Below, piece by piece: positions 1 through 64,000 of a DNA stretch of 64,000 bases (positions within the stretch are counted from its first letter, which is position 1; every line of letters starts with the position of its first letter). Source of the stretch: an uncultured Gammaproteobacteria bacterium. GTDB lineage: Bacteria > Patescibacteriota > Patescibacteriia > Patescibacteriales > UBA12465. The DNA is taken from the NCBI GenBank assembly GCA_964435515.1, contig CAYSZD010000001.1, forward strand, positions 4,026 to 68,025, written 5' to 3'. The notes under the pieces are model-generated. The model had not been told where the DNA came from, ran no database searches, and was given only the letters and a program-made list of their open reading frames with translations. Position numbers and translations under genes: made by a program.

Positions 1-398
1 GCCTCTCTCCTCAACCAGAGGACACTAATAAGGCTTCATCTAGCGTGGAAGTTGTGGTTCCTTTTCCTGGTCAGCCGGTAGTACCTGTGGTGCCAGTGGA
101 GGCAGATACAGATGGAGATGGTCTAACTGATGACAGGGAGGCTAATATCGGAACCAATCCTTTAAGTGCCGATTCCGATGGCGATGGTTTACAAGATAAT
201 GAGGAATTAATGATATATAATACTAAACCATTAAACTCTGACTCCGATGGTGATGGTCTTACCGATTATGAAGAAATTTCTGTTTATGGTAGTGATCCTT
301 TGAGTATTGATTCTGATGGTGATGGTTATTCTGATGGTGAAGAAGTGCAAAATGGATATAATCCTGTTGGCGACGGAGCTTTAAAGACTAATTCATAA
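1..398 (+). CDS. C-terminal fragment of surface/secreted protein with thrombospondin type-3-like Ca-binding repeats (5' end outside window)
   Basis: Frame of ORF 45..398 stays open back to the window edge. Four DxDxDGxxDxxE units ([48 protein letters not shown]) are followed by an NGYNPVGDG tail. Confidence 0.7.
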
Positions 399-402
399 TA
401 TT

Positions 403-591
403 ATGCCCGTTCAGGATAAAATTTCTGATCAAAAAAATAATTCTGTGGCCAAAAGTTTTAGCCTATATTTAAAAGTGCATATTATGCCTAAGTTGAACAC
501 CCCTTTAGGGGGTAAGGCTTGGCATTGGATAGTTCCTTTTGTGGCTGCTGGTGCTTTAATTGTAGCTTTGGTTTATTTTTTTGGTAATTAG
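403..591 (+). CDS. Hypothetical small membrane protein (alternative start at internal Met possible)
   Basis: 62-aa ORF with a C-terminal hydrophobic helix (WHWIVPFVAAGALIVALVYFF). Packed tightly between two same-strand genes. No recognisable family. Confidence 0.35.
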   Translation: MPVQDKISDQKNNSVAKSFSLYLKVHIMPKLNTPLGGKAWHWIVPFVAAGALIVALVYFFGN

Positions 592-597
592 AATATT

Positions 598-1605
598 ATG
601 AGTGTTTCTAAAAATAATAAAAATAATCAAAATATAGATACTGGTTTACAAACTAGGCTTAGTAAAGATTTTGTGGTTAAAAATATGCCAGCACTTTCTA
701 GTTTAAGTGGTGCTAGTTATGTTGAGGAAAATAAGACTGAGACAAAATCTCTTGGCTTAAAACAAAGTTTAGATTCTGGTGATAAGCATCGTAAAACAGG
801 ATTAATGATTGTCAGTGGTGGCATCATTTTTATTTTTATTATCTTTTATTTGGCCTATCGTTTTTTAATTAGCCCATCTTTAGATGAAACAAATAATGAA
901 ATTAACAATATTGCTTCATCTTCCGTTAAAGAAGAGTCAATAGTGCCAAATAATCAAGATGTAGATGTTATTGTTGAGCCGATTGTTATTGAAGAGCCGG
1001 TGGCTATTGTGGAAGATGAAGAACAGGATGAGTCAGATAACGCTATATTTTTACCTGAGATTATAGATACAGATGGTGATGGATTAAGTGATGAAAGCGA
1101 AGCTTTTTTAGGCAGTGATCCTCAAAACGCAGATACAGATAGTGATGGTTATTCTGATAAGCAAGAAATTTTAAATGGCTATAATCCTATTGGTCTAGGT
1201 TCTTTAAGTGAAAATTTAAACTTATCTCTTTTTGTTAATACTGATGAACATTATGCTTTAATTTATCCACGAGCCTGGAGCTCAAATATTATTAGTGAAA
1301 AGTCAGTTTTATTTTCGGCTCCTGATCAAGACTTTGTCCAGCTTTCTTATGAAGATAATGAAATAGTATATAGTAGTATTATAGATTGGTATCAGGAACA
1401 ATTTGCTGAGGTTGATACTTTGAGTGAAGATAGGTTGCTTACTAGTAGTTTTGGTCCTGGTATTAGAAGTGCTGATAATCAATTTGTTTATTTTTTAAGT
1501 GATAATGGTTCTCGAGTTTTTGTTTTATCTTATATTCCTGCAGGCGAAACAATGCCATATTTAGAAATTTTTAAAATGATGGTTTCAACTTTCATGAAAA
1601 TATAG
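598..1605 (+). CDS. Membrane-anchored protein with TSP3-like Ca-binding repeats and unknown C-terminal domain
   Basis: One TM helix (GLMIVSGGIIFIFIIFYLAY), an acidic linker, DTDGDGLSDESE and DTDSDGYSDKQE repeats, then NGYNPIGLG and about 140 aa with no recognisable family. Confidence 0.75.
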   Translation: MSVSKNNKNNQNIDTGLQTRLSKDFVVKNMPALSSLSGASYVEENKTETKSLGLKQSLDSGDKHRKTGLMIVSGGIIFIFIIFYLAYRFLISPSLDETNNEINNIASSSVKEESIVPNNQDVDVIVEPIVIEEPVAIVEDEEQDESDNAIFLPEIIDTDGDGLSDESEAFLGSDPQNADTDSDGYSDKQEILNGYNPIGLGSLSENLNLSLFVNTDEHYALIYPRAWSSNIISEKSVLFSAPDQDFVQLSYEDNEIVYSSIIDWYQEQFAEVDTLSEDRLLTSSFGPGIRSADNQFVYFLSDNGSRVFVLSYIPAGETMPYLEIFKMMVSTFMKI

Positions 1606-1616
1606 TTTTATATAAC

Positions 1617-1649
1617 AAAAAACTCGTTTTTTAACAAAACGAGTTTTTG
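1617..1649. terminator. Bidirectional intrinsic terminator between convergent genes
   Basis: ACTCGTTTT/AAAACGAGT 9-bp stem with a 5-nt loop, flanked by an A-run and a T-run. Sits between the + strand ORF ending at 1605 and clpP (- strand) ending at 1662. Confidence 0.7.
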
Positions 1650-1661
1650 TATTATTTATTT

Positions 1662-2243
1662 TTATTCTCGATCAATGATTTTATCAATTAAACCATATTT
1701 TTTAGCTTCTTGAGCACTCATAAAATTATCTCGATCACTATCTTTTTCCACTGTTTTAATATCTTGTTTGGTGTGTTCCGCTAAAATACGATTCATTTTG
1801 TCCTTAGTCTTGAGAATATGTTCAGCTCTAATTTTAATATCAGACGCTTGACCCTCTGCTCCTCCCATAACTTGATGAATCATAATTTCGCTATTAGGTA
1901 GGGCCAATCTTTTTCCGGGTGCACCAGCAGCTAATAGTACAGAGGCCATAGAAGCTGCTAGTCCGATACATATAGTAGATACAGGACATTTAATGTATTG
2001 CATGGTATCATATATTGCCAAGCCAGCTGACACTGAGCCTCCTGGTGAGTTAATATAGAACTTGATATCTTTATCCTTATCTTCAGCTGCTAAGAATAAC
2101 ATTTGGGCGATAACGATATTAGCTACGTGGTCATCAATTGCTTCACCTAAGAAAATTATCCTATCTTTTAATAGACGTGAATAAATATCATAAGCTCTTT
2201 CAATTTGACCATCTTTTTCAATTACTGTTGGTATTAAAGCCAT
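1662..2243 (-). CDS. clpP: ATP-dependent Clp protease proteolytic subunit
   Basis: 193 aa. Typical ClpP motifs: [20 protein letters not shown], catalytic Ser context [14 protein letters not shown], and MIHQ. Confidence 0.95.
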
Positions 2244-2386
2244 ATAGATTATTTTAATTATTTTTTTGCTATTATTAAAGATTATATTAAATATATATTC
2301 TTTTGTAAAGGCTCGTCTTGATTTTTTCCTATTTTTGGTCTAAGATTTTAGCAGTTTTAAATCTTTGCTAATGAATAAGTAATTTT

Positions 2387-4282
2387 ATGTCTAAATCAAA
2401 CAAATTTGTTGATTCTTTTAAGCGCCACCGTCAACGTTGGTTATTAGTATTATTAATAATTTTTGCTTTCACGGGGTTTATCTTGACTGCTGGCAACTAT
2501 TATAATCAAGCAGCACAGTACATTGCTGATAAAACTAATAATATCATAGTGTTACCTTTAGCACCTGATAGTCCTTTTGTGTTGGGCTTAGATCTTCAGG
2601 GCGGTACTCAATTAACCTATGAGGCTGATGTTACTGGAGTGCCAGAGGGCGATCGTTTGAGCGCTTTAGAAGGTGTTCGTGATATTATTGAGAGGAGAGT
2701 TAATGTGGCTGGTGTTAGTGAGCCATTAGTACAGATTAATCGTACTTTAAATGGAGATTATCGTATTATAGCAGAATTAGCAGGTATTAAAGATGTAAAT
2801 GAAGCTATTCGTTTAATTGGCGAAACTCCACTCTTGGAATTTAAAGAACAAGATATAAATAACAATGCAGTTTCAGCTGAACCCAATCAAGAGGCAGTAA
2901 TATTTAATCAAGAGGTTCAATCTCAGGCTCAAGCCGCTGTGCTTGATGCTAAAGGAGGAACGGATTTATCAGAATTAGCTCAAAAATATCAAGCAAGCTT
3001 TTCTTCTATCACGGATATAAACGCTAATACAAACCCTGAGTTAGCTAAGTCTTTGGCTAGCTTGAAAGTAGGGGAGATAGCATCTGAGCCCGTGGCTAGC
3101 AATGGCGTGTTACAGGTAGTAAAATTGACTGACAAAAAGAGTTTTAGTGATGCTTTTAAAACAGACGGAACTAGCGTAGAGGAGTTTATTTATAGCGCTG
3201 ATGTTTTAAGCTTTGTCTTACAGGATGTTTCTCCGGTTTTAAATTTAGAAGATTCTTGGGTTAATACTGAGTTGTCTGGTAAGAATTTAGATAGAGCGGT
3301 TTTACAGTTTAATCCTCAAGATGGTACGCCTGAGGTTTCATTAGAATTTGATAGTGAAGGTGCACAGATGTTTGCTGATATTACTGAGCGTAATATTGGT
3401 GCTCCAGTTGCAATCTTCTTAGACGGTTATGCTATTAGCGTCCCAACTGTAAATGAACGCATTCCTGATGGCAAAGCGGTTATTTCTGGTCAATTTAATG
3501 TACAAGAGGCAAAATTATTAGTACAAAGACTTAATACTGGTGCTTTACCAGTTCCTATTCATTTAGTTGGACAACAAACAGTTGGTGCTAGTTTGGGTCA
3601 AAAATCAATCATAAATAGTGTTAATGCTGGTATGTTTGGTTTATTACTAGTTGCTTTGTTTATGATCGTTTTTTATCGTTTACCTGGTTTAGTGTCTGTA
3701 TTTTCTTTGTTTATTTATTCTATGACAGTTTTGACTATTTTTAAATCAGCTCCTATATGGTTGGCTCTTTTATTTATTTTCTTGTTAGTATTTTTATTTG
3801 TTAATATTTTTGATCATTTGAAGATTTTTGATGGTGCTATATCAGCTTTGTTTTTTCTCATAATTCTTTCTTTCTTGGTATATTATGCTAATCAGCCAGT
3901 AACTTTAACTTTAGCTGGAATTACAGGATTTATTCTGTCTATTGGCATGGCAGTTGATGCAAATATTTTGATTTTTGAACGCATGAAAGAAGAATTACGT
4001 TTAGGAAAACCATTAGACGCTTCTTTGGATGACGGCTTTAAGAGGGCTTGGCCTTCAATTAGAGATGGTAATATTACTACAATCCTAACTTGTTTTGTAT
4101 TGATGGGCTTTGGTACAGGCTTAGTTAAAGGTTTTGGTGCTACTTTATTTATTGGCGTATCTATCTCAATGTTTAGTAGTATTGTTATAACTTATATTTT
4201 ATTAAAAATATTTAAGAGTTCATGGCTTGATCGTCATCGCTGGCTATTGGGAGTCAGAAAGATTAAAAAAATAAAAGATTAA
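2387..4282 (+). CDS. secD: Protein translocase subunit SecD
   Basis: 631 aa. N-terminal TM helix, large periplasmic domain (LGLDLQGGT), and a C-terminal 6-TM block with the GMAVDANILIFERMKEE motif. Followed by secF. Confidence 0.9.
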   Translation: MSKSNKFVDSFKRHRQRWLLVLLIIFAFTGFILTAGNYYNQAAQYIADKTNNIIVLPLAPDSPFVLGLDLQGGTQLTYEADVTGVPEGDRLSALEGVRDIIERRVNVAGVSEPLVQINRTLNGDYRIIAELAGIKDVNEAIRLIGETPLLEFKEQDINNNAVSAEPNQEAVIFNQEVQSQAQAAVLDAKGGTDLSELAQKYQASFSSITDINANTNPELAKSLASLKVGEIASEPVASNGVLQVVKLTDKKSFSDAFKTDGTSVEEFIYSADVLSFVLQDVSPVLNLEDSWVNTELSGKNLDRAVLQFNPQDGTPEVSLEFDSEGAQMFADITERNIGAPVAIFLDGYAISVPTVNERIPDGKAVISGQFNVQEAKLLVQRLNTGALPVPIHLVGQQTVGASLGQKSIINSVNAGMFGLLLVALFMIVFYRLPGLVSVFSLFIYSMTVLTIFKSAPIWLALLFIFLLVFLFVNIFDHLKIFDGAISALFFLIILSFLVYYANQPVTLTLAGITGFILSIGMAVDANILIFERMKEELRLGKPLDASLDDGFKRAWPSIRDGNITTILTCFVLMGFGTGLVKGFGATLFIGVSISMFSSIVITYILLKIFKSSWLDRHRWLLGVRKIKKIKD

Positions 4283-4308
4283 AATTATCTTTATCTAATA
4301 TAAATTAT

Positions 4309-5211
4309 ATGACTCACTTTAATATTATTAAACATCGTTCAATCTGGTTGGGTATATCTATGGCTTTGGTGGTAGTGGCTGTTATTGCTTTATTTTCTTG
4401 GGGGTTAAAATTTGGTATTGATTTTAGCGGTGGTAGTTTATTGGAAGTAAAGTTTGCTAATGGACAGCCTAGCGTTGCATCAGTACAAAATCAATTAGCT
4501 GAAGTATCAATTAGTAGTTTAATTGTTCAACCTACTGAAGATAGTTTTATTCTTCGTTTTAAAGAAAGTGATGAAGATTCTCATCAAATAGTTAAAGAAA
4601 AATTAGCACAATTACCAGAAGCTAGTAGTGGCTTAGAAGAAGTGCGCTTTGAAGCTATTGGTCCGTCTATCGGACAAGAGCTTAGAAGTAAGTCTTTTTG
4701 GTTAATGTTTTTTGTGCTATTGGTCATTATTATTTATATTGCTTTTGCTTTTAAAAAGGTTTCGAAACCGGTTGCTTCTTGGAAATATGGCTTAATTGCA
4801 ATTATAGCTTTATTTCATGATGTTTTAATTACTTTAGGTGTTTTTGCTGTTTTGGGTAGGTTTTATGGCATTGAGATAAATACAACCTTTGTTGTCGCTA
4901 TATTAACCGTCTTGGGTTATAGCGTGAATGATACTATTGTAGTTTTTGATCGTACTAGAGAAAATTTACCAAAGAGTACTGATAATTTTGCTACCACTGT
5001 TAATGATAGTGTAAATCAAACTTTAGTACGTTCTTTGAGTACATCTTTTACAACAATTTTAGTATTATTGGCTGTCTTTTTCTTGGGAGGAGATTCTGTT
5101 AGTGATTTTGTGTTAGCTTTAATTATTGGTATTTTCTTTGGTTCTTATAGTTCTGTATTTGTGACTAGTCCGTTATTGGTTGTTTGGGAAAAATGGCAAA
5201 GACGTGCTTAA
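4309..5211 (+). CDS. secF: Protein translocase subunit SecF
   Basis: 300 aa. Motifs GIDFSGGS and GYSVNDTIVVFDRTREN, with a 6-TM topology. Immediately downstream of secD. Confidence 0.9.
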   Translation: MTHFNIIKHRSIWLGISMALVVVAVIALFSWGLKFGIDFSGGSLLEVKFANGQPSVASVQNQLAEVSISSLIVQPTEDSFILRFKESDEDSHQIVKEKLAQLPEASSGLEEVRFEAIGPSIGQELRSKSFWLMFFVLLVIIIYIAFAFKKVSKPVASWKYGLIAIIALFHDVLITLGVFAVLGRFYGIEINTTFVVAILTVLGYSVNDTIVVFDRTRENLPKSTDNFATTVNDSVNQTLVRSLSTSFTTILVLLAVFFLGGDSVSDFVLALIIGIFFGSYSSVFVTSPLLVVWEKWQRRA

Positions 5212-5230
5212 TTTATTTATTTATTACGAT

Positions 5231-5263
5231 AAAAAGACTGCTAAAATATAGCAGTCTTTTTTT
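5231..5263 (+). terminator. Intrinsic terminator after secF
   Basis: AGACTGC/GCAGTCT stem followed by a T-run. Confidence 0.7.
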
Positions 5264-5299
5264 AAATCTTATGTTATACTGATTATAGTAATAAATAAT

Positions 5300-7615
5300 A
5301 TGAAGAAAATAGATTTGTTAGGAATTATGAATTTTTTTAAGCCAATATTTTATTATTCGGCTTTAATTATGGTACCTTTGGGCATGTCATTTTTTTTACC
5401 AATATATAGTCCTTTTACCATGATTAAGTCGGCTTGGTTACAAATATTAGCCGCTTTAATGCTTTTATCTTACTTAATATCTTTTTGGTATAATTATCGC
5501 CAAGGAATAATTAAGATTAACAAGAAATTTGTTTTAACTCTTATACCTTGGGCTACTTTTTTATTAACATTATTAGTGTTAAATATTTTTTCTAGTTATC
5601 AAGCTCAGTCTTTTTTTGGTTCTTATGATAGACAGACTGGTTTTTTATTTTATAGTACTTTAGCAATTTGGTTTGCAATGATAGTTTATTATTTTAGTGG
5701 ATTAGATAATCAAGATAAAGATGCCTTTGTTTTTTGGCAGCAGGGCGTGAAGAGAAGTGCTGTAATAATGTGGATTACAGGCACCTTGGCGGCCGTATAT
5801 GCTTGTTTACAGTTTGTGGGACTTGATTTCGCTGTGTGGCAAGAAGGTCAATTATTAAATCGTTCCATTTCTACTTTAGGCCAGCCTAATTTTTTAGCTT
5901 CTTTTTTATTATTTTCTTTAATAATTAGTGCTTATTTATTTTATTTAAATAAAAGATTTTTAAATCGATCTATTTTGTTTATCACTGTTGTTATTCAATT
6001 GCTAGCTTTAGTTACTAGTGGCTCTCGATCAGCGTGGATAGCTTTTACTATAGCTTTATTAATAATCACTACTTTACTTTTTTGGTCTAAATGGCGTCAA
6101 AAAACATTGATTTTAGTTATTGGCATTTTTATTGTTATTGTTTCTTTTTTTGTGTTTCTTTCTCCTGCTAGATTTGAAGCTTTATTATCTTGGCGTGAAG
6201 GTAGCTTGGGCTTGCGTTCTTATTTCTATAGTGCTGCTCCTAATTTAATTGCTGATAATATATTAACAGGTACGGGCTTAGAAAATGGAGGTGAGGCTAT
6301 TATTGGTAGTTATGAACCTGATTGGGGAATATTTATGCAGATTAATGGATACTCTGATAAATTGCATAATAGCTTCTTAGATATATTGTTGCAATTAGGT
6401 ATATTTGGTTTTATTTTTTATGTTTTATTATATTTATTTGTTTTAAGAGAGTTCTTACGTTTATGGCACAGGCCACAGACTAAAGAGTTTGCTATTTTTA
6501 TTGGTACAGCTCTTATAGCTTATAGTCTTAGTTTATTATTTGGTTTATCTGATATTGTTAATATTTTTTATTTTTGGGTTTTAGCCGCTTTAGGTGTAGC
6601 AGCTAATTTAATTTTTGATTTAAAAAATGAACCTAACAAAAATATATATAGTTATTTGCAAGGGATAAAAAAATTTTTTCATTATCAACATGCAAATAAA
6701 GTAAAGGATATATTTTTATTAATTATGTCCTTTGTTCTGGCTTGTTTTGCAATTTTACAAATTTATTTAAGTCTTAGTTCGGTTAGAGCTGATCATTATT
6801 TTTTAAATTTATATAAACAGTCTTTAAATAAGGAATATTTTACAGCTGAGTTGTTATATCAATATATTTTAGAAGATTCTCATCAGCCTGTTTATCGTGC
6901 TTATTATCAAAGAGCTTACGCCTTTTTTATTTTAGATGCTTTGGATGGATCGTTAGATTTGAGCACAATGAAATTATTAAAAGATACAGCTCGTAGTATT
7001 TTAAATGATTTACCTGATCAAGCTTATGATAATATATATATTAAGGCTAATTTAGAGTGTAATTTAAAAAATATTAATAGCGCCATGACAAAATTTAATA
7101 ATTTACAGAATATAAGCCAGGCACGACCAGCTATATATGCAGCGCAGGCAAATTGTTTAGCTGATAGTAATGTTGCTTTAGCTTTAGATAATTATTATCA
7201 AGCTTTATCTTTTTTACCAAATGTTCAAGACTCACGTCTAGTAGCTGAACATAAAGATTATTTAAATTATTATAATTATTTTATTTATAGTAAAATTGGT
7301 GATTTGTATTATAATAATAAAAGCTATAAAGAGGCTCTAAATTCTTATGGTCGGGCAGCTTATTTTTATCCTAAAGATTTAAAGATTTTAGAGCACGTTG
7401 CTCAATCCGCTTTTTATCTTCAAGATTATCAATTGGCTTATCAAGTATTAGAACATGCATATTTAAGAAATCCTGATATATATTGGATAGAACGCTTAAT
7501 AGCCCTGGCTCATGGTTTAAATGATGAGACCAAACTTCAAAATTATATAGATACTTGGCAAGAGTTAAGTGGTGAGGAATTTAATAATTTATTTGAAAAT
7601 TTAATTTTTCCTTAA
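5300..7615 (+). CDS. O-antigen ligase/polymerase-like polytopic membrane protein with C-terminal TPR-like repeats
   Basis: About 12 hydrophobic helices. Wzy_C-like stretch SGSRSAWIAFTIALLII. The C-terminal 300 aa are helical repeats rich in Y/A/L (TPR-like). Confidence 0.7.
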   Translation: MKKIDLLGIMNFFKPIFYYSALIMVPLGMSFFLPIYSPFTMIKSAWLQILAALMLLSYLISFWYNYRQGIIKINKKFVLTLIPWATFLLTLLVLNIFSSYQAQSFFGSYDRQTGFLFYSTLAIWFAMIVYYFSGLDNQDKDAFVFWQQGVKRSAVIMWITGTLAAVYACLQFVGLDFAVWQEGQLLNRSISTLGQPNFLASFLLFSLIISAYLFYLNKRFLNRSILFITVVIQLLALVTSGSRSAWIAFTIALLIITTLLFWSKWRQKTLILVIGIFIVIVSFFVFLSPARFEALLSWREGSLGLRSYFYSAAPNLIADNILTGTGLENGGEAIIGSYEPDWGIFMQINGYSDKLHNSFLDILLQLGIFGFIFYVLLYLFVLREFLRLWHRPQTKEFAIFIGTALIAYSLSLLFGLSDIVNIFYFWVLAALGVAANLIFDLKNEPNKNIYSYLQGIKKFFHYQHANKVKDIFLLIMSFVLACFAILQIYLSLSSVRADHYFLNLYKQSLNKEYFTAELLYQYILEDSHQPVYRAYYQRAYAFFILDALDGSLDLSTMKLLKDTARSILNDLPDQAYDNIYIKANLECNLKNINSAMTKFNNLQNISQARPAIYAAQANCLADSNVALALDNYYQALSFLPNVQDSRLVAEHKDYLNYYNYFIYSKIGDLYYNNKSYKEALNSYGRAAYFYPKDLKILEHVAQSAFYLQDYQLAYQVLEHAYLRNPDIYWIERLIALAHGLNDETKLQNYIDTWQELSGEEFNNLFENLIFP

Positions 7616-7617
7616 TT

Positions 7618-8421
7618 ATGATTTATTTTACTATACTAGTTATTTTACTTGGTTTAACTTTGGGCAGTTTTGCTAATTGTTTGATTTGGCGTTTATATAA
7701 AGAGGAGGGCATCGGTGGACGTTCATATTGTCCTTTGTGCGGACATGCAATTAATTGGTATGATAATATTCCTTTTTTGAGTTATTTAATTTTACGTGGT
7801 CGTTGTCGTTATTGTCGTGCTCATATTTCTTGGCATTATCCCGTGGTAGAAGTTGTTACGGCTATTTTATTTTTAGTTTTTTGGTTACAACAATTTAATT
7901 TTTCTTTTGTTAATAATGAATTTTTATTAACAAGCATATTTTCTCCTTCTTTTTTCTTGCGTTTAATATATTTATTTTTAGTAACGTGGACATTAATTAT
8001 TATTTTCGTTTTTGATGCTCGCTATTATTTAGTTTCTACTATTTTAGTGTGGCCAGCGACAATAGTTTTCTTTTTGTTAAATATTTTTATGGGAGCTTCT
8101 TGGCTTAGTTTGGTGACGGGCATGGCTGGTGCAGCTATCTTTTTTTTATTGCAATATATTCTTACCAAGGGTAAAGGTTTGGGCGAGGGGGATATTTGGT
8201 TGGGCATATTATTGGGAGCAATTTTTGCGAATCCAGTTTCTTTGGTGTTTGCAATTTTTAGTGCTTATATTCTAGGGAGTATAACTGGATTATTTTTGAT
8301 AGTATTAAATAGAAAAGTTTGGAGCTCAAAGCTTCCTTTAGGAGTTTTTTTGGCTTTAGGCGCAATAATTACTTTAATCTTAGAGACTAATATATTAAAT
8401 TGGTATCATTTATTCTTTTAG
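7618..8421 (+). CDS. pilD: Type IV prepilin peptidase (A24 family)
   Basis: CPLCGH...CRYCRAHISWHYPVVE zinc motif, catalytic Asp contexts FDARYY and GLGEGDIWLG, and polytopic topology. The start lies 3 nt after the upstream stop. Confidence 0.85.
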   Translation: MIYFTILVILLGLTLGSFANCLIWRLYKEEGIGGRSYCPLCGHAINWYDNIPFLSYLILRGRCRYCRAHISWHYPVVEVVTAILFLVFWLQQFNFSFVNNEFLLTSIFSPSFFLRLIYLFLVTWTLIIIFVFDARYYLVSTILVWPATIVFFLLNIFMGASWLSLVTGMAGAAIFFLLQYILTKGKGLGEGDIWLGILLGAIFANPVSLVFAIFSAYILGSITGLFLIVLNRKVWSSKLPLGVFLALGAIITLILETNILNWYHLFF

Positions 8422-8517
8422 TTGTGAATATTTGAAAAATTTACTATAATATACATATATAGCTTTATTTTTTATTGAGCTTTTATTTAAGCTCTTAAGC
8501 TATTTTAATTATTTTTT

Positions 8518-9774
8518 ATGAAAGAAGATATAATTGCCGGATTAGACATCGGTTCTACTGCAGTTCGCCTAGTGATTGGTCAGAAAATATCTGGACCTTC
8601 GGGTGAAGAACTGCAGATTATTGGGGCAGTTTCTTCTCCTACTGCTGGTGTAAGTAAGGGGGTGGTTAATAGTATTGAAGAAACTACTTCGTCTATTTCT
8701 GCTTGTTTAGAAAAGGCAGAAAGAATTATTGGCGTTCCAATTACTAATGTTTGGGTGGGCATTAATGACCCTCATATTAAATGTGAAAGAAGTAAAGGGG
8801 TAGTAGCTGTTAGTAAAAGTGATGGTGAAATAAATGAAGCTGATGTGGCTAGGGCTATAGAGGCTGCTCGTGCTTTAGCTGTGCCTGTAAATTATGAAAT
8901 TTTACACGTCATGCCAATTAAGTTTAGTGTAGACAATCAAAATGATATAAAAGACCCGATTGGTATGAGTGGCATTAGGTTGGAAGTAGAGACTTTAATT
9001 ATTCAAGGACTTAGTACTCAAACTAAAAATTTAACTAAAGCTATATTTCGTACTGGTCTAGAAATTGAAGATTTAGTTATTTCTCCTTTAGCAGCTGCTG
9101 AAGCAGTTTTAAGTCCTAAACAAAAAGAATTAGGCGTAGCTTTAATTAACATCGGTTCCTCTACTACATCTTTAGCTGTTTATGAAGAGCGTAATCTTCT
9201 TCATGCCGCCGTTTTACCTATTGGCTCAGAATATATTACCAATGATATTGCCTTAGGTCTTCGTTGTCCTATTAATTTAGCAGAAAGGATAAAATTAGAG
9301 TATGGTAATGCTAACGCTAGTTTGTTTGAAAAAGATGAAGAAATTGATGTTAGTAATTTAGTTAAAGAAGAGGATGTAAATGATGATATAAGCATTGTAT
9401 CTAGAAAATATATAGCTGAGATTATTGAGGCTAGAGTGGAAGAAATATTTGATAAAATAGATAAAGAGTTGCAAAAAATAGACCGTTCTGGTATGTTGCC
9501 AGCGGGGGCTATATTTACAGGTTCTGGAGCTCAACTTGATGGTCTAATTGATGTAGCTAAGCGCGTTCTGAGACTACCAGCGGCCCTAGGACAGTCTAAA
9601 AATGTAAACGTGGTAATTGATAAGGTTAAGTCTCCTGAGTTCCTTCCAGCCCTAGGTTTAGTTATTTGGGGTGCCAATGAAGACTCGGGTCAGTCTAGTA
9701 ATGGGTTTAATAAGAGTATGGGCAATATTTTTGGTAAAGCTAAAAATATTTTCCAAAAGATAATACCAAGATAA
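8518..9774 (+). CDS. ftsA: Cell division protein FtsA
   Basis: Actin-fold N-terminus GLDIGSTAVRLVIG, 418 aa, directly upstream of ftsZ. Confidence 0.9.
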   Translation: MKEDIIAGLDIGSTAVRLVIGQKISGPSGEELQIIGAVSSPTAGVSKGVVNSIEETTSSISACLEKAERIIGVPITNVWVGINDPHIKCERSKGVVAVSKSDGEINEADVARAIEAARALAVPVNYEILHVMPIKFSVDNQNDIKDPIGMSGIRLEVETLIIQGLSTQTKNLTKAIFRTGLEIEDLVISPLAAAEAVLSPKQKELGVALINIGSSTTSLAVYEERNLLHAAVLPIGSEYITNDIALGLRCPINLAERIKLEYGNANASLFEKDEEIDVSNLVKEEDVNDDISIVSRKYIAEIIEARVEEIFDKIDKELQKIDRSGMLPAGAIFTGSGAQLDGLIDVAKRVLRLPAALGQSKNVNVVIDKVKSPEFLPALGLVIWGANEDSGQSSNGFNKSMGNIFGKAKNIFQKIIPR

Positions 9775-9829
9775 TTAATTTAGACAGGTGCTTAGAATAT
9801 AGGTTTAAGTAACTGTTCATTTTCTTAAT

Positions 9830-11032
9830 ATGGCAGAGGTAAAACCAGAGATAGAAACTTTTGCAAAAATAAAGGTTGTTGGTGTGGGCGGTGGTGGCGG
9901 TAGCGCTATTAACCGTATGATTGATAATGGCATTAGAGGTGTAGAATTTGTAGCAATTAACACCGATATTCAAGCTTTACATTTTAATAAAGCAGGCGAA
10001 AAAATCCATATTGGTAAAACTGTGACTAGAGGGCTAGGAGCGGGCATGAATCCGGATTTGGGTAAAGGAGCAGCTGAGGAATCTCAGAATGAAATCAGAG
10101 AGGCTTTAAAAGGTTGTGATATGGTATTTGTAACTTGTGGATTAGGCGGTGGAACTGGTTCAGGAGCTTCGCCAATTGTAGCTCAAATTGCTCGTGATTT
10201 AGGCGCTTTAACCGTTGCTGTTGTTACTAAGCCTTTTATTTTTGAAGGTGGACAACGCAAGAACATTGCTGATCGTGCTTTTGCTGATTTAGCTGATAAA
10301 GTGGACACTATTATTACTATTTCTAATGATAAATTACTTCAAGTGATTGATAAACGAACCTCTCTTTTAGAGGCTTTTCAAATTGCAGATGATGTCTTAC
10401 GTCAAGGCGTACAAGGTATTGCAGAAATTATTACAGTTCCAGGCGTAATTAATGCTGACTTTGCTGATGTAAAGGCGGTTATGGCTAATGCTGGCTCGGC
10501 CTTAATGGGTATTGGGCAAGCTAATGGTGAAAACAAGGCTATTGAAGCAGCTAAAGCGGCAATTAACTCTAATCTGCTTGATATGTCTATTGATGGTGCC
10601 CGTGGTATCGTCTTTACCATTACTGGTGGTCCAGACTTAAGCATGAATGAGGTTAGCGATGCTGCTAAAGTTATTACTTCAGCCGCTGATGAAGATGCTA
10701 AGATTATCTTTGGTGCTGTAATTGATGAAAAGATGAAGGATCAAATTAAAATTACCGTAGTTGCTACTGGTTTTGATGGTAAGGGTAAGAGTGGATTAAA
10801 AACTGAGTCTAAGAGTTATACTCCTAATCCTTTTATAGAAAGTGAAAAAGAAAAAGAAAATTCAAGTACTTCTCCATGGGGGGACAAAAAGATAAAAACA
10901 CCAGCTATTAAAAATATTCCTTTAAAACCATTAGTTGAAAAGAAGTTAGAGAAGAAGATAGAAGATGATGATGACATTGACGAAGAGGATGATTTAAGTG
11001 TCCCGGCCTTTATTAGGAAGAAGATGATGTAG
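9830..11032 (+). CDS. ftsZ: Cell division GTPase FtsZ
   Basis: Tubulin signature [18 protein letters not shown]-terminal [14 protein letters not shown], and a conserved C-terminal peptide [12 protein letters not shown]. Confidence 0.97.
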
Positions 11033-11060
11033 TATTGATTAAAATAATTTATAAATATTA

Positions 11061-11088
11061 AAAAATAGAGTTAAATACTCTATTTTTT
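11061..11088 (+). terminator. Intrinsic terminator after ftsZ
   Basis: ATAGAGT/ACTCTAT stem with a TAAAT loop, followed by TTTTT. Confidence 0.65.
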
Positions 11089-11179
11089 GTTTCTCCTTTC
11101 TCTTTTTTGTTATGAACTTATCCACAGCTTTGAATTAATATTAAAAAAAGTATTATTTTTTTCTAAATATTGGCTGATT

Positions 11180-11208
11180 TTGACCCCTCTTTTTTATTCT
11201 GCTATAAT
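11180..11208 (+). promoter_or_regulatory. Sigma70-type promoter of the nrdR-nrdD-nrdG operon
   Basis: TTGACC (11180-11185), 17-nt spacer, TATAAT (11203-11208) preceded by TGC. Confidence 0.55.
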
Positions 11209-11216
11209 GAAGCTAA

Positions 11217-11264
11217 GCACAATATTTAGTGGTTAGTTGACAAAAACTCCACAAAATATAGCAT
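11217..11264 (+). promoter_or_regulatory. Tandem NrdR boxes
   Basis: GCACAATATTTAGTGG (11217-11232) and CCACAAAATATAGCAT (11249-11264). By hand count they match the known 16-bp NrdR palindrome (acaCwAtATaTwGtgt) at 13 and 12 positions. Starts are 32 bp apart and the boxes lie just downstream of the -10. Confidence 0.6.
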
Positions 11265-11277
11265 TAATCTAATTTTT

Positions 11278-11745
11278 ATGAAATGCCCTGTTTGCTATTA
11301 TGTAGATACTAAAGTAATAGATTCTAGGGTGGCGCCTGATGGCCTTTCTATTCGCCGCCGCCGTGAATGTTTAAAGTGTGCCTTTCGTTTTTCTACTTAT
11401 GAAGAGATTGAAATCTTAGACTTAATGATTGTAAAGCGTGATGGTAGAAGAGAATCATATAGCCGTGAAAAATTAATAAGTGGATTAAAAAAATCATTAG
11501 AAAAAAGACCAGTCACTGAGGATAGTTTCAAACAAATTATTCATGGTATTGAAAGAGATTTACAAAAATTAAGAAAAAATGAAGTTACCTCTTTGCAAAT
11601 TGGACAGATTGTAATGAAACACTTAAAGAAAACAGATCCGGTTGCTTATATTCGTTATGCTTCAGTTTATGAATCTTTTAAAGATGCTAATGAATTTAGA
11701 AGAGAGCTCAACAAGCTTATTAAAGTAAAGAAGGGGGAAAAATAA
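11278..11745 (+). CDS. nrdR: Transcriptional repressor NrdR
   Basis: MKCPVCYYVDTKVIDSR...CLKC zinc ribbon plus an ATP-cone, 155 aa. Confidence 0.93.
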   Translation: MKCPVCYYVDTKVIDSRVAPDGLSIRRRRECLKCAFRFSTYEEIEILDLMIVKRDGRRESYSREKLISGLKKSLEKRPVTEDSFKQIIHGIERDLQKLRKNEVTSLQIGQIVMKHLKKTDPVAYIRYASVYESFKDANEFRRELNKLIKVKKGEK

Positions 11746-11835
11746 ATTAACATACTAAATCGATGGCGCAATTTAAGAGTGAAAAGATAGAGGAAGTCTT
11801 TTAAATCTTTAATTTCGCGATCGTTCACTAAAACC

Positions 11836-13887
11836 ATGTCAGAAACAATTAGCCAAATCCGGAAAAGGTCCGGAGACATTCTCGATTTTAGTCCAGAAAA
11901 AATAAAGACTGCTATCTATAAAGCCGCTTTATCTGCTGGTATTGATGATGAAAAATTAGCTCAGACTTTAACTGATGGGGCGGTAAAAAAAATAAATGCT
12001 AAGTTTCATAAAAATAGTATACCAGCGGTTGAAGAAATACAGGATATAGTTGAGGAAGTTTTAATTGAAAATAGGCAAATCAAAACAGCCAAGAATTATA
12101 TTCTTTATAGAGATCAGAGAAGACAACTTCGAGAATTAAATAAGGCGACTTCAGATGAAAAGTTAATGGAAGATTATTTAGGTAGAGCTGATTGGCGTTT
12201 GAAAGAGAATAGTAATATGAGTTTTTCTGTTCAAGGTTTAAATAATTACATTGCTTCAGCTATTTCTGCTCGTTATTGGTTAAATAAAATGTATCCAGCT
12301 AATATTCGGGAAGCTCATGTAAATGGTGATTTACATATCCATGATTTAGGTCTATTAGCTCCATATTGTTGCGGTTGGGATTTAAAAGATTTGTTAATTA
12401 AAGGTTTTGGGGGTGTTTCAGAAAAGATTCAGAGTAAAGCTCCTAAGCATTTTCGTAGCGCTTTAGGTCAGGTTGTTAATTTCTTTTATACAATGCAGGG
12501 AGAAGCGGCCGGCGCACAAGCATTTGCCAACTTTGATACCTATTTAGCTCCTTTTGTTAGATACGATAAATTAACATATAAAGAAGTTAAACAGGGATTA
12601 CAGGAGTTTATGTTTAATTTGAATGTTCCCACTAGGGTTGGTTTTCAGACTCCTTTTACTAATATCACCATGGATGTTACGCCTTCTAAATTAGTTGGCG
12701 AAGAAAATATTATTATTGGTGGTGAAATTAAATCCGAAAAGTATAAAGATTTTCAAGAAGAGATGGACATGATTAACAAAGCCTTCGCAGAAGTAATGAT
12801 CGAAGGTGATGCTACTGGCAGAATGTTTGGTTTTCCTATTCCTACTTATACTATTGATAAGAATTTTGATTGGGATAGAGAGTCTTTAGAGCCAATGTGG
12901 GAGATGACTGCTAAATATGGCATTCCATATTTTTCTAACTTTGTTAATTCGGATATGGACAGAGATGATGCTCGTTCAATGTGCTGTCGTTTACGTTTAG
13001 ATAATAGAGAGCTAAGAAAAAGAGGCGGTGGTTTATTTGGCGCCAATCCTTTAACGGGAAGTTTGGGCGTAGTTACTATTAATTTACCTCGCATTGGTTA
13101 CCTTTCTAAAACTAAAGAAGAATTTTTAGAAAGAATCTATAAATTAATGGATTTAGCTAAAGAAAGTTTAGAAATTAAAAGGAAAGTAATTGAAAAATTT
13201 TCTGAAGGTGGTTTATATCCTTATTCTAAACATTATCTAGCGGATATTAAAGCTCGTTTTGGTACTTATTGGCAAAATCATTTTAATACTATTGGTATTA
13301 ATGGCATGAATGAAGCGTTACTTAATTTTATAGGTAAAGATTTAACTAGTTCAGAGGGACATGTTCTTGCACTTGAGATAATGGATGCTATGAGGGAAAA
13401 ATTAATGGATTATCAAAACGAAACAAATAATTTATATAATTTGGAAGCTACTCCTGGAGAAGGATGTACTTATAGATTTGCTAAGAAAGATTTAGAAACC
13501 TATCCAGATATGATTTTTGCTAATACAGAAGATGCTAAACAGGGAATTCCTCCATATTATACTAATTCAACACATTTACATGTTAATTTTTCAGATGATA
13601 TTTTTGCTGCCTTAGATTTACAAGATGATTTACAAATTAAGTATACTGGCGGCACTGTTTTACATGGTTATTTAGGTGAAAGATTGACCGATGGCAACGC
13701 TGCTAAAAAATTAGCTCGTAAAATTATTGAAAATTATCGTTTACCCTATTTTACCATTACCCCTACTTTTTCAATTTGTCCTAAACACGGATATTTAGCC
13801 GGTGAACATAAATATTGTCCTAAATGTGATGAAGAAATAGGTTATAATAGCGAAGAGATGCAGTCTGAGCGTTGCTCAACAAATTAA
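11836..13887 (+). CDS. nrdD: Anaerobic ribonucleoside-triphosphate reductase, large fragment lacking the glycyl-radical domain
   Basis: N-terminal ATP-cone, class III RNR motifs (SMCCRLRLD, NLEATPGEG) and a C-terminal CPKHG...CPKC zinc site. The ORF stops (TAA 13885-13887) before any RVxGY glycyl-radical motif. Confidence 0.9.
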   Translation: MSETISQIRKRSGDILDFSPEKIKTAIYKAALSAGIDDEKLAQTLTDGAVKKINAKFHKNSIPAVEEIQDIVEEVLIENRQIKTAKNYILYRDQRRQLRELNKATSDEKLMEDYLGRADWRLKENSNMSFSVQGLNNYIASAISARYWLNKMYPANIREAHVNGDLHIHDLGLLAPYCCGWDLKDLLIKGFGGVSEKIQSKAPKHFRSALGQVVNFFYTMQGEAAGAQAFANFDTYLAPFVRYDKLTYKEVKQGLQEFMFNLNVPTRVGFQTPFTNITMDVTPSKLVGEENIIIGGEIKSEKYKDFQEEMDMINKAFAEVMIEGDATGRMFGFPIPTYTIDKNFDWDRESLEPMWEMTAKYGIPYFSNFVNSDMDRDDARSMCCRLRLDNRELRKRGGGLFGANPLTGSLGVVTINLPRIGYLSKTKEEFLERIYKLMDLAKESLEIKRKVIEKFSEGGLYPYSKHYLADIKARFGTYWQNHFNTIGINGMNEALLNFIGKDLTSSEGHVLALEIMDAMREKLMDYQNETNNLYNLEATPGEGCTYRFAKKDLETYPDMIFANTEDAKQGIPPYYTNSTHLHVNFSDDIFAALDLQDDLQIKYTGGTVLHGYLGERLTDGNAAKKLARKIIENYRLPYFTITPTFSICPKHGYLAGEHKYCPKCDEEIGYNSEEMQSERCSTN

Positions 13888-13941
13888 CTAATTTATTTAT
13901 TTATTTATGTTTCTTATGGTTTTTAGATAAATTGTCAATCT

Positions 13942-14109
13942 ATGCCAAAAGAATCAAGACAAAATATGAGCCCTATTACTACAAAGCGTCAAGAATGCAC
14001 CGTCTATAGTCGAGTTGTTGGTTGGTATACGCCAGTAAAAAACTATAATCCTGGTAAAACATCTGAATATAAAGATCGTAAAACCTTTAAGGTTGATTGC
14101 ACTAAATAA
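13942..14109 (+). CDS. nrdD: Stand-alone glycyl-radical domain of NrdD (55 aa, absent from the ORF track)
   Basis: My translation is MPKESRQNMSPITTKRQECTVYSRVVGWYTPVKNYNPGKTSEYKDRKTFKVDCTK. VYSRVVGWYTPVKNYNPGK matches the canonical NrdD C-terminal glycyl-radical loop. It is in the same reading frame as 11836..13887. Confidence 0.75.
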   Translation: MPKESRQNMSPITTKRQECTVYSRVVGWYTPVKNYNPGKTSEYKDRKTFKVDCTK

Positions 14110-14133
14110 TTAATTATTTGAGGGTCGTAGGGA

Positions 14134-14165
14134 AAAAGCCGTTCGTCCGACTCCCGGCGGCTTTT
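14134..14165 (+). other. GC-rich hairpin between the nrdD tail ORF and nrdG (terminator/attenuator-like)
   Basis: AAAAGCCG (14134-14141) pairs with CGGCTTTT (14158-14165). A second helix, GGGTCG (14122-14127) with CGACTCC (14148-14154), interleaves with it. Only a short T-run follows. Confidence 0.3.
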
Positions 14166-14179
14166 CATTCCTTATACCT

Positions 14180-14911
14180 ATGATTATTGGTGGTTTAGAA
14201 AAATTAACATTATTAGATTTTCCAGATAATTTGGCAGCTATTATCTTTACTCAGAATTGTAATTTTCGTTGCCATTATTGCTATAATCCCATGCTTGTCT
14301 GGCCACGCACAGAAATGCTGTCGCCGGATGGGAAGAATATAAAAGAAGATCATCCTTTAATAAAAGAGGAAGATCTTTTTTTGTTTTTAAAAGAAAGAAA
14401 AGGAAAAATAGATGGAGTAGTTATTAGCGGTGGTGAACCTACTCTTCATGCTGACTTGCCTCAATTTATTAAAAAAATTAAAGACTTAGGTTATTTAGTT
14501 AAGCTAGATACAAATGGTACTAATCCTTTAATGTTAGCTAATTTAATAGAAGCTAATTTAATTGATTATATTGCTATGGATATAAAAGCTTCACTTGAAA
14601 AATATGAAGAAACAGTTGCTGTAAAAGTAAATTTAGATAATTTGCAAAAAAGTGTTAAAATGATATTGTCTGGTCCTGTTGCCTATGAATTTAGGAGTAC
14701 CCTGGTACCAAAATTACATGGAGAGGAGGATATTAAAAGAATGGGGAAATTAATAAAAGGAGCTAGGCTATGGTATTTGCAAAAATTTAAGCCTGATGCT
14801 GATTTAATTAATCCTGAGTTTAAAAAACTTCCCACTTTTACGGATCAAGAGTTAAAAGATTTAGCGCTAATTGGGGCTAAATTTGTTCAGCGTTGTGAGG
14901 CTAGAATTTAA
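14180..14911 (+). CDS. nrdG: Anaerobic ribonucleotide reductase activating enzyme (radical SAM)
   Basis: CNFRCHYCYN CxxxCxxC radical-SAM cluster and a GGEPT motif. Located downstream of nrdD. Confidence 0.9.
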   Translation: MIIGGLEKLTLLDFPDNLAAIIFTQNCNFRCHYCYNPMLVWPRTEMLSPDGKNIKEDHPLIKEEDLFLFLKERKGKIDGVVISGGEPTLHADLPQFIKKIKDLGYLVKLDTNGTNPLMLANLIEANLIDYIAMDIKASLEKYEETVAVKVNLDNLQKSVKMILSGPVAYEFRSTLVPKLHGEEDIKRMGKLIKGARLWYLQKFKPDADLINPEFKKLPTFTDQELKDLALIGAKFVQRCEARI

Positions 14912-14921
14912 TTATAATAAT

Positions 14922-15224
14922 ATGAGCGAAATGCAAATTGTTGATCAAAGTTTAAATGATGAAAAAATACCTGATACTATTATTGAAGCAAAAGAAGGAG
15001 ATAGTGATTTAAATCAATTAATTAAAGAAAATTTGGCTCTTACTAGAGAAATTGCCATTATGGTTAGACATATTAATAGATATGTAGCCTGGCAAAGAAT
15101 TTTTGCTTGGGTTAAAGTGCTTTTTATTTTAATCCCCGTGATTGTTGGAGCTATATATTTACCACCATTACTGAATGACGCCTATAAACAATTATTATCA
15201 GCTTTAGGATCTAATATTCAATAG
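14922..15224 (+). CDS. Hypothetical small membrane protein
   Basis: The ATG at 14922 (MSEMQIV...) avoids the 41-nt overlap with nrdG that the tracked start at 14871 implies. One C-terminal TM helix (WVKVLFILIPVIVGAIYLPPLL). Confidence 0.5.
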   Translation: MSEMQIVDQSLNDEKIPDTIIEAKEGDSDLNQLIKENLALTREIAIMVRHINRYVAWQRIFAWVKVLFILIPVIVGAIYLPPLLNDAYKQLLSALGSNIQ

Positions 15225-15230
15225 TTATTT

Positions 15231-17069
15231 ATGAGTCAAGACATTGCTGTTTTTGCGCAAACAACTTTTCGCAATCAATTTAAAAAATTTGGTATTCGTA
15301 CAGATGATCGTCGTCGGCACATGTATTTGATTGGGAAAACAGGTATGGGTAAATCTACTATTCAAGAAAATATGATAGTAGGTGATATTAGAGCTGGATA
15401 TGGATTGGCGGTTGTTGATCCTCATGGAGATTTAGCAGAAAAAATAATTGAATATATTCCTGCTGATAGGATAAAAGACGTTGTATACTTTAATCCGGCT
15501 GATATGGATTATCCTATTGCTTTTAATGTTTTAGAACAAGTAGAACCTCATTTAAGACATTTAGTTGCGTCTGGGTTATTGGGAGTATTTCAAAAACTTT
15601 GGGCTGATTCCTGGGGACCTCGTTTAGAGTATATTTTACGTAATGCTATTTTAGCTATTTTAGATTTTCCAGGATCAACTATATTAGGGGTTGTGCGCAT
15701 GTTGTCTGATAAAGCCTATCGTAAAAGAGTGGTTGCTAATATTAAAGATCCGGTAGTAAAAGCTTTTTGGGAAAAAGAATTTGCTTCGTATGCTGATAAA
15801 TTTGCTTCAGAGGCGGTATCTCCAATTCAAAATAAAGTTGGTCAATTTCTTTCTAGTTCTTTGATGCGTAATATTATAGGTCAAGTGAAATCAACTATTG
15901 ATATTAGAAAAATAATGGATGAAGGAAAGATTTTGATTATGAATTTAAGTAAAGGAAGAATCGGTGAAGATAATTCGGCACTTTTAGGGGCAATGATGAT
16001 TACTAAAATTCAATTAGCAGCCATGAGTAGAGTTGATGTGCCTGAGAATGAACGTAAAGATTTTTTTCTATATATTGATGAATTTCAAAATTTCTCTACT
16101 GATAGCTTTGCCAATATTCTTTCTGAAGCTCGTAAATATCGTTTAAGTTTAATTTTAGCTCATCAATATATTGAACAACTTAGTGAAAAAGTAAAGCCAG
16201 CAGTATTTGGTAATGTGGGGACAATGGTTTCCTTTAGAGTTGGAGCTACTGATGCCGAGGAGCTAGCAAAAGAATTTGCTCCAGTCTTTACTGAAGAAGA
16301 TTTAGTAAATCTACCAAAATATGAAATGTATTTAAAGCTGATGATTGACGGTATTGCTTCTGCTCCATTTTCCGCTAAAGGTTTACCACCTTTAACAGAT
16401 GAAGAAAAAACACATAACCTTGATAAAGTTATTGCTTATTCAAGAGAAAAATATGCTACTTCACGAGTGCTTGTAGAGGAGAGAATTTTACGTTGGCATG
16501 AGGCTCAAGATGAACAACCTGTTAAAGCTCAAGTAGGAGCTAAAGCTAGTTATTCGCCCGATAAAACATTTACTAATAATCAAAAAAAAGAAGAAGTAAA
16601 AGAGATTATAAAAAATGATAAGTTTAGTTCGGGTCCGCTTAGACAAGACAAAGCAATATCTGCAGATAAAACAAATCATAATTCAAAATTACAACAAACA
16701 AAGCCAGTAAATAATGATATTGAAAAAGATTCTGCCTATACGGCTACTTGTGCTCGTTGTAATAAATTAACAAAGACGGTATTTATTCCTGATGGTGTAC
16801 GTCCAGTTTTTTGTAAAGAGTGTCTTGCTATTAAAAGGCAAGAGAAACAAAAAGAGGCAGAGGAGAGAAAGTTAAATAAGGAGAAAGAATTGCGACAAAT
16901 AGATATACAGAAAAAAACAGGGCCAAGTTTGTCTTTGTCGGATTTAAATAAAGTTAAGCCAGTAGATTTTAAAGGACGACCACAGAAAATCTCTTCATCG
17001 GATCATGTATCGCAGTCAGGAGACATGGAAGAAGACGAAATAATAGATTTTTCTAGAAAGGCTGAATAA
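15231..17069 (+). CDS. Soluble VirD4/TraD-like (T4SS coupling-protein-type) P-loop ATPase with C-terminal CxxC-x17-CxxC zinc ribbon
   Basis: Walker A GKTGMGKST and Walker B FFLYIDEFQNF, with LILAHQY. No N-terminal TM helix. The K/E-rich tail contains CARC-x17-CKEC (nt 16749-16823). Confidence 0.8.
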   Translation: MSQDIAVFAQTTFRNQFKKFGIRTDDRRRHMYLIGKTGMGKSTIQENMIVGDIRAGYGLAVVDPHGDLAEKIIEYIPADRIKDVVYFNPADMDYPIAFNVLEQVEPHLRHLVASGLLGVFQKLWADSWGPRLEYILRNAILAILDFPGSTILGVVRMLSDKAYRKRVVANIKDPVVKAFWEKEFASYADKFASEAVSPIQNKVGQFLSSSLMRNIIGQVKSTIDIRKIMDEGKILIMNLSKGRIGEDNSALLGAMMITKIQLAAMSRVDVPENERKDFFLYIDEFQNFSTDSFANILSEARKYRLSLILAHQYIEQLSEKVKPAVFGNVGTMVSFRVGATDAEELAKEFAPVFTEEDLVNLPKYEMYLKLMIDGIASAPFSAKGLPPLTDEEKTHNLDKVIAYSREKYATSRVLVEERILRWHEAQDEQPVKAQVGAKASYSPDKTFTNNQKKEEVKEIIKNDKFSSGPLRQDKAISADKTNHNSKLQQTKPVNNDIEKDSAYTATCARCNKLTKTVFIPDGVRPVFCKECLAIKRQEKQKEAEERKLNKEKELRQIDIQKKTGPSLSLSDLNKVKPVDFKGRPQKISSSDHVSQSGDMEEDEIIDFSRKAE

Positions 17070-17073
17070 TTTT

Positions 17074-17649
17074 ATGTATTTATTTTTTGATACCGAAACA
17101 ACCGGTTTACCTAAAAATTATAAAGCGCTAGCTTCTGATAGTGATAATTGGCCTCGTTTAGTGCAGCTATCATGGGCTTGGTTTGATGAAAATGGTAATG
17201 CTTGGGATCGTTATGATTATATTGTTAAGCCGCTAGAGTTTATTATCCCTGAAGAATCTACTAAAATTCATCGCATCAGTCATGAACAAGCCGTTAAAGA
17301 GGGCGTAGATTTAAAAATGGTTTTAGAAGAATTTTCCGAACATGTTAGTCGGGCTAAATCAATAGTGGGCCATAATATTGATTTTGATGATAAAATTATA
17401 GCTGCTGAATTGTATCGTTTACAAATGCCAAATATTATGGAATCCGCAAATAAGATTTGCACTATGAAATCTAGCGCTAATATTTGTCGCATCAGTAATG
17501 GTCGAGGTTCTTATAAATGGCCAAACTTATCAGAGTTACATCGCTATTTATTTAATAAAGATTTTGATGAAGCTCATAACGCAATGATTGATGTGCTGGC
17601 TTGTGCGCGTTGTTTTTATGAGATCAGAAAAAGGGGTATAAATATATAA
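17074..17649 (+). CDS. DEDDh 3'-5' exonuclease (DnaQ/epsilon-like)
   Basis: Exo I FFDTETTG, Exo II VGHNIDFDDKI, Exo III HNAMIDVLACARCF. The start is 4 nt after the upstream stop. Confidence 0.85.
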   Translation: MYLFFDTETTGLPKNYKALASDSDNWPRLVQLSWAWFDENGNAWDRYDYIVKPLEFIIPEESTKIHRISHEQAVKEGVDLKMVLEEFSEHVSRAKSIVGHNIDFDDKIIAAELYRLQMPNIMESANKICTMKSSANICRISNGRGSYKWPNLSELHRYLFNKDFDEAHNAMIDVLACARCFYEIRKRGINI

Positions 17650-17650
17650 T

Positions 17651-19228
17651 ATGGATTATTTAAAAATTGGTAAAGCTACTCATTTAAGCGGTAAAAATCG
17701 AATTTTATATCGATTTTTTGAAATATTACCAGGAGCATTATCCTTTATTACTCTTTTTGGTTTACTTATTTTATCTTATTTTAAACCAGTTTGGGTAGCT
17801 TTTTTTATTATAGCTTTTGATGTTTATTGGTTACTCATTGTTATTTATCTAGCAGTTTATCTTATCGCCGCTTATCGAGAACTAAAACGTAATAGTAAAA
17901 TTAATTGGCGAGCTAAATGTGAAGAGTTAGATATTGCTAAATATGATAAGAAGGTTGCAGCTGACGCCTTGGTTAGAAGTGGTAAGAGTTGGAAAGATTT
18001 ATGGCAACTTATTATATTTCCTAATTATAATGAAGATGAAGAAATTATAGCCAGTGCTTTGGAGGCTTTATTATTAGACGGTTTTCCGCCTGAGCAAATG
18101 ATTGTTATCTTAGCGATGGAAGAAAGGGCTGGTGAGGCTGCTCATATTAAAGCGGCGGCAATGAAAAAAAGATTTAATAATCGTTTTGCACATTTAATTA
18201 CGACTTTTCATCCTGATGGCATAGAGGGTGAGATAAAAGGCAAGGGTGCTAATCAGTCATGGGCTATAAAAGAAGCAAAAAGAGACTTATTGGATAAAGG
18301 AAATTTTAATTTTGATAATATTTTAGTGAGTGTATTTGATATTGATACCATGGTTCGTCCTGGTTATTTTTTTGCTTTATCATATCGTTTTTTAACAGTA
18401 ACTTCTCCCTATAGAGCTAGCTATCAGCCAATACCGGTTTATCATAATAATCTTTGGCAAGCACCTTTTTTTTCTAGAGTAGCGGCCTCTTCCAACACTT
18501 TTTGGCAAATGATGATGCAAATTAGAGAAGAACAATTAGTGACTTATTCTTCTCATTCTATGACCTTAAAAGCCTTGATAGATATTGGCTTTTGGTCTAC
18601 TAATATGGTGAGCGAAGACTCTCGTATTTTTTGGCAATGTCTTTTACATTATCGTGGTAATTATCGAGTAGAGCCTTTATATTTTCCTGTTTCAATGGAT
18701 ATTACTTTTGATCGTAATTTTTGGCAAACTGCCAAGAGTTTATATAAACAACAAAGAAGATGGGCATGGGGCGCTGAAAATGTTCCTTATTTAATGTTTA
18801 ATACAGTTAAGTTATGGAAAGAGATTGATAGAAAAAAATTAGTTGGTCATATCGCTGTACAGCTTTATGGTTTTCATTCATGGGCTACTAATGCTTTAAT
18901 TATTGCTGTAATTGGCTGGATGCCAATGCTTTTGGGTGGAGATCGTTTTAATTCAACTGTTTTGTCTGGTAATTTGCCTGCTATTACGCAAACACTCATG
19001 AATATTGCTATGATTGGCTTAGTGTTGTCGGCTGTTATTTCTACCTTATTACTTCCTAAGAGGCCTAAAAATTATTCTTTCTTTAAAAGCGTAAGAATGT
19101 TGCTAGAATGGATTTTTGTTCCTTTTACTATTATCTTTTTTGGATCCATTCCTTGTTTAGATGCACAGTTAAGATTATTGAGAGGAAAATATATGGGTTT
19201 TTGGGTAACACCTAAATCTCGCTCATAA
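17651..19228 (+). CDS. Processive family-2 glycosyltransferase (cellulose/chitin-synthase-like), membrane-embedded
   Basis: DID (VFDIDTMV), ED (SEDSRIFW) and the QxxRW motif (QQRRWAWG), with flanking TM helices. Confidence 0.75.
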   Translation: MDYLKIGKATHLSGKNRILYRFFEILPGALSFITLFGLLILSYFKPVWVAFFIIAFDVYWLLIVIYLAVYLIAAYRELKRNSKINWRAKCEELDIAKYDKKVAADALVRSGKSWKDLWQLIIFPNYNEDEEIIASALEALLLDGFPPEQMIVILAMEERAGEAAHIKAAAMKKRFNNRFAHLITTFHPDGIEGEIKGKGANQSWAIKEAKRDLLDKGNFNFDNILVSVFDIDTMVRPGYFFALSYRFLTVTSPYRASYQPIPVYHNNLWQAPFFSRVAASSNTFWQMMMQIREEQLVTYSSHSMTLKALIDIGFWSTNMVSEDSRIFWQCLLHYRGNYRVEPLYFPVSMDITFDRNFWQTAKSLYKQQRRWAWGAENVPYLMFNTVKLWKEIDRKKLVGHIAVQLYGFHSWATNALIIAVIGWMPMLLGGDRFNSTVLSGNLPAITQTLMNIAMIGLVLSAVISTLLLPKRPKNYSFFKSVRMLLEWIFVPFTIIFFGSIPCLDAQLRLLRGKYMGFWVTPKSRS

Positions 19229-19283
19229 TTATTGCTGTCTATTTTTTAATTATTTTGCTATTATAGAAAAATAGAATATTTTT

Positions 19284-19709
19284 ATGAGGAGGAAAAAAAA
19301 TATACCAAAATCTATCTCTTATGTCCGAAAAAAACCAAAATCGGCTACTTTTGCTTTATTAACTAGTCCGCGTATTTTTACAATTATTGCTTTAATATTT
19401 ATAATTCTTATTCTCATTCCTTTAGCTAAAAATTATAGTAGACAACGATTAATTGAAAAAGAAGTGGCTGATATAAGTAAATCTATTGAAGAATTTGAAT
19501 CGAGTAGTCAGGAATTAAGGGAATTAGCTAGATATTTGGAGTCAGAGCAGTCTTTAGTTGAACAAGCACGTTTAAATATGGGTATGAAAAAACCGGGCGA
19601 ATCAGTTGTGGTTGTTCAGGGAGATTTATCTAAATTAATAAATCCTGTTTCTGAAAATAAAATAATTATTCCTAACTGGAAAAAATGGATAAATTATTTT
19701 TTTAATTAG
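19284..19709 (+). CDS. Septum formation initiator (FtsB/DivIC-like)
   Basis: Basic N-terminus, one TM helix, a coiled coil and the typical EQARLNMGMKKPGESVVVV tail. Confidence 0.6.
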   Translation: MRRKKNIPKSISYVRKKPKSATFALLTSPRIFTIIALIFIILILIPLAKNYSRQRLIEKEVADISKSIEEFESSSQELRELARYLESEQSLVEQARLNMGMKKPGESVVVVQGDLSKLINPVSENKIIIPNWKKWINYFFN

Positions 19710-19711
19710 TG

Positions 19712-19784
19712 AGCCGAGAATGGGAATTGAACCCACAACCTACGGTTTACGATACCGTTGCTCTACCAATTGAGCTATCTCGGC
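19712..19784 (-). tRNA. tRNA-Thr (anticodon CGT)
   Basis: Reverse complement GCCGAGATAGCTCAATTGGTAGAGCAACGGTATCGTAAACCGTAGGTTGTGGGTTCAATTCCCATTCTCGGCT folds as a cloverleaf: 7-bp acceptor stem, ACGGT/ACCGT anticodon stem, loop ATCGTAA. No encoded CCA. Confidence 0.9.
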
Positions 19785-19793
19785 CGCCAGTTG

Positions 19794-19865
19794 AGCGGGT
19801 GAGCGGAATCGAACCGCCGTCTTCAGCTTGGGAAGCTGACATAATAACCATTATACGACACCCGC
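19794..19865 (-). tRNA. tRNA-Gly (anticodon CCC)
   Basis: Reverse complement GCGGGTGTCGTATAATGGTTATTATGTCAGCTTCCCAAGCTGAAGACGGCGGTTCGATTCCGCTCACCCGCT. Anticodon stem TCAGC/GCTGA, loop TTCCCAA, T-loop TTCGATT. Confidence 0.88.
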
Positions 19866-19876
19866 TAATCAGTTAT

Positions 19877-19906
19877 ATTATAAGCAGAAGCTCCTAGCTT
19901 CGTCAA
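19877..19906 (-). promoter_or_regulatory. Candidate promoter of the tRNA-Gly/tRNA-Thr pair
   Basis: On the minus strand: TTGACG (19906-19901), 18-nt spacer, TATAAT (19882-19877). The -10 ends 11 nt upstream of the tRNA-Gly 5' end. Confidence 0.45.
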
Positions 19907-19942
19907 TTAATTATTTAATAATCGATTAATATATTATAAATT

Positions 19943-21496
19943 ATGTTTAGGAAAATAAATTACATTATATTTAGTAGCTTGTTATTTCTCGTTTTTTCTT
20001 TCTATTCGGTTCAAGCTATAGCCAGCGATAGTCGTCAAATTGTTTCCTTGTCTTTTGAGAAAGCTCAAATAGTGCAACAGGATTTATTTAAATTAGAATT
20101 ACCAGTTAAAAGTCTAAAGGCAAATACGGAGATTGTGGTGGAAAATTTAGGTTCAGTGTTTGATTGGCCTTGGAATTATTCCCCCTTAAGTAATGTCTAT
20201 CAATTTGACTTTAGTGATAGAGGGATAAATTATAATCAGTCTGAAGCTTTGCAGATATCTATTAGTTATTCTGAGGGCAATGATAATTATAAACAGATTT
20301 TTTTCTATGATAAAGGACAAGCTAAATGGCGTCCATTGCCATCAGTAGATGATCCTGTCAACAAGAAAGTTAGTGCTATTATTCATTTACCTTATGCACG
20401 AGTAGCTCTTTTAGAGAGTGATGAAGTGATGATGGTTGGCCAAGCTAGTTGGTATCGTTACAAAAATGGCTTATATGCCGCTTCACCTGATTTTGCTAAG
20501 GGCACTATTTTAAAGGTAACAAATTTAAACAATGGTAAATTTGTTGACGTTACCATTAATGATTACGGACCAGATAGATCTTTGCATCCAGAAAGAGTAA
20601 TAGATTTAGATGCGCTTGCTTTTAATAAAATTGCTTCTACCAGAGATGGTATTGTTAAAGTTAAATTAGATGTTGTTAAATTTGCTAGTCAGGAAGATAA
20701 AAATAAATTAGAAGCAGGTACAGTGGTGCCTGATATAGTGTCTAAATCGGCAACGGTTATGTCGGCTTTAGATGGTAGTATTTTATATGCTAAAAATGCT
20801 GATTTAGTAGCGCCTTTAGCTAGTTTAACTAAGCTATTAGCAATGAAAGTTTTTTTAGATTTAAAACCAGATTTTAATAAAGTAGTTAGTTATTCCGATC
20901 AAGATGCTGAATATAATTATGAACATGTTAATCCTTGGGAGTCGGCTCGCTTAAGAGTCACTAATGGCGAGACTTTAACAATAGAAAATTTACTGTATGC
21001 TACTTTAGTTGGCTCAGCTAATAATACTACTGAGACCTTAGTGCGTGTTAGTGGTATTTCTAGGAATGAGTTTATTAAAAAAATGAATGATCAAGCCAAA
21101 GCTTGGGGTGCTGTAAACAGTAAATTTATTGAGCCTACTGGTTTAGCTCCAGCAAATGTGAGCTCTCCTTTAGATTATGCTATAATAATTAGAGAGTTAT
21201 TTAAAGATGAATTGTTAAAAAAAATAAGCACGACTGCTAAGTATTCCTTTACAAGTATTAATAAAGATAAGACATATTATCTAACTAATACTAATTCTTT
21301 ATTAAAAACGGGTCAGTATAATATCGCCCTTTCTAAAACCGGTTATTTGGATGAAGCTGGATATTGTTTAATGACTCAGGTAGATTCAGAAAAAGGGCCT
21401 TTAATTATTGTTAACTTTAATTCCCCTACTCGGGCTGGTAGTTTTCAAGATAATGCCAATTTAATTAAATATGGACTTAAGCAGTTAGGAAAATAA
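19943..21496 (+). CDS. Secreted fusion: unknown N-domain + RlpA-like DPBB domain + serine DD-carboxypeptidase (S11/PBP5-like)
   Basis: Signal peptide; DPBB stretch GQASWYRYKNG...ILKVTNLNNGKFVDVTINDYGP; SxxK (ASLTK), SxN (GSANN) and KTG (SKTGY) motifs. Confidence 0.8.
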   Translation: MFRKINYIIFSSLLFLVFSFYSVQAIASDSRQIVSLSFEKAQIVQQDLFKLELPVKSLKANTEIVVENLGSVFDWPWNYSPLSNVYQFDFSDRGINYNQSEALQISISYSEGNDNYKQIFFYDKGQAKWRPLPSVDDPVNKKVSAIIHLPYARVALLESDEVMMVGQASWYRYKNGLYAASPDFAKGTILKVTNLNNGKFVDVTINDYGPDRSLHPERVIDLDALAFNKIASTRDGIVKVKLDVVKFASQEDKNKLEAGTVVPDIVSKSATVMSALDGSILYAKNADLVAPLASLTKLLAMKVFLDLKPDFNKVVSYSDQDAEYNYEHVNPWESARLRVTNGETLTIENLLYATLVGSANNTTETLVRVSGISRNEFIKKMNDQAKAWGAVNSKFIEPTGLAPANVSSPLDYAIIIRELFKDELLKKISTTAKYSFTSINKDKTYYLTNTNSLLKTGQYNIALSKTGYLDEAGYCLMTQVDSEKGPLIIVNFNSPTRAGSFQDNANLIKYGLKQLGK

Positions 21497-21502
21497 ATTT
21501 AT

Positions 21503-22183
21503 ATGATTACCTTGCTTCATGTTTCAAAAAAATATTCTCGTCAAAATCCCGTGTTAAGAGATGTAAATTTATACGTGAAGGCTGGCGAGTTTGTTTCTAT
21601 TGTAGGGCAATCCGGGGCAGGTAAAACAACTTTGGTGCGTCTTCTTATTGGTGAAGAAAGAGCTGATGAGGGTCAGGTTATCATTGGTGATTGGGATATT
21701 ACTAAGATCAATCGTCATGAAGTTCCATATCTGCGTCGTCAGATAGGAGTTATTTTTCAAGATTTTAAATTGTTGCCAAAGAAGACTTTGTATGAAAATG
21801 TAGCTTTTGCTTTGGAAGTTTGTGGCGCTAGCAGAGGAAAAATAAATAAGATAGTTCCCAGTGTGTTAAAGATTGTTGGTTTAGAAGATAAGCATAATCG
21901 TTATCCTCATGAAGTTTCTGGTGGAGAAAAACAAAGAGTAGCCATTGCGAGAGCTTTAGTTCATCAGCCACGTATTCTATTGGCAGATGAGCCGACTGGT
22001 AATCTGGACGCTATTAATGCTGATGAAATTATCGATTTACTTTTACGGATTAATAAATTTGGTACCACTGTTATTCTAGTTACACATAACAAAGAGATTG
22101 TTAATCGTCTCAAGCGTCGAGTCGTTACTATGGATAAGGGTCAAATCGTGAGTGATAGGGCTCATGGTAAATATATGCTTTAA
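21503..22183 (+). CDS. ftsE: Cell division ABC ATPase FtsE
   Basis: Walker A GQSGAGKTT, ABC signature SGGEKQRVAIARAL, Walker B ILLADEPTGNLD. Confidence 0.93.
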   Translation: MITLLHVSKKYSRQNPVLRDVNLYVKAGEFVSIVGQSGAGKTTLVRLLIGEERADEGQVIIGDWDITKINRHEVPYLRRQIGVIFQDFKLLPKKTLYENVAFALEVCGASRGKINKIVPSVLKIVGLEDKHNRYPHEVSGGEKQRVAIARALVHQPRILLADEPTGNLDAINADEIIDLLLRINKFGTTVILVTHNKEIVNRLKRRVVTMDKGQIVSDRAHGKYML

Positions 22184-22193
22184 CTATTTATTT

Positions 22194-23102
22194 ATGCTTT
22201 CTTTTTTACGCATTATAAAATTTAGTTTTCAAGATATTGCTAGAAATGTCTGGCTCTCTATTGTGACTATTACCATTTTGTTAATCGCTCTTTTCTCTAT
22301 TAATACCCTACTAACAGTTAGGGCTGTAAGTGACAATGCTGTTAATGCTGTAAAAGAAAAAATAGATATCAGTCTCTATTTAAAAGCAGATGCCTCAGAA
22401 AAAGACATTATTTCTTTACAAGAACGTATTACAGGTTTACCTGAGGTTAAAAGTGTAAGTTATACTTCAAAACAAGAGGCTTTAGAAATATTTCGTACTC
22501 GTTATCGAGATAATCAAGAGATCTTACAAGCCTTAAATGAATTAGGTAAAAATCCTCTTTCTCCAAGTTTAGCTATCATGCCATCTGATATAGATAATGC
22601 TTCTAATTTAATTAATATTTTACGTCAGTTAGATTCTGATATTATTGAGTCAAGAGATTTTAGCGATAATTCTGTGATTGTAGATAAAATTCAGAATATT
22701 ACTAAAAGAATAAATGAAGTAGGCGCAGTTATAATAATTATCTTTGTCTTAATCAGCTTATTGGTTGTGTATAATTCTATTCGGGTGGCTGTTTATACTC
22801 ATAAAAAGGAAATTGAAATTATGCGTTTAGTGGGAGCTTCAAATTTCTTTATTTATATGCCTTTTCTTTTTTCTGCTTTTATCTACGCTCTTGTAAGTGT
22901 CATGATAATGATTGCTCTTTTTTATCCCTTCCTCACTTTAATCCAACCTTATTTATCAGTATTTTTAGCTGGTTATAATGTTAATTTGTTAGAATATTTT
23001 GTTTATAACTTTTGGCCTATTTTTGGAGCACAGTTTGCTGTTATTTTCTTTATCACTCTATTTGCTAGTTTTTATGCAGTTCGTAAGTATGCGCGTATTT
23101 AG
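22194..23102 (+). CDS. ftsX: Cell division permease FtsX
   Basis: The ATG at 22194 (MLSFLRIIKF...) is preferred over the tracked start at 22152, which overlaps ftsE. Four TM helices with a periplasmic loop, and the MRLVGASNFFI motif. Confidence 0.85.
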   Translation: MLSFLRIIKFSFQDIARNVWLSIVTITILLIALFSINTLLTVRAVSDNAVNAVKEKIDISLYLKADASEKDIISLQERITGLPEVKSVSYTSKQEALEIFRTRYRDNQEILQALNELGKNPLSPSLAIMPSDIDNASNLINILRQLDSDIIESRDFSDNSVIVDKIQNITKRINEVGAVIIIIFVLISLLVVYNSIRVAVYTHKKEIEIMRLVGASNFFIYMPFLFSAFIYALVSVMIMIALFYPFLTLIQPYLSVFLAGYNVNLLEYFVYNFWPIFGAQFAVIFFITLFASFYAVRKYARI

Positions 23103-23110
23103 TGAAATAG

Positions 23111-23136
23111 AAAAAGCGCTTATTTGGCGCTTTTTT
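23111..23136 (+). terminator. Intrinsic terminator after ftsX
   Basis: AAAAAGCGC/GCGCTTTTT stem with a TTATTTG loop and a T-run. Confidence 0.7.
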
Positions 23137-23142
23137 GTATGG

Positions 23143-23171
23143 TTGACCTAATATTATAAATGTAATACTAT
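23143..23171 (+). promoter_or_regulatory. Candidate promoter of tRNA-Gln
   Basis: TTGACC (23143-23148), 17-nt spacer, TACTAT (23166-23171). The -10 ends 11 nt upstream of the tRNA 5' end. Confidence 0.4.
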
Positions 23172-23182
23172 GTTTTAAGTAT

Positions 23183-23253
23183 TCGGGGATCGTCTAATGG
23201 TAGGACAGTGGCCTTTGAAGCCATCAATCATGGTTCGAATCCATGTCCCCGAG
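23183..23253 (+). tRNA. tRNA-Gln (anticodon TTG)
   Basis: TCGGGGATCGTCTAATGGTAGGACAGTGGCCTTTGAAGCCATCAATCATGGTTCGAATCCATGTCCCCGAG. It has U1-A72 (typical of bacterial tRNA-Gln), anticodon stem GTGGC/GCCAT, loop CTTTGAA and T-arm CATGG-TTCGAAT-CCATG. Confidence 0.92.
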
Positions 23254-23416
23254 CAAAACACAAAATCAGGCTTTTAAGGCCTATTTTTGTTTTAATATTA
23301 GAAACATTTTAAGTTCTAAAGTGGTTCGAACTTTTTTGGGATATTTGGGATAATTTATAGTAATCTATAGAAATACCTTGATTTTATTGGTCAATATCGG
23401 TTCGAATCCATGTCCT
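23219..23416 (+). repeat. Repeat unit A: authentic tRNA-Gln 3' part + hairpin/T-run + 128-nt core
   Basis: AGCCAT...CCCCGAGCA (23219-23255), hairpin 23268-23288, core GTTTTAATATTAGA...GGTTCGAATCCATGTCCT (23289-23416). Confidence 0.85.
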
Positions 23417-23494
23417 ATTTTTAAACTTAAAATATGTTATAATGAATTTATAAAGTTAATAATATAAATAAAAAATAATTTTAAGAATTAAAAT

Positions 23495-24445
23495 ATGGCA
23501 GCACAAATTTTGATTTTAATAGTCTCATTGATAACTTTGGGATTTGCAGCAAATTACCTTGTTAACTCTAGTATAAAAATTGCTAGAAAATGGAAAGTTT
23601 CTGAAATGTTTATTGGCTTAACTATTGTTGCTATTGGAACATCTGCCCCGGAATTAGCAGTTTCCGCCTTCGCCGCCTTAAAGGGCCAAGGGGATTTGTC
23701 TGTTGGGAATGTTATTGGCTCTAATATTTTTAATTTAGGATTCATCTTGGGTCTAGTTACTATTATTGCGCCACAGGTAATTCCTAAAAAAATGGTTAAA
23801 CGAGATGGGGTGGTTCTTTTTATCTCCACAATCATGATTCTTTTTTTCATGTGGGATCTTAAAATTGTTTTTTGGGAAGGACTAATCTTATTAGCTAGTT
23901 TAGTTTCATATTTAACCCTTCTTTGGGTTAAGAAAGACGTTCAAACGGAAGAAGATGATGGAGAAGTTGCGACACGGAAAGACTATTTAATCTTTATAAT
24001 TAGTTTAGCTATTTTGGTAAAATCATCCGATTTCACAGTTTCGTCTGCTGTTTTTATTGCTGAGTACTTCAAAATTTCTGCTTGGGCTATTGGGGCAACT
24101 ATCGTTGCTGCTGGGACAAGTTTGCCCGAAATGGCCACCTCAATAATTGCCGCCTTAAAAAAGAAATTTGGTTTATCTGTCGGCAATGTGATTGGTTCCG
24201 ATATTTTTAACACGTTTGGCATAATAGGAATAAGTAGCGTTATCGCCCCAATTTCACTAATGTCAAAGGGGCAAATCTTTGGCATAGCTGATTCTGTTTT
24301 TTCTGTTATCATGTTAATAGCCACCATTCTTCTTCTATTAATATTTATGAGAAGCGGCTGGAAGATTAGTCGTAGGGAAGGAATTATCATCTTGATAATT
24401 GCTTTGATGAGAATGGCTTTTGAGGTTTATGTTGGAAAAACGTAA
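23495..24445 (+). CDS. CaCA-family cation/Ca2+ exchanger (YrbG-like)
   Basis: 316 aa, about 10 TM helices. Two alpha-repeats, GTSAPELAVS and GTSLPEMATS, each followed by GNVIGS(N/D)IFN. Confidence 0.88.
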   Translation: MAAQILILIVSLITLGFAANYLVNSSIKIARKWKVSEMFIGLTIVAIGTSAPELAVSAFAALKGQGDLSVGNVIGSNIFNLGFILGLVTIIAPQVIPKKMVKRDGVVLFISTIMILFFMWDLKIVFWEGLILLASLVSYLTLLWVKKDVQTEEDDGEVATRKDYLIFIISLAILVKSSDFTVSSAVFIAEYFKISAWAIGATIVAAGTSLPEMATSIIAALKKKFGLSVGNVIGSDIFNTFGIIGISSVIAPISLMSKGQIFGIADSVFSVIMLIATILLLLIFMRSGWKISRREGIIILIIALMRMAFEVYVGKT

Positions 24446-24570
24446 AATATAATATTTATAAATAATCGTACGAAATGTTGATGAGTTAGCCCGTATTTAT
24501 TAGATTTTTCCTTGTAACTGAGTATTACTCTTTAGAGATAGGATCGTACCTATAATTATCATCTAATTTT

Positions 24571-24737
24571 AGCCACACTATTTCGAACTTCGTCCACGAC
24601 CCCGAGCACCTTTATAGAAACGAGCGGAAACGCCCGTTTTTATTATGTAAAATCGGTTCGAAAATAACATCAAATTATTACTATTTTAGCAAACACCTTG
24701 ATTTTATTAGCTCAAAAAAGTTCGAATCCTTGTCCCT
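24571..24737 (+). repeat. Repeat unit B (most degenerate): tRNA-Gln 3'-half remnant + hairpin/T-run + shortened core
   Basis: AGCCACACTATTTCGAACTTCGTCCACGACCCCGAGCA (24571-24608), hairpin 24620-24641, then a core remnant ending CCTTGATTTTATTAGCTCAAAAAAGTTCGAATCCTTGTCCCT. Confidence 0.75.
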
Positions 24738-24775
24738 GTTTTTAAAATATTAATTATGAGATATAATTAAAATAT

Positions 24776-25285
24776 ATGAAATTTATAAAAACTATACAAT
24801 TTAAAGATCTAAGAATCGAAGATACTGATAAGTTTAAAATTCGCCGGGCAGCCAGGGCTGTTGTTTTTGATAATAATAAAAATATTGGGATTTTATATGT
24901 CAGCAAATATAATTATCATAAACTACCTGGAGGCGGTCTTGAAGGCGACGAAGCCATCGAAGGGGCGCTTAAAAGAGAATGCTTAGAAGAGATTGGGTGT
25001 AGCACAGAAATATTTGGCGAGCTTGGGGAAATTATTGAATACAGAGATAAATGGTCTTTAAAACAGCATTCATATTGCTATTTAGCTAATGTTGTCGGCG
25101 AAAAAGGGAGTCCTAATTTTACTGAAAAGGAAATAGATAATGGTTTTGAAATAAAATGGGTTTCGCTACAGGAAGCTATTAAATTACTAGAAAATGATAA
25201 GCCGGAAGATTATGAGGGAGGATTTATACAAATAAGAGATAGCAGTTTTCTTAAAGAAGCCAAGAACCTTTTAGAAACTGCATAG
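24776..25285 (+). CDS. NUDIX hydrolase
   Basis: Nudix box GGGLEGDEAIEGALKRECLEEIGC. Confidence 0.85.
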   Translation: MKFIKTIQFKDLRIEDTDKFKIRRAARAVVFDNNKNIGILYVSKYNYHKLPGGGLEGDEAIEGALKRECLEEIGCSTEIFGELGEIIEYRDKWSLKQHSYCYLANVVGEKGSPNFTEKEIDNGFEIKWVSLQEAIKLLENDKPEDYEGGFIQIRDSSFLKEAKNLLETA

Positions 25286-25294
25286 TCAACTAAT

Positions 25295-25573
25295 ATGCCA
25301 AAAAAAATAATAAAAAAGATTCTTCCTGAATATTTTCAAGATATTGTTGACGGAAAAAAGAAGTACGAGTTTCGTCTTAATGATTTTAATATTAAGGTTG
25401 GAGATACTCTAGTTTTAGAAGAGTGGACATCAGCAGATCCTAAAAATAGGCAAGCCACTGGCAGAAAATTAGAAAGAAAAGTTACGTATTTAAGAAAGTT
25501 TAAATTACAAGATTTGTGGTTTAGTGAAGAAGATATTAAAGAGAAGGGGTTTCAAATAATTTCATTCGAATGA
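25295..25573 (+). CDS. ASCH/PUA-fold small protein (DUF3850-like)
   Basis: ILPEYFQDIVDGKKKYEFRLNDFNIKVGDTLVLEEW matches the DUF3850/ASCH pattern (xPxYFxxIxxGxKxFExRxND..xxVGDxLxLxE). Ends at a TGA stop. Confidence 0.65.
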   Translation: MPKKIIKKILPEYFQDIVDGKKKYEFRLNDFNIKVGDTLVLEEWTSADPKNRQATGRKLERKVTYLRKFKLQDLWFSEEDIKEKGFQIISFE

Positions 25574-25625
25574 AATTATTTGGAAGAAAATTAAATTAAT
25601 CGGTATCTGAATTTTCCTTATTATT

Positions 25626-25825
25626 AGCCATCCACGTCCGAAAACCGTCTCTCCAAGCGAGCAAAACAACAAAATTGAGCCGAAAGGCTCTTTTTTTGTT
25701 TTAATATTAGATACATTTTAAGTTCCAAAGCGGTTCGAATATTTTTGGGATATTTTAGATAATCTACAGTAATTTATATAAAAACCTTGATTTCATTGGT
25801 CAATATTGGTTCGAATCCACGTCCT
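25626..25825 (+). repeat. Repeat unit C: tRNA-Gln 3'-half remnant + GNRA hairpin/T-run + 128-nt core
   Basis: AGCCATCCACGTCCGAAAACCGTCTCTCCAAGCGAGCA (25626-25663), GAGCC-GAAA-GGCTC + T7 (25677-25697), core 25698-25825. Confidence 0.85.
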
Positions 25826-25872
25826 GTGTTTTTGGTTTTTATATTTTAATTTTTAGGTTATAATAGTGATAT

Positions 25873-26799
25873 ATGAAACCAACACTTATCACATGTTATG
25901 TAAATCCAGACTTAGATGGGGTGGCTGGAGCCTTTGCCTATGGTGAATTTTTACAGAAGACGGGCAGAGAATCTATTGTTGGTATTATCGGAGAGCCGCA
26001 CGACGAAGCTAAATATATTTTAGATCGTTATAATATTCCATATCCCCAGAAAATAATTAATGCTGATAATTTTGATGAGGTCGTCCTGGTTGACGCCAGC
26101 GATTTAAATGGTCTTGAGGGAAATATTGCGCCGGAAAAAGTAGTTGAGATTATTGATCACAGAAAAATTAATGAAGCTGATAAATTTCCTAATGCTAGGG
26201 TGCAAATTGAATTAGTCGGCTCAGCTGCTACTTTAATAGCAGAAAAGTTTATTGAAAATAATATTAATATTTCCAAAGAGTCAGCAATTTTACTTTGTGG
26301 AGCCATTATATCCAATACTCTTAATTTTAAGGGTGGAGTTACAACAGACAGAGATAAAAAGGCCGTAGAGTATCTTGATAAAATAGCACTCTTGCCAGAT
26401 AATTTCTGGAAAGATCTTTTTATGGCCAAGTCAGATTTATCAGGAAGCAAGTTGAGTGAAAGAATTGAAGGCGATTTTGCGTGGTTTACTTTTGCTGATA
26501 AAAAAGTTGGCATTGCTCAAATTGAAATTGTCGGAGCTGAGATGCTTATCAAAGAAAGAATTGAAGAAATTATTAAGGTACTTGAGAAAATAAGGCAAGA
26601 TATGGGACTAGATTATATTTTTCAAAATACTATCGAGTTAGAGTTAGAATGTAATTATTTTATCAGTCCAGATCTAAAAACACAGAAACTATTGGAAAAA
26701 GTTTTAAATATTAAATTTAATGAGGCTGTTGCCAAAAGGCCAAATTTAATCATGCGCAAGCAAATCGTTCCACTAATTAAAGAGGAACTAGAACATTAA
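25873..26799 (+). CDS. DHH/DHHA2 phosphoesterase (family II inorganic pyrophosphatase-like)
   Basis: N-terminal NPDLDG metal motif, VDASD, IIDHRK (DHH-position motif), and a C-terminal DHHA2-like MRKQIVP motif. At 308 aa it is the size of PpaC-type enzymes. Confidence 0.75.
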   Translation: MKPTLITCYVNPDLDGVAGAFAYGEFLQKTGRESIVGIIGEPHDEAKYILDRYNIPYPQKIINADNFDEVVLVDASDLNGLEGNIAPEKVVEIIDHRKINEADKFPNARVQIELVGSAATLIAEKFIENNINISKESAILLCGAIISNTLNFKGGVTTDRDKKAVEYLDKIALLPDNFWKDLFMAKSDLSGSKLSERIEGDFAWFTFADKKVGIAQIEIVGAEMLIKERIEEIIKVLEKIRQDMGLDYIFQNTIELELECNYFISPDLKTQKLLEKVLNIKFNEAVAKRPNLIMRKQIVPLIKEELEH

Positions 26800-26821
26800 A
26801 AAAGCTATTATCTTAATTACT

Positions 26822-27364
26822 ATGGAAGAATATTTAGATATTGTTGATGAAAATAATAATATTACGGGAGAAAAGAAATTGAGATCTCTAATTCACAAAG
26901 ACGGCTCTTGGCACAGAACGGTTCATATTTATTATTTTATGAAGAAGAATAATGAATATTATTTTCTCGTTCATCTCAGGTCTAAAGCAAAAGATTTGTG
27001 CCCAAACATGTGGGACACACGTTTTGGTGGCCATTTAAAATCAGGTCAGGATGTAAAACAAACACTTATATCTGAGTTAGAAGAAGAAATTGGATTAAGG
27101 GCTGATATTAATAAATTTATTCCCGGGCCAATTTTAAAAAGAGATGATTTGCCAAACAATGAATTTACTTATGTTTATTATTATCCAGGATTAGAGGATA
27201 TTAGTAGTTTAAAATTTGCTGATAATGAGGTTCAAGAAGTGAAGTGGTTGCCAGCGCAAGATATAGTAGAGGGAATTAAAAATAATTCTAATGATTGGGC
27301 CCCTAGTTTAGAGGGTTTTGAAGGCATTTATAAGTATTTTATTGATTTTCAAGATTCTAAGTAG
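26822..27364 (+). CDS. NUDIX hydrolase
   Basis: Nudix box GGHLKSGQDVKQTLISELEEEIGL, and an upstream WHRTVHIYYF strand typical of the fold. Confidence 0.8.
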   Translation: MEEYLDIVDENNNITGEKKLRSLIHKDGSWHRTVHIYYFMKKNNEYYFLVHLRSKAKDLCPNMWDTRFGGHLKSGQDVKQTLISELEEEIGLRADINKFIPGPILKRDDLPNNEFTYVYYYPGLEDISSLKFADNEVQEVKWLPAQDIVEGIKNNSNDWAPSLEGFEGIYKYFIDFQDSK

Positions 27365-27393
27365 GATTATACTTCTAGTTTTTCTTAAATATT

Positions 27394-27592
27394 AGTCACA
27401 TTAGTTCGAACTTCGTCCACGACCCCGAGCAAAATGCGAAAGCAGGTTTTAAAAGCCTGTTTTTGTTTTAATATTAGACACATTTTAAGTTCCAAAGCGG
27501 TTCGAACATTTTTGGGATATTTTAGATAATCTATAGTAATTTGTGGAAAAGCCTTTATTTTATTGGCTCATATTGGTTCGAACTTGCGTCAT
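27394..27592 (+). repeat. Repeat unit D: tRNA-Gln 3'-half remnant + hairpin/T-run + 128-nt core (right end diverged)
   Basis: AGTCACATTAGTTCGAACTTCGTCCACGACCCCGAGCA (27394-27431; 3 differences from the unit B copy), hairpin 27443-27464, core 27465-27592. Confidence 0.85.
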
Positions 27593-27646
27593 GTTGTTTG
27601 GCTAAGTAAGTTATGATATTATATAAATATAAAATTATTTTCATGT

Positions 27647-30043
27647 ATGGAGCTTAACCTAAAAAAAATAGATTTGCCACCTCAAAAGAACGAGGATCTA
27701 AAAGAAAAAGACTGTAATTTTATAAAAAATAATTTCGAAAAGCATATTGAGTTGTATAGAAGTGTTGCGGAAAAGAAAGGCATTAAGGCGGTGAATGGTG
27801 GTTTGTTTGTGATGGTTGACGGTATTGAATATAAATACGATAGCAATGGAGATGCTTACAAGACAGAGGTTAACTCCGATGGTTGTAATTTAAATACGGG
27901 AAGGGTTGACCAGGTGGGCAGTTACTGGGAAAATAATGGGAAAATTGCTTTTGTTGATGAGCTTGGGCAAGTTTGGATTGGGGCAAATAACGATTCAAAT
28001 ATAACAGCCTTAAACGAGGCTAATTATCAAAGAAGTAGTATTTGGGTCCCGTTTTCTAACGGAGAAGAGCCGGTAGATAAGGAGGTCTATAAGAAAATTA
28101 GAGATGTGCTAACCGGGAAAGGAGGCGACCAATTAAAGATAGAAAGAAATACTAGAGTTAAAAAAATTATTAATCAAAGAGAAATATTGTTTGGGGAAGC
28201 AAATGCTTTTGTTGATGAAAATGAGTTATATGAACAAGTGGCGTATAACGATGGTGAGTATTATATTAACGAAAAAAAAATAATTAACGAAAAATTACAG
28301 CCACAAATTGAAAAAGATAATGCTGGATTTGGGCGTAAAGTTTATATAATAAATAATCAAACATTTTCTTTCAAGGGCAGGGAGGAGATGCCGGTATATG
28401 AAACGCTTGCTAATTCAAGGAGTGTTTTCTTGGGGGAAGACCCAAAATTTATTAATCCAAAAGATTTTGAAAAATATAAAGAATCGTTAGAGAATAATAA
28501 CAAAAATAAAGAATTACCTCAGCATTTTATTGTTAATAAATCTTTGTTGGGAGTTCTCGAGCTTGCCGTACAACTTGGAAGCAATGATGGGAGCCTTTTA
28601 AAAATAATTACTGATTTAAAAAAAGGTATTTATAGCGAGAGAGCGCTATTATTGCTAGATGCTCTAATAGCAGGCGACTGCATAAATATAATTTTGTACG
28701 GGGAAGAAACAGATAAAGACACCGAGGCTCTAGTTTTACTTTCTTTGCTCGGGGACGCTGATTCCCAAATAGTTGTAAGAGAAAATATGGAATTATTTCA
28801 GAATGAGATAGCGAAATTTAAAGAACGGTATAAGAAAGAAAATAATAAAGAGTATGAAAAAATTAAGCTAGAGTGGGGGTCGGAGTATGAGGCTCTAGAT
28901 ATAAAAGATCTTTGCGCTGTCCATTCTACTAGATATAAACCGGAGAGAGCCGAGGATGGGTTTACGGTTAGAACTCTTTTTGATGCAACTAATGGAGAAT
29001 ATCTTCGAAATACAATTCATGTCAGTCTTAATCATAAGGTGAAAGGGCATATGTATGGTTCTTGGGATGATGCTAACTATGTTCTAGTTTCCCCACTGGA
29101 AAGGATGGTGGAGTTAAATGGGTTGCCGCAAAGGTTAAATACTGTGGATACTTTTTGGAATGCTAATCCCGGGGCCCCAGTTGTATTCCCTGACGCCGTT
29201 TTAATCTCTCCTGGTAGCAGAGAGATGCATGAATTGTTCCAACGAGACGGGAATATTCTAAATTTTAAGTCTGAAAATTTCAGCAAAGAGGATTTGGTAG
29301 TTCTTAAAAGTGCTTTTGAAAAAGAGGGTCGCTTGAATGACTTTTTAATGATTATAGAACAGAAGTTAAAGAAAGTTTTTGAATCTTATGATTTAGATAA
29401 AAAATTAAAAGAGCAGTGGGATTTAGATGTTGTGCAAGAAAAAATTAATCAATTTTTATATAAAAACAATGATTTTAATAAAAGTCATAATTTAAACGTT
29501 TTTGACTTGTTGCCATCTACGGGCAATTCTGATTCATCAGAGGCTTATATTGACGCCTCGGTTAAGTATTTAATTGAGCAATCGGGAGCGCTGGTTGGGA
29601 TTAAGGTGGATTCTCATGATAGCAATCAGGCTATAATAGATCTGGTTAGATATTTATCTGGTGTGATTAGCTTAGTCGTTGCTCGGGTTGTTAATGAATT
29701 AGCTGTTAGCATAGTTCTTAAAACTAAAGGCTTTGATGAGAAGAAAGGAGGGGAGTCGTCATGGAGTGACTATAACTCTAAATATCAAATAATGGAACTA
29801 GGGGCAGAGCTCGGTGTTATAGGGGGGCCGCATGAAGGAGGGGAAGATGATATTGTTGTTTCAACACATCAATATTATATAAGAAAAGCGAAGGAAGACA
29901 AAAATGGAGATGAGGGGGATTTTGATTGGTCTCAATACTCATTTAGTTATGAAAAATTATTATTTAATGATTTATTAAAGAGACTGGATGCAAAAACTCT
30001 TCGTGTCATTTATGCGGCCGGAGCTTTAAATGCCAGGTATTAG
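27647..30043 (+). CDS. Large hypothetical protein (798 aa), no family recognised
   Basis: Long uninterrupted ORF directly after repeat unit D. No obvious signal peptide or TM helix. Has a beta-rich N-terminal part, a helical middle, and a conserved-looking block VHSTRYKP...RNTIHVSLNHKVKGHMYGSWDDANYVLVSP. Confidence 0.8.
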   Translation: MELNLKKIDLPPQKNEDLKEKDCNFIKNNFEKHIELYRSVAEKKGIKAVNGGLFVMVDGIEYKYDSNGDAYKTEVNSDGCNLNTGRVDQVGSYWENNGKIAFVDELGQVWIGANNDSNITALNEANYQRSSIWVPFSNGEEPVDKEVYKKIRDVLTGKGGDQLKIERNTRVKKIINQREILFGEANAFVDENELYEQVAYNDGEYYINEKKIINEKLQPQIEKDNAGFGRKVYIINNQTFSFKGREEMPVYETLANSRSVFLGEDPKFINPKDFEKYKESLENNNKNKELPQHFIVNKSLLGVLELAVQLGSNDGSLLKIITDLKKGIYSERALLLLDALIAGDCINIILYGEETDKDTEALVLLSLLGDADSQIVVRENMELFQNEIAKFKERYKKENNKEYEKIKLEWGSEYEALDIKDLCAVHSTRYKPERAEDGFTVRTLFDATNGEYLRNTIHVSLNHKVKGHMYGSWDDANYVLVSPLERMVELNGLPQRLNTVDTFWNANPGAPVVFPDAVLISPGSREMHELFQRDGNILNFKSENFSKEDLVVLKSAFEKEGRLNDFLMIIEQKLKKVFESYDLDKKLKEQWDLDVVQEKINQFLYKNNDFNKSHNLNVFDLLPSTGNSDSSEAYIDASVKYLIEQSGALVGIKVDSHDSNQAIIDLVRYLSGVISLVVARVVNELAVSIVLKTKGFDEKKGGESSWSDYNSKYQIMELGAELGVIGGPHEGGEDDIVVSTHQYYIRKAKEDKNGDEGDFDWSQYSFSYEKLLFNDLLKRLDAKTLRVIYAAGALNARY

Positions 30044-30082
30044 GCTTATTTGATTGGTTATTAATAATTAATAAATAAATTT

Positions 30083-30790
30083 ATGGAAAATGAAATTAAT
30101 CAAGCGGAAATTATTCCGATGCCAAGAATTGGTGATAAGGCGCCAAGTTTTAAGGCAGTAACTACTCAAGGAGAAATTAATTTTCCTGATGATTATAAAG
30201 ATTCTTGGGTAATATTATTTAGTCACCCAGCTGATTTTACTCCTGTTTGTACTTCAGAATTTATGACTTTTGCTAGTCAAGAAGAAAAGTTTAATAAGGC
30301 CGGTTGTAAATTAATCGGGCTATCTATTGACGGCCTATATAGTCATATTGCTTGGCTTAGAACTATAAAAGAAAAAATAGAATACAAGGGGATGAAAAAT
30401 GTTGAGGTCAAGTTTCCCTTAATTGAAGATATTACTATGGAGGTTGCTAATAAGTATGGCATGGTCCAACCAGGAGAAAGTAGTACTAAGGCTGTTAGAG
30501 CGGTATTTTTTATTGACCCTAAAGGAATTATTAGGGCTATTATTTATTATCCATTAAGTTTGGGTAGAAATTTTGATGAATTATATCGAGCTTTAATAGC
30601 TATGCAGACGGCTGATAAATTTTCTATTGCCACCCCAGCTGACTGGCAGCCTGGTGATGATGTGATCGTACCAACCGCTGGTTCATGTGGAGTTGCTCAA
30701 GAGAGAATGGATAGTAGCGATATTAATTGTTATGATTGGTTTTTCTGCACTAAAAAGCTTAGTAAGGAAGACGTAGAAAAGTCTATTTAG
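30083..30790 (+). CDS. Peroxiredoxin (1-Cys/Prx6-like)
   Basis: Peroxidatic Cys motif HPADFTPVCTSEF and the thioredoxin fold; 235 aa. Confidence 0.92.
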   Translation: MENEINQAEIIPMPRIGDKAPSFKAVTTQGEINFPDDYKDSWVILFSHPADFTPVCTSEFMTFASQEEKFNKAGCKLIGLSIDGLYSHIAWLRTIKEKIEYKGMKNVEVKFPLIEDITMEVANKYGMVQPGESSTKAVRAVFFIDPKGIIRAIIYYPLSLGRNFDELYRALIAMQTADKFSIATPADWQPGDDVIVPTAGSCGVAQERMDSSDINCYDWFFCTKKLSKEDVEKSI

Positions 30791-30800
30791 ATAAAATATT

Positions 30801-31235
30801 ATGCGCCTTTGGAGTCTATCGCCGCAATATTTAGACAGGCAGGGCCTTCTCGCTGTTTGGCGAGAGGGCTTATTAGCTAGAAAAGTGTTATCTAATAAGA
30901 CAAAGGGCTATAAAAATCATCCTCAATTAGATAGGTTTAAAGCAAGTGATGAACCACTTAAGAATATAGATATATATTTGTATGGAATTTTTTTAGAGGC
31001 AAAAAACAGAGGCTATAAATTTGATAAAAGCAAAATAGCTATTTGTGAGATATATAATAAGCAAATAAATGTAACTACCGGACAGGTATTATATGAGTTT
31101 AGGCATTTGCTTAATAAACTTAAAGTCAGAGATCTTGCTAAATTTGAAGAATTAAAAAATGTCACTAATCCAGAATTACATTTTATATTTAAATTAATAT
31201 CAGGTGACATAGAAAGGTGGGAAAGAGTTAAATAG
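30801..31235 (+). CDS. Pyrimidine dimer DNA glycosylase/endonuclease V-like protein
   Basis: The N-terminus MRLWSLSPQYLDRQGLLAVWREGLLARKVL...KGYKNHPQLDRF matches the conserved start of proteins annotated with this function. Confidence 0.7.
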   Translation: MRLWSLSPQYLDRQGLLAVWREGLLARKVLSNKTKGYKNHPQLDRFKASDEPLKNIDIYLYGIFLEAKNRGYKFDKSKIAICEIYNKQINVTTGQVLYEFRHLLNKLKVRDLAKFEELKNVTNPELHFIFKLISGDIERWERVK

Positions 31236-31312
31236 GAAACTTTTAATAGATAGAGCTTGCTTTTAATTCCTTTAAGATATATACTATATACACTTAATAT
31301 TTATTTAAAATT

Positions 31313-31879
31313 ATGAAAAATTTTGATCGTGGTAGTAAAAGAAATTTTGGTGGTGGTGGAGGTGGATATGAAAAGAGAGATTTTGGTGGATCTCGTGGAT
31401 TTGCTGAAAAAAAAGAGATGTTTCCAGCTATTTGTAGTGAATGTGGTAATCACTGTGAAGTGCCTTTTAGACCATCTGGTAGTAAACCAGTATTTTGTAG
31501 TGATTGTTTTCGTGGACACGATGCTCCTGCTCCTCGTAGCGGTGGTCGTGATCGTGATCGCGAATTTTCTCCATCTAGAAGTTTTCAAGAACGTCCAGAG
31601 AGGGCCAGTTTTACTCCATCTGTAAAAGACAACATGGAAGAAAGATTAGCAGCTATACATAATAAGTTGGATAAAATTATGGCTATGTTAAGCTCTAATT
31701 CTAATGTTACTAAAGCTGTTAAGGAAGATAAAGTAAAAGAGGAAGTTAAAAAAGAAATAGATGAAAAGCCTAAGGCTAAAGTAGTCGTAGAGAAGAAAGA
31801 GAAGGCTAAGGCTGTTAAAAAAGTAGCTGCACCTAAGAAGAAAGATAAAGTAGCAGTAAAAAAAGTAGCTAAAAAATAA
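31313..31879 (+). CDS. CxxC-x17-CxxC zinc-ribbon protein with RGG-like N-terminus and Lys/Ala/Val-rich (histone H1-like) tail
   Basis: CSEC-x17-CSDC with FRPSGSKPVFC (nt 31433-31507), a G-run/RG N-terminus, and the tail AKAVKKVAAPKKKDKVAVKKVAKK. Confidence 0.75.
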   Translation: MKNFDRGSKRNFGGGGGGYEKRDFGGSRGFAEKKEMFPAICSECGNHCEVPFRPSGSKPVFCSDCFRGHDAPAPRSGGRDRDREFSPSRSFQERPERASFTPSVKDNMEERLAAIHNKLDKIMAMLSSNSNVTKAVKEDKVKEEVKKEIDEKPKAKVVVEKKEKAKAVKKVAAPKKKDKVAVKKVAKK

Positions 31880-31901
31880 GAAATTTATTTATAGGTATTA
31901 C

Positions 31902-31931
31902 AAGACGACCAAATTTGGTCGTCTTTGTTTT
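31902..31931 (+). terminator. Intrinsic terminator
   Basis: AAGACGACC/GGTCGTCTT 9-bp stem followed by TTTGTTTTT. Confidence 0.7.
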
Positions 31932-31996
31932 TCATGAAACTGTCTTTTTATTGATATTATTGTATAATTAAGATATAAATTATAAAAACATTAATT

Positions 31997-33250
31997 ATGA
32001 AATATATTAAGAAACCAGAATTATTAGCTCCAGCTGGTAATTTGTTAAAATTAAAGACAGCCCTAGCTCATGGCGCTGATGCTGTATATTGCGGAACACC
32101 TGATTTTTCACTTAGAACAAGAATTAATGATTTTTCTTTAAGTGATATTGGTGAGGGTATAGAATATGCACATTCATTAGGCAAAAAAGCTTATGTGACT
32201 TTAAATATTTTAGCTCATGAATATCATTTAAAGGCTTTAACAAAGGAAATTCTAACTCTTAAAAAGATGGGCCCTGATGCTCTATTTGTTGCTGATCCTG
32301 GAGTAGCTTTAATGATTAAAAAAAATTGGCCTCAAGCTAAATTAAGTCTTAGTACTCAGGCTAATTGTACTAATTCTCAATCAGCTTTATTTTGGCAAAA
32401 ACAGGGTTTTAGTAGAATTATTTTATCTCGTGAATTAGCCTTAGAAGAAATTAAAGCTATCAAACAAGAGCTTGGAGATTTAGAAATTGAAGTTTTTGTT
32501 CATGGTGCTTTATGTAGCGCTTATTCTGGTCGTTGTTTTTTGTCTTCTTATTTTACCGGACGTAATGCAAATTTAGGTGATTGTGTTCAACCTTGTCGTT
32601 GGGAGTATGAGATTAAGCCAAAGGGACACGATAAGGCTCTGCTTATTAGTGAAGATATGCATGGTAGCTATCTCCTTAACTCTCAAGATCTTTGTTTAAT
32701 TGAAAGATTACCAGAAATTATTGTTAGCGGTGTGAGTGCTTTAAAGATTGAAGGAAGAGCAAAAAGTGTATATTATCTTGCTAATGTTGTTGGTGCTTAT
32801 CGCAAAGGAATTGATTTAGTTTGTTCTGGAGCTAAAAAAGAAGATATTAAGAGTGGTTTAGCTTTGCTTAAAAAAGAATTATTAAACAAATTACAACATC
32901 GAGGTTATACTGAGGGTTTTATGTTTGCTAAAAATGAAAACTTACAAAATCATCAAGGTAATTTTCCTGATTCTAATTGGGAATTTTGTGGACAAGTTTT
33001 AAGTTGCGAGTTACGTGGCAAGAAATATGAATTATTAGTGCAAGTTCATAATACCTTATTATCAACTGACAGCGTTGAAATAATAGGTCCTAATTATAAA
33101 GTAGCTAAAATTAGCACTAAGAGTATGCGTAGTGCAATAGATAAGGAAAAAATTAATGAGGCCCATGGCGGAGGAGGGAATCAGCAGATTTTAATTGAAA
33201 CAGCAGAATTTTGGCCAGCACTTAGTGTTTTGAGAAGGAAAATAAAGTAG
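31997..33250 (+). CDS. Peptidase U32 family protein
   Basis: N-terminus KKPELLAPAGNLLKLKTALAHGADAVY, the ALKIEGRAKS motif and Cys-rich segment CSAYSGRCFLS, all typical of U32. Confidence 0.88.
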   Translation: MKYIKKPELLAPAGNLLKLKTALAHGADAVYCGTPDFSLRTRINDFSLSDIGEGIEYAHSLGKKAYVTLNILAHEYHLKALTKEILTLKKMGPDALFVADPGVALMIKKNWPQAKLSLSTQANCTNSQSALFWQKQGFSRIILSRELALEEIKAIKQELGDLEIEVFVHGALCSAYSGRCFLSSYFTGRNANLGDCVQPCRWEYEIKPKGHDKALLISEDMHGSYLLNSQDLCLIERLPEIIVSGVSALKIEGRAKSVYYLANVVGAYRKGIDLVCSGAKKEDIKSGLALLKKELLNKLQHRGYTEGFMFAKNENLQNHQGNFPDSNWEFCGQVLSCELRGKKYELLVQVHNTLLSTDSVEIIGPNYKVAKISTKSMRSAIDKEKINEAHGGGGNQQILIETAEFWPALSVLRRKIK

Positions 33251-33257
33251 ATATTTT

Positions 33258-34361
33258 ATGCTCTCTTTTTCCATAAAAAAGAAGATAGTTTATATTGCGA
33301 GTATTGTAATAGCTGTTTTTGTGCTTGTATTTTCATATCGATTAATTATAGAGAAAGAGCAGCTATATAACCTGCATAATAAAGAGCAGAAAAATGATAT
33401 AAGTCAAAATTTTGTGCTTGATACCAATGATCCAATTAAAAAAGATTTAACTATGATATTTGGTGGAGATATTATGCTTTCACGTACAGTTAATGCAAAG
33501 ATGTCAGATTATAATGATTATGCTTGGCCAGCCCGATTAATTGCTTCTAGTACAAATTCAGCCGACATTACAATTTTTAATTTAGAATCACCTTTCTTGA
33601 GGGACTCAAACTATAGCGTGCCCACTGGTTCTTTTAGTTTTAAAGCTAATCCTTTGTCAGTCGAGACGCTTACTTTATTGGGCACTGATGTAGTGTCTTT
33701 GGCAAATAATCACATGTTAAATGCTGGCAGACAAGGCTTGGTAGATACTATTGATATTTTAAAAGAAAATGATATGAATAGTGTAGGAGCTGGTTTAAGC
33801 GAGGAGGATGCTCGTAAAGGCGCCGTATTGGAGGTAAATGGCTGGAAGATAGGCTTTTTGTCTTATGCCTATCCTCAAGATAGTAGCGTAGCTACTGACA
33901 CAAGAGCTGGTATTGCTAGCATGAATTTAGAAAATTTGAAAATAGACATTGAGAGATTAAAAAATGAATCTGATTTAGTAATTGTTCTAATGCATGCTGG
34001 CATAGAGTATGTTTCTCAAGCAAATAAAGAACAGATAAATTTTGCTCATAGTGCTATTGATTATGGGGCTGATGCGGTTATTGGTCATCATCCACATTGG
34101 CCTCAGAATTGGGAAATATATAAAGATAAGCCAATTTTCTATTCTTTAGGTAATTTTATTTTTGATCAGATGTGGTCTAAAGGCACTAGTCAGGGCCTAT
34201 TCGCTGAATTAGTATTTAGAGAAGATTTGTCTGGTTCCGCTCAATTAATACCAATTATTATCAAAGACTACGGTCAGGTTAATTTGTGGCCAAAAGATAT
34301 AGACGAAGCATCCTTCTGGTCTGTATATAATTTAAAACAACCAGAACAGATTAATTGGTAA
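33258..34361 (+). CDS. CapA-family metallophosphoesterase-like protein, membrane-anchored
   Basis: FGGDIMLSR, NLESP, SLANNHMLNAG, VLMHAGIEY, GADAVIGHHPHW and YSLGNFIFDQ motifs. Confidence 0.85.
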   Translation: MLSFSIKKKIVYIASIVIAVFVLVFSYRLIIEKEQLYNLHNKEQKNDISQNFVLDTNDPIKKDLTMIFGGDIMLSRTVNAKMSDYNDYAWPARLIASSTNSADITIFNLESPFLRDSNYSVPTGSFSFKANPLSVETLTLLGTDVVSLANNHMLNAGRQGLVDTIDILKENDMNSVGAGLSEEDARKGAVLEVNGWKIGFLSYAYPQDSSVATDTRAGIASMNLENLKIDIERLKNESDLVIVLMHAGIEYVSQANKEQINFAHSAIDYGADAVIGHHPHWPQNWEIYKDKPIFYSLGNFIFDQMWSKGTSQGLFAELVFREDLSGSAQLIPIIIKDYGQVNLWPKDIDEASFWSVYNLKQPEQINW

Positions 34362-35175
34362 ATGCTTTCTGACAATTTTTTTCTAAAATATCTAAATGTT
34401 TATTAAAACAGTTTTTCTTTTTTAAAGTAGAAACTGTTTTTATTTTATAGCGACATTGTTGACATAGATAAATAATTCTGCGAGCTTGTTCTTGATAGTA
34501 TTTTGTTAATTCTTTTTTTGATGGAAGCTTATTTAAATTCCTATGAGCTAAATTTCGAATATTTGCATGCCAATCTTCTCTAAAGTCATAAACGTCATCG
34601 GCTAATTGTTTAGCAGCTAAGAAATATTTACTAGCTAAAAGAAAATTTTTTTTATCTTCTATGGGCCAATTTAATTGCTCTATTAAAATTAAAGTGGGCG
34701 CCATTATAAATATAGATTTGTCTGAACCTTGTATGTCTTTGGGGGCTATGTTAAGGTGATGTTTTATAGATTTATAACTAGCTAGTTCAGTTTTCATAAG
34801 TAGTTGTTGCCAAATTTCTAGACTCTTTAAATTTTGATTAATGCAAGCAAATTTAAAAGCTGAATATAGACAAGTATTTGCTAGGGATAGATATTCTTTG
34901 GGTGTATATTGATTATCGCTTAAATCATCTTGAATACTATAGGCAGTCCATAGAAAAAGAGTAGACACGCCTAGTAGTTGAGTTAATATCTGATTACTTT
35001 TATGTGCAATTAAATCATCTAAAGCGATGATAGTAGGCATTAGTGAAATAAGTCCCTTGCTATCGTCTCTATAAGTTTTTTGTTTATATTCTTTTAAGGA
35101 ATCTCTCAGAATTTTCGGCCATAGTTTTAATTCTTTTTCAAATCGCAAATAGATATTTTGCTTAATTGTTTTCAT
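34351..35175 (-). CDS. Hypothetical protein with two DDxxD motifs (isoprenoid-synthase-fold-like?)
   Basis: YSIQDDLSDN and KQLADDVYDFRED lie about 110 aa apart. The second resembles the FQxxDDxxD second Asp-rich motif of polyprenyl synthases. The start at 35175 (MKTIKQ) overlaps the kinase stop by 14 nt; the tracked start is 35214. Confidence 0.55.
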   Translation of the reverse strand: MKTIKQNIYLRFEKELKLWPKILRDSLKEYKQKTYRDDSKGLISLMPTIIALDDLIAHKSNQILTQLLGVSTLFLWTAYSIQDDLSDNQYTPKEYLSLANTCLYSAFKFACINQNLKSLEIWQQLLMKTELASYKSIKHHLNIAPKDIQGSDKSIFIMAPTLILIEQLNWPIEDKKNFLLASKYFLAAKQLADDVYDFREDWHANIRNLAHRNLNKLPSKKELTKYYQEQARRIIYLCQQCRYKIKTVSTLKKKNCFNKHLDILEKNCQKAFTN

Positions 35176-36541
35176 AATTAAGAGGAATAATAATTGTAAA
35201 TAAACTACCTTCATTAAGCGTACTTGTTACACTTATCTGTCCATTAAATTCTTGTTCGATGATATTTTTTGAAACACTTAATCCTAGACCGGTGTTGTGA
35301 TTACTTGCTAATTTAGTGCTAAAAAAAGTTTGAAATATTTTATTAATATTTTCAGGAGCTATGCCTTTACCTTCATCTTTTACTTTAATAATTGTATTTT
35401 TTTTCATATTATCAAGAGCTAATGTAATGGTAATTTGGTTTTCTTCGTGCTCTTTATAAGATGCGTCGATAGCGTTAGAGATTAGATTCATAATAATTTG
35501 ACTAAAACGAGTGCGATTGCCATTAAGGTATATTTTATCTGTAGATTTAAAATAAATGATGGCCTGTTTGTTTCTTGCTTTAGCTTCCATTATGCTCTTA
35601 ATTTGAGATATCTCTGTATTTAGACAAAAATTATGATTATGTTGATTTCCTCGTAAACAATTATTCGCCGATTCAATTAATTCTTGTATGCGCTTACTAG
35701 CTTTTAAGGCTTGATTAATATATTCCTGAGTTGCTGGTATCACAGAACAGGCTTCTTCTTTCATTTGTTCTAAATTTAAATTAACTACTGTAAGAGGGTT
35801 AATAATGTCATGAAATATTCCACCCGATAGCTGTCCTACACTTGCTAAGGCTTGTAACTGTTCTATCTTTTCCTTTTTCATGCTTAATATTTCTTTTGTG
35901 CGCTGGGCAACTTTTTGTTCTAACTTGTCTTTTTCTAGTTGTAGGGCGATTTTATGTTCTTTTAATTCTTTAAAAGATTCGTGGTTTTCTTTTCCTGTTA
36001 GCCAAATAAGAAATAAAATTATACTACTGATTAATACATAAGAAATAGCATCTGCTAATTGATTCGCTTCTTGCCTCCAGTTATTTGATAGGTCAATTAA
36101 TTGATGCTCTTGTAAATAGGTCAGTATAATAATATTAAGACTAAAAAAACAGCTAATAACTAAAGCTTCTTTAGCGCCAAGAAAAATACTAGCAATAATA
36201 GTAACAAGAATGCTCGCAAGGAGTGCTGCTGGTAAGTCTGCGCCCCAACTATAAAAACAAAAAATAGTTGGTAAAGTATAGGCAATAATGATCATCCAAG
36301 CACTGAGACTTGTTTTATTAGAGTGGGCTAATAAATAAATAATAATAAATAATATTAATATAGATAAAGTATTTATTAAGCTTAGACCTTGATTATTAGG
36401 ATTAATAATAAAGTCGTATATTCTAATTATATTTATACAAATTAATACCAGAACTGATAATAGGGCTGTGCTTTGTACTTTCCTATTAATTTTAGAATTT
36501 TTATTGTTAATAAAAATTATTTGTAGTTTTCTAATAGTCAT
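35162..36541 (-). CDS. Sensor histidine kinase, multi-TM sensor
   Basis: About 6 N-terminal TM helices, a coiled coil, H-box GGIFHDIINPL, N-box LISNAIDA, and G-boxes DEGKGI and GLGLSVS. Confidence 0.88.
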   Translation of the reverse strand: MTIRKLQIIFINNKNSKINRKVQSTALLSVLVLICINIIRIYDFIINPNNQGLSLINTLSILILFIIIYLLAHSNKTSLSAWMIIIAYTLPTIFCFYSWGADLPAALLASILVTIIASIFLGAKEALVISCFFSLNIIILTYLQEHQLIDLSNNWRQEANQLADAISYVLISSIILFLIWLTGKENHESFKELKEHKIALQLEKDKLEQKVAQRTKEILSMKKEKIEQLQALASVGQLSGGIFHDIINPLTVVNLNLEQMKEEACSVIPATQEYINQALKASKRIQELIESANNCLRGNQHNHNFCLNTEISQIKSIMEAKARNKQAIIYFKSTDKIYLNGNRTRFSQIIMNLISNAIDASYKEHEENQITITLALDNMKKNTIIKVKDEGKGIAPENINKIFQTFFSTKLASNHNTGLGLSVSKNIIEQEFNGQISVTSTLNEGSLFTIIIPLNYENN

Positions 36542-36715
36542 AGAAAATGAAAAATGCTCCCCCTTTTTTATTTTAGAGGAAGCATTTAGAGTTTAACTTC
36601 GCCAAGGAGTGCCAGGATTTTGATCTTCTTCGCCTTGATTTTCGTTTTTGTATTTTAACATATTATTTTTTGATGGTTAATTTATTATATTTACAGCCGA
36701 CCTTTGTACATGTAA

Positions 36716-37387
36716 TTAAGCATTAATATCAAGCTTATAGCCTCGTCCGGCTATGTTATGAATCAGTTTTCGACCGTGACAATCAATTTTTTGCCTTAGT
36801 CTCATAATGTGTGTTTCTAGAGTATTGGAAAATAAGTCTGCATCTCCATTCCATACATGTTCTAGGATAATATCGCGAGGAATGATTTTACCAGCATTGA
36901 GCATGAGATATTGTAGCAGGGAAAATTCCTTATTAGTTAGTCTGATCTTTCTATTAGCTCTAAAAACCTTAAATTGACTTACGTCCAGAGTGAGATCGTG
37001 AAATTTAAAGGGTTGGATATTTATATTTTGAGGTCTTCTAGTTAATGCTCTGGTTCTGGCCATGAATTCGTCTGGTGAAAATGGCTTACTAAGATAATCA
37101 TCAGCTCCAGCATCTAGAACATTAATTTTATCAACTAAATTCTGCCTGACACTTAACATTAATATAGGAGTAATAGAGCCATCTAAACGAAGTTCTTTTA
37201 TTAAAGCTAGGCCATCTAATTTGGGGAGACTGTAATCGGTAATAATTAAATCATAGTGATTAGTTCTACCTAAAAAAGAGCCATTTTCACCATCATGACT
37301 TAAATCACAGGCAAAACCAGCTTTTTTAAGTAAGGATGCTAGAAATTGGGCTAATTCAATTTCGTCTTCAATGATAAGTGCTCGCAT
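36716..37387 (-). CDS. OmpR/PhoB-family response regulator
   Basis: Receiver domain (DLIITDYSLPKLDG, KPF) plus a winged-helix output (LTNKEFSLLQYLM...GRGYKL). Confidence 0.93.
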   Translation of the reverse strand: MRALIIEDEIELAQFLASLLKKAGFACDLSHDGENGSFLGRTNHYDLIITDYSLPKLDGLALIKELRLDGSITPILMLSVRQNLVDKINVLDAGADDYLSKPFSPDEFMARTRALTRRPQNINIQPFKFHDLTLDVSQFKVFRANRKIRLTNKEFSLLQYLMLNAGKIIPRDIILEHVWNGDADLFSNTLETHIMRLRQKIDCHGRKLIHNIAGRGYKLDINA

Positions 37388-37443
37388 AAATATTTTATTT
37401 AATTAAATTAATATTTCGCTCCTATTTTATTTTAGCATATTAG

Positions 37444-37465
37444 TGATAACATTTTGATAACATTT
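37444..37465. promoter_or_regulatory. Perfect 11-bp tandem direct repeat (TGATAACATTT x2), candidate OmpR-family response-regulator site
   Basis: TGATAACATTTTGATAACATTT sits in the divergent intergenic region. It ends 9 nt upstream of the -35 of the PBP promoter and overlaps the -35 position of a minus-strand TGcTAAAAT promoter for the regulator gene. Confidence 0.5.
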
Positions 37466-37474
37466 TTTATTTCC

Positions 37475-37503
37475 TTGTCATTTAGCTTGAATCAAGTTAG
37501 AAT
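37475..37503 (+). promoter_or_regulatory. Candidate promoter of the class B PBP gene
   Basis: TTGTCA (37475-37480), 17-nt spacer, TAGAAT (37498-37503). Confidence 0.45.
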
Positions 37504-37516
37504 TAAGTTAGATATT

Positions 37517-39598
37517 ATGAGTAAAAATAAGAAAAAACCTTTCTTTTTAGGTGATATTAAACAAAGAGATGATAATTCTGCTGATCTTTTTAGTATTCAG
37601 GAGGGTTCTTTTCGTTTTGGTCAATTAAAGGATTCTTCATATCATCGTGATTGGACAGAAGATTCTTTTTTGTCTGGTAATCAAGACAAAGAAGCGGTTG
37701 GTCGTACTTTTAATAATAGTCGTCTATTATTCTTAAAGTTTGTGATTATTGTTTTTATGTTTGTTCTTTTAGGTAGGATAGCTTGGTTGCAAATAGTACA
37801 AGGAGCCCATTATTCTCTATTAGCTGAAGGTAATAGAGTGAGGGTAGAGAATTTAGAATCTAAAAGAGGTATTATCTATGATCGTTCTGGTCAAGCCTTG
37901 GTTCGTAATACTGCTAACTTTGTTCTTTTACTTAGACCGATTGATTTACCTAAAGATGAAATGGAAAGAGATACTATGTTGAGATACTTAAGTCACGTTA
38001 TTGATAATTTACCTGAAACACAGCTATCAAGCGCTTCTGGCTCAATTAAATTGGTTTCTGATGGCCCTTCTTTTCAATTAATGAAAGATGCTTTGCTAAA
38101 GGTAAAGCCCTATTCACTTGAAGCATATCAACCTTTATTTATTTTAGATAATTTAGATTATAATACTGCTCTAAGACTTATATTAGAAAAAGAAAATCTA
38201 CCAGGAGTTATATTGGAAGATAAAATTTTAAGAGAATATCCATATACTTTTTCCACCGAAGAGGCTAATAGTGTTTTAAGTTTGTCTCATGTATTGGGAT
38301 ATACAGGAAAAATTAGTGAGGCTGATTTAAAAGATTTAGGTGATAGTTATTCTCTTACTGATTATGTTGGTAAGACAGGGATTGAGTATACCTGGGAACA
38401 TGAGTTAAGAGGGATAAATGGTTATATTAGATATGAAGTTGATGCCTTAGGTAGACGAAAAAAAGTTATTAGTGAGACAATACCTCAGGCAGGCTATAAT
38501 TTAAGATTATCATTAGATTTAAGGTTGCAAACGCAAGCAGAAAATATAACTAAAGCTTGGCTTGAGAAAACCAATACCAAACGAGCTTCTGTGATTATTA
38601 TGGATCCTAGTAATGGTCAAATTCTTGCTTTAGTTAGTTTACCTTCCTATAATAATAATTTGTTTGCTAAAGGGATTAGCCAAAAAGATTATGATAGCTT
38701 TATTCAGGATGAAAACGGTCCCTTATTTAATCGAGCCATTAGTGGTGAGTTTCCTTCAGGTTCAGTTATTAAACCAATAATTGCAGCCGCTGCTTTACAG
38801 GAAAATGTAATCTCAGAAAGTACTAGTTTTCTCAGTAATGGGGGCTTACGTATTGGGCAATGGTTTTTCCCTGATTGGCGCGCTGGTGGTCATGGTATAA
38901 CTGATGTAAGAAAAGCTATCGCAGAGTCAGTTAATACTTTTTTCTATTATATTGGTGGAGGTTATCAAGATTTTATTGGTTTAGGAGTGGATCGCTTGGG
39001 TGAATATATGCGTTTATTTGGTATGGGTGAAAAGAGTGGTATTGATTTAAATAGTGAATCTAAAGGACTTGTGCCCACCAAAGAATGGAAAGAAGAAACT
39101 AAAAATGAAGCCTGGTATATAGGTGATACTTATCATATTGCTATTGGTCAAGGAGATATTTTAGTGTCTCCTTTACAAGTCGTAAATTTTACCTCAGTGA
39201 TAGCTAACGGAGGTTATTTATTCAAGCCAACTTTAGTGCAAGCGCTCTTAGATGAAAATAATAATGTTGTTAAAAATATTGAGCCGGAGATTATCAGAGA
39301 GGGATTTATTAGTGACGATAATTTAAGAATAGTCAGAGAAGGAATGCGTCAGACTGTTACTAGTGGTAGCGCTCGTAGTTTAAGTATTTTACCAGTTAGT
39401 TCAGCTGGTAAAACAGGAACTGCTCAATGGTCTAGTACTAAAGCAAATCATGCCTGGTTTAGTGGTTTTGCTCCTTACGAAAATCCAGTTTTTGCTATTA
39501 CTGTTTTAGTAGAAGAGGGAAAAGAGGGTAGTGAAGTGGCTGTACCTATTGCTCGAGAGATAATGCAATGGTATTTTAGTTCAGAAAATTTAGATTAA
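37517..39598 (+). CDS. Class B penicillin-binding protein (PBP2/FtsI-type transpeptidase)
   Basis: The ATG at 37517 (MSKNKKKPFF) is preferred over the tracked non-ATG start at 37454, which would read through the promoter region. TM anchor; SxxK (GSVIKP), SxN (ESVN) and KTG (GKTGTA) motifs. Confidence 0.88.
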   Translation: MSKNKKKPFFLGDIKQRDDNSADLFSIQEGSFRFGQLKDSSYHRDWTEDSFLSGNQDKEAVGRTFNNSRLLFLKFVIIVFMFVLLGRIAWLQIVQGAHYSLLAEGNRVRVENLESKRGIIYDRSGQALVRNTANFVLLLRPIDLPKDEMERDTMLRYLSHVIDNLPETQLSSASGSIKLVSDGPSFQLMKDALLKVKPYSLEAYQPLFILDNLDYNTALRLILEKENLPGVILEDKILREYPYTFSTEEANSVLSLSHVLGYTGKISEADLKDLGDSYSLTDYVGKTGIEYTWEHELRGINGYIRYEVDALGRRKKVISETIPQAGYNLRLSLDLRLQTQAENITKAWLEKTNTKRASVIIMDPSNGQILALVSLPSYNNNLFAKGISQKDYDSFIQDENGPLFNRAISGEFPSGSVIKPIIAAAALQENVISESTSFLSNGGLRIGQWFFPDWRAGGHGITDVRKAIAESVNTFFYYIGGGYQDFIGLGVDRLGEYMRLFGMGEKSGIDLNSESKGLVPTKEWKEETKNEAWYIGDTYHIAIGQGDILVSPLQVVNFTSVIANGGYLFKPTLVQALLDENNNVVKNIEPEIIREGFISDDNLRIVREGMRQTVTSGSARSLSILPVSSAGKTGTAQWSSTKANHAWFSGFAPYENPVFAITVLVEEGKEGSEVAVPIAREIMQWYFSSENLD

Positions 39599-39632
39599 TT
39601 TTTTTCTAATATTAAATAAATTGTTATATTAA

Positions 39633-39659
39633 TTAGCACTCTATTGACTTGAGTGCTAA
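39633..39659. promoter_or_regulatory. CIRCE operator (HrcA binding site)
   Basis: Perfect TTAGCACTC-N9-GAGTGCTAA. Confidence 0.9.
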
Positions 39660-39672
39660 TTTTGTTTATAAT
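39644..39672 (+). promoter_or_regulatory. Candidate promoter of the hrcA operon, interdigitated with CIRCE
   Basis: TTGACT (39644-39649, inside the CIRCE spacer), 17-nt spacer, TATAAT (39667-39672). Confidence 0.5.
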
Positions 39673-39699
39673 AACTTTAGTTTTTAATCTTATATATTT

Positions 39700-40389
39700 A
39701 TGTCTTTAAGTGAGCGTCAAAAATTAATTCTACGTACTCTTATTAAAGATTATGTTAAAAATGTGCAGCCAGTTTCTTCTGGCTTGTTAGTGGAAAAATA
39801 TAATTTGGATATTTCTCCAGCCACTGTGCGTAATGAGTTGATGTATTTAGAGGAGCAAGGTTATATTTATCAACCTCACACTTCAGCTGGACGAGTGCCG
39901 ACGGCTTTAGCCTATAGCCTGGATTTAGATAATAATTTAAGTAAACATAAGGAGTTAAGAAATAATGATAAAGTAATTTTAGATAGATCATGGGAAGAAT
40001 CTAAGGAAAATTTTAAACCCATGGCTCGTAGTTTGGCTGAATTATCTTCTAATGCTGTTTTTTGGGCTTTTCATAAAAACGATCTATATCACACTGGCTT
40101 GTCTAATTTGTTCTCACAAGTAGAGTTTAAACAAAACGATATAGTGTGTGATGCTTCTCAAGTGATTGATAGGATGGAGGAAATTATTGATGGTTTTTTT
40201 AACGAACTTGATGACGGTGTTAAAGTATTTTTAGGAAATGATAATCCCTTTGGTTCTTTTTTAGGCACTTTAATTTTAAAATATCGTCGACAAGGAACTT
40301 CTGGTTTAGTGGGAATTTTAGGGCCTATACGCATGGATTATCATCACAATCTTTCACTGTTACAATATTTACAAGATAAATTTAAATAA
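39700..40389 (+). CDS. hrcA: Heat-inducible repressor HrcA (short form, 229 aa)
   Basis: N-terminal winged helix (LSERQKLILRTLIKDYV...PVSSGLL...ISPATVRNELMYLEEQGYIYQPHTSAGRVPT) and C-terminal GILGPIRMDY. Sits downstream of CIRCE. Confidence 0.85.
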   Translation: MSLSERQKLILRTLIKDYVKNVQPVSSGLLVEKYNLDISPATVRNELMYLEEQGYIYQPHTSAGRVPTALAYSLDLDNNLSKHKELRNNDKVILDRSWEESKENFKPMARSLAELSSNAVFWAFHKNDLYHTGLSNLFSQVEFKQNDIVCDASQVIDRMEEIIDGFFNELDDGVKVFLGNDNPFGSFLGTLILKYRRQGTSGLVGILGPIRMDYHHNLSLLQYLQDKFK

Positions 40390-40395
40390 TTTTTT

Positions 40396-41034
40396 ATGAC
40401 AGAATTACAAGCAGGTATCTATCAACATTACAAAGGAGGAGAATATCAATTACTCTATGTAGCTGAAAATGAAGCAGATAAGCAAGAAGTAGTGGTGTAC
40501 AAATCTTTAAAAGATAATAAAATATGGACTCGCTCACTTTCAGAATGGAATGAGTTAATAGAAAGAGATGGGGAAAGTGTAAAGCGCTTTGAATATATAA
40601 GGGAATTAGAAGAAGATTCAATGGAGCATAAGTATAAAAGAGCTTTAGCTGATTACCAGAATTTATTAAAAACTTCTTTTAAAGAAAAACAAGATTTTGC
40701 TAAATTTGCTTTAAATAGTTTTTTACAAGATTTATTACCAGTTTACGATCATTTAAAAATGTCTATTAACACTTTGCCGCCTGAAGAACATGAGAATCCT
40801 TGGGTAAAAGGAGTGGAATATGTGTTAAAACAGTTTAAAGACATTTTAAATGATAATGGCGTTAAAGAAATAAAAACCATTGGAGAAAAATTTGATCATA
40901 ATTTTATGGAGGCGATAGAAGGTGAAGGAGAAAAAGTAGTTGCAGAAATTATGCCAGGTTACACTTTGCATGATAGACTTATTCGCCCAGCTAAAGTTAA
41001 GGTGGGCGTTGAGAAAATAAAAAATGAAAAATAA
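40396..41034 (+). CDS. grpE: GrpE nucleotide exchange factor with N-terminal DUF1653-like domain
   Basis: Residues 1-75 (YQHYKGGEYQLLYVAENEADKQEVVVYKSLKDNKIWTRSLSEWNELI) match the DUF1653 pattern. From M76 on the sequence is GrpE-like (LLPVYDHLKMSI, FDHNFMEAI, GYTLHDRLIRPAKVKV). Confidence 0.85.
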   Translation: MTELQAGIYQHYKGGEYQLLYVAENEADKQEVVVYKSLKDNKIWTRSLSEWNELIERDGESVKRFEYIRELEEDSMEHKYKRALADYQNLLKTSFKEKQDFAKFALNSFLQDLLPVYDHLKMSINTLPPEEHENPWVKGVEYVLKQFKDILNDNGVKEIKTIGEKFDHNFMEAIEGEGEKVVAEIMPGYTLHDRLIRPAKVKVGVEKIKNEK

Positions 41035-41097
41035 TTAAGTATTTGTTTTTTTCTATCTACTCTTAATTGGAGTTTTAGAAGAAAACTTGATAAATCT

Positions 41098-41541
41098 ATG
41101 TCTTTAATTAAATGGAATCCATTTTTAAATGACGGTTTTGCTTTCGACGACATGGATAAAGTGTTCGGCGAAATGCTACCAGCTGTAAGGTCTCAACATT
41201 TTGGCTTTACCCCAGCTTTAGATGTATATGAGGATAAAGATAATATTATTATTGAAACTCAATTAGCGGGTATTGATCCAGAAAAAGTTGATATTTCTAT
41301 AGAAAATGACATCCTTTGTATCAAAGGAGAAAGTGAACATAAAAGTGAGGTAGAAGAAAAAAATTATTATCGTAAAGAAATTCGTCGAGGTTCTTTTTAT
41401 CGATCTATTCCTTTGCCAACTAAAGTGAACGGAGATAAAGCTACAGCCATTACTGAAGAAGGCGTGTTAAAAATTACTGTTCCAAAAGAGAAGGAATTAA
41501 AATCAAAAACTATTAAAATACAAACTAATAAGAAAAAATAA
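41098..41541 (+). CDS. Small heat shock protein (Hsp20/alpha-crystallin)
   Basis: Alpha-crystallin domain: PALDVYEDKDNIIIETQLAGIDPEKVDISIEND...GSFYRSIPLP...GVLKITVPK. Confidence 0.9.
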   Translation: MSLIKWNPFLNDGFAFDDMDKVFGEMLPAVRSQHFGFTPALDVYEDKDNIIIETQLAGIDPEKVDISIENDILCIKGESEHKSEVEEKNYYRKEIRRGSFYRSIPLPTKVNGDKATAITEEGVLKITVPKEKELKSKTIKIQTNKKK

Positions 41542-41553
41542 AAATATAATAAT

Positions 41554-43464
41554 ATGGGAAAAATTTTAGGCATTGATCTTGGTACAACAAATTCAGCCAT
41601 GGCTATCATGGAGGGTGGCGTTCCTAAGATACTAGAAAACATTGAAGGCAATCGAACCACTCCTTCAATTGTAGCTATTTCTAAAAGTGGTGAGCGTTTA
41701 GTGGGAGCAGCTGCCAAAAGACAAGCAGTAATTAATCCTGAAAATACTGTTTATGTGGTAAAGAGATTGATTGGTCGTCATTTTAATGATGATGAAGTAC
41801 AAAAAGATTTAAGTTCTATGCCCTATAAGATTGTTCAATCTGGTGAGGGCGTAAAAGTAAAAATGGGAGATAAGGAGTATTCTCCTCAGGAAGCATCAGC
41901 TATGATTTTAGCAAAAATGAAGGCAGATGCAGAAGTAAAAATTGGAGAAAAAATTACTGAAGCAATTATTACCGTACCTGCTTATTTTGATGATTCTCAA
42001 AGACAGGCTACTAAAGATGCGGGGCAGATTGCGGGTTTGGATGTGAAGCGTATTATCAACGAACCAACAGCAGCAGCTTTAGCTTATGGATTTGATAAGA
42101 AGCAGGGACAAAAAATAGTTGTCTATGATTTAGGTGGAGGAACTTTTGATGTTTCAGTTCTTGATATTTCTTCTGATACGGTTGAAGTAAAAGCTACAAA
42201 CGGAGACACTCATTTAGGTGGTGAAGATTTTGATCATCGTATTATTGATTGGATTATTTCAGAATTTAAAAAAGATCAAGGTATCGATTTATCAAAAGAT
42301 ACGCTTGCTTTGCAGAGAATTAAGGAAGCCGCTGAAAAGGTTAAAATTGAATTATCCACTGCTATGGAAAGTGAAATTAATCAACCTTTTATATCTACGG
42401 ATGCTAATGGACCAAAACACTTGGTAATGAAGATGACTCGTTCTAAGCTAGAGTCTTTAGTGGGTGATTTAGTAGAAAAGACTATTGAACCTTGTAAAAA
42501 AGCTTTAAGTGATTCAGGTTTTAGTTTGAATGATATTAATGAAATTGTGATGGTTGGAGGTATGACTAGAATGCCTTTAGTGCAACAAAAGGTAAAGGAA
42601 TTTTTTGGTAAAGAGTCTAACTTAAGTGTTAATCCGGATGAAGTTGTAGCTTTAGGAGCAGCTGTGCAAGCTGGTGTTCTTCAGGGTGACGTTAAAGATG
42701 TATTATTATTAGATGTTACTCCTCTAACGCTAGGTTTAGAAACATTAGGTGGAGTAGCAACTCCTTTAATTGAAAGAAATACCACTATCCCTACTTCTAA
42801 ATCGCAAATTTTTTCCACTGCTGCTGATGGTCAGACTAGTGTTGAAATTCACGTAGTCCAAGGTGAGCGACCAATGGCAGGAGATAATAAATCTTTAGGT
42901 CGTTTTATTCTAGATGGAATTCCCTCATCTCCTCGAGGCGTACCTCAGGTAGAAGTAAAGTTTGATTTAGATGCTAATGGTATTTTAAATGTTAGTGCTA
43001 CTGATAAAGCTACCAATAAACAACAAAAAATTACCATTACTGCTTCTTCTGGTTTATCTAAAGAAGAAATAGAAAAGATGAAAAAAGAAGCTGAAGCTCA
43101 TGCTGAGGAAGATAATAAAAAGAAAGAAGGGGTTGAAATTACCAATCAAGCTGAAGCAGTTATTTTTAGTACTGAGAAAATGATAAAAGAATCAGGTGAT
43201 AAAATGAAAGCAGAGGATAAAAGTGAATTAGAATCTAAATTAGCTGAACTTAAAAAAGCTAAAGAAGAAAATAATGTTGAAAATATAAAGAAAGGCTTGG
43301 AAGCTGTTAATACAGTGGCTCAAAAAATTGGAGCAGCGATGTATCAACAAGCAGGAGCTAATAGTGAGACTACATCAGGAGCTGATAATGCAAATAATAA
43401 AGATGATGATAAGAAAAAAGAAGATGATGCTGTTGTTGAGGGTGAAGTGGAAGAGAATAAATAA
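41554..43464 (+). CDS. dnaK: Chaperone DnaK (Hsp70)
   Basis: [22 protein letters not shown] and [10 protein letters not shown] signatures; 636 aa. Confidence 0.98.
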
Positions 43465-43482
43465 TTTTGTTTTTCTTCGAGT

Positions 43483-43510
43483 GGCCCTTGCTATTATAGC
43501 AAGGGCCTTT
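43483..43510 (+). terminator. Strong GC-rich hairpin between dnaK and dnaJ (partial terminator/processing site)
   Basis: GGCCCTTGCT/AGCAAGGGCC 10-bp perfect stem with a 5-nt loop. Only TTT follows. Confidence 0.5.
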
Positions 43511-43540
43511 GGCTAGAATAACAAAAGTGATAATAATTTT

Positions 43541-44614
43541 ATGGCTAAAGATTACTACAATATATTAGGAGTTTCTAAAAATGCTAGTGCTGAAGATATT
43601 AAAACAGCTTTTCGTAAAAAGGCTCATGAACATCATCCTGACAAAGGGGGCAATGAAGATACTTTTAAAGAAATAAATGAAGCTTATCAAGTTTTAGGTA
43701 ACCCGACAAAAAGACAGCAGTATGATCAATTTGGATCTTCTTTTCAAAATGGTCAAGCCGGAGGAGCTTATAATGGCTCTGGTTTTGGTGGATTTAATGG
43801 AGTGAATATTAATATGGATGACTTGGGTGATATTTTTGGTGGTTTCGGCGATATTTTTGGTTTTGGTGGCGGATCTACTCGTAGACACACCAATCAAAGA
43901 GGGCGTGATTTAGAAATGAATATTAAAATTGATTTTTTAGAATCAATTTTAGGTGTTGAAAAAGAAATTAAATTCCCTCATTTAAAAACTTGTACCAGTT
44001 GTAAAGGTAGCGGTCATGCTGCTGATGCTAAAATAGAGACTTGTTCTACCTGTCATGGTCAGGGATATATCAATCGAGTGCAGAGAACTATTCTAGGGGC
44101 AGTACAAACTCAGGTGACGTGTCCTGATTGTCAGGGCCAAGGAAAAAAAGCTAATAAAGCTTGTAATGTATGTCATGGTGAAGGTAGAACAAAACAAGAC
44201 GATAAGATTAAGGTAAAAATTCCTGCTGGCATTAGCAATGGCGAAAGTATACGTTTAGCTTCTTATGGTGATGCTGGCGAGAAAGGAGCCGCTGCTGGTG
44301 ATTTATTTTTAAGAATTATAGTTGCTAGTCATCCCGAATTAAGACGAGAAGGTGATGATATTTATTCTCAAGTAGAGATTTCTTTTGTAGAAGCTATTTT
44401 GGGTACAAGTTTAAATATTCTAACTGCATATGGCAGGGTAAAGTTAAAAATTCCTGCTGGCACTCAACCACAAACGACTTTTCGGCTTAAAACAAAAGGC
44501 GCTCCGCGTCTTCATAGTCGTGGTCAAGGTGATCATTTTGTAAAAGTTAAAGTAAATATACCTACTAATATTAGCAAAAAACAAAAAGAAATATTAGAAT
44601 CTCTTAAAATATAA
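43541..44614 (+). CDS. dnaJ: Co-chaperone DnaJ
   Basis: J-domain with HPD, a G/F region and four CxxCxGxG zinc motifs. Confidence 0.96.
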   Translation: MAKDYYNILGVSKNASAEDIKTAFRKKAHEHHPDKGGNEDTFKEINEAYQVLGNPTKRQQYDQFGSSFQNGQAGGAYNGSGFGGFNGVNINMDDLGDIFGGFGDIFGFGGGSTRRHTNQRGRDLEMNIKIDFLESILGVEKEIKFPHLKTCTSCKGSGHAADAKIETCSTCHGQGYINRVQRTILGAVQTQVTCPDCQGQGKKANKACNVCHGEGRTKQDDKIKVKIPAGISNGESIRLASYGDAGEKGAAAGDLFLRIIVASHPELRREGDDIYSQVEISFVEAILGTSLNILTAYGRVKLKIPAGTQPQTTFRLKTKGAPRLHSRGQGDHFVKVKVNIPTNISKKQKEILESLKI

Positions 44615-44619
44615 TCAAA

Positions 44620-44648
44620 TTGACTTAACTGAGAGATTTTGCTATAAT
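44620..44648 (+). promoter_or_regulatory. Near-consensus promoter for the Cys-rich micro-ORF
   Basis: TTGACT (44620-44625), 17-nt spacer, TGcTATAAT (-10 at 44643-44648). Confidence 0.55.
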
Positions 44649-44683
44649 AATTGTATATTTGATATATCTAATTTATAAATATT

Positions 44684-44866
44684 ATGCGTAAATGCTGTTG
44701 TTCTAAATTGTTAAGTAAGCTTTTTGCTAAGAAAAAAGGATGTTGTTGTCATGAAGATGGTCAACATAGTCATCTTAATTCAGAGCCTAAAAATGATAGT
44801 CCAGTTAATCATGATAGCCAAGTTACTAATGATTCCACTATTAGTAGTTTAGAAGAAAATAAATAG
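44684..44866 (+). CDS. Cys-cluster micro-protein (60 aa)
   Basis: MRKCCCSKLLSKLFAKKKGCCCHEDGQHSH... has two CCC triplets plus His residues. It is bracketed by its own promoter and terminator. Confidence 0.5.
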   Translation: MRKCCCSKLLSKLFAKKKGCCCHEDGQHSHLNSEPKNDSPVNHDSQVTNDSTISSLEENK

Positions 44867-44880
44867 TTTAGATAGTTAAG

Positions 44881-44906
44881 TAAAAAACGCTTTAAACGCG
44901 TTTTTT
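44881..44906 (+). terminator. Intrinsic terminator
   Basis: AACGC/GCGTT stem within AAAAAACGCTTTAAACGCGTTTTTT. Confidence 0.6.
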
Positions 44907-44918
44907 ATATTGAAATAA

Positions 44919-45770
44919 ATGTTTATTGATACTCATGCTCATGTTAATTTTAAAGATTTTATAGATGATGCTGATGAGGTAATTCGTCGGTCTTTAGATA
45001 ATGATACCTGGATGGTATTAGTCGGGTCAGAGTATAAAACATCCAACAGAGCTTTAAGTTATGCAAATAAATATGAAAAAGGAGTTTATGCCGCAGTTGG
45101 TCTTCATCCAATTCATTTAGAAGAACAAGCTATTAAGAATAAAGATGAAAATGGTGATCATCAGTTTGTTACTAGAGCTGAAGAATTTAATTATGATAGT
45201 TATGAAAAGCTAGCTAAGTTTCAGAAGGTGGTGGCTATTGGCGAAATTGGTTTAGATTATTATCATCTTGATCCAACCAAGGACGTTTCAATGGCCAAAA
45301 GAAAGCAACAAGAAGTTTTTTTAAAACAATTGTTATTAGCTCGTAATCTTGATTTACCGGTTATTATTCATTGTCGGCAAGCTCATGATGATTTATTAGG
45401 AATATTGCAAGATTTTAGAAAAGTATATGCAGATTTTATTCCTAATGATAGACCATGGGGCGTGCTTCATTGTTTTTCTGGAGATGAAGATTTGGCGTGG
45501 AAATATTTTTCTCTTGGTTTAATAGTCTCTTTTACTGGGTTAATTACTTTTAGTAAGCAGTGGGACGATGTGTTGCGTAAAATTCCTCTTGATAAATTTA
45601 TGATTGAGACGGATTCTCCTTATATGACCCCAGAGCCTTATCGTGGTCGCCGGAATGAGCCTTTATTAGTTCAATATGTAGCTGGCAGGATAGCAGAAAT
45701 TCGTAATTCTAGTATAGAAAATATTTCTGCAGCCACAACTGATACTGCTAAGAGATTTTTTCGTATTTAA
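44919..45770 (+). CDS. tatD: TatD-family metal-dependent hydrolase/DNase
   Basis: FIDTHAHVNF, AIGEIGLDY, VIIHCR and ETDSPYMTP motifs. Confidence 0.9.
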   Translation: MFIDTHAHVNFKDFIDDADEVIRRSLDNDTWMVLVGSEYKTSNRALSYANKYEKGVYAAVGLHPIHLEEQAIKNKDENGDHQFVTRAEEFNYDSYEKLAKFQKVVAIGEIGLDYYHLDPTKDVSMAKRKQQEVFLKQLLLARNLDLPVIIHCRQAHDDLLGILQDFRKVYADFIPNDRPWGVLHCFSGDEDLAWKYFSLGLIVSFTGLITFSKQWDDVLRKIPLDKFMIETDSPYMTPEPYRGRRNEPLLVQYVAGRIAEIRNSSIENISAATTDTAKRFFRI

Positions 45771-45795
45771 ATTTATTTTTTGATTTTGGCTAATC

Positions 45796-45824
45796 TTGAC
45801 TTTTTTGAAATGCGGGTGTATATA
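45796..45824 (+). promoter_or_regulatory. Candidate atp operon promoter
   Basis: TTGACT (45796-45801), 17-nt spacer, TATATA (45819-45824). Confidence 0.4.
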
Positions 45825-45871
45825 TCAATATGTTTTTTGCACGTTGAATATATTTTATTTAATTTAAGCTT

Positions 45872-46153
45872 ATGGATGGAAAATCAACTAAAGAGCTGCT
45901 GCTTTCTAGCGCTGCTTATAGCCTTTCTTCTATATTAGGCCCTTTATTATTATTGGGAGTGCCAGCTTATTTTTTGGATCAATATCTTAACACTAAACCA
46001 GTTATACTATTAGTAGCAGTTTTTGTAGCCTTTGTTATTACTAATATTCTTTTGTATAAAAAAGTGCGAAAAATTAATAGCATGATTGCTAACAATTTTC
46101 CTCCTAAAGATTTTCAAGTAGGAAAAGATTCTGCTGAAAATAAAAACGATTAA
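45872..46153 (+). CDS. Small membrane protein at the head of the atp operon (AtpI/AtpZ-like)
   Basis: 93 aa, two TM helices, positioned immediately upstream of atpB. Confidence 0.45.
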   Translation: MDGKSTKELLLSSAAYSLSSILGPLLLLGVPAYFLDQYLNTKPVILLVAVFVAFVITNILLYKKVRKINSMIANNFPPKDFQVGKDSAENKND

Positions 46154-46155
46154 CT

Positions 46156-46911
46156 ATGGGTTTGAATATTTCTTTGTCTCCTGAGACTTTATTTTATCTT
46201 GGTTCCTGGCCTATTTCCAATGCTTTTTTTTGGTCTTGGCTTGTTTTTGCATTTTTAATTATTGGTGCAATTATTTTTAAAAAAAGCTTAAAAATGAAAC
46301 CAGGAGGATTTCAAAGTTTAATTGAAATGATGATTAGTGGAGCTTATGATTTTGTTGAGTCAATGATGGGTACCAAAAAAAAGGCAATGAGAGTTTTCCC
46401 CTTAGTTTTTACAATGTTCTTTTTTATTTTCTTTGCTAACTTATTAACTTTTATTCCTGGTCAAGCGGCTGTAACGATAAAGACGGCCGGTGGTGTTGTC
46501 CCTTTGTTTAGAGCTATTATTTCTGATTACAGTATTGTTTTTGTAATGACCATGGTATCGGTGATTATCACTCAAATAGTAGCAATTGCCGTAATGGGTC
46601 CTTTACGATATATAGGAAAATTCTTGAATTTTAGTAGTCCTTTAAATTTCTTTTTAGGATTAATGGATTTAGTAGGTGAATTAGCCAAGGTAATGTCTTT
46701 GTCGTTTCGTTTGTTTGGTAATATTTTCGCTGGAGAGGTTTTAGGGGCAGTAATGTTATTTTTATTCCCATTTTTCCTACCTTTGCCCTTTGCTTTTTTA
46801 GGATTGTTAACCGCCGTAGTACAGCCATTTGTTTTTTCAGTTTTAACTTTGGTGTTTATTTCAATGGCCACTGATGCGGCTGTAGAGGCGGAGCCAGCAC
46901 TAGAAAAATAA
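46156..46911 (+). CDS. atpB: F-type ATP synthase subunit a
   Basis: Essential Arg motif SLSFRLFGNIFAGE; polytopic. Confidence 0.93.
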   Translation: MGLNISLSPETLFYLGSWPISNAFFWSWLVFAFLIIGAIIFKKSLKMKPGGFQSLIEMMISGAYDFVESMMGTKKKAMRVFPLVFTMFFFIFFANLLTFIPGQAAVTIKTAGGVVPLFRAIISDYSIVFVMTMVSVIITQIVAIAVMGPLRYIGKFLNFSSPLNFFLGLMDLVGELAKVMSLSFRLFGNIFAGEVLGAVMLFLFPFFLPLPFAFLGLLTAVVQPFVFSVLTLVFISMATDAAVEAEPALEK

Positions 46912-46933
46912 TATAATATATTTTATTTAATAA

Positions 46934-47176
<243 letters not shown>

Positions 47177-47238
47177 AATGCAAAGACTGTCTACCGCTTT
47201 TTGCGGTGGATTACCTTGTATTTTAATTTTCTTTTTAT

Positions 47239-47742
47239 ATGGGTTTGATTAAAGCTCTCGGCATTGATGGCCGTATCTTATTTGCACAATTAGTAAATTT
47301 TTCCATCTTAGTATGGGTTTTATGGCGTTTTGCCTATAAACCTGTTTTTAAGATTTTAGAAGAAAGAAAAGATAAGGTGTATAAAGGCTTAGAAGACGCG
47401 GAAGCTGCTACTTTGAAATTGCAAGAAGCTGAAGAAGAAAATAAAAAGATTCTTTTAGAAGCTCGACAAGAGGCAATAAAAATTTTAGAGCAAGCTCAGG
47501 AAAAGGCTGAAACTAAACAACATGAAATTATTGCTAAAGCTGAAGCAGAGATTGGTGTTATTATGGAAAAAGAAAGAGCTAAAATTGTGGTTGAAAAAGC
47601 CAATTCTTTAAATCAGCTTAAAGGAGAGGTTTCTTCCTTGGTAATGATGTCTTTAAAAAAGTTTTTAGAAGAAAATCTTAATGAAGTAAAAGATCAGGCC
47701 TTGGTTGAAAAAATTGTTGCAAGTTTAAAAGATAAAGCTTAA
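47239..47742 (+). CDS. atpF: F-type ATP synthase subunit b
   Basis: N-terminal TM helix followed by a long charged helix; operon position. Confidence 0.85.
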   Translation: MGLIKALGIDGRILFAQLVNFSILVWVLWRFAYKPVFKILEERKDKVYKGLEDAEAATLKLQEAEEENKKILLEARQEAIKILEQAQEKAETKQHEIIAKAEAEIGVIMEKERAKIVVEKANSLNQLKGEVSSLVMMSLKKFLEENLNEVKDQALVEKIVASLKDKA

Positions 47743-47745
47743 ATT

Positions 47746-48150
47746 ATGAAAGTTAGCCCTAAACAATACGCACGTAGTTTAATGGAATTAACTGCTGGAA
47801 TATCTGATGAAGAGGCCCAGAAGGTGATCGGGCGCTTTGTTTTACTTTTAAAAGATCGTCATGATTTATCTAAATCAGATGCTATTATTGAGGAGTTATC
47901 TTTATTACAGCAAGCAGAACAAAAAGAAATAAAAGCAGAATTGGTAAGCGCTCGTTCTTTATCTAAAGAATCAAAAAATTTAATTACTACTTATTTAAGC
48001 GATAGACTAGGAATGGATAAAATTGATTGGCAAGAGAAAATTGATCAATCATTGTTAGGAGGATTTGTTCTTCGTTATCATGGCTTTGTTATTGATGGTA
48101 GTCTAAAAAATAATTTAAATAAATTTAAAAAACAGCTTTTAATTAAATAA
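47746..48150 (+). CDS. atpH: F-type ATP synthase subunit delta (short OSCP)
   Basis: C-terminal [30 protein letters not shown] motif; operon position. Confidence 0.8.
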
Positions 48151-48155
48151 ATTTT

Positions 48156-49679
48156 ATGTCTAGTACTAAAGACTTTATAGTTGAACAACTTAAACGCCAA
48201 ATTTCTGATTTTAAAGCCAGTTTAGAAGAGAGCAGTGTTGGTAAAGTGTTAAAAATTTCTGATGGTATTGCTCTCGTTTCTGGTTTAACAGAAGCGATGA
48301 TGAGCGAAATTCTTTTATTTAAATCAGAATCTGGCGAAGTCGCTGGCGTAGCTTTGAATTTAGAAGAAAACTTAGTTGGCGCTATTATTCTAGGTGATTT
48401 TACTCCAATTAAAGAAGGTGACGAGGTTGTTTGTACTAAACGTATTTTAAGTGTGCCAGTAGGAGAAGAATTAGTTGGTAGAGTGGTAAATCCTTTGGGT
48501 GAAGCTATGGATGGTAAGGGAGATATAGTTACAAAAGATTTTTATCCAGTGGAAAAAATTGCTCCAGGTGTTATTACTCGTGCGTCAGTTAATCAACCAG
48601 TGCAAACTGGTATTAAAGCCATTGATGCCATGATTCCAATTGGACGTGGACAGAGAGAATTAATTATTGGTGATCGTCAGATTGGTAAGACTGCTATTGC
48701 TATTGATGCTATTATCAATCAAAAAGGGCAGAATATGAAGTGCGTATATGTTGCCATTGGTCAAAAAGAATCAAAAATAGCAGAGATTGTGAGGAAGTTA
48801 GAAGCAGCTGGGGCAATGGAATATACTACTATTGTATTAGCGGGGGCTTCTAGTCCGGCATCACTTTTATATATTGCTCCTTATGCTGGTACGGCTATGG
48901 CCGAATATTTCTTAGACAAAGGTGAGGATGTATTAATTATCTATGATGATTTATCTAAACACGCGGTTGCTTATCGTGAAATTTCTCTTTTATTAAGACG
49001 TCCACCAGGCCGTGAAGCCTTTCCGGGTGATGTTTTTTATCTTCACTCTAGATTACTTGAAAGAGCCTGTAAACTTAATAAAGATTTTGGTGGTGGTTCA
49101 ATAACCGCTTTACCAATCATTGAAACTCAGGCTGGAGATATTTCCGCTTACATTCCTACTAATGTTATTTCTATTACTGATGGTCAGATTTTCTTAGAAC
49201 CAGAGATGTTTAACAAAGGTAATCGTCCGGCTGTTAATGCTGGTTTGTCAGTTTCTCGTGTAGGTTCATCTGCTCAAACAAAAGCAATGAAAAAAGTTGC
49301 CGGTAAGATGCGTTTAGAAGCTGCTCAATTTAGAGAATTAGCTGCTTTTGCTCAATTTGGTTCTGACTTAGATGCAGATACTAGTCGTAAATTAGAGAGA
49401 GGCAAACGTTTATATGAAGTATTTAAACAGGATCAATATCAACCTTTGTCAGTGGCAAAACAGGTAGCTATCTATTATGCTCTTATCAATGGCTTCTTAG
49501 ATGATGTGCCAGTAGATAATGTTAAAGATTTTGAAAATGGTTTATATCAACAATTAGAATTAGAGGCAGAAGTGTTAAAATTATTAACCAATAATACTGA
49601 ATTAAGTCCTGAAATAGAGGAAAAATTAAAGACTCTATTAAATAATTATAAAGAAGGTTTAGAATATTTGATTAAATAG
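48156..49679 (+). CDS. atpA: F-type ATP synthase subunit alpha
   Basis: Walker A GDRQIGKT; [41 protein letters not shown]. Confidence 0.98.
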
Positions 49680-49686
49680 TTAGTCT

Positions 49687-50634
49687 ATGGCTAAGACCAA
49701 AGAAATATCCAGAAGAATAAAATCGATCAGTAATACCAAAAAAATTACTAAAGCAATGGAGATGGTGGCTGCTGCAAAGATGAGAAAAGCAATAGAGGCG
49801 GTACTTGCTACTCGCACCTATGCTAATTTGAGCTGGGAAACCGTATTGCATTTAGCTGCCATGAGTTATGGTAAGGGTGGTAATGTACATCCATTTTTAA
49901 CTAAAAGAGAAAAAACACAGAAAGTAGCTATTATTCTTATCACTTCTAACCGAGGTATGTGTGGTGGTTATAATTCCGCTATCATATCTAAGGTAAGAGA
50001 GTCTATAAAAAAACACCCAGATACAGATGTTGAATTTATTCTAATCGGTAAAAAAGGAGTTTCTTTTTATTCGCAGAAATATCCCGTAGAAGCTGAGTTT
50101 CCTAAAAATGATGAAATTAGTAATGTAAAAGAGGCTCTACCTATAGTTAAATTAGCTATGACTAATTTTTTGAGCGGTAAATATGATAAAGTATTTGTTG
50201 CATACACTGATTTTGTTAGCGCCGTTAAGCAAGTTCCTCGTATTAAACAATTATTACCTATCGACATTGACATAGAAGATGAATATCTTGGTATCGTTGC
50301 TGATCCCAAAGTAAGCACGACTCATGAAATAATAGAGGCAAAAAAGAAAAAACACCTGCATGAGGCATCAGGATTTGATTATGTTTTTGAACCTAATCCA
50401 GAAGAAGTGCTTAATCGTATTATTCCTAGATTATTAGAGGTCCAGGTATATCAGGCATTATTAGAGGCTAATGCTTCTGAGCATAGTGCTAGAATGAGCG
50501 CTATGCATCAAGCCACTGAAGCTGCTAATGACATGGTAAGTGAACTTACTTTATTTTATAACAAGGCTCGTCAAGCTGGTATCACTGCAGAAATTGCGGA
50601 GATTAGTGCTGGAGCGAACGCCCTGCTCGATTAA
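49687..50634 (+). CDS. atpG: F-type ATP synthase subunit gamma
   Basis: IKSISNTKKITKAMEMVAAAKMRKA N-terminus and ARQAGITAEIAEI C-terminus. Confidence 0.95.
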   Translation: MAKTKEISRRIKSISNTKKITKAMEMVAAAKMRKAIEAVLATRTYANLSWETVLHLAAMSYGKGGNVHPFLTKREKTQKVAIILITSNRGMCGGYNSAIISKVRESIKKHPDTDVEFILIGKKGVSFYSQKYPVEAEFPKNDEISNVKEALPIVKLAMTNFLSGKYDKVFVAYTDFVSAVKQVPRIKQLLPIDIDIEDEYLGIVADPKVSTTHEIIEAKKKKHLHEASGFDYVFEPNPEEVLNRIIPRLLEVQVYQALLEANASEHSARMSAMHQATEAANDMVSELTLFYNKARQAGITAEIAEISAGANALLD

Positions 50635-50645
50635 ATGAATAATAA

Positions 50646-52052
<1,407 letters not shown>

Positions 52053-52057
52053 TTTCT

Positions 52058-52501
52058 ATGGCTGATAAAAAAAGCATCAAATTTGAAATTGTTACTCCAG
52101 AAAAAGTTGTTTCTAAACAGCAGGTCTTACAAGCTACTATTCCTACAGAAGAGGGAGAAATTACGGTTTTGCCAGAACACATTCCTTTGGTATCAATTTT
52201 GAAACCTGGTGTTTTAGAATTAAAAAATGTTGATAATCAAATTGAAATTATCTCAGTTTCTGGGGGTTTTGTAGAAGTTTTAAGAGATAAGATTGTTATT
52301 TTAGCTGATACTGCTGAAAGGGCTGAGGATTTAGATGAATCACTTATCATTGCGGCCAAAGAGAGAGCTGAAAAAGCCAAGCTAGAAGCTATGAATAGGG
52401 ATGATTTTGATTTCTCAGCTGTAGCTGCTCGTTTAGAAGTAGAAGGCGCTAGAGAAAGAGCATTGCATAAGTGGCGTAAGCTCAGAAATGTGAAGAGTTA
52501 A
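52058..52501 (+). CDS. atpC: F-type ATP synthase subunit epsilon
   Basis: FEIVTPEKVV...VSGGFVEV beta-sandwich followed by a helical tail; operon position. Confidence 0.9.
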   Translation: MADKKSIKFEIVTPEKVVSKQQVLQATIPTEEGEITVLPEHIPLVSILKPGVLELKNVDNQIEIISVSGGFVEVLRDKIVILADTAERAEDLDESLIIAAKERAEKAKLEAMNRDDFDFSAVAARLEVEGARERALHKWRKLRNVKS

Positions 52502-52524
52502 AACAGTTATTATTTGAAGATATG

Positions 52525-52553
52525 AAAAAAGCACGGTGTGAATCGTGCTTTTT
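52525..52553. terminator. Bidirectional terminator between atpC and the convergent SPFH gene
   Basis: AAAAAGCACG/CGTGCTTTTT stem with an 8-nt loop, flanked by an A-run and a T-run. Confidence 0.7.
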
Positions 52554-52577
52554 GGTGTGTGGTGTTTGTTTTTATTT

Positions 52578-53585
52578 TTATTTTTTAGCCGGCATAATAG
52601 CGCCGGTTTCAATTGGAATAGGTCCGTAATTATTTGTCGGGACATATTGTCCATTCCATCTTTGAGCCTTAATCTCTTCAATCCTGAGTTTTCTAAGCTC
52701 AATCTCGAGGGTCATATTTTTAGCGACCGCATCGTTATATTTTTTAATACCCTCGCCTTCAAGAGCTTTAGCCTCAGCTTCAAGACCGGCAGCAATTTTT
52801 TTGCCTTCAGCCTGGGTAATTGTTGCAGTTTTTTCCGCTTCGGCATTTTTGACTTTTTTCTGAGCTTCCTGCTCAGTGATAAGCAGTTCTTGCTCCTTCT
52901 GTTTTACCTGTTGTGACCGGTTCATGGTCTCTTTGATTTGCTTATCAAAGTCTTCGGACCAGTCATAGTTTGTGATTTTCAGTTCAGTTACCGTTAATGG
53001 ATAACTGTTCACCATCGACCTTATCTGTTTCAGAGTTTTCATCCGGATGGTGTCCTGTGTTAAAGGTAGAACAAAGATATCATAGCGACCAACTTGGGCC
53101 TTAAAAGCCTCGATCATAGACTTGGTTAGGATGGTCATAATTTTTTCTTCTCCAAAATCTTTCCACATGATTGGTAGCCGGTCTTTATCGTAAACAAAAA
53201 ATAGCGTTAAATTGGCACCAATTGTTTGGTTGTCCTTGGTGATAGCACCATTGCCATCAACTTCAATTTCTGCTTTTATCTCAATTGGTTGAATTGAGAC
53301 ATTTTCGATACTTTGGATAAAGGGCGCTTTAAAATGTAGCCCTGGATCCAATGCTTTCGGGGAGATAGCGCCAAATGTAAATCTTAGTCCTCTTACGTCG
53401 CTGTTTATGGTTTTTATGCTCATGGAGAGCAGAAGCACAATAATGCCGGCGATTAAGATGTTTGTGGCATTTTTTTTGCTCATAAAATCTTTGCCTTCCA
53501 GATTTTTAAGGCCAAGTTTCATGACGAAATAAAAAGTTATCGCTGCCATAGCGACAATAAACAGTACTACATTTAAAATGTTCAT
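52578..53585 (-). CDS. SPFH/band-7 (prohibitin/HflC-like) membrane protein with coiled-coil tail
   Basis: N-terminal TM helix, SPFH core (GLRFTFGAISPKALDPGLHFKAPFIQ) and a charged coiled coil (EQEAQKKVKNAEAEK...). Confidence 0.85.
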   Translation of the reverse strand: MNILNVVLFIVAMAAITFYFVMKLGLKNLEGKDFMSKKNATNILIAGIIVLLLSMSIKTINSDVRGLRFTFGAISPKALDPGLHFKAPFIQSIENVSIQPIEIKAEIEVDGNGAITKDNQTIGANLTLFFVYDKDRLPIMWKDFGEEKIMTILTKSMIEAFKAQVGRYDIFVLPLTQDTIRMKTLKQIRSMVNSYPLTVTELKITNYDWSEDFDKQIKETMNRSQQVKQKEQELLITEQEAQKKVKNAEAEKTATITQAEGKKIAAGLEAEAKALEGEGIKKYNDAVAKNMTLEIELRKLRIEEIKAQRWNGQYVPTNNYGPIPIETGAIMPAKK

Positions 53586-53675
53586 TTTTTTTATTTTTTT
53601 GTTAAAGAATTTGTTTAATTATGCCACCACGACATAACGAATCATTATGGCACATATATAAAATTATGTCAATAC

Positions 53676-53703
53676 TAAAAAAGCTACCGTTTTAGTAGCT
53701 TTT
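53676..53703 (-). terminator. Intrinsic terminator after uppP
   Basis: AGCTAC/GTAGCT stem. On the minus strand it is followed by a T-run. Confidence 0.55.
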
Positions 53704-53728
53704 GATATTAAAATATTTAGTAATGGTT

Positions 53729-54511
53729 CTATAAAATAATTACTCCTAATATTATTAATCCTACTACAATACGATACCAGCCAAAGATTTGGAAGTCGTT
53801 CTTTTGAATATATTTCAGAAAAAAGCGGATGCCAATGATAGCGGTAATAAATGAGACTATTAGACCAATAAGCCAGATTGTCATAATACTATTATCTAAA
53901 ATAGGAGGGCTTTTATAAAGATCTAGAGCGGTAGCAGCGGCCATAGTTGGCAAAGCTAGTAGAAATGAAAATTCAACAATATTTTTTCTTGATATTCCTA
54001 GTGACAAGCCACCCATGATGGTGGCAGCTGAACGTGATACACCGGGAATGATGGCTAAGCTTTGAAATAGCCCAATATAGGCTGCTTTTCTATAGCTAAT
54101 ATCCTCTAGTTTTTCTTCAATTTGATTTGGCTTATTCTTTCTTTTAAAATATTTTTCTAAAATAATTAAGGCAATACCACCGAAGAGCAGGGCTAAAGAG
54201 ATGGTTAATAGGCTTTCAAACAGGAAGTTTTTTACCACTTGATATAAAGTAAGGCCAATAATAGCAGTTGGAATAAAGGCTGCCGCTATTTTTAAAATAA
54301 GAATGGGCTTTTGCCAAATAGTTTTAGTATATAAAACAGTTACGGAAAGAATAGCTCCTAGTTGAATAGAGATAAGAAAGCTGCTGAGAAAATTACTTTC
54401 AGGCAGATTTAATAACTTAGCAGTGATGATAAGATGAGCAGTAGAGGAGATGGGCAGGAATTCACTTATTCCTTCTATTAAGCCTAAAATAATTGATTGA
54501 ATGATAGTCAT
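53729..54511 (-). CDS. uppP: Undecaprenyl-diphosphate phosphatase
   Basis: GLIEGISEFLPISSTAHL and PGVSRSAATI motifs; polytopic. Confidence 0.93.
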   Translation of the reverse strand: MTIIQSIILGLIEGISEFLPISSTAHLIITAKLLNLPESNFLSSFLISIQLGAILSVTVLYTKTIWQKPILILKIAAAFIPTAIIGLTLYQVVKNFLFESLLTISLALLFGGIALIILEKYFKRKNKPNQIEEKLEDISYRKAAYIGLFQSLAIIPGVSRSAATIMGGLSLGISRKNIVEFSFLLALPTMAAATALDLYKSPPILDNSIMTIWLIGLIVSFITAIIGIRFFLKYIQKNDFQIFGWYRIVVGLIILGVIIL

Positions 54512-54574
54512 AGAAATAGTTTATAACTATATTTTACAATATTTTTCTTTAAAGAGCTAATTTTCTTGAAATCC

Positions 54575-54603
54575 TTGACAGCTATTTTAAAAAGCTATAC
54601 AAT
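54575..54603 (+). promoter_or_regulatory. groESL promoter
   Basis: TTGACA (54575-54580), 17-nt spacer, TACAAT (54598-54603). Confidence 0.6.
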
Positions 54604-54613
54604 AGCCTTAGGT

Positions 54614-54640
54614 TTAGCACTCTAATGATTAGAGTGCTAA
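54614..54640. promoter_or_regulatory. CIRCE operator upstream of groES
   Basis: Perfect TTAGCACTC-N9-GAGTGCTAA, starting 11 nt after the -10. Confidence 0.9.
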
Positions 54641-54732
54641 GTAAAAAGTCTAATAATAATTATAATATTAGCCTAAAATAAATTTATAAAATATTGTTAT
54701 GAATATTTTTAATTATTTTAGGTGGTAAAACT

Positions 54733-55026
54733 ATGAAATTGAAACCACTTTCTAATCATGTGATTGTAAAAGCAGCCGCTCAGGAAGAAATTACTAAAAG
54801 CGGTATTGTTTTACCTGCTAGTTCAGAAAAAGATCGTCCAGAAAAAGGTGAGGTTATTGCTGTTGGCGCAGGTAAAATAGATGATAATGGCAAATTAATG
54901 GCCATGAGTGTTAAGGTTGGTGATCAGGTTGTGTTTAAGAAATATTCTCCTGATGAAATAAAAATAGATGGGGAAGATTATCTAATCTTAAATGAAAGCG
55001 ATATTGTCGCTATTTTAGAAAAATAA
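54733..55026 (+). CDS. groES: Co-chaperonin GroES
   Basis: 97 aa; LKPLSNHVIVK...GIVLP...GEVIAVG. Confidence 0.96.
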   Translation: MKLKPLSNHVIVKAAAQEEITKSGIVLPASSEKDRPEKGEVIAVGAGKIDDNGKLMAMSVKVGDQVVFKKYSPDEIKIDGEDYLILNESDIVAILEK

Positions 55027-55037
55027 TTAATAAATAA

Positions 55038-56702
<1,665 letters not shown>

Positions 56703-56720
56703 AAAATAATTGTAGATTTA

Positions 56721-56748
56721 AAAAAGACCGTATTAGCGGTCTTTTTTT
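56721..56748 (+). terminator. Intrinsic terminator after groEL
   Basis: AGACCG/CGGTCT stem followed by T7. Confidence 0.75.
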
Positions 56749-56813
56749 ATTATTATTGGCTATTAATCTGTATTTTGCTATAATTGTTATATAATTAATT
56801 AGCCAACTATTGT

Positions 56814-57278
56814 ATGACTAACGTTATAAAAACTAAGAAGAATAAGAAAAAACAGAAAGAGGTGGTGGTAGTTGTCTCTGGTTATTTTAACCCTTTACAT
56901 ACTGGTCATTTGGTTATGATATCTAAAGCTAAGAAAATGGGAGATAAATTGGTAGCAATTATTAATAATGATTATCAAGTTAAATTAAAGGGTAGCGTGC
57001 CTTTTATGAGTCTAGCTGATAGAGTCAAAATTATTAAAGCTCTAAGAGATGTGGACGAGGTATTTATATCGATTGATAAAGATGCCACTGTTTGTAAATC
57101 TTTAACTCGTATTAAACCAGATATTTTTGCTAATGGTGGCGATAGGAAAAGTATTGGCGATGTGCCAGAATATAGTGTTTGCCAGAAATATGGTATTAAA
57201 ATGGTGGATGGATTAGGAAAAAAAACTCGAGCCAGCTCTGTTTTAATTGCTAGGGCAGCAGCTAAAAAAAATAAATAA
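56814..57278 (+). CDS. Cytidylyltransferase-fold nucleotidyltransferase (HldC/RfaE-domain-II-like)
   Basis: HxGH motif in GYFNPLHTGHL, followed by ANGGD; 154 aa. Confidence 0.75.
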   Translation: MTNVIKTKKNKKKQKEVVVVVSGYFNPLHTGHLVMISKAKKMGDKLVAIINNDYQVKLKGSVPFMSLADRVKIIKALRDVDEVFISIDKDATVCKSLTRIKPDIFANGGDRKSIGDVPEYSVCQKYGIKMVDGLGKKTRASSVLIARAAAKKNK

Positions 57279-57287
57279 TTTTACTTT

Positions 57288-58202
57288 ATGCGTTTTTTGA
57301 TTAGATATATTTTAATTTTTGCAGCTATCGTTTTAGCGGCAGTAATTTTGATGCTTGTCTTTTTTGCTAGTAAAATATTAAGTCATAGTGATTTAATGGA
57401 TAGATTGTTAAATCGGCCAAAAGTTGAGAATGTTCAAGTTTTACGTCCAGAAAAAAATGTTGTTTTACTTGAAGGCTGGACTAATAAGGATATGGCTCAA
57501 TATTTTGAAAGAGAGGGCATTTGGCAAGCTGAAGAGTTTTTAGAAATAGTTGGATTTCCTCAAGTTGATTATAGTCGAGAGAAAGATTTACCCCCGCCAA
57601 TGGATTTTTCTGATGAGTTTGAATTTTTACAAGACAAGCCAAAAGATAAAGGCTTAGAAGGTTATTTATATCCAGATACTTATCGTGTTTTTGCTGATGG
57701 CGCCAAGCCAGAAGAGTTAATTAGAAAAATGTTGCAGAATTTTGATCAGCAATTAACTGCTAAGATGAGAGCTGATATAAAGGCACAAGGAAAAACAATC
57801 TATGAAATTATTACCATGGCTTCTTTAATAGAAAAAGAAGCGCCAATTAATTATAGAACGGGTGATAATAAGGATGCTAAAATAATTGCTGGTATTTTTT
57901 GGGATCGAATTAAATATGGTCAAGCTTTACAGTCTTGTGCTAGCTTAGCTTATATTTTAGGAGTTAATAAGCCTCAGTATTCTAGCGAAGATACACAAAT
58001 AGAGTCTTTATATAATACATATAAATACCGCAACCTTCCCCCTGGTCCAGTTAGTAATCCTGGTATTTTAGCTATAGAAGCAGCTATTTATCCAACTTAT
58101 ACAGATTACAATTACTTTCTTACCCCAGCAAATAGTAAAAATATTGTTTATGCTGTGACTTATGAAGAACATTTGAGAAATAAAAATAAATATTTACCTT
58201 AA
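57288..58202 (+). CDS. mltG: Endolytic murein transglycosylase MltG (YceG-like)
   Basis: N-terminal TM helix, EGYLYPDTY, and NTYKYRNLPPGPVSNPG. Confidence 0.88.
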   Translation: MRFLIRYILIFAAIVLAAVILMLVFFASKILSHSDLMDRLLNRPKVENVQVLRPEKNVVLLEGWTNKDMAQYFEREGIWQAEEFLEIVGFPQVDYSREKDLPPPMDFSDEFEFLQDKPKDKGLEGYLYPDTYRVFADGAKPEELIRKMLQNFDQQLTAKMRADIKAQGKTIYEIITMASLIEKEAPINYRTGDNKDAKIIAGIFWDRIKYGQALQSCASLAYILGVNKPQYSSEDTQIESLYNTYKYRNLPPGPVSNPGILAIEAAIYPTYTDYNYFLTPANSKNIVYAVTYEEHLRNKNKYLP

Positions 58203-58207
58203 ATATT

Positions 58208-60577
58208 ATGTTTGAAAATCAGGATGCTTCTAAATCTGACGGCGCTAATAATTTTGTTAGTCCCAATCAGGGTGGTCCAGATGATTCTTATGCCAGCGCT
58301 AAGAAGAAAAAAATTATATTAATTATTGCTATTAGTTTAGGAGTAATTATTTTAGCGACTGTGCTTTGGTGGGCTTCTAGTGTTTTATTATCTAAATCAA
58401 AAAATCAGCCAGAGCCAAGCAATGAAAATAATACAGAGACTGAACAATCTGGTCTTGATGTATATTTGAATCCTAATGATAGCGTGATTGGCGATGAAGA
58501 TGATAATGATTATTTAAGTGGAGTGGAATATCTTTCGTTTGCAGATTTTTATAAACTTGATAATGACACAGAACGAAATATTAATTTTAAAAATTATAAT
58601 CTACCTCTCAATATAAAATTAGACGTAGCTAATTATTATGAAGTATCTCGTAAAATAACTTTAGATGCTCAACTAGATAATCTGAATGCAAATGGTTTTG
58701 CTATTTTAGATAATCCTTGGGAAAAAACTGCAGATAATTTCTATAGTTTAGCTGAAACTTTAGATAGTCGGCAGATACCTTTATTTATTAGTGCTGATTT
58801 TATCTCATACTATTATCAAAGTATTCTAAAGGCTTCTTTTAAGGAGATAGAAGAAGCAGTGTTCTATGAAAGTCTATGGAATATTAGTAAGAATTTATAT
58901 GAAAATTCTCGTAGACAATATGAGACTCATTTAGCAGAAATTGGTAATGTGAATGATAGAGTTTTAGAAGCAGAGCGTTTAGCTACTGCTTATTTTGCTG
59001 TTTCTTTGGAGTTATTAAAGCCACATGCGGATCAAATTGAAGAAAATCATCGTTTTAGTTCGGGGTTATTTAATGAGCAAGATCAGAAACAATTTGCTTT
59101 TCAGGTTCCAGCATATTTAAATGTCGATGTGTTAAGTGAATTAGCTTTAATTAGTGAAGCAAAAGCGAAGCAGAAATCTCCAGTATTGTTATATGATCGG
59201 GATTATAAGAGTTTTATTGTGCCAAGTGAATATAGTGATAATGCTCGTTTAAATAATTTTTATTTAGCAGCCGCTTGGTTAAATTCAACTTTTCCTTTAA
59301 ATTATCGAGATGATAGTTGTTCTGATTGTTTATTAGATAAAGATGATTGGCGTATTAATTTTATTGCTGCTTCTTTAATTGCTCATGATTTTTCTACTTC
59401 TCAAGATCTCAAGAATGAATGGGCAAGAGTTTATAAAAGCCTATCTTTTTTTAAAGGCTTAAGAGACGCTTGGAATTATATTGATTATCGTGATGGATTC
59501 GAAGCTTTATTCACCAAAGAGGGGGATATTAAAAGTTTGTTTGCAGAAAATAATTTACAAGCTGAGGACAATCTAGAGGCTTTAAGGTTAAAATTATTAG
59601 AACGTCAGTCTTTGCCTATTCAAGGAGCATATAATCCAAATTCAGTTGATGGTCGCCGTTTTGCTGGTCTACAATTTTTAGCTGATTTTTATTGGCCTAA
59701 TGATTTTATTTTATCTAAATTACGTTACCCTATAGTTGGTGGTTATGAAGGTGATGCTCTTGCTAAAAACAATATAACTGCTTGCAGTATACAAGGAAGC
59801 ATTCAGCGTTGCCAGGGTTCGTCTCAGGATATATTAAAATTAATCTATCCTGCTTGGGATAGTGAATATTTTAGAGAAAATAGTAAGTATCTTAATTATA
59901 CTAGCTCTATAGCCCAACTTCAGACGCTTGCTGACGAAGCAATTAAGAGTAATATAAATAATTATTGGTCATCTTTATATTTATGGAAAAATTATTTATT
60001 AAATACAGAAAATAATTTACCAGAATATTTAAATAATAGTAATTGGAGTAATAGAATGGCTGACAGCGCTTTAGCTTCTTGGGTTGATATGCAGCTACCA
60101 ATGGACAAGCTATCCTTACGTAGTCAGGTCTCATCAGTAGGGAATCTGTCGTCAGGTGAGATAACAGCCGATTATGCTTGGGTTGAGCCAAGTTTAGAAT
60201 TTTTTGATCGCATTATTGCTCATAGTCAAATGGTTATTGGTATGTTTGAAGCTTTAGATATTAGCTCTAGATCCAATTTAGCTATCAATTATATCAATGA
60301 AGCTGAAAGTGAATTAGTAGCGTTAAGAAATATAGCTATTAAACAAGCCGCGGGTGAAGATTTAAATGAAAGCGATACTCAAGTAATTAGAGATTTTGCT
60401 AAAATGTATAATTTAGAAAAAATGGAAACGAAGAGTTTGATTTGGCGCAATAGCGCTTTAAATAAAAAGGTCACACAAAATATGGGTGCTCCTAAAATTT
60501 TAATCATTGCTCATCCAGTGGGAGATAAAATTGTATTTGCGGCTGGTCCAATATTTAATCATCAGGAATCTAAATAA
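58208..60577 (+). CDS. Large membrane-anchored extracytoplasmic protein of unknown function (possibly DUF3160-like; not verified)
   Basis: Single TM helix (IILIIAISLGVIILATVLWWA) followed by about 720 aa outside the membrane. The start is 6 nt after the mltG stop. Confidence 0.7.
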   Translation: MFENQDASKSDGANNFVSPNQGGPDDSYASAKKKKIILIIAISLGVIILATVLWWASSVLLSKSKNQPEPSNENNTETEQSGLDVYLNPNDSVIGDEDDNDYLSGVEYLSFADFYKLDNDTERNINFKNYNLPLNIKLDVANYYEVSRKITLDAQLDNLNANGFAILDNPWEKTADNFYSLAETLDSRQIPLFISADFISYYYQSILKASFKEIEEAVFYESLWNISKNLYENSRRQYETHLAEIGNVNDRVLEAERLATAYFAVSLELLKPHADQIEENHRFSSGLFNEQDQKQFAFQVPAYLNVDVLSELALISEAKAKQKSPVLLYDRDYKSFIVPSEYSDNARLNNFYLAAAWLNSTFPLNYRDDSCSDCLLDKDDWRINFIAASLIAHDFSTSQDLKNEWARVYKSLSFFKGLRDAWNYIDYRDGFEALFTKEGDIKSLFAENNLQAEDNLEALRLKLLERQSLPIQGAYNPNSVDGRRFAGLQFLADFYWPNDFILSKLRYPIVGGYEGDALAKNNITACSIQGSIQRCQGSSQDILKLIYPAWDSEYFRENSKYLNYTSSIAQLQTLADEAIKSNINNYWSSLYLWKNYLLNTENNLPEYLNNSNWSNRMADSALASWVDMQLPMDKLSLRSQVSSVGNLSSGEITADYAWVEPSLEFFDRIIAHSQMVIGMFEALDISSRSNLAINYINEAESELVALRNIAIKQAAGEDLNESDTQVIRDFAKMYNLEKMETKSLIWRNSALNKKVTQNMGAPKILIIAHPVGDKIVFAAGPIFNHQESK

Positions 60578-60637
60578 GTTATAAGAAGTATTAAAAAAGC
60601 TATTTATATAAATAGCTTTTTTTGTATATTATAAGTA

Positions 60638-62587
60638 TTATCTAGAGTACTCAAATAAATAATTATTACCGTTATCAATTTTGATCCATCTATCTGCGCT
60701 TATTTTTGCTTCAGCAATAATTTTATCACTAGCCCACCAATAGTGATTTATAATAAGATATGATTTATTAACTTGGGCATAATCCATGGCTTTAAGCATT
60801 GTGGCCCTATTAGCTTGTTGATAGGACATACTTAAGAAATATTGATATAATTGCCCCCCTGTGGGAATAGGATAGAAATAGAATTTATTATTTTTTGTGC
60901 TTAAATATCTATTTTGAAAACCAAATTGTTTTAAGGCGGCCGCGCTAACTTGTTGATTGGCTAGTACAATATAATTTTCATTGTTTGCTAGTGATTCTGC
61001 TAAAATTACTGCTTCAAAATCACCTTTGCCAGTAGAGTAGCCACGACTATTGTAATATTTATCAAAGCGAGGATATGATCCGTATAAGGAGATAGTTAAA
61101 AGCATGGCTATTCCTAGAGCTATAATAATTTTTTGTTTTCTGTTTTTTAACAATGATTTTTTATATAAAAAATAGAATAATTCCCAAAAAAGAGGTAGGG
61201 CAATAATCATGGCTATGATTAATAGACGTTTAGTATAACCATCTTGTTCATAGGCTATTAGAGCTGGGAAATTAAAGTTAGAGCTAAGCAGATAAACTAG
61301 GAGTGTAGTCAGGGTTATTATGCTAATGAGTTTTGCTTTGTCTTTTTCCAAAGTATTTCTATCTTGCCAAATTTTATCTTTTAAAAATATTAATACGGTA
61401 GCTAGGGCTATTATTAACCAGGCTTGGTTGCTGATTAAAGCATAACTAATACTTAGTAAGTAGGGGCCCATGTTTTTAAAGACAGGCAGTGCGAGATTTA
61501 GTTGAAAATTATTGAAACTGGGATAATTAAATCCAGCTATAGACCAGATAGCCAAGTTTAGGCAGATAACTAAAGTGCTGATATAAAAGGCTGGTGTTAA
61601 AAATAATTTAATTAATTTATTTTTTTCTTTTTTATTTTGTAAATAATGGAGAATGGTAATTGCAATTGCTGGTATACCAGCTAAAGGGTGGATACAAAAA
61701 GTCGCTAAGGCTGATATAATGCTCAGTCTAGTTTGTTTGTTTTTATAAATAAAGATTATAGTTGCTAATAGGAATAAATAGCTAAGATTTTGGGGTGTAG
61801 TTATAATAAAGGGAGAAAAACCTAAGATTAGTAGAGTAAGAGAACTTATCCAGGCGCCATTATTATTTTTTCTGTTCTTATGTAGTTGAAATAATAGAAA
61901 TGGAAGTGATAGTGCTGCTCCGATGGGTAGAAGCCAGACATTAATGATATTTAAGTTGATACTAGTAATTCTCTGTAAGGCTACGATGATGCTGTATTGA
62001 CCTAAATAATATGGAGTCTTGGGTAGGATTACTCCATTCTTTATAATTTCCTCTAAAGCTGCATAGTGAATATGAGGATCAAAGCCATAACCTAACTGGT
62101 AAATAATGGCAGCAATTGAAAATATTAGAAATAAATAAGCACTAAAAAGTATGTGTTTTAAATGATTATTATTTTTTTGGCTGAAACTTAATATGATTAA
62201 TAGATTGCTAATAATAATTAAGAAGAAAAAAATGTTTGGTATTTGTGTCCAAGGTGATATTAGGGCGGCAGTACTAGAATGAGAATACAGTATAATAACG
62301 GCAGTTATATTGATAGCCGGGTTAATAGCAAAAACAAAATAACTAAAAAAAAGTTTTTGATTTTTTCTCTTGGTGGTTATTTTTGCATAGTTGTTATTTT
62401 TCCGTTTTAGTTTAAGAGTCCAAGTGAGAACAAGGCTGGCTAAAATTGTTAGTGCCGTTCCTAAAGTGTTTAAAGAATAGATACTATAAATAATTGCTCC
62501 ACATATTGCTAAACTGGAGAAAAATATCCAAATATTTTCAAAATTTAAATAATATTGCCATTTTTTCATATGTTTATATTTTAGCAT
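60638..62587 (-). CDS. Large polytopic membrane protein with C-terminal soluble domain (GT-C-like?)
   Basis: 649 aa; more than 12 hydrophobic helices followed by a soluble tail of about 130 aa. Divergent from another GT-C-like gene. Confidence 0.7.
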   Translation of the reverse strand: MLKYKHMKKWQYYLNFENIWIFFSSLAICGAIIYSIYSLNTLGTALTILASLVLTWTLKLKRKNNNYAKITTKRKNQKLFFSYFVFAINPAINITAVIILYSHSSTAALISPWTQIPNIFFFLIIISNLLIILSFSQKNNNHLKHILFSAYLFLIFSIAAIIYQLGYGFDPHIHYAALEEIIKNGVILPKTPYYLGQYSIIVALQRITSINLNIINVWLLPIGAALSLPFLLFQLHKNRKNNNGAWISSLTLLILGFSPFIITTPQNLSYLFLLATIIFIYKNKQTRLSIISALATFCIHPLAGIPAIAITILHYLQNKKEKNKLIKLFLTPAFYISTLVICLNLAIWSIAGFNYPSFNNFQLNLALPVFKNMGPYLLSISYALISNQAWLIIALATVLIFLKDKIWQDRNTLEKDKAKLISIITLTTLLVYLLSSNFNFPALIAYEQDGYTKRLLIIAMIIALPLFWELFYFLYKKSLLKNRKQKIIIALGIAMLLTISLYGSYPRFDKYYNSRGYSTGKGDFEAVILAESLANNENYIVLANQQVSAAALKQFGFQNRYLSTKNNKFYFYPIPTGGQLYQYFLSMSYQQANRATMLKAMDYAQVNKSYLIINHYWWASDKIIAEAKISADRWIKIDNGNNYLFEYSR

Positions 62588-62651
62588 TTTCTTGCTTATT
62601 CGGAAAATTTTGGCTACTATTTAATAGTAAGTTAAAGTAGGCTTATTTTAT

Positions 62652-64000
62652 ATGAAATTTAGCTGGTTTAAGCGAAATTTAGAGAATATTTTAGTTTTCC
62701 TCCTAGCTTTAGGCTTTTTTGCTTTAACGTCTTTTGTTATTCAACAGGTACAAGAGCCAGATTATATCAAATTTCTCTCTCCAGATGAGACCGCTAATTA
62801 CTTTTTTGCTAAAAATTATGCTGAAAATTCAAGCATAGCCGTGTTTGAGGAGGCTAATTTATTTGGGGAGGAGATAGTTAGGCCGCGTAGTATTCGTAGC
62901 GATCATGGCTGGTTAAAACCGGTTAGTTTTTTAGGAATCATATTACTCTATGGTAAGATTGCGGCTGTTTTTGGTTCTCAGGTAATTCCATATCTTACTC
63001 CATTTTTTGCCTCTTTGGGCTTAATCTTTTTTTACGCTTTTGTTCGTAAATTATTTTCTAAACAGGTAGCCATAGTGTCTGCTTTGATGCTAGCTTCTTT
63101 TCCAGTATATTTTTTTTATACGGTTAGAAGTATGTTCCACAATGTTTTATTTACCGTCTTTCTTTTAGGTGGGGCTTATTTTTTATTACTCTCTTTTGCT
63201 AAAGAAAAAAAAGAGAAAAAGAAATTTTTTCATTTTAGATTGACTTATAAACAAATTTTTACTTATCTTTTCTCTTTATTAACTGGTATTTTTTTCGGTT
63301 TAGCCATAGGGGCCAGAAGTTCAGAATTATTATGGCTGGCACCTACTTTATTTATTGCTTGGCTTTTTTATGTTAGACGTTTAGGCTTGACTCGTTTAGT
63401 ATTAATGATGGCTGGTTTAGTTTTGGCTCTACTACCAATATTTTATTGGAATCAAATTTTATATTCTTCTCCTTTCTATGGTGGTTACAGCGAAATGAAT
63501 AGCTCTATCCAACAATTATCTCAGGCTGGCTCTAGTGTTATTCATTCTAATATATTAGAAGCGGGTTTATCTAAATATGGAGAAGTATTTCAAGTAGTTA
63601 GGGATAATATTTTTTATTTTGGTTATCATCCTTACCAGTCTTTAAAAATGTTCTACTATTATGTAGTAGTAATGTTTCCTTATTTGTGTGCGGCTACTTT
63701 TTTTGGTTTATTGATTCTTTTATATCATTTTATTATAAAGCCCAAGAAAGCTATCTTGGTATATTTATTGAGTTGGTTAACCTTATCTTTTATTCTAGTT
63801 ATGTATTATGGCAGCTGGAAGTTTAATGACAATCCCGACCCTAGTCGTTTTACTATTGGTAATTCTTATACCCGTTATTGGTTGCCTATGTATATTATGG
63901 CTATTCCTTTAGCTTCTTTGTTAATAGTTAGAATAGGAAGATTATTTGTTCGTTTAGTTAGTATGAAAATAGCAACAAATACCGGTAAACGTTTACGTGC
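62652..64000 (+). CDS. GT-C/family-39-like membrane glycosyltransferase, 3' end outside window (absent from the ORF track)
   Basis: My translation from ATG 62652 (MKFSWFKRNLENILVFLLALGFF...) has no stop up to the window edge. Polytopic, with an acidic first-loop motif SPDETANYFFAK as in ArnT/PMT-type enzymes. Confidence 0.65.
   Translation, partial: MKFSWFKRNLENILVFLLALGFFALTSFVIQQVQEPDYIKFLSPDETANYFFAKNYAENSSIAVFEEANLFGEEIVRPRSIRSDHGWLKPVSFLGIILLYGKIAAVFGSQVIPYLTPFFASLGLIFFYAFVRKLFSKQVAIVSALMLASFPVYFFYTVRSMFHNVLFTVFLLGGAYFLLLSFAKEKKEKKKFFHFRLTYKQIFTYLFSLLTGIFFGLAIGARSSELLWLAPTLFIAWLFYVRRLGLTRLVLMMAGLVLALLPIFYWNQILYSSPFYGGYSEMNSSIQQLSQAGSSVIHSNILEAGLSKYGEVFQVVRDNIFYFGYHPYQSLKMFYYYVVVMFPYLCAATFFGLLILLYHFIIKPKKAILVYLLSWLTLSFILVMYYGSWKFNDNPDPSRFTIGNSYTRYWLPMYIMAIPLASLLIVRIGRLFVRLVSMKIATNTGKRLR

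Follow-up and report, generated by a model that had tools for sequence, protein, structure and literature searches.

A split nrdD gene in Patescibacteria probably encodes a two-subunit class III ribonucleotide reductase with its glycyl-radical loop on a separate peptide

In the DNA analysed here, a stretch of 64,000 nucleotides from an uncultured bacterium of the Patescibacteriota (the window), nrdD is encoded in two pieces. The large piece specifies the body of a class III ribonucleotide reductase (RNR) without its glycyl-radical loop, and the loop is carried by a mini-gene of its own. At the level of the genes, sequence comparison establishes two separate, conserved and selected cistrons, and a conserved gene fission that gave rise to a two-subunit class III RNR is very probably the correct explanation. 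We infer that the two products assemble and are activated in trans. To our knowledge, the radical glycine lies on the barrel's own chain in all class III RNRs described. The enzyme proposed here would be an exception to the textbook view of glycyl-radical enzymes (GREs), in which the radical glycine is part of the catalytic chain, and a large bacterial clade would have the radical element of its essential anaerobic RNR on a separate 5-kDa peptide.

Layout of the nrd locus

The large ORF ends in CPKCDEEIGYNSEEMQSERCSTN-TAA, 19 residues past the zinc ribbon (Table 1). An ORF of 55 codons (13942-14109), with the product MPKESRQNMSPITTKRQECTVYSRVVGWYTPVKNYNPGKTSEYKDRKTFKVDCTK, lies directly upstream of nrdG. 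Both ORFs are in one frame in the window, with in-frame stops between them at 13885 (TAA) and 13924 (TAG). The Pfam NRDD profile is divided between the two, positions 1-529 of 562 falling on the large ORF (E 5.8e-184) and positions 530-562 on the small one (E 1.5e-7), so that both together make up one NrdD. The original prediction had described a 683-residue NrdD lacking the radical-bearing C-terminus, a 55-codon ORF with the radical segment, both stops, and intact nrdR and nrdG genes; coordinates and profile matches bear out each of these points. The window holds no second copy of nrdD, the sole one being truncated.

A consensus scan places the probable operon promoter upstream of nrdR, followed by two palindromes, which we take to be candidate NrdR boxes from visual comparison with the consensus. 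The two cistrons of the window are probably co-transcribed from this NrdR-controlled promoter. A gene for a dedicated NrdG activase lies downstream of the mini-gene in all 84 loci analysed. In the hairpin between the two genes, 5 of the 10 pairs that RNAalifold predicts from a 13-sequence alignment show compensatory changes; a search of 11000-15300 against Rfam (E<=1) gave no match, the hairpin included.

Table 1. Features of the split nrdD locus, in window coordinates
Feature	Position	Strand	Remarks
Promoter-like TTGACC-N17-TATAAT upstream of nrdR	11180..11208	+	best consensus-scan match, 11/12
Two NrdR-box-like palindromes, AGCACAATATTTAGTGG and CCACAAAATATAGCAT	11217..11264	+	by eye; centres ~32 nt apart
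nrdR, 155 aa	11278..11745	+	Pfam Zn_ribbon_NrdR E 8.7e-20, ATP-cone E 1.7e-19; intact
nrdD-large, 683 aa: ATP-cone, catalytic barrel, zinc ribbon; no glycyl-radical loop	11836..13887	+	
Zinc-ribbon coding segment, C648-P-K-H651 ... C661-P-K-C664	13777..13827	+	
Acidic 19-residue C-terminal tail of large subunit, DEEIGYNSEEMQSERCSTN	13828..13884	+	missing from contiguous NrdDs
Inter-cistronic spacer, with (ATTT)4 run 13891-13906 and in-frame TAG 13924	13888..13965	+	
Mini-gene, glycyl-radical peptide, 47 aa from conserved ATG: MSPITTKRQECTVYSRVVGWYTPVKNYNPGKTSEYKDRKTFKVDCTK	13966..14109	+	
GGT codon, presumed radical glycine in SRVVGW motif	14020..14022	+	
Conserved GC-rich hairpin between mini-gene and nrdG, followed in the window by TTTT	14122..14164	+	terminator-like match 14143-14160
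nrdG, radical-SAM activase, 243 aa	14180..14911	+	TIGR02495 NrdG2 E 1.6e-58; Pfam Radical_SAM; intact

The large subunit and its break point

The large subunit has the ATP-cone (E 2.7e-19), barrel and finger loop (ARSMCCRLRL) of a class III RNR, with matches to Pfam PF13597 and NCBIfam PRK08270 (1026 bits; cutoff 548). Near its end, CPKH...CPKC at residues 648-664 forms a predicted zinc site, and contiguous relatives in the NrdD family likewise have CxxH...CxxC. The radical loop RVxG[YFW] is missing from this chain and lies on the separate ORF past two stops; the motif was found in none of the 120 closest homologues of the large subunit (78-91% identity). The zinc-ribbon segment aligns to the end of the match with the Thermotoga maritima enzyme (4COI), at residue 609, and in the same structure the counterpart of the mini-protein's SRVVGW region is the YMRIVGY radical loop. 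On T. maritima NrdD, the break falls in the linker that joins zinc site and Gly loop, between residues 609 and 616.

The tail of the large subunit follows a semi-conserved family pattern, CPKCDEE[IML]G[YF]xE[TS]VEE[IV]RxANQ, and the large ORF of relatives always ends 8-25 residues past CPKCD. Mean net charges of tail and mini-protein are complementary (-4.4 and +4.2). The distance from CxxC to VYSR is exactly 5 residues in all 115 contiguous relatives whose junction motif could be located, out of 119 examined. Deletion of 13873-13995, which had been proposed to give a canonical junction, would leave 17. The echo of SERCST in RQECTV that had also been pointed out proved to be limited to one subclade of tails, and no significant homology was found. 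A tandem-duplication relic, with the tail derived from the radical loop by copying and decay, would account for a 15-position overlap of NCBIfam profile matches and a few residues aligned by eye, which did not reach significance.

The mini-gene and its peptide

A database search with the 55-residue ORF returned 39 matches, all of them stand-alone proteins of 43-63 residues. Their start methionine is near-invariant (at least 90%), and SP or AP comes next in most of them; this methionine corresponds to the second one of the window's ORF, at ATG 13966 (MSPITT...), and the 8 codons upstream are kept only in the window's nearest relatives. The start codon in the window's lineage is ambiguous between 13942 (55 aa) and 13966 (47 aa). 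No Shine-Dalgarno sequence was seen before the window's mini-gene, which means little, since an SD-like motif precedes only 6 of the 47 long ORFs in the window. The column of the radical glycine is at least 90% conserved among the 39 mini-proteins (Trp in one), between an invariant YSRVV and an invariant W. The loop of the window's peptide has the form ...CTVYSRVVGW...NPGK..EY.DRKTF. In Pfam, the mini-protein matches NRDD only, and its NCBIfam matches are all NrdD models.

Conservation of the split

The low-complexity, AT-rich spacer with its (ATTT)n run is the kind of sequence in which an assembly or consensus error might conceal a contiguous gene. The exact 55-residue product is however present in 7 independent Logan assemblies, derived from two sets of sequencing runs, and the order nrdD-large, small ORF, nrdG is identical in them wherever the contig spans the neighbours. 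The spacer contains two stops and reaches 193 nt in relatives, and the split recurs in all 80 species genomes and in all 120 of the closest large-subunit proteins, which leaves such an error with a negligible probability. The 7 assemblies fall into two strain types: in L001-L004 and L007 the spacer is shorter by one ATTT unit (4 nt), so that the small ORF is in another frame. All 4 substitutions between the small ORFs of the two types are synonymous.

A relative is encoded in 377 species genomes, and the best 80 of these 377 are all split at one point, with stop-to-stop frames of 47-82 codons for the mini-gene. By sequence, the split is kept in Falkowbacteria and other Patescibacteria, in a Bacillota MAG and in other metagenomic lineages. 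In the Bacillota MAG (L176) the gene order is nrdD-large, nrdG, mini, and the mini-gene has a GTG start with a perfect Shine-Dalgarno sequence, AGGAGG, 7 nt upstream. The 90% identity cluster of its large subunit includes a Halanaerobium protein (RefSeq WP_114457116.1). Over a 380-residue core, Halanaerobium and Falkowbacteria large subunits are 66-68% identical, and Halanaerobium and contiguous forms 59-69%, ranges compatible with a single origin of the split or with several. If the Halanaerobium strains behind this accession carry the split operon, a study in culture would be possible.

The ratio dN/dS is 0.037 for the mini-ORF, at saturated dS, and 0.045 for the nrdD core. By this measure, selection on the small ORF is strongly purifying (~0.04) and equal to that on the catalytic core. 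A recently inactivated nrdD, decaying and with the small ORF as its remnant, would explain why the large ORF stops short of the catalytically essential glycine, but it sits badly with such a ratio in the supposed remnant, with a conserved ATG and no frameshifts in 80 species, with an intact nrdG always next door and with a large subunit that is 78-91% conserved; pseudogenisation is consequently given almost no weight. The original prediction had itself leaned against decay and had named the comparison with related genomes, contiguous or split and with selection on the small ORF, as one way to check; the uniformly split genomes and the low dN/dS uphold it.

Two cistrons or one recoded polypeptide

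A single polypeptide could in principle be restored by programmed recoding (read-through, frameshifting or bypassing in the style of T4 gene 60) or by RNA or protein splicing. In the window, one frame serves both ORFs, and the AAT before the stop equals the AAT before ATG 13966, as in take-off and landing pairs. The shared frame, correctly noted in the original prediction for the window, is however accidental, given the 4-nt-shorter spacer of the sister strain and frame offsets between large ORF and mini-gene that fall into all three classes over 84 loci (37/24/23). Spacers at the related loci are 18-193 nt long and contain 1-8 in-frame stops, with no conserved structure and no Rfam match. Bypassing of the T4 gene 60 type, with matched codons and a conserved gap length, was considered and rejected: take-off and landing codons are equal in 5 of 78 loci, always as the common AAT, and the gap varies over the whole range of spacer lengths. 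Splicing is opposed by a spacer well below the size of a group I or group II intron and by flanks that are not long enough for a split intein. Moreover, nrdG stands between the two pieces in L176, where the mini-gene has its own Shine-Dalgarno sequence. Restoration of one chain by any of these routes is thus very improbable. Among the four readings originally offered, a two-piece NrdD is strongly supported, and recoding, a small insertion and a fresh pseudogene are rejected.

The spacers point to a separate expression signal in many relatives. TTGnnn-N17-TATAAT is found in 50 of 79 spacers, and the strict form TTGTA[AT]-N17-TATAAT occurs in 39 copies in 6.3 kb of spacers and in none in the remaining 1.04 Mb of locus sequence. 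The mini-gene of many relatives thus appears to have a near-consensus promoter-like element of its own. A consensus scan of the window's own spacer gave no good promoter-like match.

A proposed mechanism

In the proposed two-subunit enzyme, the 683-residue large subunit retains the ATP-cone, barrel and zinc ribbon and ends in the short acidic tail, and a separately translated basic peptide of ~47 residues carries the glycyl-radical loop. NrdG, a radical SAM protein, would take the C-alpha hydrogen from the glycine of the peptide. The activated peptide would then dock non-covalently into the barrel, at the site occupied in contiguous NrdD by the C-terminal loop, and docking would bring the radical beside the finger-loop cysteines C383/C384. 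In Prevotella copri NrdD, the radical domain shows high mobility, and the authors expect its movement to be largely that of a rigid body (PMC11226230); GrcA exemplifies a GRE radical domain that is able to work in trans (PMC13450708). An AlphaFold2 model of a fusion of large subunit and mini-protein, with an alignment of only 50 close large-subunit homologues, had a mean pLDDT of 59 and values below 30 over the mini-protein, too low to bear on docking. In MAFFT alignments of the fusion with contiguous fragments or mini-proteins, which were left unused, the radical domain was wrongly placed on the acidic tail or within the barrel.

A benefit of the split, or none

The fission may be real and yet selectively neutral, the pieces simply reassembling without any gain in repair or regulation. 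No measurement made here demands an advantage, other RNRs reportedly function with a catalytic subunit in pieces (NrdA/mobE of phage Aeh1), and the window's spacer is without a promoter of its own. Set against this are the one break point common to Patescibacteria, the Bacillota MAG and other metagenomic lineages, the conservation of the promoter-like element in 50/79 spacers, the conserved acidic tail and basic mini-protein, and the existence of orphan phage mini-proteins. These suggest that the split arrangement is exploited, none of them decisively, and neutrality stays plausible while falling somewhat short of probable.

By analogy with GrcA and pyruvate formate-lyase (PFL), the separate radical peptide could, speculatively, be a cheap part that is replaced after oxygen damage. 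A fixed neutral fission fits the data equally well. A bolder, tentative and on balance unlikely version holds that the ~47-residue peptide is an exchangeable, consumable radical cartridge, which a suitably adapted large subunit receives in trans. Oxygen cleavage at the glycyl radical would then cost only a 5-kDa peptide, re-supplied from its own promoter, and orphan phage proteins would re-arm or hijack the anaerobic RNR of the host via the same interface. If so, the 'spare part' principle of GrcA would reach ribonucleotide reduction, and the radical site of a GRE would be a separately regulated subunit.

The two-subunit arrangement raises the questions of whether activation of a glycyl-radical loop is possible on a free peptide that is inserted afterwards, and whether small-genome anaerobes thereby survive oxygen pulses cheaply. 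It also bears on annotation: pipelines call both pieces 'ribonucleoside triphosphate reductase', and metabolic reconstructions of candidate-phyla bacteria could treat the truncated nrdD as a pseudogene by mistake.

Comparison with known systems

Neither a split NrdD nor an NrdD spare part was found in the searchable literature, in agreement with the original prediction, which knew of no NrdD counterpart of GrcA/YfiD; one may still be described elsewhere. The canonical NrdD/NrdG systems of Escherichia coli, phage T4, T. maritima (4COI/4U3E) and P. copri (8P23) resemble the present one in the ATP-cone, the ten-stranded barrel, the finger-loop cysteines, the zinc ribbon, the radical motif, the adjoining NrdG activase and NrdR control. 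In canonical NrdD, the radical glycine is on the barrel chain, whereas here that chain is broken between zinc ribbon and Gly loop, and ~19 residues of acidic tail and ~11 residues of new N-terminus on the mini-protein are additional.

Two other cases involve further polypeptides. In phage Aeh1, the class I nrdA gene is reportedly interrupted by the homing endonuclease mobE and the pieces reassemble (Friedrich et al. 2007), so that an RNR catalytic subunit is likewise encoded in two pieces. That case concerns another RNR class, a mobile endonuclease and one phage; the spacer here has no endonuclease, and the split removes the radical-bearing element and is conserved across hundreds of species. 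Benzylsuccinate synthase (alpha-beta-gamma) and 4-hydroxyphenylacetate decarboxylase are GREs with small accessory polypeptides, but their radical glycine is on the large subunit, the small subunits being structural or carrying Fe-S clusters.

Viral contigs contain orphan NrdD-type radical-domain mini-proteins, which consist of a zinc ribbon and a Gly loop and have neither an nrdD core nor nrdG in their vicinity; a tblastn search of GenBank phages with a mini-protein from phage context gave only 2 weak matches. These orphan copies may point to an auxiliary function that has so far escaped notice, and they are a closer analogue of Y06I of phage T4 than is the mini-protein of the split NrdD.

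A June 2026 review restricts the known stand-alone radical-domain 'spare parts' to formate lyases (PMC13450708). Like the PFL spare parts GrcA/YfiD of E. coli and Y06I, the mini-protein is a small stand-alone protein with a glycyl-radical loop (47-55 residues; 43-63 in its homologues), and it would likewise act in trans on a GRE body without a working loop (PMC13450708). GrcA is homologous to the C-terminus of PFL, whereas the mini-protein matches NRDD only and so lies outside the GrcA family. GrcA moreover coexists with a full-length enzyme and replaces its radical domain once oxygen has cleaved it, whereas the large subunit encoded in the window is genetically truncated, which makes the mini-protein obligatory.

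Gene organisation of the locus

In the window, nrdD is divided into two separate, selected cistrons, within a cluster of the order nrdR, nrdD, small open reading frame (ORF), nrdG. The large ORF ends ...FSICPKHGYLAGEHKYCPKCDEEIGYNSEEMQSERCSTN-TAA, and 54 nt further on, past a second in-frame stop (TAG at 13924), the small ORF ('mini') supplies the motif ...CTVYSRVVGW...NPGK..EY.DRKTF. The original prediction described the sequence accurately. The NrdR-box-like palindromes follow closely on the best promoter-like site and precede nrdR itself, and none comparable was seen in the nrdD/mini spacer. This placement suggests an autoregulated operon of nrdR, nrdD-large, mini and nrdG.

Features of the nrdD region, in window coordinates
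Feature	Position	Remarks
Promoter-like site	11180-11208	upstream of nrdR
Two NrdR-box-like palindromes	11217-11264	~32 nt apart; identified by eye
nrdR	11278-11745	
nrdD (large ORF)	11836-13887	683 aa; Pfam NRDD profile positions 1-529/562, E 5.8e-184
55-codon small ORF	13942-14109	NRDD profile positions 530-562, E 1.5e-7
Presumed radical glycine codon GGT	14020-14022	in mini
Hairpin in GC-rich element	~14122-14164	RNAalifold: 10 predicted pairs, 5 with compensatory changes
nrdG	14180-14911	TIGR02495, E 1.6e-58; 70-nt GC-rich spacer before

Conservation of the split

An assembly artefact is rejected: seven independent Logan assemblies, drawn from two groups of sequencing runs, encode exactly this 55-aa product, with an identical arrangement wherever the contig extends to the neighbouring genes. 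Alignment of the Logan loci reveals two strain types whose spacers differ by one ATTT unit, (ATTT)4 at 13891-13906 in the window and (ATTT)3 in the sister strain (loci L001-L004 and L007). This difference in length is by itself enough to change the frame of one ORF relative to the other. The small ORF of the second strain type therefore lies outside the large-ORF frame, and the shared frame originally pointed out holds in the window and is lost in the sister strain. All four small-ORF substitutions between the strain types are synonymous.

The same division is found among relatives. A search with the small-ORF protein returned 39 matches, all of them stand-alone (43-63 aa), which align on a near-invariant Met, equivalent to the second ATG of the window ORF (13966), followed in most by SP or AP and then by RQEC-VYSRVVGW. 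When one genome per GTDB species was scanned, 377 genomes proved to encode a relative; among the best 80, which are Candidatus Falkowbacteria and other Patescibacteria MAGs with complete chromosomes among them, the radical loop is invariably confined to a stop-to-stop frame of 47-82 codons (80/80). The upstream nrdD stops 8-25 residues past CPKCD at all 84 loci analysed, and the 120 closest large-subunit homologues (78-91% identity, 673-703 aa) all lack a radical motif. The mini-ORF is under purifying selection, with a median pairwise dN/dS of 0.037 at saturated dS (42 codons) compared with 0.045 for the nrdD core (42 codons). Conservation of the split across the clade and this low ratio rule out pseudogenisation, one of the options first put forward.

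Position of the break

The large ORF can be aligned to Thermotoga maritima NrdD (4COI) through residue 609 and the mini profile to residues 616-644, which places the break in the short stretch linking the zinc site to the buried Gly loop. In contiguous relatives (same-subfamily fragments, Desulfobacterales and related MAGs), the gap from CxxC to VYSR is exactly five residues in all 115 in which the junction motif was found (119 examined). The 123-nt deletion that had been expected to restore a canonical junction would leave a linker of 17 residues and does not do so. Both chains of the split form carry additions: the large chain has a semi-conserved acidic tail, CPKCDEE[IML]G[YF]xE[TS]VEE[IV]RxANQ (mean net charge -4.4), and the mini, which is basic (mean net charge +4.2), has ∼11 extra N-terminal residues.

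A near-invariant Cys (C19 in the 55-aa numbering; 13996-13998) lies eight residues ahead of the radical Gly in the minis, as it does in many contiguous NrdDs, and the tails of many large subunits terminate in CxxC or CC (ERCSTC, ERCPNC, NPACC; L009, L011, L017, L023, L068, L070 and other loci). Conceivably, these cysteines have a redox or metal function at the subunit interface. Three Falkowbacteria loci encode an nrdD-large of 1005-1081 aa (L060, 162-3398; L065, 420-3437; L077, 192-3437; L060 and L077 run off the edge of the locus) with one or two intein-like insertions; one site lies between RVGFQ and TPFTN, and the other interrupts the catalytic finger loop (ARSM-[CPLAG...THN]-CRLRL). A similar gap opens in the alignment to the window protein for several contiguous NrdDs of ∼1000 aa from viruses (L107, L108, L152, L155, L161, L170).

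Predicted expression of the two cistrons

Across the 84 loci, the stop-to-ATG spacer measures 18-193 nt (median 80), the frame offsets divide 37/24/23 and 1-8 in-frame stops separate the two ORFs. The variable spacer length and frame, the multiple stops and the conserved ATG argue for independent initiation of the mini. Together with these features, a permuted gene order is the most telling evidence against recoding or splicing: in the Bacillota MAG GCA_051747745.1 (L176, 701-3692), the order is nrdD-large, nrdG, mini. The recoding option had some appeal in the window, where an AAT-TAA ... AAT-ATG pair resembles take-off and landing codons, and is not borne out by the relatives, only 5 of 78 distinct loci having such a match, in every case through the common codon AAT. 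A group I or II intron would not fit into the spacer, nor would the flanks accommodate a split intein; Rfam gave no match in the region (11000-15300, E<=1).

The L176 nrdD-large (680 aa) has the C-terminus CPKCAAEDQAEEEKETVGA, and its mini has a GTG start with a perfect AGGAGG Shine-Dalgarno (SD) sequence 7 nt before. As this large subunit shares a 90% cluster with RefSeq WP_114457116.1 (P0450; 'MULTISPECIES: ribonucleoside triphosphate reductase [unclassified Halanaerobium]'), which is also truncated, the split probably exists in cultured organisms, with culturable Halanaerobium as the likely case.

A promoter-like element, TTGnnn-N17-TATAAT, occurs in 50 of 79 related spacers, its -35 hexamer sometimes containing the stop codon of the large ORF. 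Matches to its strict form (TTGTA[AT]-N17-TATAAT) number 39 within 6.3 kb of spacers, and there are none in the other 1.04 Mb of fetched loci (both strands). The distance from the end of the -10 element to the mini ATG is 9-21 nt or 44-88 nt (37 loci, near-strict pattern). Leaders of the longer class usually contain a lineage-specific inverted repeat (L014, L016, L019, L022, L028-L030, L033, L035, L036, L043, L047-L049 and others; in L033, CTATCTAG...CTAGATAG), which may form a regulatory hairpin. The spacers of the window and its nearest relatives contain no good match to the promoter-like element, and the window mini is probably co-transcribed with nrdD. Its missing SD is normal here, since an SD-like motif precedes only 6 of 47 long ORFs (>=150 aa) in the whole window; with the A/T-rich sequence typical before ORF starts, ending ...tt/atATG, this suggests that the organism initiates translation largely without SD pairing.

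In most relatives nrdG begins 6-18 nt past the mini. In the subclade of the window (L008-L012, L017, L018, L020, L023, L025, L026, L050, L057), a conserved GC-rich element of 66-72 nt intervenes (14113-14175 in the window; 47% GC vs 33% locally). Its predicted hairpin has an invariant GGG...CCC and a ∼20-nt loop, an alternative GCCG/CGGC pairing would form a pseudoknot, and Rfam holds no match. It might act as an attenuator that fixes the ratio of mini to NrdG, or be a small regulatory RNA. The GC-rich spacers of other subclades are different.

Wider distribution and phage orphans

A mini profile searched against 1.84 billion representative proteins gave 4050 matches at E<=1e-3 and 272 at E<=1e-10. 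Among the best 150, 149 are 44-115 aa long; of these, all except two begin with Met, and most have the canonical ...CEVYSRVVGYLRPV.QWN.GK..EF.DRKTF. The remaining match is a contiguous-NrdD fragment of 236 aa. One 90% cluster member of the mini, P0447, is an unrelated repeat protein (692 aa) similar to a phage tail fibre, and its membership is probably a clustering artefact. Context look-ups identified further split operons with the same break point (L088, L174, L175 and L176), the large stop and mini start overlapping as ATGA in L088. Core identities are compatible with a single fission or with several.

Other minis lie in phage-like neighbourhoods without a nearby nrdD; one (P0187) directly follows phage tail genes. 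The best 80 loci of an IMG/VR scan with a profile of diverse minis include 63 small ORFs of 40-133 aa and one contig-edge fragment. Within 3 kb of the orphan viral minis in these loci there is neither an NrdD core match nor NrdG, the latter occurring only beside full-length viral nrdD. Many viral proteins of 90-130 aa contain the complete CHDC...C[DE]xC ribbon and Gly loop, that is, the whole radical domain. In Pfam and PHROGs the viral minis match only the NrdD-family C-terminus and have no dedicated family.

A probable two-subunit class III reductase

The evidence best supports a two-subunit class III ribonucleotide reductase (RNR), in which a barrel subunit truncated after the zinc ribbon would depend on an obligatory radical-glycine peptide of ∼47 residues. 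NrdG would activate the peptide, which would then dock next to C383/C384 of the barrel subunit; these steps are proposed from homology, the known mobility of the NrdD radical domain (PMC11226230) and the trans complementation of pyruvate formate-lyase (PFL) by GrcA (PMC13450708). A repair or regulatory advantage is plausible, as the dedicated promoter-like element, the complementary charges and the phage orphans point that way: after oxygen cleavage, a 5-kDa peptide is far cheaper to replace than a 78-kDa enzyme. A neutral fission that became fixed is a live alternative.

The split NrdD is a familiar enzyme in a widespread subunit architecture. Neither it nor an NrdD-type spare part is described in the full-text-searchable literature, and databases call both pieces 'ribonucleoside triphosphate reductase' without comment. 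According to a 2026 review of glycyl-radical enzymes, formate lyases alone are known to have spare-part proteins (PMC13450708). The viral orphans (among L094-L173; also L091-L093) are candidate phage 'spare parts' for the host anaerobic RNR, by analogy with Y06I of phage T4, which serves PFL.

What the first reader, a model, noticed from the sequence alone, without database searches (positions are those of the whole stretch)
23183..30082. tRNA-Gln followed by four tandem 'tRNA-half + hairpin + core' units that separate tiny gene cassettes, with no recombinase
Seen: an intact tRNA-Gln(UUG) lies at 23183-23253. Its 3' portion, from the 3' side of the anticodon stem (AGCCAT...CCCCGAGCA, 23219-23255), recurs as degenerate direct copies at 24571-24608, 25626-25663 and 27394-27431. 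The copies at 24571 and 27394 differ from each other at only 3 of 38 positions by hand alignment. Each copy is followed by a small hairpin plus T-run (23268-23288, 24620-24641, 25677-25697, 27443-27464). The hairpin stems differ in sequence but keep their pairing. Each hairpin is then followed by a conserved core (23289-23416, 25698-25825, 27465-27592; degenerate at 24641-24737). Between units sit one or two + strand genes: CaCA exchanger; Nudix+ASCH; DHH/DHHA2+Nudix; 798-aa ORFan. Known: elements that integrate into tRNA genes carry a copy of the tRNA 3' part. Serial integration therefore leaves a ladder of 3'-half remnants, as in tRNA-linked islands and tycheposon-type arrays. The remnants here begin right after the anticodon loop, a classical integrase crossover sublocation. 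Inference: four related miniature elements accreted at this tRNA. Unlike classical islands, each unit is only about 1-2.7 kb, none encodes an integrase, and all share the same non-coding left arm. That is closer to an integron-like, trans-mobilised cassette system than to any described island type.
Basis: partly seen in the sequence, partly recalled or inferred. Interest (0 to 1): 0.88.

Follow-up and report, generated by a model that had tools for sequence, protein, structure and literature searches.

The report
Recombinase-less gene cassette array at tRNA-Gln
Downstream of a tRNA-Gln gene in a Patescibacteria (CPR) chromosome lies a stack of one- or two-gene mobile cassettes without a recombinase, each ending in a copy of the tRNA's 3' end, and a large serine recombinase found at the same sites in related genomes probably moves them.

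Summary
tRNA-Gln(UUG) at 23183-23254 is followed by four direct units: a tRNA-3'-like 38-mer ("A"), a GC hairpin with T-run, and a ~130-nt core. These units occur nowhere else in the 64 kb.

The same junction module occurs 168 times in 75 sequences, mostly Patescibacteria metagenomic DNA. It forms arrays of up to at least 6 units downstream of tRNA-Gln(UUG), tRNA-Gln(CUG) and tRNA-Asn(GUU).

Cassettes behave as discrete transferable units. The CaCA cassette (99% identical) sits in at least 4 different neighbourhoods, and the DHH+Nudix cassette is 99.3% identical in an unrelated genome.

No recombinase lies in the window. In related loci, ~7-kb elements carrying a large serine recombinase (LSR) plus a rolling-circle Rep occupy exactly these junctions, both at the tRNA and at internal A sites. 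This LSR is the likely trans-acting enzyme, but that step is inferred, not shown.

The kind is known: Ccr/SCC composite islands, Dehalococcoides ssrA islands, cis-mobilizable elements. The miniature, integron-like format with a conserved terminator+core module is a new variant. The function of the core is unresolved.

The parts
23183..23254 (+). Intact tRNA-Gln(UUG), the anchor of the array. Its last bases plus CA (CCGAGCA, 23249-23255) form the inferred exchange region.
   Evidence: ARAGORN and Rfam at 64.9 bits. Synteny with L061 ends at 23255.
23256..24608 (+). Cassette 1. It comprises an A-rich linker, terminator-like hairpin (23268-23282), core 1 (23289-23425), the CaCA exchanger gene (23495-24445) and the tRNA-3' mimic A2 (24571-24608).
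   Evidence: Pfam Na_Ca_ex, 8.8e-61. The block is 96.5% identical in L013 and 99% identical in L075-L078, and each match ends exactly at 24608. The identical protein is found in 13 contigs and at least 4 contexts.
24609..25663 (+). Cassette 2. It comprises a hairpin (24622-24639), the short-type core (24641-24745), Nudix (24776-25285), DUF3850/ASCH (25295-25573) and A3 (25626-25663).
   Evidence: Pfam. L024 matches window 24613-25670 at 84%. L083 is 100% identical across window 24029-27431, which covers most of cassette 2 and all of cassette 3.
25664..27431 (+). Cassette 3. It comprises a hairpin (25677-25690), core 3 (25698-25834), DHH/DHHA2 (25873-26799), Nudix (26822-27364) and A4 (27394-27431).
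   Evidence: Pfam. It is 99.3% identical over 1822 nt (window 25610-27431) in L008/L081, a genome whose array is anchored at tRNA-Gln(CUG). The L005 and L047 matches also end at 27431.
27432..30043 (+). Cassette 4, open-ended. It comprises a hairpin (27436-27466), core 4 (27465-27601) and a 798-aa conserved hypothetical gene (27647-30043). No A copy follows it, so the distal end of the array is undefined.
   Evidence: nhmmer. L074 is 99.9% identical over window 27482-30365. Homologues are listed. There is no Pfam, PDB or NCBIfam hit.
21503..23102 (+). Conserved left flank, FtsE (21503-22183) and FtsX (22152-23102). The same flank precedes tRNA-Gln(UUG) arrays in L007, L021, L031, L061 and L070.
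   Evidence: Pfam; synteny.
30083..30790 (+). 1-Cys peroxiredoxin on the right-hand side. In L007 its homologue lies between two units, so it may itself lie inside the array region.
   Evidence: Pfam. L007 5879-6114 matches window 30539-30771 at 79% and is followed by a unit at 6162.

Best explanation
The locus is an array of miniature, recombinase-less integrative cassettes. They were stacked at the 3' end of tRNA-Gln by site-specific recombination within or next to the 7-nt CCGAGCA.

Each cassette has four parts, from left to right:
- an A-rich linker and an intrinsic-terminator-like hairpin, which closes the upstream transcription unit;
- usually a conserved ~130-nt core;
- one or two genes on the tRNA strand;
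- a 38-nt mimic of the tRNA's T-arm and acceptor 3' strand ('A'), which recreates a target site for the next insertion.

The enzyme is most likely a large serine recombinase (LSR) supplied in trans. It is encoded by ~7-kb LSR + rolling-circle-Rep elements that insert at exactly these junctions in related genomes.

Shown: cassette boundaries, cross-genome transfer, turnover, and LSR elements sitting at the tRNA and at internal A sites.

Inferred: that this LSR, rather than another enzyme, moves the small cassettes, and that the core supplies a promoter/leader or accessory recombination function.
For: 1. The module is widespread and specific. Core-pattern scans returned 21 genome loci and 43 metagenome loci, all true unit hits. 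In total there are 168 junctions in 75 sequences. The 78 cassettes bounded on both sides have a median length of 1.5 kb, with 130 ORFs on the tRNA strand and 18 on the opposite strand. Intact tRNAs immediately preceding a junction are Gln-UUG, Gln-CUG or Asn-GUU, and all end in ...GAGCA (L001...GAGCG).

2. Cassettes are discrete transferable units. Window 25610-27431 is 99.3% identical in L008/L081, whose flanks are unrelated. Window 23249-24608 is 96.5% identical in L013 and about 99% identical in L075-78, with different neighbours. All right-hand borders fall exactly at the A 3' end. Syntenic relatives (L061, L070, L007, L021, L031) diverge immediately after GAGCA. Cargo is mostly singletons: 267 clusters from 382 ORFs.

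3. The LSR is tied to the site. The 513-aa LSR of L055 (Resolvase + Recombinase + Zn_ribbon_recom) heads a 7-kb element that starts right after a canonical A and ends with its own A followed by hairpin and core. All five homologues of at least 74% identity that were examined (in seven loci) abut the 3' end of tRNA-Gln or tRNA-Asn, with the junction CCGAGCA followed by TTGAAGAAAAATCGC or a close variant. L070 carries such an element at the very FtsX-tRNA-Gln(UUG) locus of this window, followed by at least 4 further junctions.

4. The LSR also targets the A mimics. C-terminal tails of LSR homologues read through the antisense of canonical A (P0006), A3-type (P0008, P0061) and GC-rich A (P0050). 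This shows insertions at internal A sites of several types.

5. A second, divergent LSR lineage (32% identity) heads an element adjoining the array that holds the 99%-identical CaCA cassette.

6. The hairpins behave as terminators. There are 114 distinct sequences to the right of the junction; the cassette junctions carry many different stems that all pair and are followed by T-runs, whereas the left ends of the LSR elements do not.
Against: - No LSR or any other recombinase lies in the 64-kb window. 29 of its ORFs were scanned with Pfam. The rest of the source genome cannot be searched here.
- The link between the LSR and the small cassettes is co-location, not demonstration.
- Canonical LSRs recombine only attP with attB. 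An array whose internal junctions all look alike requires relaxed partner choice, as reported for Ccr and TnpX (my own knowledge). No directionality factor was identified.
- The sequence to the right of the junction is poorly conserved, apart from an A-tract at about +7 to +11 and the hairpin. That is unusual for an LSR half-site.
- Some mosaic breakpoints lie after the hairpin rather than at GAGCA (L075 versus the window). Homologous recombination among conserved modules therefore also reshuffles the arrays.
- No circular cassette junction was found in short contigs.
- The loci were retrieved by a core pattern, so the prevalence of the core is biased upwards.
Confidence: 0.65

Rival explanations
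1. Classical tRNA island ladder. Successive tyrosine-integrase elements crossed over inside the tRNA on its anticodon side. The A copies are displaced host tRNA halves that decayed, and the integrases were later lost.
For: The direct copies begin at the 3' side of the anticodon stem. Tyrosine integrases commonly target tRNA genes (general knowledge; tycheposon preprint).
Against: No phage-integrase domain was found in the 109 ORFs of the window and related loci scanned with Pfam or NCBIfam. The breakpoints that can be placed precisely map at or next to GAGCA at the 3' end of A. The A copies fall into conserved types shared across genomes rather than showing graded decay. The only recombinases seen at these junctions are serine recombinases.
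Confidence: 0.08
2. Integron-like or HUH-type single-strand mechanism. The structure-conserved, sequence-variable hairpin next to the exchange point is the recombination substrate, like attC or IS200/IS605 ends. It would be processed by an IntI-like or HUH (Rep/Y1) enzyme.
For: Hairpins keep pairing while their sequence varies, and they lie 8-12 nt from the junction. The LSR elements carry an HUH-type rolling-circle Rep. One Y1_Tnp gene lies in L072.
Against: Every cassette hairpin is followed by a T-run and preceded by an A-tract, which is the signature of an intrinsic terminator. The boundaries read GAGCA followed by an A-rich stretch, not GTTRRRY. No IntI was found. The left ends of the LSR elements have no such hairpin, yet use the same junction.
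Confidence: 0.1
3. Not mobile. A terminator-promoter module downstream of tRNA-Gln was duplicated locally, and genes were shuffled by homologous recombination between module copies.
For: Cores are 79% identical on average, which is long enough for homologous exchange. Some mosaic breakpoints lie inside the module. Gene pairs are reshuffled within cassettes: DHH+Nudix in the window versus DHH+ASCH in L005.
Against: Cassettes that are 99% identical occur in genomes whose flanks are unrelated or only 68-76% identical. The borders are base-precise at GAGCA. Junctions without any core are common (54 of 152). Recombinase-bearing elements occupy the same junctions.
Confidence: 0.05
4. Assembly artefact caused by a collapsed or chimeric repeat.
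For: Short-read contigs often break inside the units (L074, L089-L092).
Against: Independent assemblies from other samples span the U2 and U3 junctions and the junction of the tRNA 3' part with cassette 1 (L080, L083, L088). The same architecture is seen in over 70 other sequences.
Confidence: 0.02

Closest known systems
SCC / psiSCC composite islands of staphylococci (Ccr large serine recombinases, rlmH 3' end)
   Same: An LSR targets the 3' end of a conserved gene. Elements stack in tandem, separated by short direct repeats of the target. Recombinase-less members rely on an enzyme supplied by another element. The LSR here scores best against the CcrA and CcrB models.
   Different: The scores are far below the Ccr family cut-offs (97 and 87 bits against 700 and 900), so this LSR is not a Ccr. 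The target is a tRNA, not rlmH. Cassettes are about 1-3 kb rather than 20-60 kb. Each carries a conserved terminator+core module. The host phylum is Patescibacteria.
Dehalococcoides ssrA genomic islands (DsiB CcrB-like serine recombinase; PMC3146451)
   Same: Tandem islands lie downstream of a small RNA gene and are bounded by repeats of its 3' end. The LSR gene lies on the reverse strand next to attL. Fifteen of the islands have no integration module and were interpreted as cis-mobilizable elements.
   Different: There the repeat is 20 bp and insertion is in the T-loop of tmRNA. The islands are many kb long and 16 of them carry a six-gene integration module. Here the exchange is at the extreme 3' end, the repeat is a 38-nt mimic plus a ~170-nt non-coding module, and nearly all units lack a recombinase.
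Integrons (IntI, attI, attC cassette arrays)
   Same: Function and format are similar. There is a fixed insertion point, a unidirectional array of mostly one-gene cassettes, and each cassette ends in a recombination site. The enzyme is encoded outside the cassettes, and cargo is highly diverse.
   Different: No IntI tyrosine recombinase is present, and there is no attC R/L-box architecture or GTTRRRY boundary. Cassettes bring their own terminator, and probably their own promoter region, instead of depending on Pc. The anchor is a tRNA gene.
Tycheposons of Prochlorococcus (bioRxiv 10.1101/2020.12.28.424599)
   Same: Both give tRNA-anchored islands of flexible genes in streamlined genomes. New arrivals push older elements inwards. 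Partial tRNAs mark the boundaries. A minority of the elements in that study use LSRs.
   Different: All 937 elements in that study, tycheposons included, carry their own integrase (910 of the 937 a tyrosine recombinase), and many carry replication genes. They are much larger, and only 1-2 occur per genome. Here the units are recombinase-less mini-cassettes with a shared non-coding module.
CIMEs (cis-mobilizable elements) and accretion-mobilization in streptococcal ICEs
   Same: Both are elements bounded by att sites that lack recombination and transfer genes. They accumulate in tandem with an autonomous element at the same site.
   Different: CIMEs depend on tyrosine integrases of ICEs. They are few per site and have no conserved expression module.

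Membership tests
LSR-mobilised tandem islands (SCC / ssrA-GI type) | A large serine recombinase gene lies next to attL and reads towards the target gene's 3' end. | tested here: inconclusive
   Absent from the window. Present at the same junctions in related loci L055, L065-L073 and L075. The rest of the source genome could not be searched.
LSR-mobilised tandem islands (SCC / ssrA-GI type) | Insertion is at the 3' end of one conserved gene, and every element is bounded by a direct repeat of that end. | tested here: met
   The junction lies after ...CCGAGCA of tRNA-Gln, and A copies lie at 24571-24608, 25626-25663 and 27394-27431.
LSR-mobilised tandem islands (SCC / ssrA-GI type) | Recombinase-less members lie in tandem with autonomous ones. 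| tested here: met
   L055, L070 and L075 each combine an LSR element with small cassettes in one array.
LSR-mobilised tandem islands (SCC / ssrA-GI type) | Excision and integration have been demonstrated (circles, empty sites). | not testable with these tools
   No reads are available. No terminal-overlap contigs were found.
Ccr recombinase family (equivalog) | The protein scores above the NCBIfam CcrA, CcrB or CcrC cut-off. | tested here: not met
   It scores 96.8, 86.9 and 69.4 bits against cut-offs of 700, 900 and 900.
Integron | An IntI-type tyrosine recombinase gene lies adjacent to the insertion point. | tested here: not met
   The genes upstream are FtsE/FtsX, or an aminoacyl-tRNA synthetase-type gene and GreA in the CUG loci. 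No Phage_integrase hit appeared in any scan.
Integron | attC sites have R''-L''/L'-R' symmetry and GTTRRRY cassette boundaries. | tested here: not met
   The boundaries read GAGCA followed by an A-rich linker. The hairpins are followed by T-runs.
Tyrosine-integrase tRNA islands / tycheposons | The element encodes its own integrase, usually a tyrosine recombinase. | tested here: not met
   No integrase lies in any of the four window cassettes, nor in the roughly 75 ORFs scanned from related array loci.
Tyrosine-integrase tRNA islands / tycheposons | Partial tRNA copies flank the elements. | tested here: met
   A copies are present. However, they are element-borne mimics, and the exchange point is at their 3' end.
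Dispersed intergenic repeats (MITE / REP) | Many copies are scattered across the genome, with terminal inverted repeats or target duplications. | tested here: not met
   There are four copies, all at one locus and in one orientation, within the 64 kb. Elsewhere the units are seen only in tRNA-anchored arrays.
Structured non-coding RNA or riboswitch (for the core) | An Rfam match, or a conserved secondary structure with covariation. | tested here: not met
   Rfam in E-value mode finds only tRNAs. RNAalifold gives 0.0 kcal on 51 cores on both strands, and single-sequence z-scores range from -1.0 to +1.1.

The most novel reading that the evidence does not exclude
Patescibacteria have a serine-recombinase-driven functional analogue of the integron. 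The 3' ends of tRNA-Gln and tRNA-Asn serve as landing pads. Single-gene cassettes are captured, stacked and exchanged between species in trans. Each cassette carries a portable insulator and expression module (terminator + conserved core) and a tRNA-mimic site that regenerates the landing pad.
Probability: 0.45. Interest if true: 0.8.

Novelty: new variant of a known kind. Interest (0 to 1): 0.62.

Why it matters
CPR/Patescibacteria have very small genomes, and little is known about how they acquire flexible genes. This locus type shows a specific and apparently widespread route. Compact arrays of 1-2-gene cassettes move between species at near-identity. Their cargo includes defence-type genes (Fic/DOC, RhuM, reverse transcriptases, restriction-modification), Nudix and DHH enzymes, and transporters.

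If the LSR link holds, this would be a natural multi-cassette landing-pad system for a serine integrase. That is of practical interest for genome engineering. It would also give a handle for studying gene flow in organisms that cannot yet be cultured alone.

Tried and rejected
- Exact-protein look-ups for FtsX and the peroxiredoxin found nothing on record.
- The viral-contig scan with the core pattern returned 0 hits. LSR searches of viral contigs gave no close relatives and only two relatives at 36-40% identity. No extrachromosomal attP form was therefore recovered.
- The core as a structured RNA was rejected. Rfam, RNAalifold on both strands and shuffling z-scores were all negative.
- A sigma-70 consensus scan gave no more promoter-like sites than shuffled sequence and none consistently placed within the cores. 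Hand-picked -35/-10 candidates inside the core (TTGTTT-17-TAAGTT; TTCGAA-16/18-GATAAT or TACTAT) are not compelling, so promoter function remains conjecture.
- A tyrosine integrase was not found in any of the 109 ORFs scanned.
- No circular-cassette signature, such as terminal overlaps, was found in cassette-sized contigs.
- An antisense coding constraint on the A site, as the LSR's C-terminal tail, got only weak support. Within the canonical type, variation is higher at antisense third-codon positions (0.64 bits against 0.35 and 0.40; permutation p=0.03). This is a hint, not a result.
- Literature searches found no description of such arrays in CPR.

Full report
**What is in the window**

The window has 33% G+C. 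It carries housekeeping genes: SecF, FtsA, FtsZ, DnaJ, an ATP synthase subunit, FtsE and FtsX.

tRNA-Gln(UUG) lies at 23183-23254. Four direct units follow it at 23219-23444, 24571-24776, 25626-25854 and 27394-27633. An HMM built from them finds nothing comparable elsewhere in the 64 kb. The four hits have E-values from 1e-44 to 6e-70, and the next best has E=0.04.

Each unit has three parts:
- A 37-38-nt copy of the tRNA from the 3' side of the anticodon stem to ...GAGCA. I call this copy 'A'.
- An A-rich linker, a G+C hairpin and a T-run.
- A ~130-nt core. The core contains two further GGTTCGAA boxes, and its last 25 nt copy the tRNA's variable loop and T-arm (family D4).

None has a recombinase domain.

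**The module is widespread**

I scanned 185,579 species genomes with a degenerate 31-nt pattern taken from the core. This gave 21 loci. The same scan of JGI metagenomes gave 43 more. All of them carry full units by HMM.

With loci fetched later, I count 168 junctions in 75 sequences. Records that carry a name are mostly Patescibacteria, including Falkowbacteria and Paceibacterota. All have 29-39% G+C.

Where an intact tRNA immediately precedes the first junction, it is tRNA-Gln(UUG), tRNA-Gln(CUG) or, once, tRNA-Asn(GUU). Every one ends in ...CCGAGCA or ...CGGGAGCA (once ...CCGAGCG), followed directly by the linker and hairpin.

Arrays reach at least 6 units (L052, L047). In L081 the array spans about 13.5 kb, from tRNA-Gln(CUG) up to IleRS.

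About one third of the junctions (54 of 152) have only A plus hairpin, with no core.

The 78 distinct cassettes bounded on both sides have a median length of 1.5 kb. Most carry one to three ORFs. 130 ORFs lie on the tRNA strand and 18 on the opposite strand.

**Cassettes are discrete, transferable units**

Cargo is mostly unique to each locus: 382 ORFs fall into 267 clusters. It includes:
- Fic/DOC, RhuM, a reverse transcriptase, and restriction-modification genes (a type I specificity subunit; a HinfI-type endonuclease with a methyltransferase);
- Nudix, DHH and ASCH proteins;
- YibE/F, EamA and ABC/MacB transporters;
- APH, an LD-carboxypeptidase, TrpR and a SLOG protein.

Some cassettes recur at near-identity in unrelated contexts.
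- Window 25610-27431 (A3 through A4) is 99.3% identical in L008/L081. That array hangs on tRNA-Gln(CUG), next to an aminoacyl-tRNA synthetase gene.
- The CaCA cassette is 96.5% identical in L013 and about 99% identical in L075-L078. In L075-L078 it lies between a 156-aa and a 376-aa cassette. In L079 it is followed by a 168-aa gene.
- The identical CaCA protein is found in 13 contigs.

All right-hand homology borders fall exactly at the last base of A, at 24608 and 27431. Left-hand borders fall at or inside CCGAGCA, at 23249 and about 25658.

L061 is the closest syntenic relative. It shares tRNA-Thr, tRNA-Gly, the S11 peptidase, FtsE, FtsX and tRNA-Gln(UUG), at 75.6% nucleotide identity. Its homology with the window stops at 23255, and its array holds entirely different genes.

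They also move the exchange point from the anticodon side to the extreme 3' end of the tRNA.

It follows that the A copies belong to the right end of each cassette. They are not displaced host tRNA halves. Consistent with this, they fall into a few conserved types shared across genomes. The canonical type accounts for at least 52 of 130 distinct junctions, and an A3 type for 18.

Some mosaicism points to homologous exchange inside the module as well. For example, L075 and the window share the core and cargo but have different hairpins.

**The hairpin and the core**

There are 114 distinct sequences to the right of the junction. At cassette junctions they carry many unrelated stems, all foldable, preceded by an A-tract and followed by a T-run; the left ends of the LSR elements lack such a hairpin. 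I read the cassette hairpins as intrinsic terminators. Each closes the tRNA or the preceding cassette.

The core averages 79% pairwise identity, and a 33-nt block is nearly invariant. It has no Rfam match, no RNAalifold consensus on either strand, and no unusual folding energy. It is therefore probably a DNA-level element.

Its position and fixed orientation, between the terminator and the cargo start, suggest a promoter or leader module. The three spaced T-loop-like boxes leave open an accessory recombination role. Neither role was shown.

**The candidate enzyme**

Pfam or NCBIfam scans of 109 ORFs (29 from the window, 80 from related loci) found no tyrosine integrase.

They did find a 513-aa large serine recombinase (LSR) in L055. 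It lies at the left end of a 7-kb element that also encodes a rolling-circle Rep. The element begins immediately after a canonical A (...CCACGACCCCGAGCA|TTGAAGAAAAATCGC...). It ends with its own A, followed by hairpin and core. Its boundaries are therefore those of the cassettes.

The LSR has many homologues in Patescibacteria. I examined five homologues of at least 74% identity, in seven loci. Each gene converges on, and overlaps, the 3' end of tRNA-Gln(CUG or UUG), or in one case an intron-bearing tRNA-Asn. The junction after CCGAGCA is TTGAAGAAAAATCGC or a close variant of it.

A homologue at 68% identity does the same at tRNA-Ser(GCU).

L070 is the same chromosomal locus as this window: S11 peptidase, FtsE, FtsX, tRNA-Gln(UUG). 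There an LSR element sits first, followed by at least four further A junctions.

The C-terminal tails of LSR homologues are encoded across the junction. Most read the antisense of a tRNA T-arm (...RDSNP...). Others read the antisense of canonical A (P0006), A3-type A (P0008, P0061) or the GC-rich A (P0050). The enzyme's own element therefore inserts at internal A sites of several types.

L041 holds a remnant of an LSR 3' end at an A3-type junction.

A second LSR lineage, only 32% identical, heads an element next to the array that holds the 99%-identical CaCA cassette.

The LSR scores best against the CcrA and CcrB models, but far below their cut-offs.

**Mechanism proposed**

The LSR recognises the T-arm and acceptor region of tRNA-Gln or tRNA-Asn, or its mimic A. 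It exchanges strands within or next to GAGCA.

A cassette circle would carry A joined to its own linker and hairpin. Insertion places the hairpin behind the tRNA and leaves A at the far end as a fresh target. Arrays therefore grow, and any segment between two A-type sites can leave again.

Transfer between species could ride on the LSR+Rep elements, by accretion-mobilisation. This last step is pure inference.

Weak points:
- No recombinase lies in the window.
- Canonical LSRs do not recombine look-alike sites, so a partner choice as relaxed as that of Ccr or TnpX must be assumed (my own knowledge).
- The right half-site is poorly conserved.
- No directionality factor and no circular junction were found.

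**Comparison and novelty**

The kind is known. LSR-driven tandem islands at the 3' end of a conserved gene, with non-autonomous members, are described for SCC/psiSCC and for Dehalococcoides ssrA islands (PMC3146451). Tycheposons give tRNA-anchored flexible islands.

Several features are new:
- the host phylum;
- the tRNA-Gln/Asn 3'-end target;
- miniaturisation to mostly one- to three-gene cassettes;
- the conserved terminator+core module;
- the resulting integron-like arrays.

Four literature searches found no description of this in CPR.

I rate it a new variant of a known kind, with interest 0.62.

Noticed in passing
L067 1631-1859 (minus strand): A group I intron (Rfam RF00028, 101 bits) interrupts the anticodon loop of a tRNA-Asn(GUU) gene in a Patescibacteria contig. 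The intron-less version is in L034. ARAGORN misses the split gene. An LSR element is inserted at its 3' end.
   Followed up: partly
L005 1282-2283 (minus strand, original coordinates); also L009, L032, L033, L038, L039 and L047: A reverse transcriptase of about 335 aa is the most recurrent cargo, seen in 8 loci. Its Pfam family is RVT_1. Its best NCBIfam hits, group II intron RT and Drt3a, are below cut-off. In several loci (for example L005 and L038) a ~220-aa protein without any family hit lies upstream of it. It may be a defence RT.
   Followed up: partly
L055 283-1539; also L003, L034, L047, L052 and L060: A ~420-aa protein with no Pfam or NCBIfam hit recurs as a single-gene cassette in 6 loci.
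   Followed up: no
Re-oriented coordinates: L007 2876-2958, L009 1758-1840, L016 3952-4030, L001 7585-7667, L070 17750-17793: A 60-85-nt G+C-rich segment precedes some A copies (...GCGGAAATCCCTGTCCCCGAGCA) in otherwise A+T-rich DNA. In L070 it is the right end of the LSR element. Elsewhere it may mark remnants of such elements. It has no Rfam hit.
   Followed up: partly
window 27575-27601: In unit 4 the sequence after the second GGTTCGAA box (CTTGCGTCATG) departs from the core consensus (TCCAYGTCCTG). It resembles the canonical A copy (CTTCGTCCACG) instead. This hints at past exchange between the two T-loop-like boxes.
   Followed up: no
window 30801-31235: The pyrimidine-dimer glycosylase gene (Pyr_excise) lies just beyond the array here. 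In the tRNA-Gln(CUG) loci L006, L065 and L066 its homologue sits directly upstream of the tRNA.
   Followed up: no
L004, L006, L009, L013, L014, L016, L017, L020 and L021 (labelled Gammaproteobacteria); L003 (Endomicrobiaceae); L018 (Planctomycetota): Contigs with typical Patescibacteria-type arrays, 30-39% G+C and Patescibacteria-like flanking genes are filed under unrelated taxa in public MAGs. This is probably binning contamination or mislabelling.
   Followed up: no
L061 10856-11806 (minus strand): An rve-family DDE transposase (an IS element) sits inside the array of the closest syntenic relative of the window.
   Followed up: no
LSR homologues P0001-P0120: The last 15-30 residues of these LSRs are encoded across the attachment site. 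The C-terminus therefore changes with the insertion context: antisense of a tRNA, or of different A types. Within canonical A copies, variation is enriched at antisense third-codon positions (p=0.03).
   Followed up: partly
window 19711-19865 (minus strand): tRNA-Thr(CGU) and tRNA-Gly(CCC) lie 3.3 kb upstream of tRNA-Gln and carry no units. The same pair is conserved in L061 and L070.
   Followed up: no

Follow-up and report, generated by a model that had tools for sequence, protein, structure and literature searches.

A conserved non-coding core at the 5′ boundary of mobile gene cassettes stacked behind tRNA-Gln in Patescibacteria and tied to a large serine recombinase

The DNA stretch that was analysed (the window, 64,000 nucleotides, GC content 33%) contains a tRNA-Gln gene followed on its 3′ side by four tandem units. 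Every unit reads in the same order, with a sequence ending in GAGCA, an intrinsic terminator, a non-coding core, a cargo-specific promoter and finally the cargo genes. The GAGCA-ended sequence is either the 3′ end of the tRNA itself or a tail of 64–70 nt, and the tails are related to genes for large serine recombinases (LSRs). A terminator scan located a terminator after every GAGCA, core-less units included, and past the core the promoter-like sequence differs from one cargo to the next. The features are as follows.

23183–23254, plus strand: tRNA-Gln(UUG), found with ARAGORN and Rfam.
Ending at 23255: putative attB-type left half-site and crossover region at the tRNA-Gln 3′ end (TTCGAA, 11 nt, GAGCA), assigned from the spacing and from an LSR gene reading into this tRNA in relatives.
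23268–23282, plus strand: intrinsic terminator past the crossover site, from the terminator scan, with the conserved A-rich right half-site motif AAAACACAAAATCAGGC.
23289–23416, plus strand: core A, with a left block TTTTGTTTTAATATTAGA..AAGTTC.AAAG.GGTTCGAAC, a variable middle that contains a 10-nt tandem duplication, and a right block CCTTGATTTTATTGG..GGTTCGAATCC(ATGTCC).
23435–23443, plus strand: extended −10 element TGTTATAAT just 3′ of core A, cargo-specific, read from the sequence.
23495–24445, plus strand: cargo 1, a Na+/Ca2+ exchanger (CaCA) gene (Pfam Na_Ca_ex, E 9e-61).
24539–24608, minus strand: tail 1, left over from the 3′ end of an LSR gene (the reverse strand encodes VLGVVDEVRNSVAKIR followed by two stops); it is a P-type half-site (TTCGAA, 16 nt, GAGCA) and marks the end of cassette 1.
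24622–24639, plus strand: terminator of unit B (terminator scan).
24640–24735, plus strand: reduced core B, in which both GGTTCGAA motifs and CCTTGATTTTATT are kept and about 21 nt of the left block are missing.
24776–25573, plus strand: cargo 2, a NUDIX hydrolase (24776–25285) and a DUF3850/ASCH protein (25295–25573).
25600–25663, minus strand: tail 2 (type 2), left over from another LSR C-terminus (LLAWRDGFRTWMAN.. on the reverse strand, to be compared with the C-terminus ..SSVLAWRDCFRT of LSR P0008).
25677–25690, plus strand: terminator of unit C (GAGCC GAAA GGCTC; terminator scan).
25698–25825, plus strand: core C; terminator, core and cargo are 100% identical to locus L019.
25873–27364, plus strand: cargo 3, a DHH/DHHA2 phosphoesterase (25873–26799) and a NUDIX hydrolase (26822–27364).
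27362–27431, minus strand: tail 3, an LSR 3′-end relic and P-type half-site (reverse strand LLGVVDEVRTNVTNI, stop, EKLEV, stop).
27436–27466, plus strand: terminator of unit D (terminator scan).
27465–27592, plus strand: core D, the terminal core.
Unit 4: the cargo is a protein of 798 amino acids with no assigned function.

Cores A, C and D can be aligned without gaps. The initial annotation had described these three 128-nt cores with 15 mismatches between A and C and 17 between C and D, only 3 of them within the first 75 positions, and these counts were reproduced exactly; A and D differ at 23 positions. The true repeat is about 185 nt long (23255–23439 and its two copies), and a fourth, reduced copy of the core lies at about 24640–24735, a variant that recurs with other cargo in L013. 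The string GGTTCGAATCCATGTCC occurs four times, against 0.02 expected occurrences. Because the cores of this one genome differ by 12–18%, homogenisation within the genome is weak.

The right end of the core had been taken for a second truncated copy of tRNA-Gln, running from the anticodon loop onward and lacking the terminal CCGAGCA. That heptamer is indeed absent, and the last 25 nt of the core (TCAAT..GGTTCGAATCCATGTCC) match tRNA-Gln beyond chance (0 of 1000 shuffles), but the match between tRNA positions 1–44 and the rest of the core is at chance level (129 of 1000 shuffles), so the anticodon-loop part of the proposed copy falls away. A tRNA-Gln pseudogene spanning the whole core was rejected since significance is limited to a 25-nt T-arm copy. 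The left motif of the core, GTTCGAACTT, is like the tails and the right motif, GGTTCGAATCC, is like the tRNA, by which the two resemble two versions of an LSR half-site. The right end of core D (GGTTCGAACTTGCGTCA) deviates from the core family and is similar to a type-1 tail; no further tail was found 3′ of core D in the window.

Two scans with core-derived patterns, one of species-representative genomes and one of metagenomes, gave 44 loci, referred to here by L numbers. Cores were identified by nhmmer in 15 genome loci, which represent 14 metagenome-assembled genomes (MAGs) mostly labelled Patescibacteria, Falkowbacteria or Paceibacterota, and in metagenome loci as well. The resulting family comprises 41 distinct core copies from at least 14 Patescibacteria MAGs and from metagenome contigs, all with the same layout of tRNA-Gln 3′ end or tail ending in GAGCA, terminator, core, cargo promoter and cargo. 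It exists in two forms of 118 and 128 nt, and the difference of 10 nt is a tandem duplication of GGGATAWTTT, for which reason helical phasing was dropped as its meaning. The distance from GAGCA to the first TTCGAA is 69 nt in 32 of the 41 copies, with a further 66 or 76 nt to the second. All 17 arrays with a visible start begin at tRNA-Gln (UUG or CUG). One MAG, represented by L015 and L019, carries an 'empty' UUG locus, consisting of tRNA, terminator and a single core, together with a filled CUG locus.

The conserved columns of the core are clustered, the longest run being 17 columns compared to 6.4 in permutations (P about 2e-4). The invariance of the left block is partly an effect of ascertainment because the patterns of the collection scan lay in that block, but the GTTTTAATATTAG block, which the genome-scan pattern did not constrain, is still nearly invariant in the genome loci. 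Among unrelated cassettes of many species the cores share the same invariant blocks at an identity of 80–90%. When core identity was compared with the identity of fourfold sites in the linked cargo genes, the core was the more conserved of the two in all five pairs:

L013_766 and L053_12330: core 89%, linked cargo fourfold sites 81%.
L016_3687 and L033_119: core 90%, linked cargo fourfold sites 66%.
Window unit C and L017_157: core 86%, linked cargo fourfold sites 81%.
L020_5523 and L020_7191: core 87%, linked cargo fourfold sites 62%.
L024_5684 and window unit A: core 100%, linked cargo fourfold sites 93%.

The initial annotation had proposed that a functional core should show covariation or a conservation beyond neutral decay of a duplicated tRNA flank. 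The conservation does exceed neutral decay, but covariation is absent. For this type of array the core is dispensable. The L058 array, at the syntenic tRNA-Gln, is built with type-3 tails and lacks cores altogether, and behind about 12 of 37 type-1 tails there is just a terminator, in some cases with a promoter inside the hairpin. Searches of the core against 50,697 phage and 72,556 plasmid records (blastn) gave no match, and in IMG/VR neither the core pattern (0 matches) nor relatives of the LSR were found, by which an origin as phage or plasmid sequence was rejected.

Some of the earlier proposals concerned the core as RNA, either as a tRNA-like module that serves as an RNase P/Z processing signal or as a small RNA. 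Rfam searches of 23289–23416, both at the gathering threshold and at E≤10, matched nothing in the core and recognized only the true tRNA-Gln, and membership in a known RNA family was rejected. RNAalifold on 39 copies returned only the trivial pairing between the two TTCGAA palindromes, with no compensatory pairs. The partly conserved AAGTTC...GAACTT hairpin that had been pointed out has its second pair broken in 25 of 38 sequences, again with no compensatory change. In the T-arm copy the outer three pairs of the stem are unpaired in 30, 25 and 12 of the 39 copies; the 3′ strand varies and the 5′ strand is constant, which means that the sequence is kept and the fold is not. The covariation score was reached by 167 of 500 shuffles, and folding z-scores of −1.23 to +1.21 on both strands are unremarkable. 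A conserved RNA or single-stranded DNA structure was rejected on these grounds.

The other earlier proposal was an internal σ70-like promoter. The sequence TTCGAA-N18-GATAAT is present in all three 128-nt cores of the window, as had been described (23325–23354, 25734–25763 and 27501–27530). It is restricted to the 128-nt form (15 of 41 copies), its GATAAT being situated in the 10-nt segment that is missing from the other 26. The promoter scan called no plus-strand promoter in any core, and its sole call within a core is a minus-strand TCCACA-17-TAAAAT in core D that is not conserved in other copies. The number of promoter-like matches in the region is at chance level (23 found, 20.2 ± 4.6 expected) and promoter-like columns reach at most 19 of 39 copies, so the internal promoter was rejected too. 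Neither the RNA nor the promoter readings of the core are supported by any test.

The tails are more informative. Read on the reverse strand, nearly all tails of all loci encode LLGVVDEVR(T/N)SVAKI.., with the similarity ending at GAGCA. In L050 an opposite-strand open reading frame of 513 aa ends in ...SSMLGVVDEVRTSVAKIKEELEV, and the type-1 tail, reverse-complemented, corresponds to the final codons of this frame. This protein and a second LSR in L001 contain Resolvase, Recombinase and Zn_ribbon_recom domains (Pfam). Each tail thus corresponds, in reverse complement, to some 22 codons at the end of an LSR gene, and what had been described as the first partial tRNA copy of each unit is actually the relic 3′ end of a serine recombinase gene. 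For annotation this means that 'partial tRNA' repeats at cassette ends are recombinase coding relics, not tRNA fragments.

The 1467 LSR homologues found at E<1e-30 share the sequence ...NKKIANISFKEPYKQLSEIxNKSDFSS, after which they diverge into three kinds of C-terminal ending. In one (LGDRDSNPD..) the codons run antisense to the 3′ end of tRNA-Gln, in a second (RRGRDSNPG.. and similar) they run antisense to other tRNAs, and the third is of the tail type. In L055 and L058 the LSR gene adjoins tRNA-Gln and reads into it, and L058 shares the FtsE-FtsX-tRNA-Gln synteny of the window; in L060 an LSR relative is located at tRNA-Ser(GCT). An LSR gene is associated with this type of array in L001, L050, L055 and L058. 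No LSR gene was found within the 64-kb window, which suggests that the recombinase would act here in trans. Among seven proteins from L001, L050 and L053 scanned with Pfam, the recombinases were LSRs and one IS481-type transposase.

Two relations of the core to the LSR elements themselves were considered and abandoned. An alignment of the core with an LSR gene, as a decayed remnant upstream of attP, looked colinear and scored no better than shuffles. The LSR elements encode a Rep protein (REP_ORF2-G2P), and the core as a rolling-circle origin for this Rep was discarded because the motif is absent from those elements; no core-like motif was found inside the LSR elements of L001, L050, L058 and L060. 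Near rep, L050 and L058 have another conserved hairpin in common, which is GC-rich.

Taken together, the tails, the LSR endings and the LSRs at tRNA-Gln place attP within the 3′-terminal part of the LSR gene and identify the 3′ end of the tRNA as attB, with crossover expected at or near GAGCA. The spacing of the motifs agrees with this. From TTCGAA to GAGCA there are 11 nt in tRNA-Gln and 16 nt in tails 1 and 3, and in serine integrases the zinc-ribbon-domain (ZD) motif is shifted by 5 bp between attB and attP half-sites (PMC3783163). The difference in spacing equals this published shift, and the crossover is therefore placed about 35 nt upstream of the core; the shift is found at that upstream site and not at the core. 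The right half-site next to the tRNA looks like those next to the tails, and all are similar to the P′ arm of the LSR itself, so that the sequence does not single out the recombining site pairs or the way in which the terminator-core arms multiplied. The initial annotation had considered the core as a conserved att arm that holds the crossover site. Of the earlier proposals this one comes closest, since the core adjoins a recombination site and one junction lies at its right edge, but the main crossover is outside 23289–23416, at the GAGCA that ends the tRNA or tail.

That the units are mobile cassettes follows from their distribution. The exact CaCA protein occurs on 13 contigs with differing neighbours, and the CaCA cassette with core A is found at 97–100% identity behind three different upstream partners. 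In L001 the match to the window is perfect from the start of core A, across the gene and as far as CCCCGAGCA, with terminators and neighbouring cassettes on both sides that are unlike those of the window. In L024 an unrelated tail precedes a terminator, core and cargo that are 100, 100 and 97% identical to those of the core A unit. L019 has the window's DHH unit at 100% identity, and the identical units L017_157 and L032_629 are preceded by tRNA-Gln in one case and by a type-3 tail in the other. Near-identical units diverge at GAGCA (twice), at the boundary of terminator and core (twice), inside the core (once, L007) and exactly past GGTTCGAATCC (twice, in independent pairs). The units thus have GAGCA-ended bounds, stand at one conserved gene and recur as the same unit in differing neighbourhoods, as in a tandem accretion island of the SCC type. 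With breakpoints spread over several positions, general homologous recombination accounts for them as well as a site-specific role does.

From these results we conclude that the core is a real, conserved non-coding DNA module which forms the 5′ boundary of mobile cassettes behind tRNA-Gln and is tied to a serine recombinase. What it does is a matter of comparing explanations, and several can be considered. The one we prefer, while giving it somewhat less than an even chance, is that the core acts at the DNA level as a putative accessory or secondary recombination arm and homology block of the LSR-associated cassettes. Recombinase-less cassettes would pile up behind tRNA-Gln with the core as their 5′ boundary arm, and an LSR supplied in trans would join and release them at GAGCA. 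The core, 35–170 nt to the right of the crossover, carries two isolated copies of the presumed outer half-site motif GTTCGAA(C/T)(T/C). The left copy would be P-like; the right copy would be B-like, extending to a 25-nt copy of the tRNA half-site that has no crossover. As a homology block the core may also be the segment through which cassettes are joined, exchanged and bounded. The attP-type geometry of the tails, the attB-type geometry of the tRNA 3′ end and the LSR elements at the same tRNA in relatives are consistent with the recombination arm, and so are the mobility of the cassettes, the fixed spacing and clustered conservation of the core, its excess over the fourfold sites and the junctions at its edges. 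Against it stands the distance. Sites for LSRs are normally 40–50 bp and need no accessory DNA (PMC3783163), whereas the core lies outside the roughly 25 bp around the crossover, starting about 35 nt from GAGCA with its TTCGAA motifs at +69 and +135/145. The dispensability of the core, the lack of an LSR gene in the window, the spread of the breakpoints and the ascertainment effect in the left block are further points against the recombination arm.

Alternatively, the core could be regulatory DNA, with the TTCGAA near-palindromes (GGTTCGAAC, GGTTCGAATCC) as operators for a dimeric regulator of the host or the element, which would control the downstream cargo promoter or insulate it from the tRNA or the preceding cassette. 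In a variant of this explanation, a minus-strand promoter TGGATT-18-TAAAAT would produce an antisense RNA of about 115 nt that ends at a bidirectional terminator. The constant position of the core between a terminator and a cargo-specific promoter would suit an operator, as would conservation that is clustered and acts at the level of sequence. For the antisense variant, the hairpins upstream of A and C score as terminators on the minus strand as well, and the minus-strand TAAAAT with TGGATT at 18 nt is found in 16 of 39 copies. However, the distance between the end of the core and the −10 element of the cargo is not fixed (26 nt in A, 34 nt in C), no promoter-like column is shared by a majority of the copies, and the minus strand gives no folding signal. 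The terminal cores of L015 and L029 face convergent genes, so that there is nothing for them to regulate, and the 25-nt identity with the tRNA points to descent from tRNA rather than to a dedicated operator. We consider a regulatory function unlikely.

Another option is that the core has no function and is a relic, that is, a decayed 3′ flank of tRNA-Gln or a pseudo-tRNA left by old integrations, which hitch-hikes with one lineage of cassette arms. Its apparent conservation would then result from recent spread of that lineage and homogenisation by recombination. Horizontal spread of cassettes at up to 100% identity, mosaic breakpoints that indicate frequent recombination among cores, and the optional presence of the core all agree with a relic. 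Its first 20 or so nt, TTTTTGTTTTA(A)TATTAGA, may just extend the T-tract of the terminator; this stretch also follows the terminator at the tRNA-Ser attR site in L060. The conservation data are difficult to reconcile with such an origin, as homogenisation is weak in this genome, the invariant blocks persist at 80–90% identity among unrelated cassettes in many species, and the core exceeds the fourfold sites in every pair, for example by 90% versus 66%. We likewise consider a functionless relic unlikely. A transcribed tRNA-like RNA, as processing signal or small RNA, is very improbable, because the 25 nt of tRNA-Gln T-arm copied at the right end of the core, T-loop included, are set against the negative Rfam, pairing, covariation and folding results described above and against a terminator immediately upstream with no conserved promoter between it and the core.

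Comparison with known systems helps to place the recombination arm and the array as a whole. In the SCC and SCCmec elements of staphylococci, Ccr recombinases of the LSR type direct insertion to the 3′ end of a single conserved housekeeping gene, rlmH. SCC elements stack in tandem, are bounded by short repeats of the attachment sequence, and many have no recombinase of their own and are presumably mobilised in trans. The array shares with them the LSR-linked, repeat-bounded stacking at the 3′ end of one conserved gene and the many recombinase-less units. In contrast to SCC, the target is tRNA-Gln instead of rlmH, attP is inside the 3′ end of the LSR gene so that cassettes end in a recombinase relic of about 22 codons, and the units are of 1–2.5 kb with one or two genes, in Patescibacteria as hosts. 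We know of no SCC counterpart to the conserved 118/128-nt core that many of the units carry.

The resemblance to integrons, with IntI and the attI and attC sites, lies in the one-directional array of one- or two-gene units at a fixed chromosomal site, in a conserved recombination-linked element between cassettes, and in identical cassettes that occur in varying order across genomes. Yet the recombinase is a serine enzyme whereas IntI is a tyrosine recombinase, and each cassette has its own promoter and terminator whereas integron cassettes share a common Pc. No tyrosine recombinase domain was found by Pfam in ten proteins from the array cargo and immediately downstream, nor in the seven from L001, L050 and L053, and no attC-like hairpin was detected when both strands were folded as single-stranded DNA and the alignment was inspected for paired arms. 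With no IntI in the scanned proteins and no attC-like fold, an integron proper was rejected.

Other tRNA-linked island arrays, tycheposons among them, rely on recombinases of the tyrosine type, and their repeats copy the 3′ part of the tRNA. Like these, the array has tandem cargo units beside a tRNA gene, short tRNA-derived repeats between them and many units without an integrase, but tRNA and tail have no more than about 9 nt (CCCCGAGCA) in common, and the remainder of the 'tRNA-like' tail is recombinase coding sequence. In protein domains (Resolvase, Recombinase and Zn-ribbon) the LSRs are like large serine integrases, and the sites follow the att architecture of the LI/A118 integrases (PMC3783163) in that GTTCGAA.. 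is separated from the crossover by 11 nt in the host site and by 16 nt in the element site, a difference of 5 bp. The differences are that the core is beyond the range of the canonical 40–50 bp sites, so that any role in recombination would add to the known scheme, and that the usual attL/attR logic maps poorly onto an array in which the right half-sites are alike. No more than an analogy may be drawn with the res sites of the Tn3/γδ resolvase, where accessory sites II and III are situated beside crossover site I; there, too, one flank of the crossover site has extra copies of a recombinase motif at constant distances. The putative motifs of the core, read from sequence, would be single and not dyad pairs as in res. 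Large serine recombinases are not known to use accessory sites.

In view of the above, the wider system appears to be a cassette stack with SCC-like and integron-like properties, probably driven by a serine recombinase with attP in its own gene. A more specific version can be considered for Patescibacteria, namely an integron-like gene-cassette system that relies on an LSR instead of a tyrosine integrase, in which attP-like ends derived from the 3′ terminus of the recombinase gene would allow capture and shuffling of mini-cassettes at tRNA-Gln and the 118/128-nt core, with its additional copies of the outer recombinase motif at constant spacing, would be an accessory site of a new kind controlling capture, direction or exchange. 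We regard this version as conceivable and, on balance, doubtful. Such accessory control of cassette capture, direction or exchange is, as far as we are aware, not known for large serine recombinases.

Our literature searches returned no description of this tRNA-Gln cassette system, and a survey of inoviruses mentions CPR hosts and serine recombinases in general terms only (PMC6813254). The locus is a recurrent hotspot of one- and two-gene cassettes at tRNA-Gln in at least 14 species-level genomes, with movement between genomes at up to 100% identity, and it is tied to a large LSR family with attP in the 3′ end of its own gene. The genomes of CPR bacteria, or Patescibacteria, are tiny, and how they gain genes is poorly understood. 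Should cassettes without a recombinase be moved by the LSR in trans, the system would be a serine recombinase counterpart of integrons or SCC islands in an uncultured phylum. A role of the core as accessory site in recombination, if confirmed, would go beyond the accepted view that sites of 40–50 bp suffice for large serine integrases, which would also matter in practice because these enzymes are widely used tools for genome engineering.

The cargo behind the conserved core varies from cassette to cassette. Two different cassettes of the window each carry a NUDIX hydrolase gene (24776-25285 and 26822-27364), and the pairings of the DUF3850/ASCH and DHH phosphoesterase cargo vary by recombination in other genomes; in comparison locus L017, for example, DHH is followed by a 92-aa gene. 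The first cargo gene, which encodes the CaCA-type Na+/Ca2+ exchanger, contains an internal 62-nt direct repeat (window 23672-23733 and 24149-24210, 74% identical), in line with the pair of Na_Ca_ex stretches that Pfam shows in the encoded protein.

One core in L053 (13857-13995, oriented coordinates) runs on beyond GGTTCGAATCC into GACCCCGGGAGCA, which is the 3' end, in full, of another tRNA-like sequence, namely the one through which the L001 and P0003 large serine recombinases (LSRs) read (..LLPGSDSNRR). This core is a hybrid and marks a junction at the T-loop. Among its early cassettes, a syntenic array in L053 also contains an inserted DDE transposase of the IS481/IS3 type, with rve domains (10856-11806, oriented).

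Cassette arms of a second family were found at four loci.

Second-family cassette arms (oriented coordinates)
L016, ~4531
L018, ~7178
L019, ~2099
L034, ~1527

Directly after GAGCA, the inferred crossover, these arms carry TTGACA-17 nt-TATACT/TATGCT within a hairpin followed by a T-run; a terminator and a near-consensus promoter thus occupy overlapping positions in a single 40-nt element.

The L058 array holds three GC-rich elements of ~170 nt in a genome of ~33% GC, positioned between the cassette terminators and the next unit.

GC-rich elements of L058 (reverse complement of the locus)
~17625-17795, element 1
~19130-19260, element 2
~20130-20290, element 3

Each starts with GGGATTCGAAC and ends with AATCCCTGTCCCCGAGCA, in which the 3' end of tRNA-Gln recurs as a second copy, and GCGAGCGAGATATGAGGAGGAGCGGAAGCGACGACGAATAATCGAGCGACG is common to all three. 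They matched no Rfam family; they may represent some structured RNA or a mobile insert of small size.

LSR genes were also found in other settings. The P0006 LSR of L057, a short contig, has a native tail-type C-terminus and adjoins a reverse-transcriptase (RVT_1) gene (2289-3326). Near the LSR-hosting tRNA-Ser locus of L060 lie type IV secretion genes (TraG-like, TraC-like and PrgI-like; 17186-21527, locus coordinates). Four elements are autonomous.

Autonomous LSR elements
L001, 1-6540
L050, 1566-8650 (oriented)
L058, 10001-17560 (flipped)
L060, 9958-19260 (flipped)

Those of L050, L058 and L060 have in common a module of the LSR gene and a 314-aa rolling-circle Rep (REP_ORF2-G2P), a relative of inovirus gpII and pSAM2 RepSA; near rep, the L050 and L058 elements also share a conserved GC-rich hairpin. 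The L001 element differs and encodes a HinfI-type restriction-modification pair, an HTH_17 protein and SpoVG. The autonomous elements resemble Patescibacteria replicons, either small integrative plasmids or ssDNA-phage-like ones.

Follow-up and report, generated by a model that had tools for sequence, protein, structure and literature searches.

The window, as we call the whole 64-kb stretch of DNA analysed here, contains a tRNA-Gln gene heading an array of repeat units, and the last of these units precedes a long open reading frame. What this protein does, and whether its gene is the cargo of a tRNA island, are the questions raised by the locus. A preliminary description took the gene for an ORFan and for the terminal, largest member of a cassette array, encoding a possible effector, toxin or defence protein. 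The ORF holds as first described in coordinates, strand and ATG start, and comprises 798 codons plus a stop codon (Table 1). Its product was also rightly seen as a large, soluble-type protein of no assignable family, since searches of curated families gave no significant match.

Table 1 Positions in the window of the tRNA-Gln array and of the segments of the 798-aa protein
Feature	Position	Strand	Residues and remarks
Intact tRNA-Gln(UUG)	23183-23254	+	head of the four-unit repeat array
Repeat unit A	23255-23439		
Repeat unit B	about 24539-24745		
Repeat unit C	25664-25848		
Repeat unit D	27362-27615	+	degenerate copy of the tRNA-Gln 3' half
Complete ORF	27647-30043	+	family member with a single N-terminal module; homologues and AlphaFold2 model
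N-terminal beta-rich module ('VGSYWENNGKIAFVD...VPFSNGEEP')	27782-28081	+	aa ~46-145; alignment, secondary structure
First conserved core segment ('EKDNAGFGRKVY..FSFKGREEMPVY')	28298-28537	+	aa ~218-297
Helical region	28538-28882	+	aa ~298-412; conserved D338, A342, G369; predicted helices H300-410
Central beta-rich domain, family signature	28901-29293	+	aa 419-549; putative catalytic domain
Codon of invariant His458	29018-29020	+	
Codon of invariant Asp501	29147-29149	+	
C-terminal helical region	29294-30040	+	aa 550-798; predicted helices

The label ORFan, however, was wrong. We identified 41 full-length homologues with 28–45% identity, and a profile of the protein and its homologues matched 1588 representative clusters (representatives at 50% identity) at E<=1e-3, 338 of them at E<=1e-30; ORFan status is thus ruled out. 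The same profile scores the window protein at 995 bits (E 4e-294). Sequence comparison therefore places the 798-aa protein in a large family that has neither a Pfam nor an NCBIfam model, and most members come from CPR bacteria and measure about 600 or 915 aa. A domain-profile search of a word index of 5.8 billion proteins returned one fragment only.

No signal peptide or transmembrane segment was found in the 798-aa protein by sequence inspection, in agreement with the first reading; the N-terminal sequence is polar and charged, and charged residues also occur in both of the 19-mers of highest hydrophobicity. The same applies across the family: none of 164 representatives showed an export signal, a transmembrane segment or a known trafficking domain.

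AlphaFold2 modelled the full-length protein confidently (pLDDT 87.4, pTM 0.83), as it did the central beta domain alone (pLDDT 83.1). Foldseek nevertheless returned no significant fold match for either: the best E-values were 0.97 against the PDB and 0.35 against BFVD for the full model, and 0.49 against the PDB for the domain model. HMM searches of Pfam and the PDB gave no confident match and pointed to no housekeeping family, and neither the single protein nor the profiles A2, A3 and A7 matched anything in Pfam, NCBIfam, PADLOC, PHROGs or PDB sequences. A Pfam scan of 72 diverse members yielded noise only, including DUF6303 in five members (best E 0.008). Peptidoglycan hydrolases (SLT/lysozyme, M23, NlpC/P60, amidase, LAS) had no Pfam, PDB or Foldseek match. 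Other candidates were rejected for want of a fold match and for a misfit, judged by eye, in motif order or spacing; these were LAS/M15, amidase_2 and NodB deacetylases, for which both order and spacing were wrong, along with 2H phosphoesterases, HKD and cupins.

Members of the family share a modular architecture. The N-terminal module occurs once in the window protein, twice in the ~915-aa homologues and at least four times in one member (P0041), and it also stands alone in proteins of 250–320 aa (matches to profile positions 4–260). Its only Pfam match is to LytM_N, in a single protein (P0136). CPR-type and Bdellovibrionales-labelled forms possess the first core segment, whereas alphaproteobacterial forms, in which the central domain is autonomous, lack it. 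The preliminary description had singled out a distinctive block (DLCAVHST...SPLERM) preceded by helices. No other part of the family is as well conserved as this block, which with its His, Arg and Asp residues is the protein's putative functional centre, and the helical region before it is upheld as a prediction.

The central domain is defined by the motifs V-H426-x-T428-x-Y-x-P432, R454-x-[TS]-x-H458-x-[TSA]-L-N462-H-x-V465, G-x-W473, N491-G-x-P494 and D501-[TS]-[YWF]-[WF]. Both H458 and D501 are invariant in 138 of 138 sequences, position 502 is Thr or Ser in all 138, and R454 is found in 134; His426, Thr428, Arg454 and Asn462 are near-invariant. The C-terminal region adds an 'AV..x..GF' helix (G695), His729 ('LG.....H') and R785-R786-x-x-Y-x-x-G792 at the C-terminus, with equivalents of G695 and H729 retained in alphaproteobacterial forms. 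All signature residues are present in the window protein (H426/T428, R454/H458/N462, D501/T502, the G695 helix and H729). His426, Arg454, His458, Asp501 and His729 form a clear candidate active site.

Cellular carriers of the family are mainly host-dependent, reduced-genome lineages, comprising CPR bins, Ca. Enterousia/Rs-D84, one Rickettsiales-labelled bin and one Bdellovibrionales-labelled bin. Genomes of Ca. Enterousia/Rs-D84 are <1 Mbp and lack the TCA cycle and respiration (PMC12306168). In these reduced-genome Alphaproteobacteria, proteins of 386–524 aa combine the central domain with the helical region that carries H729, and the same combination was found in the Bdellovibrionales-labelled bin. 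Copies in Enterousia are syntenic, beside an MltG/YceG-like gene, which suggests vertical inheritance there. Over the family as a whole genomic position varies, and no neighbour, partner gene or operon is conserved across lineages. Most CPR homologues adjoin housekeeping genes (TsaD, Mur ligases, FemAB, sigma-70, RNR, ThyA, FtsZ, RuvC), and at 4 of 61 loci the family gene has a large serine recombinase no more than 5 kb away. Many homologues thus occupy housekeeping loci outside islands, but scans with narrow patterns did not show universal presence in CPR, and the family matched no housekeeping family.

In the window, the island context is ambiguous. Only four repeat units occur in the whole 64 kb, so the 798-aa gene follows the last, starting 31 nt after unit D. 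Within this unit, the copy of the tRNA-Gln 3' half (…GTTCGAACTTCGTCCACGACCCCGAGCA) ends at 27431 and is succeeded by a terminator-like hairpin (27436-27466) and ~150 nt of sequence also found downstream of the intact tRNA-Gln. The gene is the largest of the array, the others encoding 316, 169, 92, 308 and 180 aa. To this extent the first reading of a terminal, largest cassette gene stands, but the cassette itself is uncertain: no repeat unit bounds the gene on its 3' side, where a peroxiredoxin gene follows after 39 nt, no fifth unit exists anywhere in the window, and no integrase or recombinase was found at 17.6–39.6 kb (within ~10 kb of the gene). In GC3 the gene comes third among 53 ORFs (0.31; window mean 0.226, sd 0.042; z=+2.0), an outlying value which suggests acquisition of this copy. 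By the same measure the first cassette gene comes second, and the overall GC of the 798-aa gene (0.355 versus 0.33) is unremarkable. Cargo status is therefore only partly supported, with GC3 speaking for it and the absence of a 3' repeat and an integrase against it. For the family as a whole, a functional or integrative tie to tRNA genes was dropped, as tRNAs were not enriched within 400 nt of family genes (9 of 55, versus 47 of 401 control ORFs; p=0.38) and no att-like duplications flank the three homologous loci L001, L013 and L025.

The family also extends into phage structural proteins. Its core was found at residues ~2660–2910 of tail tape-measure proteins of 2983–3197 aa from uncultured phages, identified as such by PhageMin_Tail (E 3e-29) and tape-measure PHROGs (E 1e-121) and by minor tail genes downstream. 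BLASTP alignments of the 798-aa protein with these proteins cover aa 274–522 and 302–520, so that the helical region at aa ~298–412 is shared as well. The phage copies retain H426, T428, R454, H458, D501, T502 and W504, with an apparent 'ALGL...H' read by eye. Among isolated phages and plasmids, tblastn found no match in INPHARED or PLSDB.

Tape-measure proteins are ejected into the host at infection, and their C-terminal regions interact with the host envelope. A confidently folded domain with strictly conserved polar residues suggests that the family core is an enzyme, either a hydrolase or a group-transferase, and its presence both in ejected tape-measure proteins and in mostly host-dependent carriers suggests that it acts on a target bacterial cell. 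We tentatively favour this reading, of a stand-alone catalytic module directed at a component of the target cell. The portable core consists of the beta-rich domain with its His458/Asp501 pair and of the helical region contributing His729. The simplest chemistry would be metal-dependent or acid/base catalysis by His and Asp, with a phosphate or carboxylate bound by Arg, on a widely conserved component of the target's envelope or cytoplasm. In the CPR-like genome of the window, the protein may be an interaction or effector enzyme exported independently of Sec, and its N-terminal 'SNNG...VPFSNGE' module may serve as an accessory unit for binding or targeting. The variable genomic position of the family, the occasional serine recombinase nearby, and the outlying GC3 and post-array location of the window copy are in keeping with this reading. 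Weighing against it are the missing export signal and immunity-like partner, the housekeeping neighbours, the synteny within Enterousia and the lack of any enzyme match, peptidoglycan hydrolases included. A bolder version, which we consider unlikely, is that the core represents a new catalytic fold or enzyme class common to ultra-small host-dependent bacteria (CPR, Rs-D84 Alphaproteobacteria) and to phages, which would deliver it by the ejected tape-measure protein, and that it modifies or cleaves a conserved target-cell component.

Of the three roles first proposed for the protein, an effector-like one thus gains indirect support from the tape-measure embedding and the host-dependent carriers, but the toxin and defence roles are not supported. 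Polymorphic toxins are marked by an immunity gene next door, a trafficking domain at the N-terminus and a variable toxin at the C-terminus, and the family shows no such pattern: no immunity-like partner is conserved beside the homologues, Pfam searches gave no trafficking domain, and the core is conserved across phyla rather than polymorphic. A defence role finds neither a PADLOC match nor a defence-island context in its favour.

Next in probability, though somewhat unlikely, is a 'lifestyle' enzyme confined to the cytoplasm of the cell that makes it, for example one salvaging or recycling fragments of host polymers (muropeptide, nucleic acid or nucleotide). Reduced-genome bacteria would have to scavenge the fragment concerned, and phages would have captured the activity in the tape-measure protein to attack the polymer locally. 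The lack of export signals in all 164 members and the mostly housekeeping neighbours fit this explanation, as do the syntenic Enterousia copies beside the MltG/YceG-like gene in genomes of <1 Mbp. It is also consistent with the nucleotide-metabolism genes in the window array (two NUDIX, DHH/DHHA2, DUF3850) and with the DUF3850 and nucleoside hydrolase genes that follow the Shapirobacteria homologue. However, the family is patchy, neither an operon nor a pathway partner is conserved with it, it resembles none of the known enzyme families of salvage or recycling and, in the narrow-pattern scans, it is not universal in CPR; the outlying GC3, moreover, suggests acquisition of the window copy.

The core might instead be an extremely divergent NAD+-using, Tpt1-like transferase, although we regard a Tpt1/KptA-like domain of the ART fold, modifying nucleic acid or protein of the target cell, as distinctly improbable. 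In such a domain His426-x-Thr (strand 1), His458 and Asp501 would form an 'H-H-D' version of the H-Y-[EDQ] triad. Like Tpt1/KptA (PF01885, H-H-h clade), the domain has H-x-T in its first strand and R-x-x-H-x-S in one further on, as well as a strand-helix-'G-L-P' element, with a conserved position opening the next strand. Three motif pairs with E. coli KptA show the likeness (LCAVHST / FLYHGT, RNTIHVS / ERHYVHLS, VLVSP..NGLP / VILTV..RGLP), and the top local hhalign alignment, computed against a profile of E. coli KptA, 101 homologues and three PDB sequences, falls in exactly the same register. Among the sub-threshold Foldseek matches with better TM-scores, the only recurring ones are Tpt1 (8tg4, 8tg3, 8tg6, 9ldi; TMq 0.36, prob 0.15) and pierisin-1 (TMq 0.30). 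Yet the hhalign score is 12 (P=0.34, probability 0.2%), equalled by 62 of 150 column-shuffled Tpt1 profiles and by reversed controls, so that homology is without statistical support and the similarity is indistinguishable from chance. Even the best Foldseek match by TM-score (9ldi, TMq 0.36, rmsd 6.4 Å, E 2.6) is below significance; every match has E>1 and TM<0.4, the full-length model retrieves no ART, and neither do Pfam or PDB HMM searches. H426-x-T428, H458 and D501 do sit in strands in ART order, but chance can yield such short motifs. Unlike Tpt1, the family has Asp501 where the third position is hydrophobic, lacks the RNA lobe with its R-H-R-R tetrad and has different secondary-structure elements between the strands; a hairpin and a loop would have to take the place of two helices of the Tpt1 NAD lobe.

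A non-enzymatic scaffold or binding module, such as an envelope- or membrane-interacting piece for tape-measure channel formation in which the conserved His and Asp are structural or metal-structural, would account for the absence of catalytic family matches and for the envelope contacts of tape-measure C-termini. We consider it very unlikely, since an invariant His and Asp, near-invariant Arg, Asn and Thr, and a second and third His kept at 20–30% identity look like an active site, and hydrophobic membrane-insertion segments are absent. Least probable is a single-gene, island-borne anti-phage defence or abortive-infection protein: despite the large stand-alone protein adjoining a tRNA insertion array and the R-M genes, MazE/PIN pair or serine recombinases near some homologues, there was no PADLOC match at E<=1, defence matches were sporadic among 103 immediate neighbours, the neighbours were mostly housekeeping genes, and location inside a phage structural protein argues for offensive use.

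A function has been assigned to only about half of the genes of CPR bacteria, and to our knowledge the means by which CPR episymbionts manipulate their hosts are largely unknown. A family of ~1600 clusters is now defined, with a compact, confidently modelled core and a candidate active site, matching no described family or fold. Together with an unusual spread over CPR, gut Alphaproteobacteria with reduced genomes, a Bdellovibrionales-labelled bin and phage tape-measure proteins, these properties offer a concrete, testable handle. If a tape-measure-embedded enzyme with cytoplasmic-type cellular homologues is confirmed, the repertoire of tail-carried phage cargo would be wider; if the protein instead turns out to be a salvage enzyme acting in its own cell, a gap in the metabolism of reduced-genome bacteria would be closed.

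Under the favoured reading of an enzyme acting on a target cell, two kinds of phage protein invite comparison. Known enzymatic domains inside tape-measure proteins are usually peptidoglycan hydrolases, for example the Rpf-like/lytic motifs of mycobacteriophage TM4 Tmp and the muralytic C-terminus of T5 Pb2. The family core differs from these in resembling, in neither sequence nor fold, lysozyme/SLT, M23, NlpC/P60, amidase or any further curated family, and in cellular homologues that carry no export signals, but is like them in its distal location in a giant protein, the adjacent tail genes and the existence of cellular homologues. The second kind comprises injected virion effectors, such as T4 Alt, and the polyvalent or MuF-fused phage toxin proteins reportedly described by Iyer et al. 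and Jamet et al. in 2017. Here the carrier is a tape-measure protein rather than a head or MuF protein, and the module is conserved, not polymorphic, with no immunity gene. What it shares with them is that an enzyme-like module of cellular type is fused to a protein of the virion which passes into the host.

The 798-aa gene is, as had been described from the sequence, the terminal and largest gene of a tRNA-associated array. Its ATG lies 31 nt past an intergenic repeat unit, the fourth of the array, and since the whole 64-kb window holds only four, the gene does come after the last one. The array comprises an intact tRNA-Gln(UUG) and then the four tandemly spaced units (~185–250 nt each). Alignment of the four intergenic regions revealed that units B, C, and D each begin with a degenerate version of this tRNA's 3' half (…GTTCGAA…CCCCGAGCA) and continue with a terminator-like hairpin and ~150 nt of the sequence downstream of tRNA-Gln. 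Two more "GGTTCGAA" T-arm-like boxes also come after the tRNA-derived part, and unit B has internal deletions of ~21 nt and ~12 nt relative to A, C, and D. The small gene sets between units encode a Na/Ca exchanger; NUDIX and DUF3850 proteins; and DHH/DHHA2 and NUDIX proteins. This arrangement looks like repeated insertion at a single tRNA, with the integrase no longer present.

Features of the array, its flanks, the 798-aa protein, and related loci (nt unless marked aa)
Feature	Coordinates	Description
Array	23183–27615	
tRNA-Gln(UUG)	23183–23254	intact
Unit A	23255–23439	
Unit B	~24539–24745	
DUF3850/ASCH-like gene	25295–25573	within array
Unit C	25664–25848	
Unit D	27362–27615	
798-aa ORF	27647–30043 (+)	
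Part (i)	aa ~46–145 (window 27782–28081)	N-terminal helix and beta-rich module; VG.Y..NNG..AFVD...AGY....VPFSNGE
Part (ii)	aa ~218–297	small beta segment; FSFKGREE.P.Y
Part (iii)	aa ~298–412	helical region
Part (iv)	aa 419–549	beta-rich domain
Part (v)		helical C-terminal region; conserved AV....GF helix (G695), His729, terminal RR..Y..G motif
Left flank of array		DivIC, DacB-like PBP, FtsE, FtsX (cell-division and cell-wall genes)
Right flank		peroxiredoxin, T4-endoV-like glycosylase, zinc-finger protein, peptidase U32, PGA_cap, two-component pair, PBP2
Pyr_excise and zf_Tbcl_2 genes	30801–31879	
335-aa ORF	52578–53585 (−)	
DUF3850/ASCH-like copy	L001:10918–11178	Shapirobacteria locus
Recombinase region	L002/L003:4832–7722	Levyibacteriota homologue locus
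1605-aa protein	L081:5778–10595	

The proposal that the gene is carried on a mobile cassette stood in part. Its overall GC is unremarkable (0.355 vs 0.33), and its GC3 (0.31) is an outlier against the window mean of 0.226 (sd 0.042; z=+2.0, rank 3 of 53 ORFs), making horizontal acquisition plausible; the first cassette gene ranks second. There is no repeat unit on the 3' side, where a peroxiredoxin gene lies 39 nt away, and no integrase within ~10 kb, and a cassette in the strict sense is not demonstrated. Directly 3' of the peroxiredoxin gene come genes for a pyrimidine-dimer glycosylase of the T4 endonuclease V type (Pyr_excise) and for a zinc-finger protein of the treble-clef kind (zf_Tbcl_2); these stress/repair genes may also be part of the tRNA-Gln-headed accessory region. 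No ORF in the window deviates more in GC3 than the 335-aa one (0.40, >4 sd from the mean), which may be another acquired gene. A 49%-identical copy of the array's DUF3850/ASCH-like gene sits directly downstream of a Shapirobacteria homologue, which may reflect loose linkage with the family gene or coincidence.

The gene had been regarded as an ORFan, a view overturned by the 41 homologues that a word-indexed search found at 28–45% identity along virtually the whole protein. These are mainly ~915-aa proteins from CPR bins (Shapirobacteria, Levyibacteriota), some of which carry a wrong label. A profile built from 40 homologues and searched exhaustively against 1.84 billion cluster representatives matched 1588 proteins at E<=1e-3, of which 838 reached E<=1e-10 and 338 reached E<=1e-30, indicating a large family. 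Most matches are 500–650 aa and cover only the profile part equal to residues ~215–798, so the core corresponds to the last three quarters of the protein. An AlphaFold2 model computed with 40 homologues (mean pLDDT 87.4, pTM 0.83) was combined with the alignments to define five parts, including the helical region previously noticed ahead of a distinctive block. The N-terminus is polar without a credible TM segment, and signal-peptide-like and TM-like segments are absent from all 164 family representatives, in agreement with the first reading.

The core recombines with different N-terminal parts. The N-terminal module is present once in the 798-aa protein, twice in the ~915-aa homologues, and at least four times in family protein P0041, and it is the sole recognisable part of many 250–320-aa proteins. 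It has no Pfam model and is an independent unit (P0041, P0068, P0110, P0119, P0136, P0145, P0154, P0155, P0159); the stand-alone P0136 also matches LytM_N (E 1.8e-7). Among GTDB species representatives, full-length or core forms occur in CPR bins (Shapiro-, Dojka-, Roizman-, and Saccharibacteria, Paceibacterota, Peribacteraceae) and a Bdellovibrionales-labelled bin carries a member, while ~20 alphaproteobacterial bins (Ca. Enterousia, rumen and gut MAGs, one Rickettsiales-labelled bin) match over aa ~418–550 only. These alphaproteobacterial forms (386–524 aa) start directly with domain (iv), lack parts (i)–(iii), and retain equivalents of the G695 helix and His729. Ca. Enterousia has genomes of <1 Mbp, without a TCA cycle or respiration (PMC12306168). 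Four GTDB contigs with full-length CPR-type members (L009, L012, L016, L020) bear the label "Woesearchaeota archaeon" or "uncultured Gammaproteobacteria", probably through binning or labelling errors, so taxonomic labels across the family need care. The 1605-aa protein of L081 (contig GC 0.48) has the central domain at residues 871–1009 and no Pfam domain anywhere, and is a further distinct architecture.

The distinctive His/Arg/Ser/Asp block proved to be domain (iv). His458 and Asp501 are present in every one of 138 diverse sequences, as is Thr502 (T or S, 138/138), followed by Thr456 (T or S, 137/138), Arg454 (134/138), Thr428 (T or S, 133/138), Asn462 and Pro432 (131/138 each), and His426 (125/138). 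Such conservation is the pattern that active sites show. Parts (iii) and (iv) also occur at about residues 2660–2910 of 2983–3197-aa proteins on seven contigs, six of them viral contigs from IMG/VR and one from a metagenome. These carriers are tail tape-measure proteins (PhageMin_Tail E 3e-29; tape-measure PHROGs E 1e-121), minor tail genes come after them, and an LG...H motif is also apparent. The viral copies retain H426, T428, R454, H458, W473, and D501-T-x-W, and lack N462/H463. The contigs (L044–L049, L084) are uncultured phage contigs of 13–60 kb with locus GC of 0.34–0.39; their low GC and a helical region of CPR type give a hint of CPR hosts, and proteins of ~3000 aa imply very long tails. 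No other domain is recognisable in these proteins beyond the N-terminal PhageMin_Tail region and the aa 298–549-type module. No homologue turned up among the isolated phages of INPHARED or the plasmids of PLSDB.

This is a real, conserved protein whose compact two-part core has active-site-like conservation, and that core is found not only in host-dependent bacteria but also in a phage protein ejected into its host. The core may be an enzyme whose substrate would be something common to many bacteria, and the tape-measure fusion suggests that it would act at or in a target cell. On these grounds we tentatively favor an effector-type enzyme, retaining one of the roles (effector, toxin, or defense) first proposed.

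The main weaknesses of the effector reading are that it has no export signal, no partner, and housekeeping neighborhoods. An immunity-like partner did not emerge, as clustering of neighbors across 61 non-redundant loci revealed no family common to different lineages. Within ±2 genes of 103 sampled CPR-type positions, housekeeping genes predominate (TsaD, Mur ligases, FemAB, sigma-70, RNR, ThyA, FtsZ, RuvC, and others) and no Pfam family occurs in more than two of these neighbors. The Enterousia group shares local synteny (acyl-CoA synthetase, tRNA-Pro, family gene, MltG/YceG-like gene); the only other patterns are tail genes in phages and, at 4 of 61 loci, a large serine recombinase no more than 5 kb away. 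At the Levyibacteriota locus a large serine recombinase gene overlaps tRNA-Asn, with a Phage_rep_O-like gene after it. Next to these lie the family gene and one for a 1554-aa protein, and the region looks like a true integrated element that carries a family member. An apparent association with tRNA genes was rejected (9/55 vs 47/401 in the within-locus control, p=0.38). A self-acting cytoplasmic salvage or recycling enzyme, which such neighborhoods would suit, is somewhat unlikely.

The protein had been said to carry no assignable motif, and this held: alone it matched nothing in Pfam, NCBIfam, PADLOC, PHROGs, or PDB sequences, family profiles matched no PDB sequence, and extending the Pfam scan transitively to 72 distant members returned noise only. 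Despite the confident model, structure searching gave no function, with no significant Foldseek match for the full model (best E 0.97 vs PDB, 0.35 vs BFVD) or, against PDB, for a domain-only model of domain (iv) (pLDDT 83.1; best E 0.49). As a sub-hypothesis, ART-like chemistry draws on an H-x-T in the first strand followed by R-x-x-H-x-S, an arrangement that resembles the Tpt1/KptA NAD+ lobe. Among sub-threshold Foldseek hits with better TM-scores, the recurring themes were limited to Tpt1, with four entries of which 9ldi was best (TMq 0.36, prob 0.15), and pierisin-1 (TMq 0.30). We aligned E. coli kptA (NC_000913), 101 homologues, and three PDB sequences with the 138-sequence domain profile using hhalign. 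The best local alignment fell in the suspected register (H426 with the His of LYHGT, R454/H458 with RHYVH, VLVSP..NGLP with VILTV..RGLP), but scored only 12 (P=0.34, probability 0.2%), and 62 of 150 column-shuffled Tpt1 profiles scored as high. Tpt1/ART therefore remains a lead, we do not assign the protein to the ARTs, and such chemistry is improbable. With a candidate active site on one side and no family match on the other, a non-catalytic scaffold seems very unlikely. A defense protein is the least probable reading, as defense hits among CPR-type neighbors are scattered.

Uncharacterised CPR proteins are common, so the existence of this one alone is unsurprising. What is distinctive is the family size, the clean candidate active site, the tape-measure fusion, and the fact that confident models and sequence searches alike gave no relative. 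It is doubtful that the catalytic fold or effector class is truly new. Enzyme-like modules that cellular proteins share with tail or injected proteins of phages are a kind already known, and the family of the 798-aa protein fits as a new variant.
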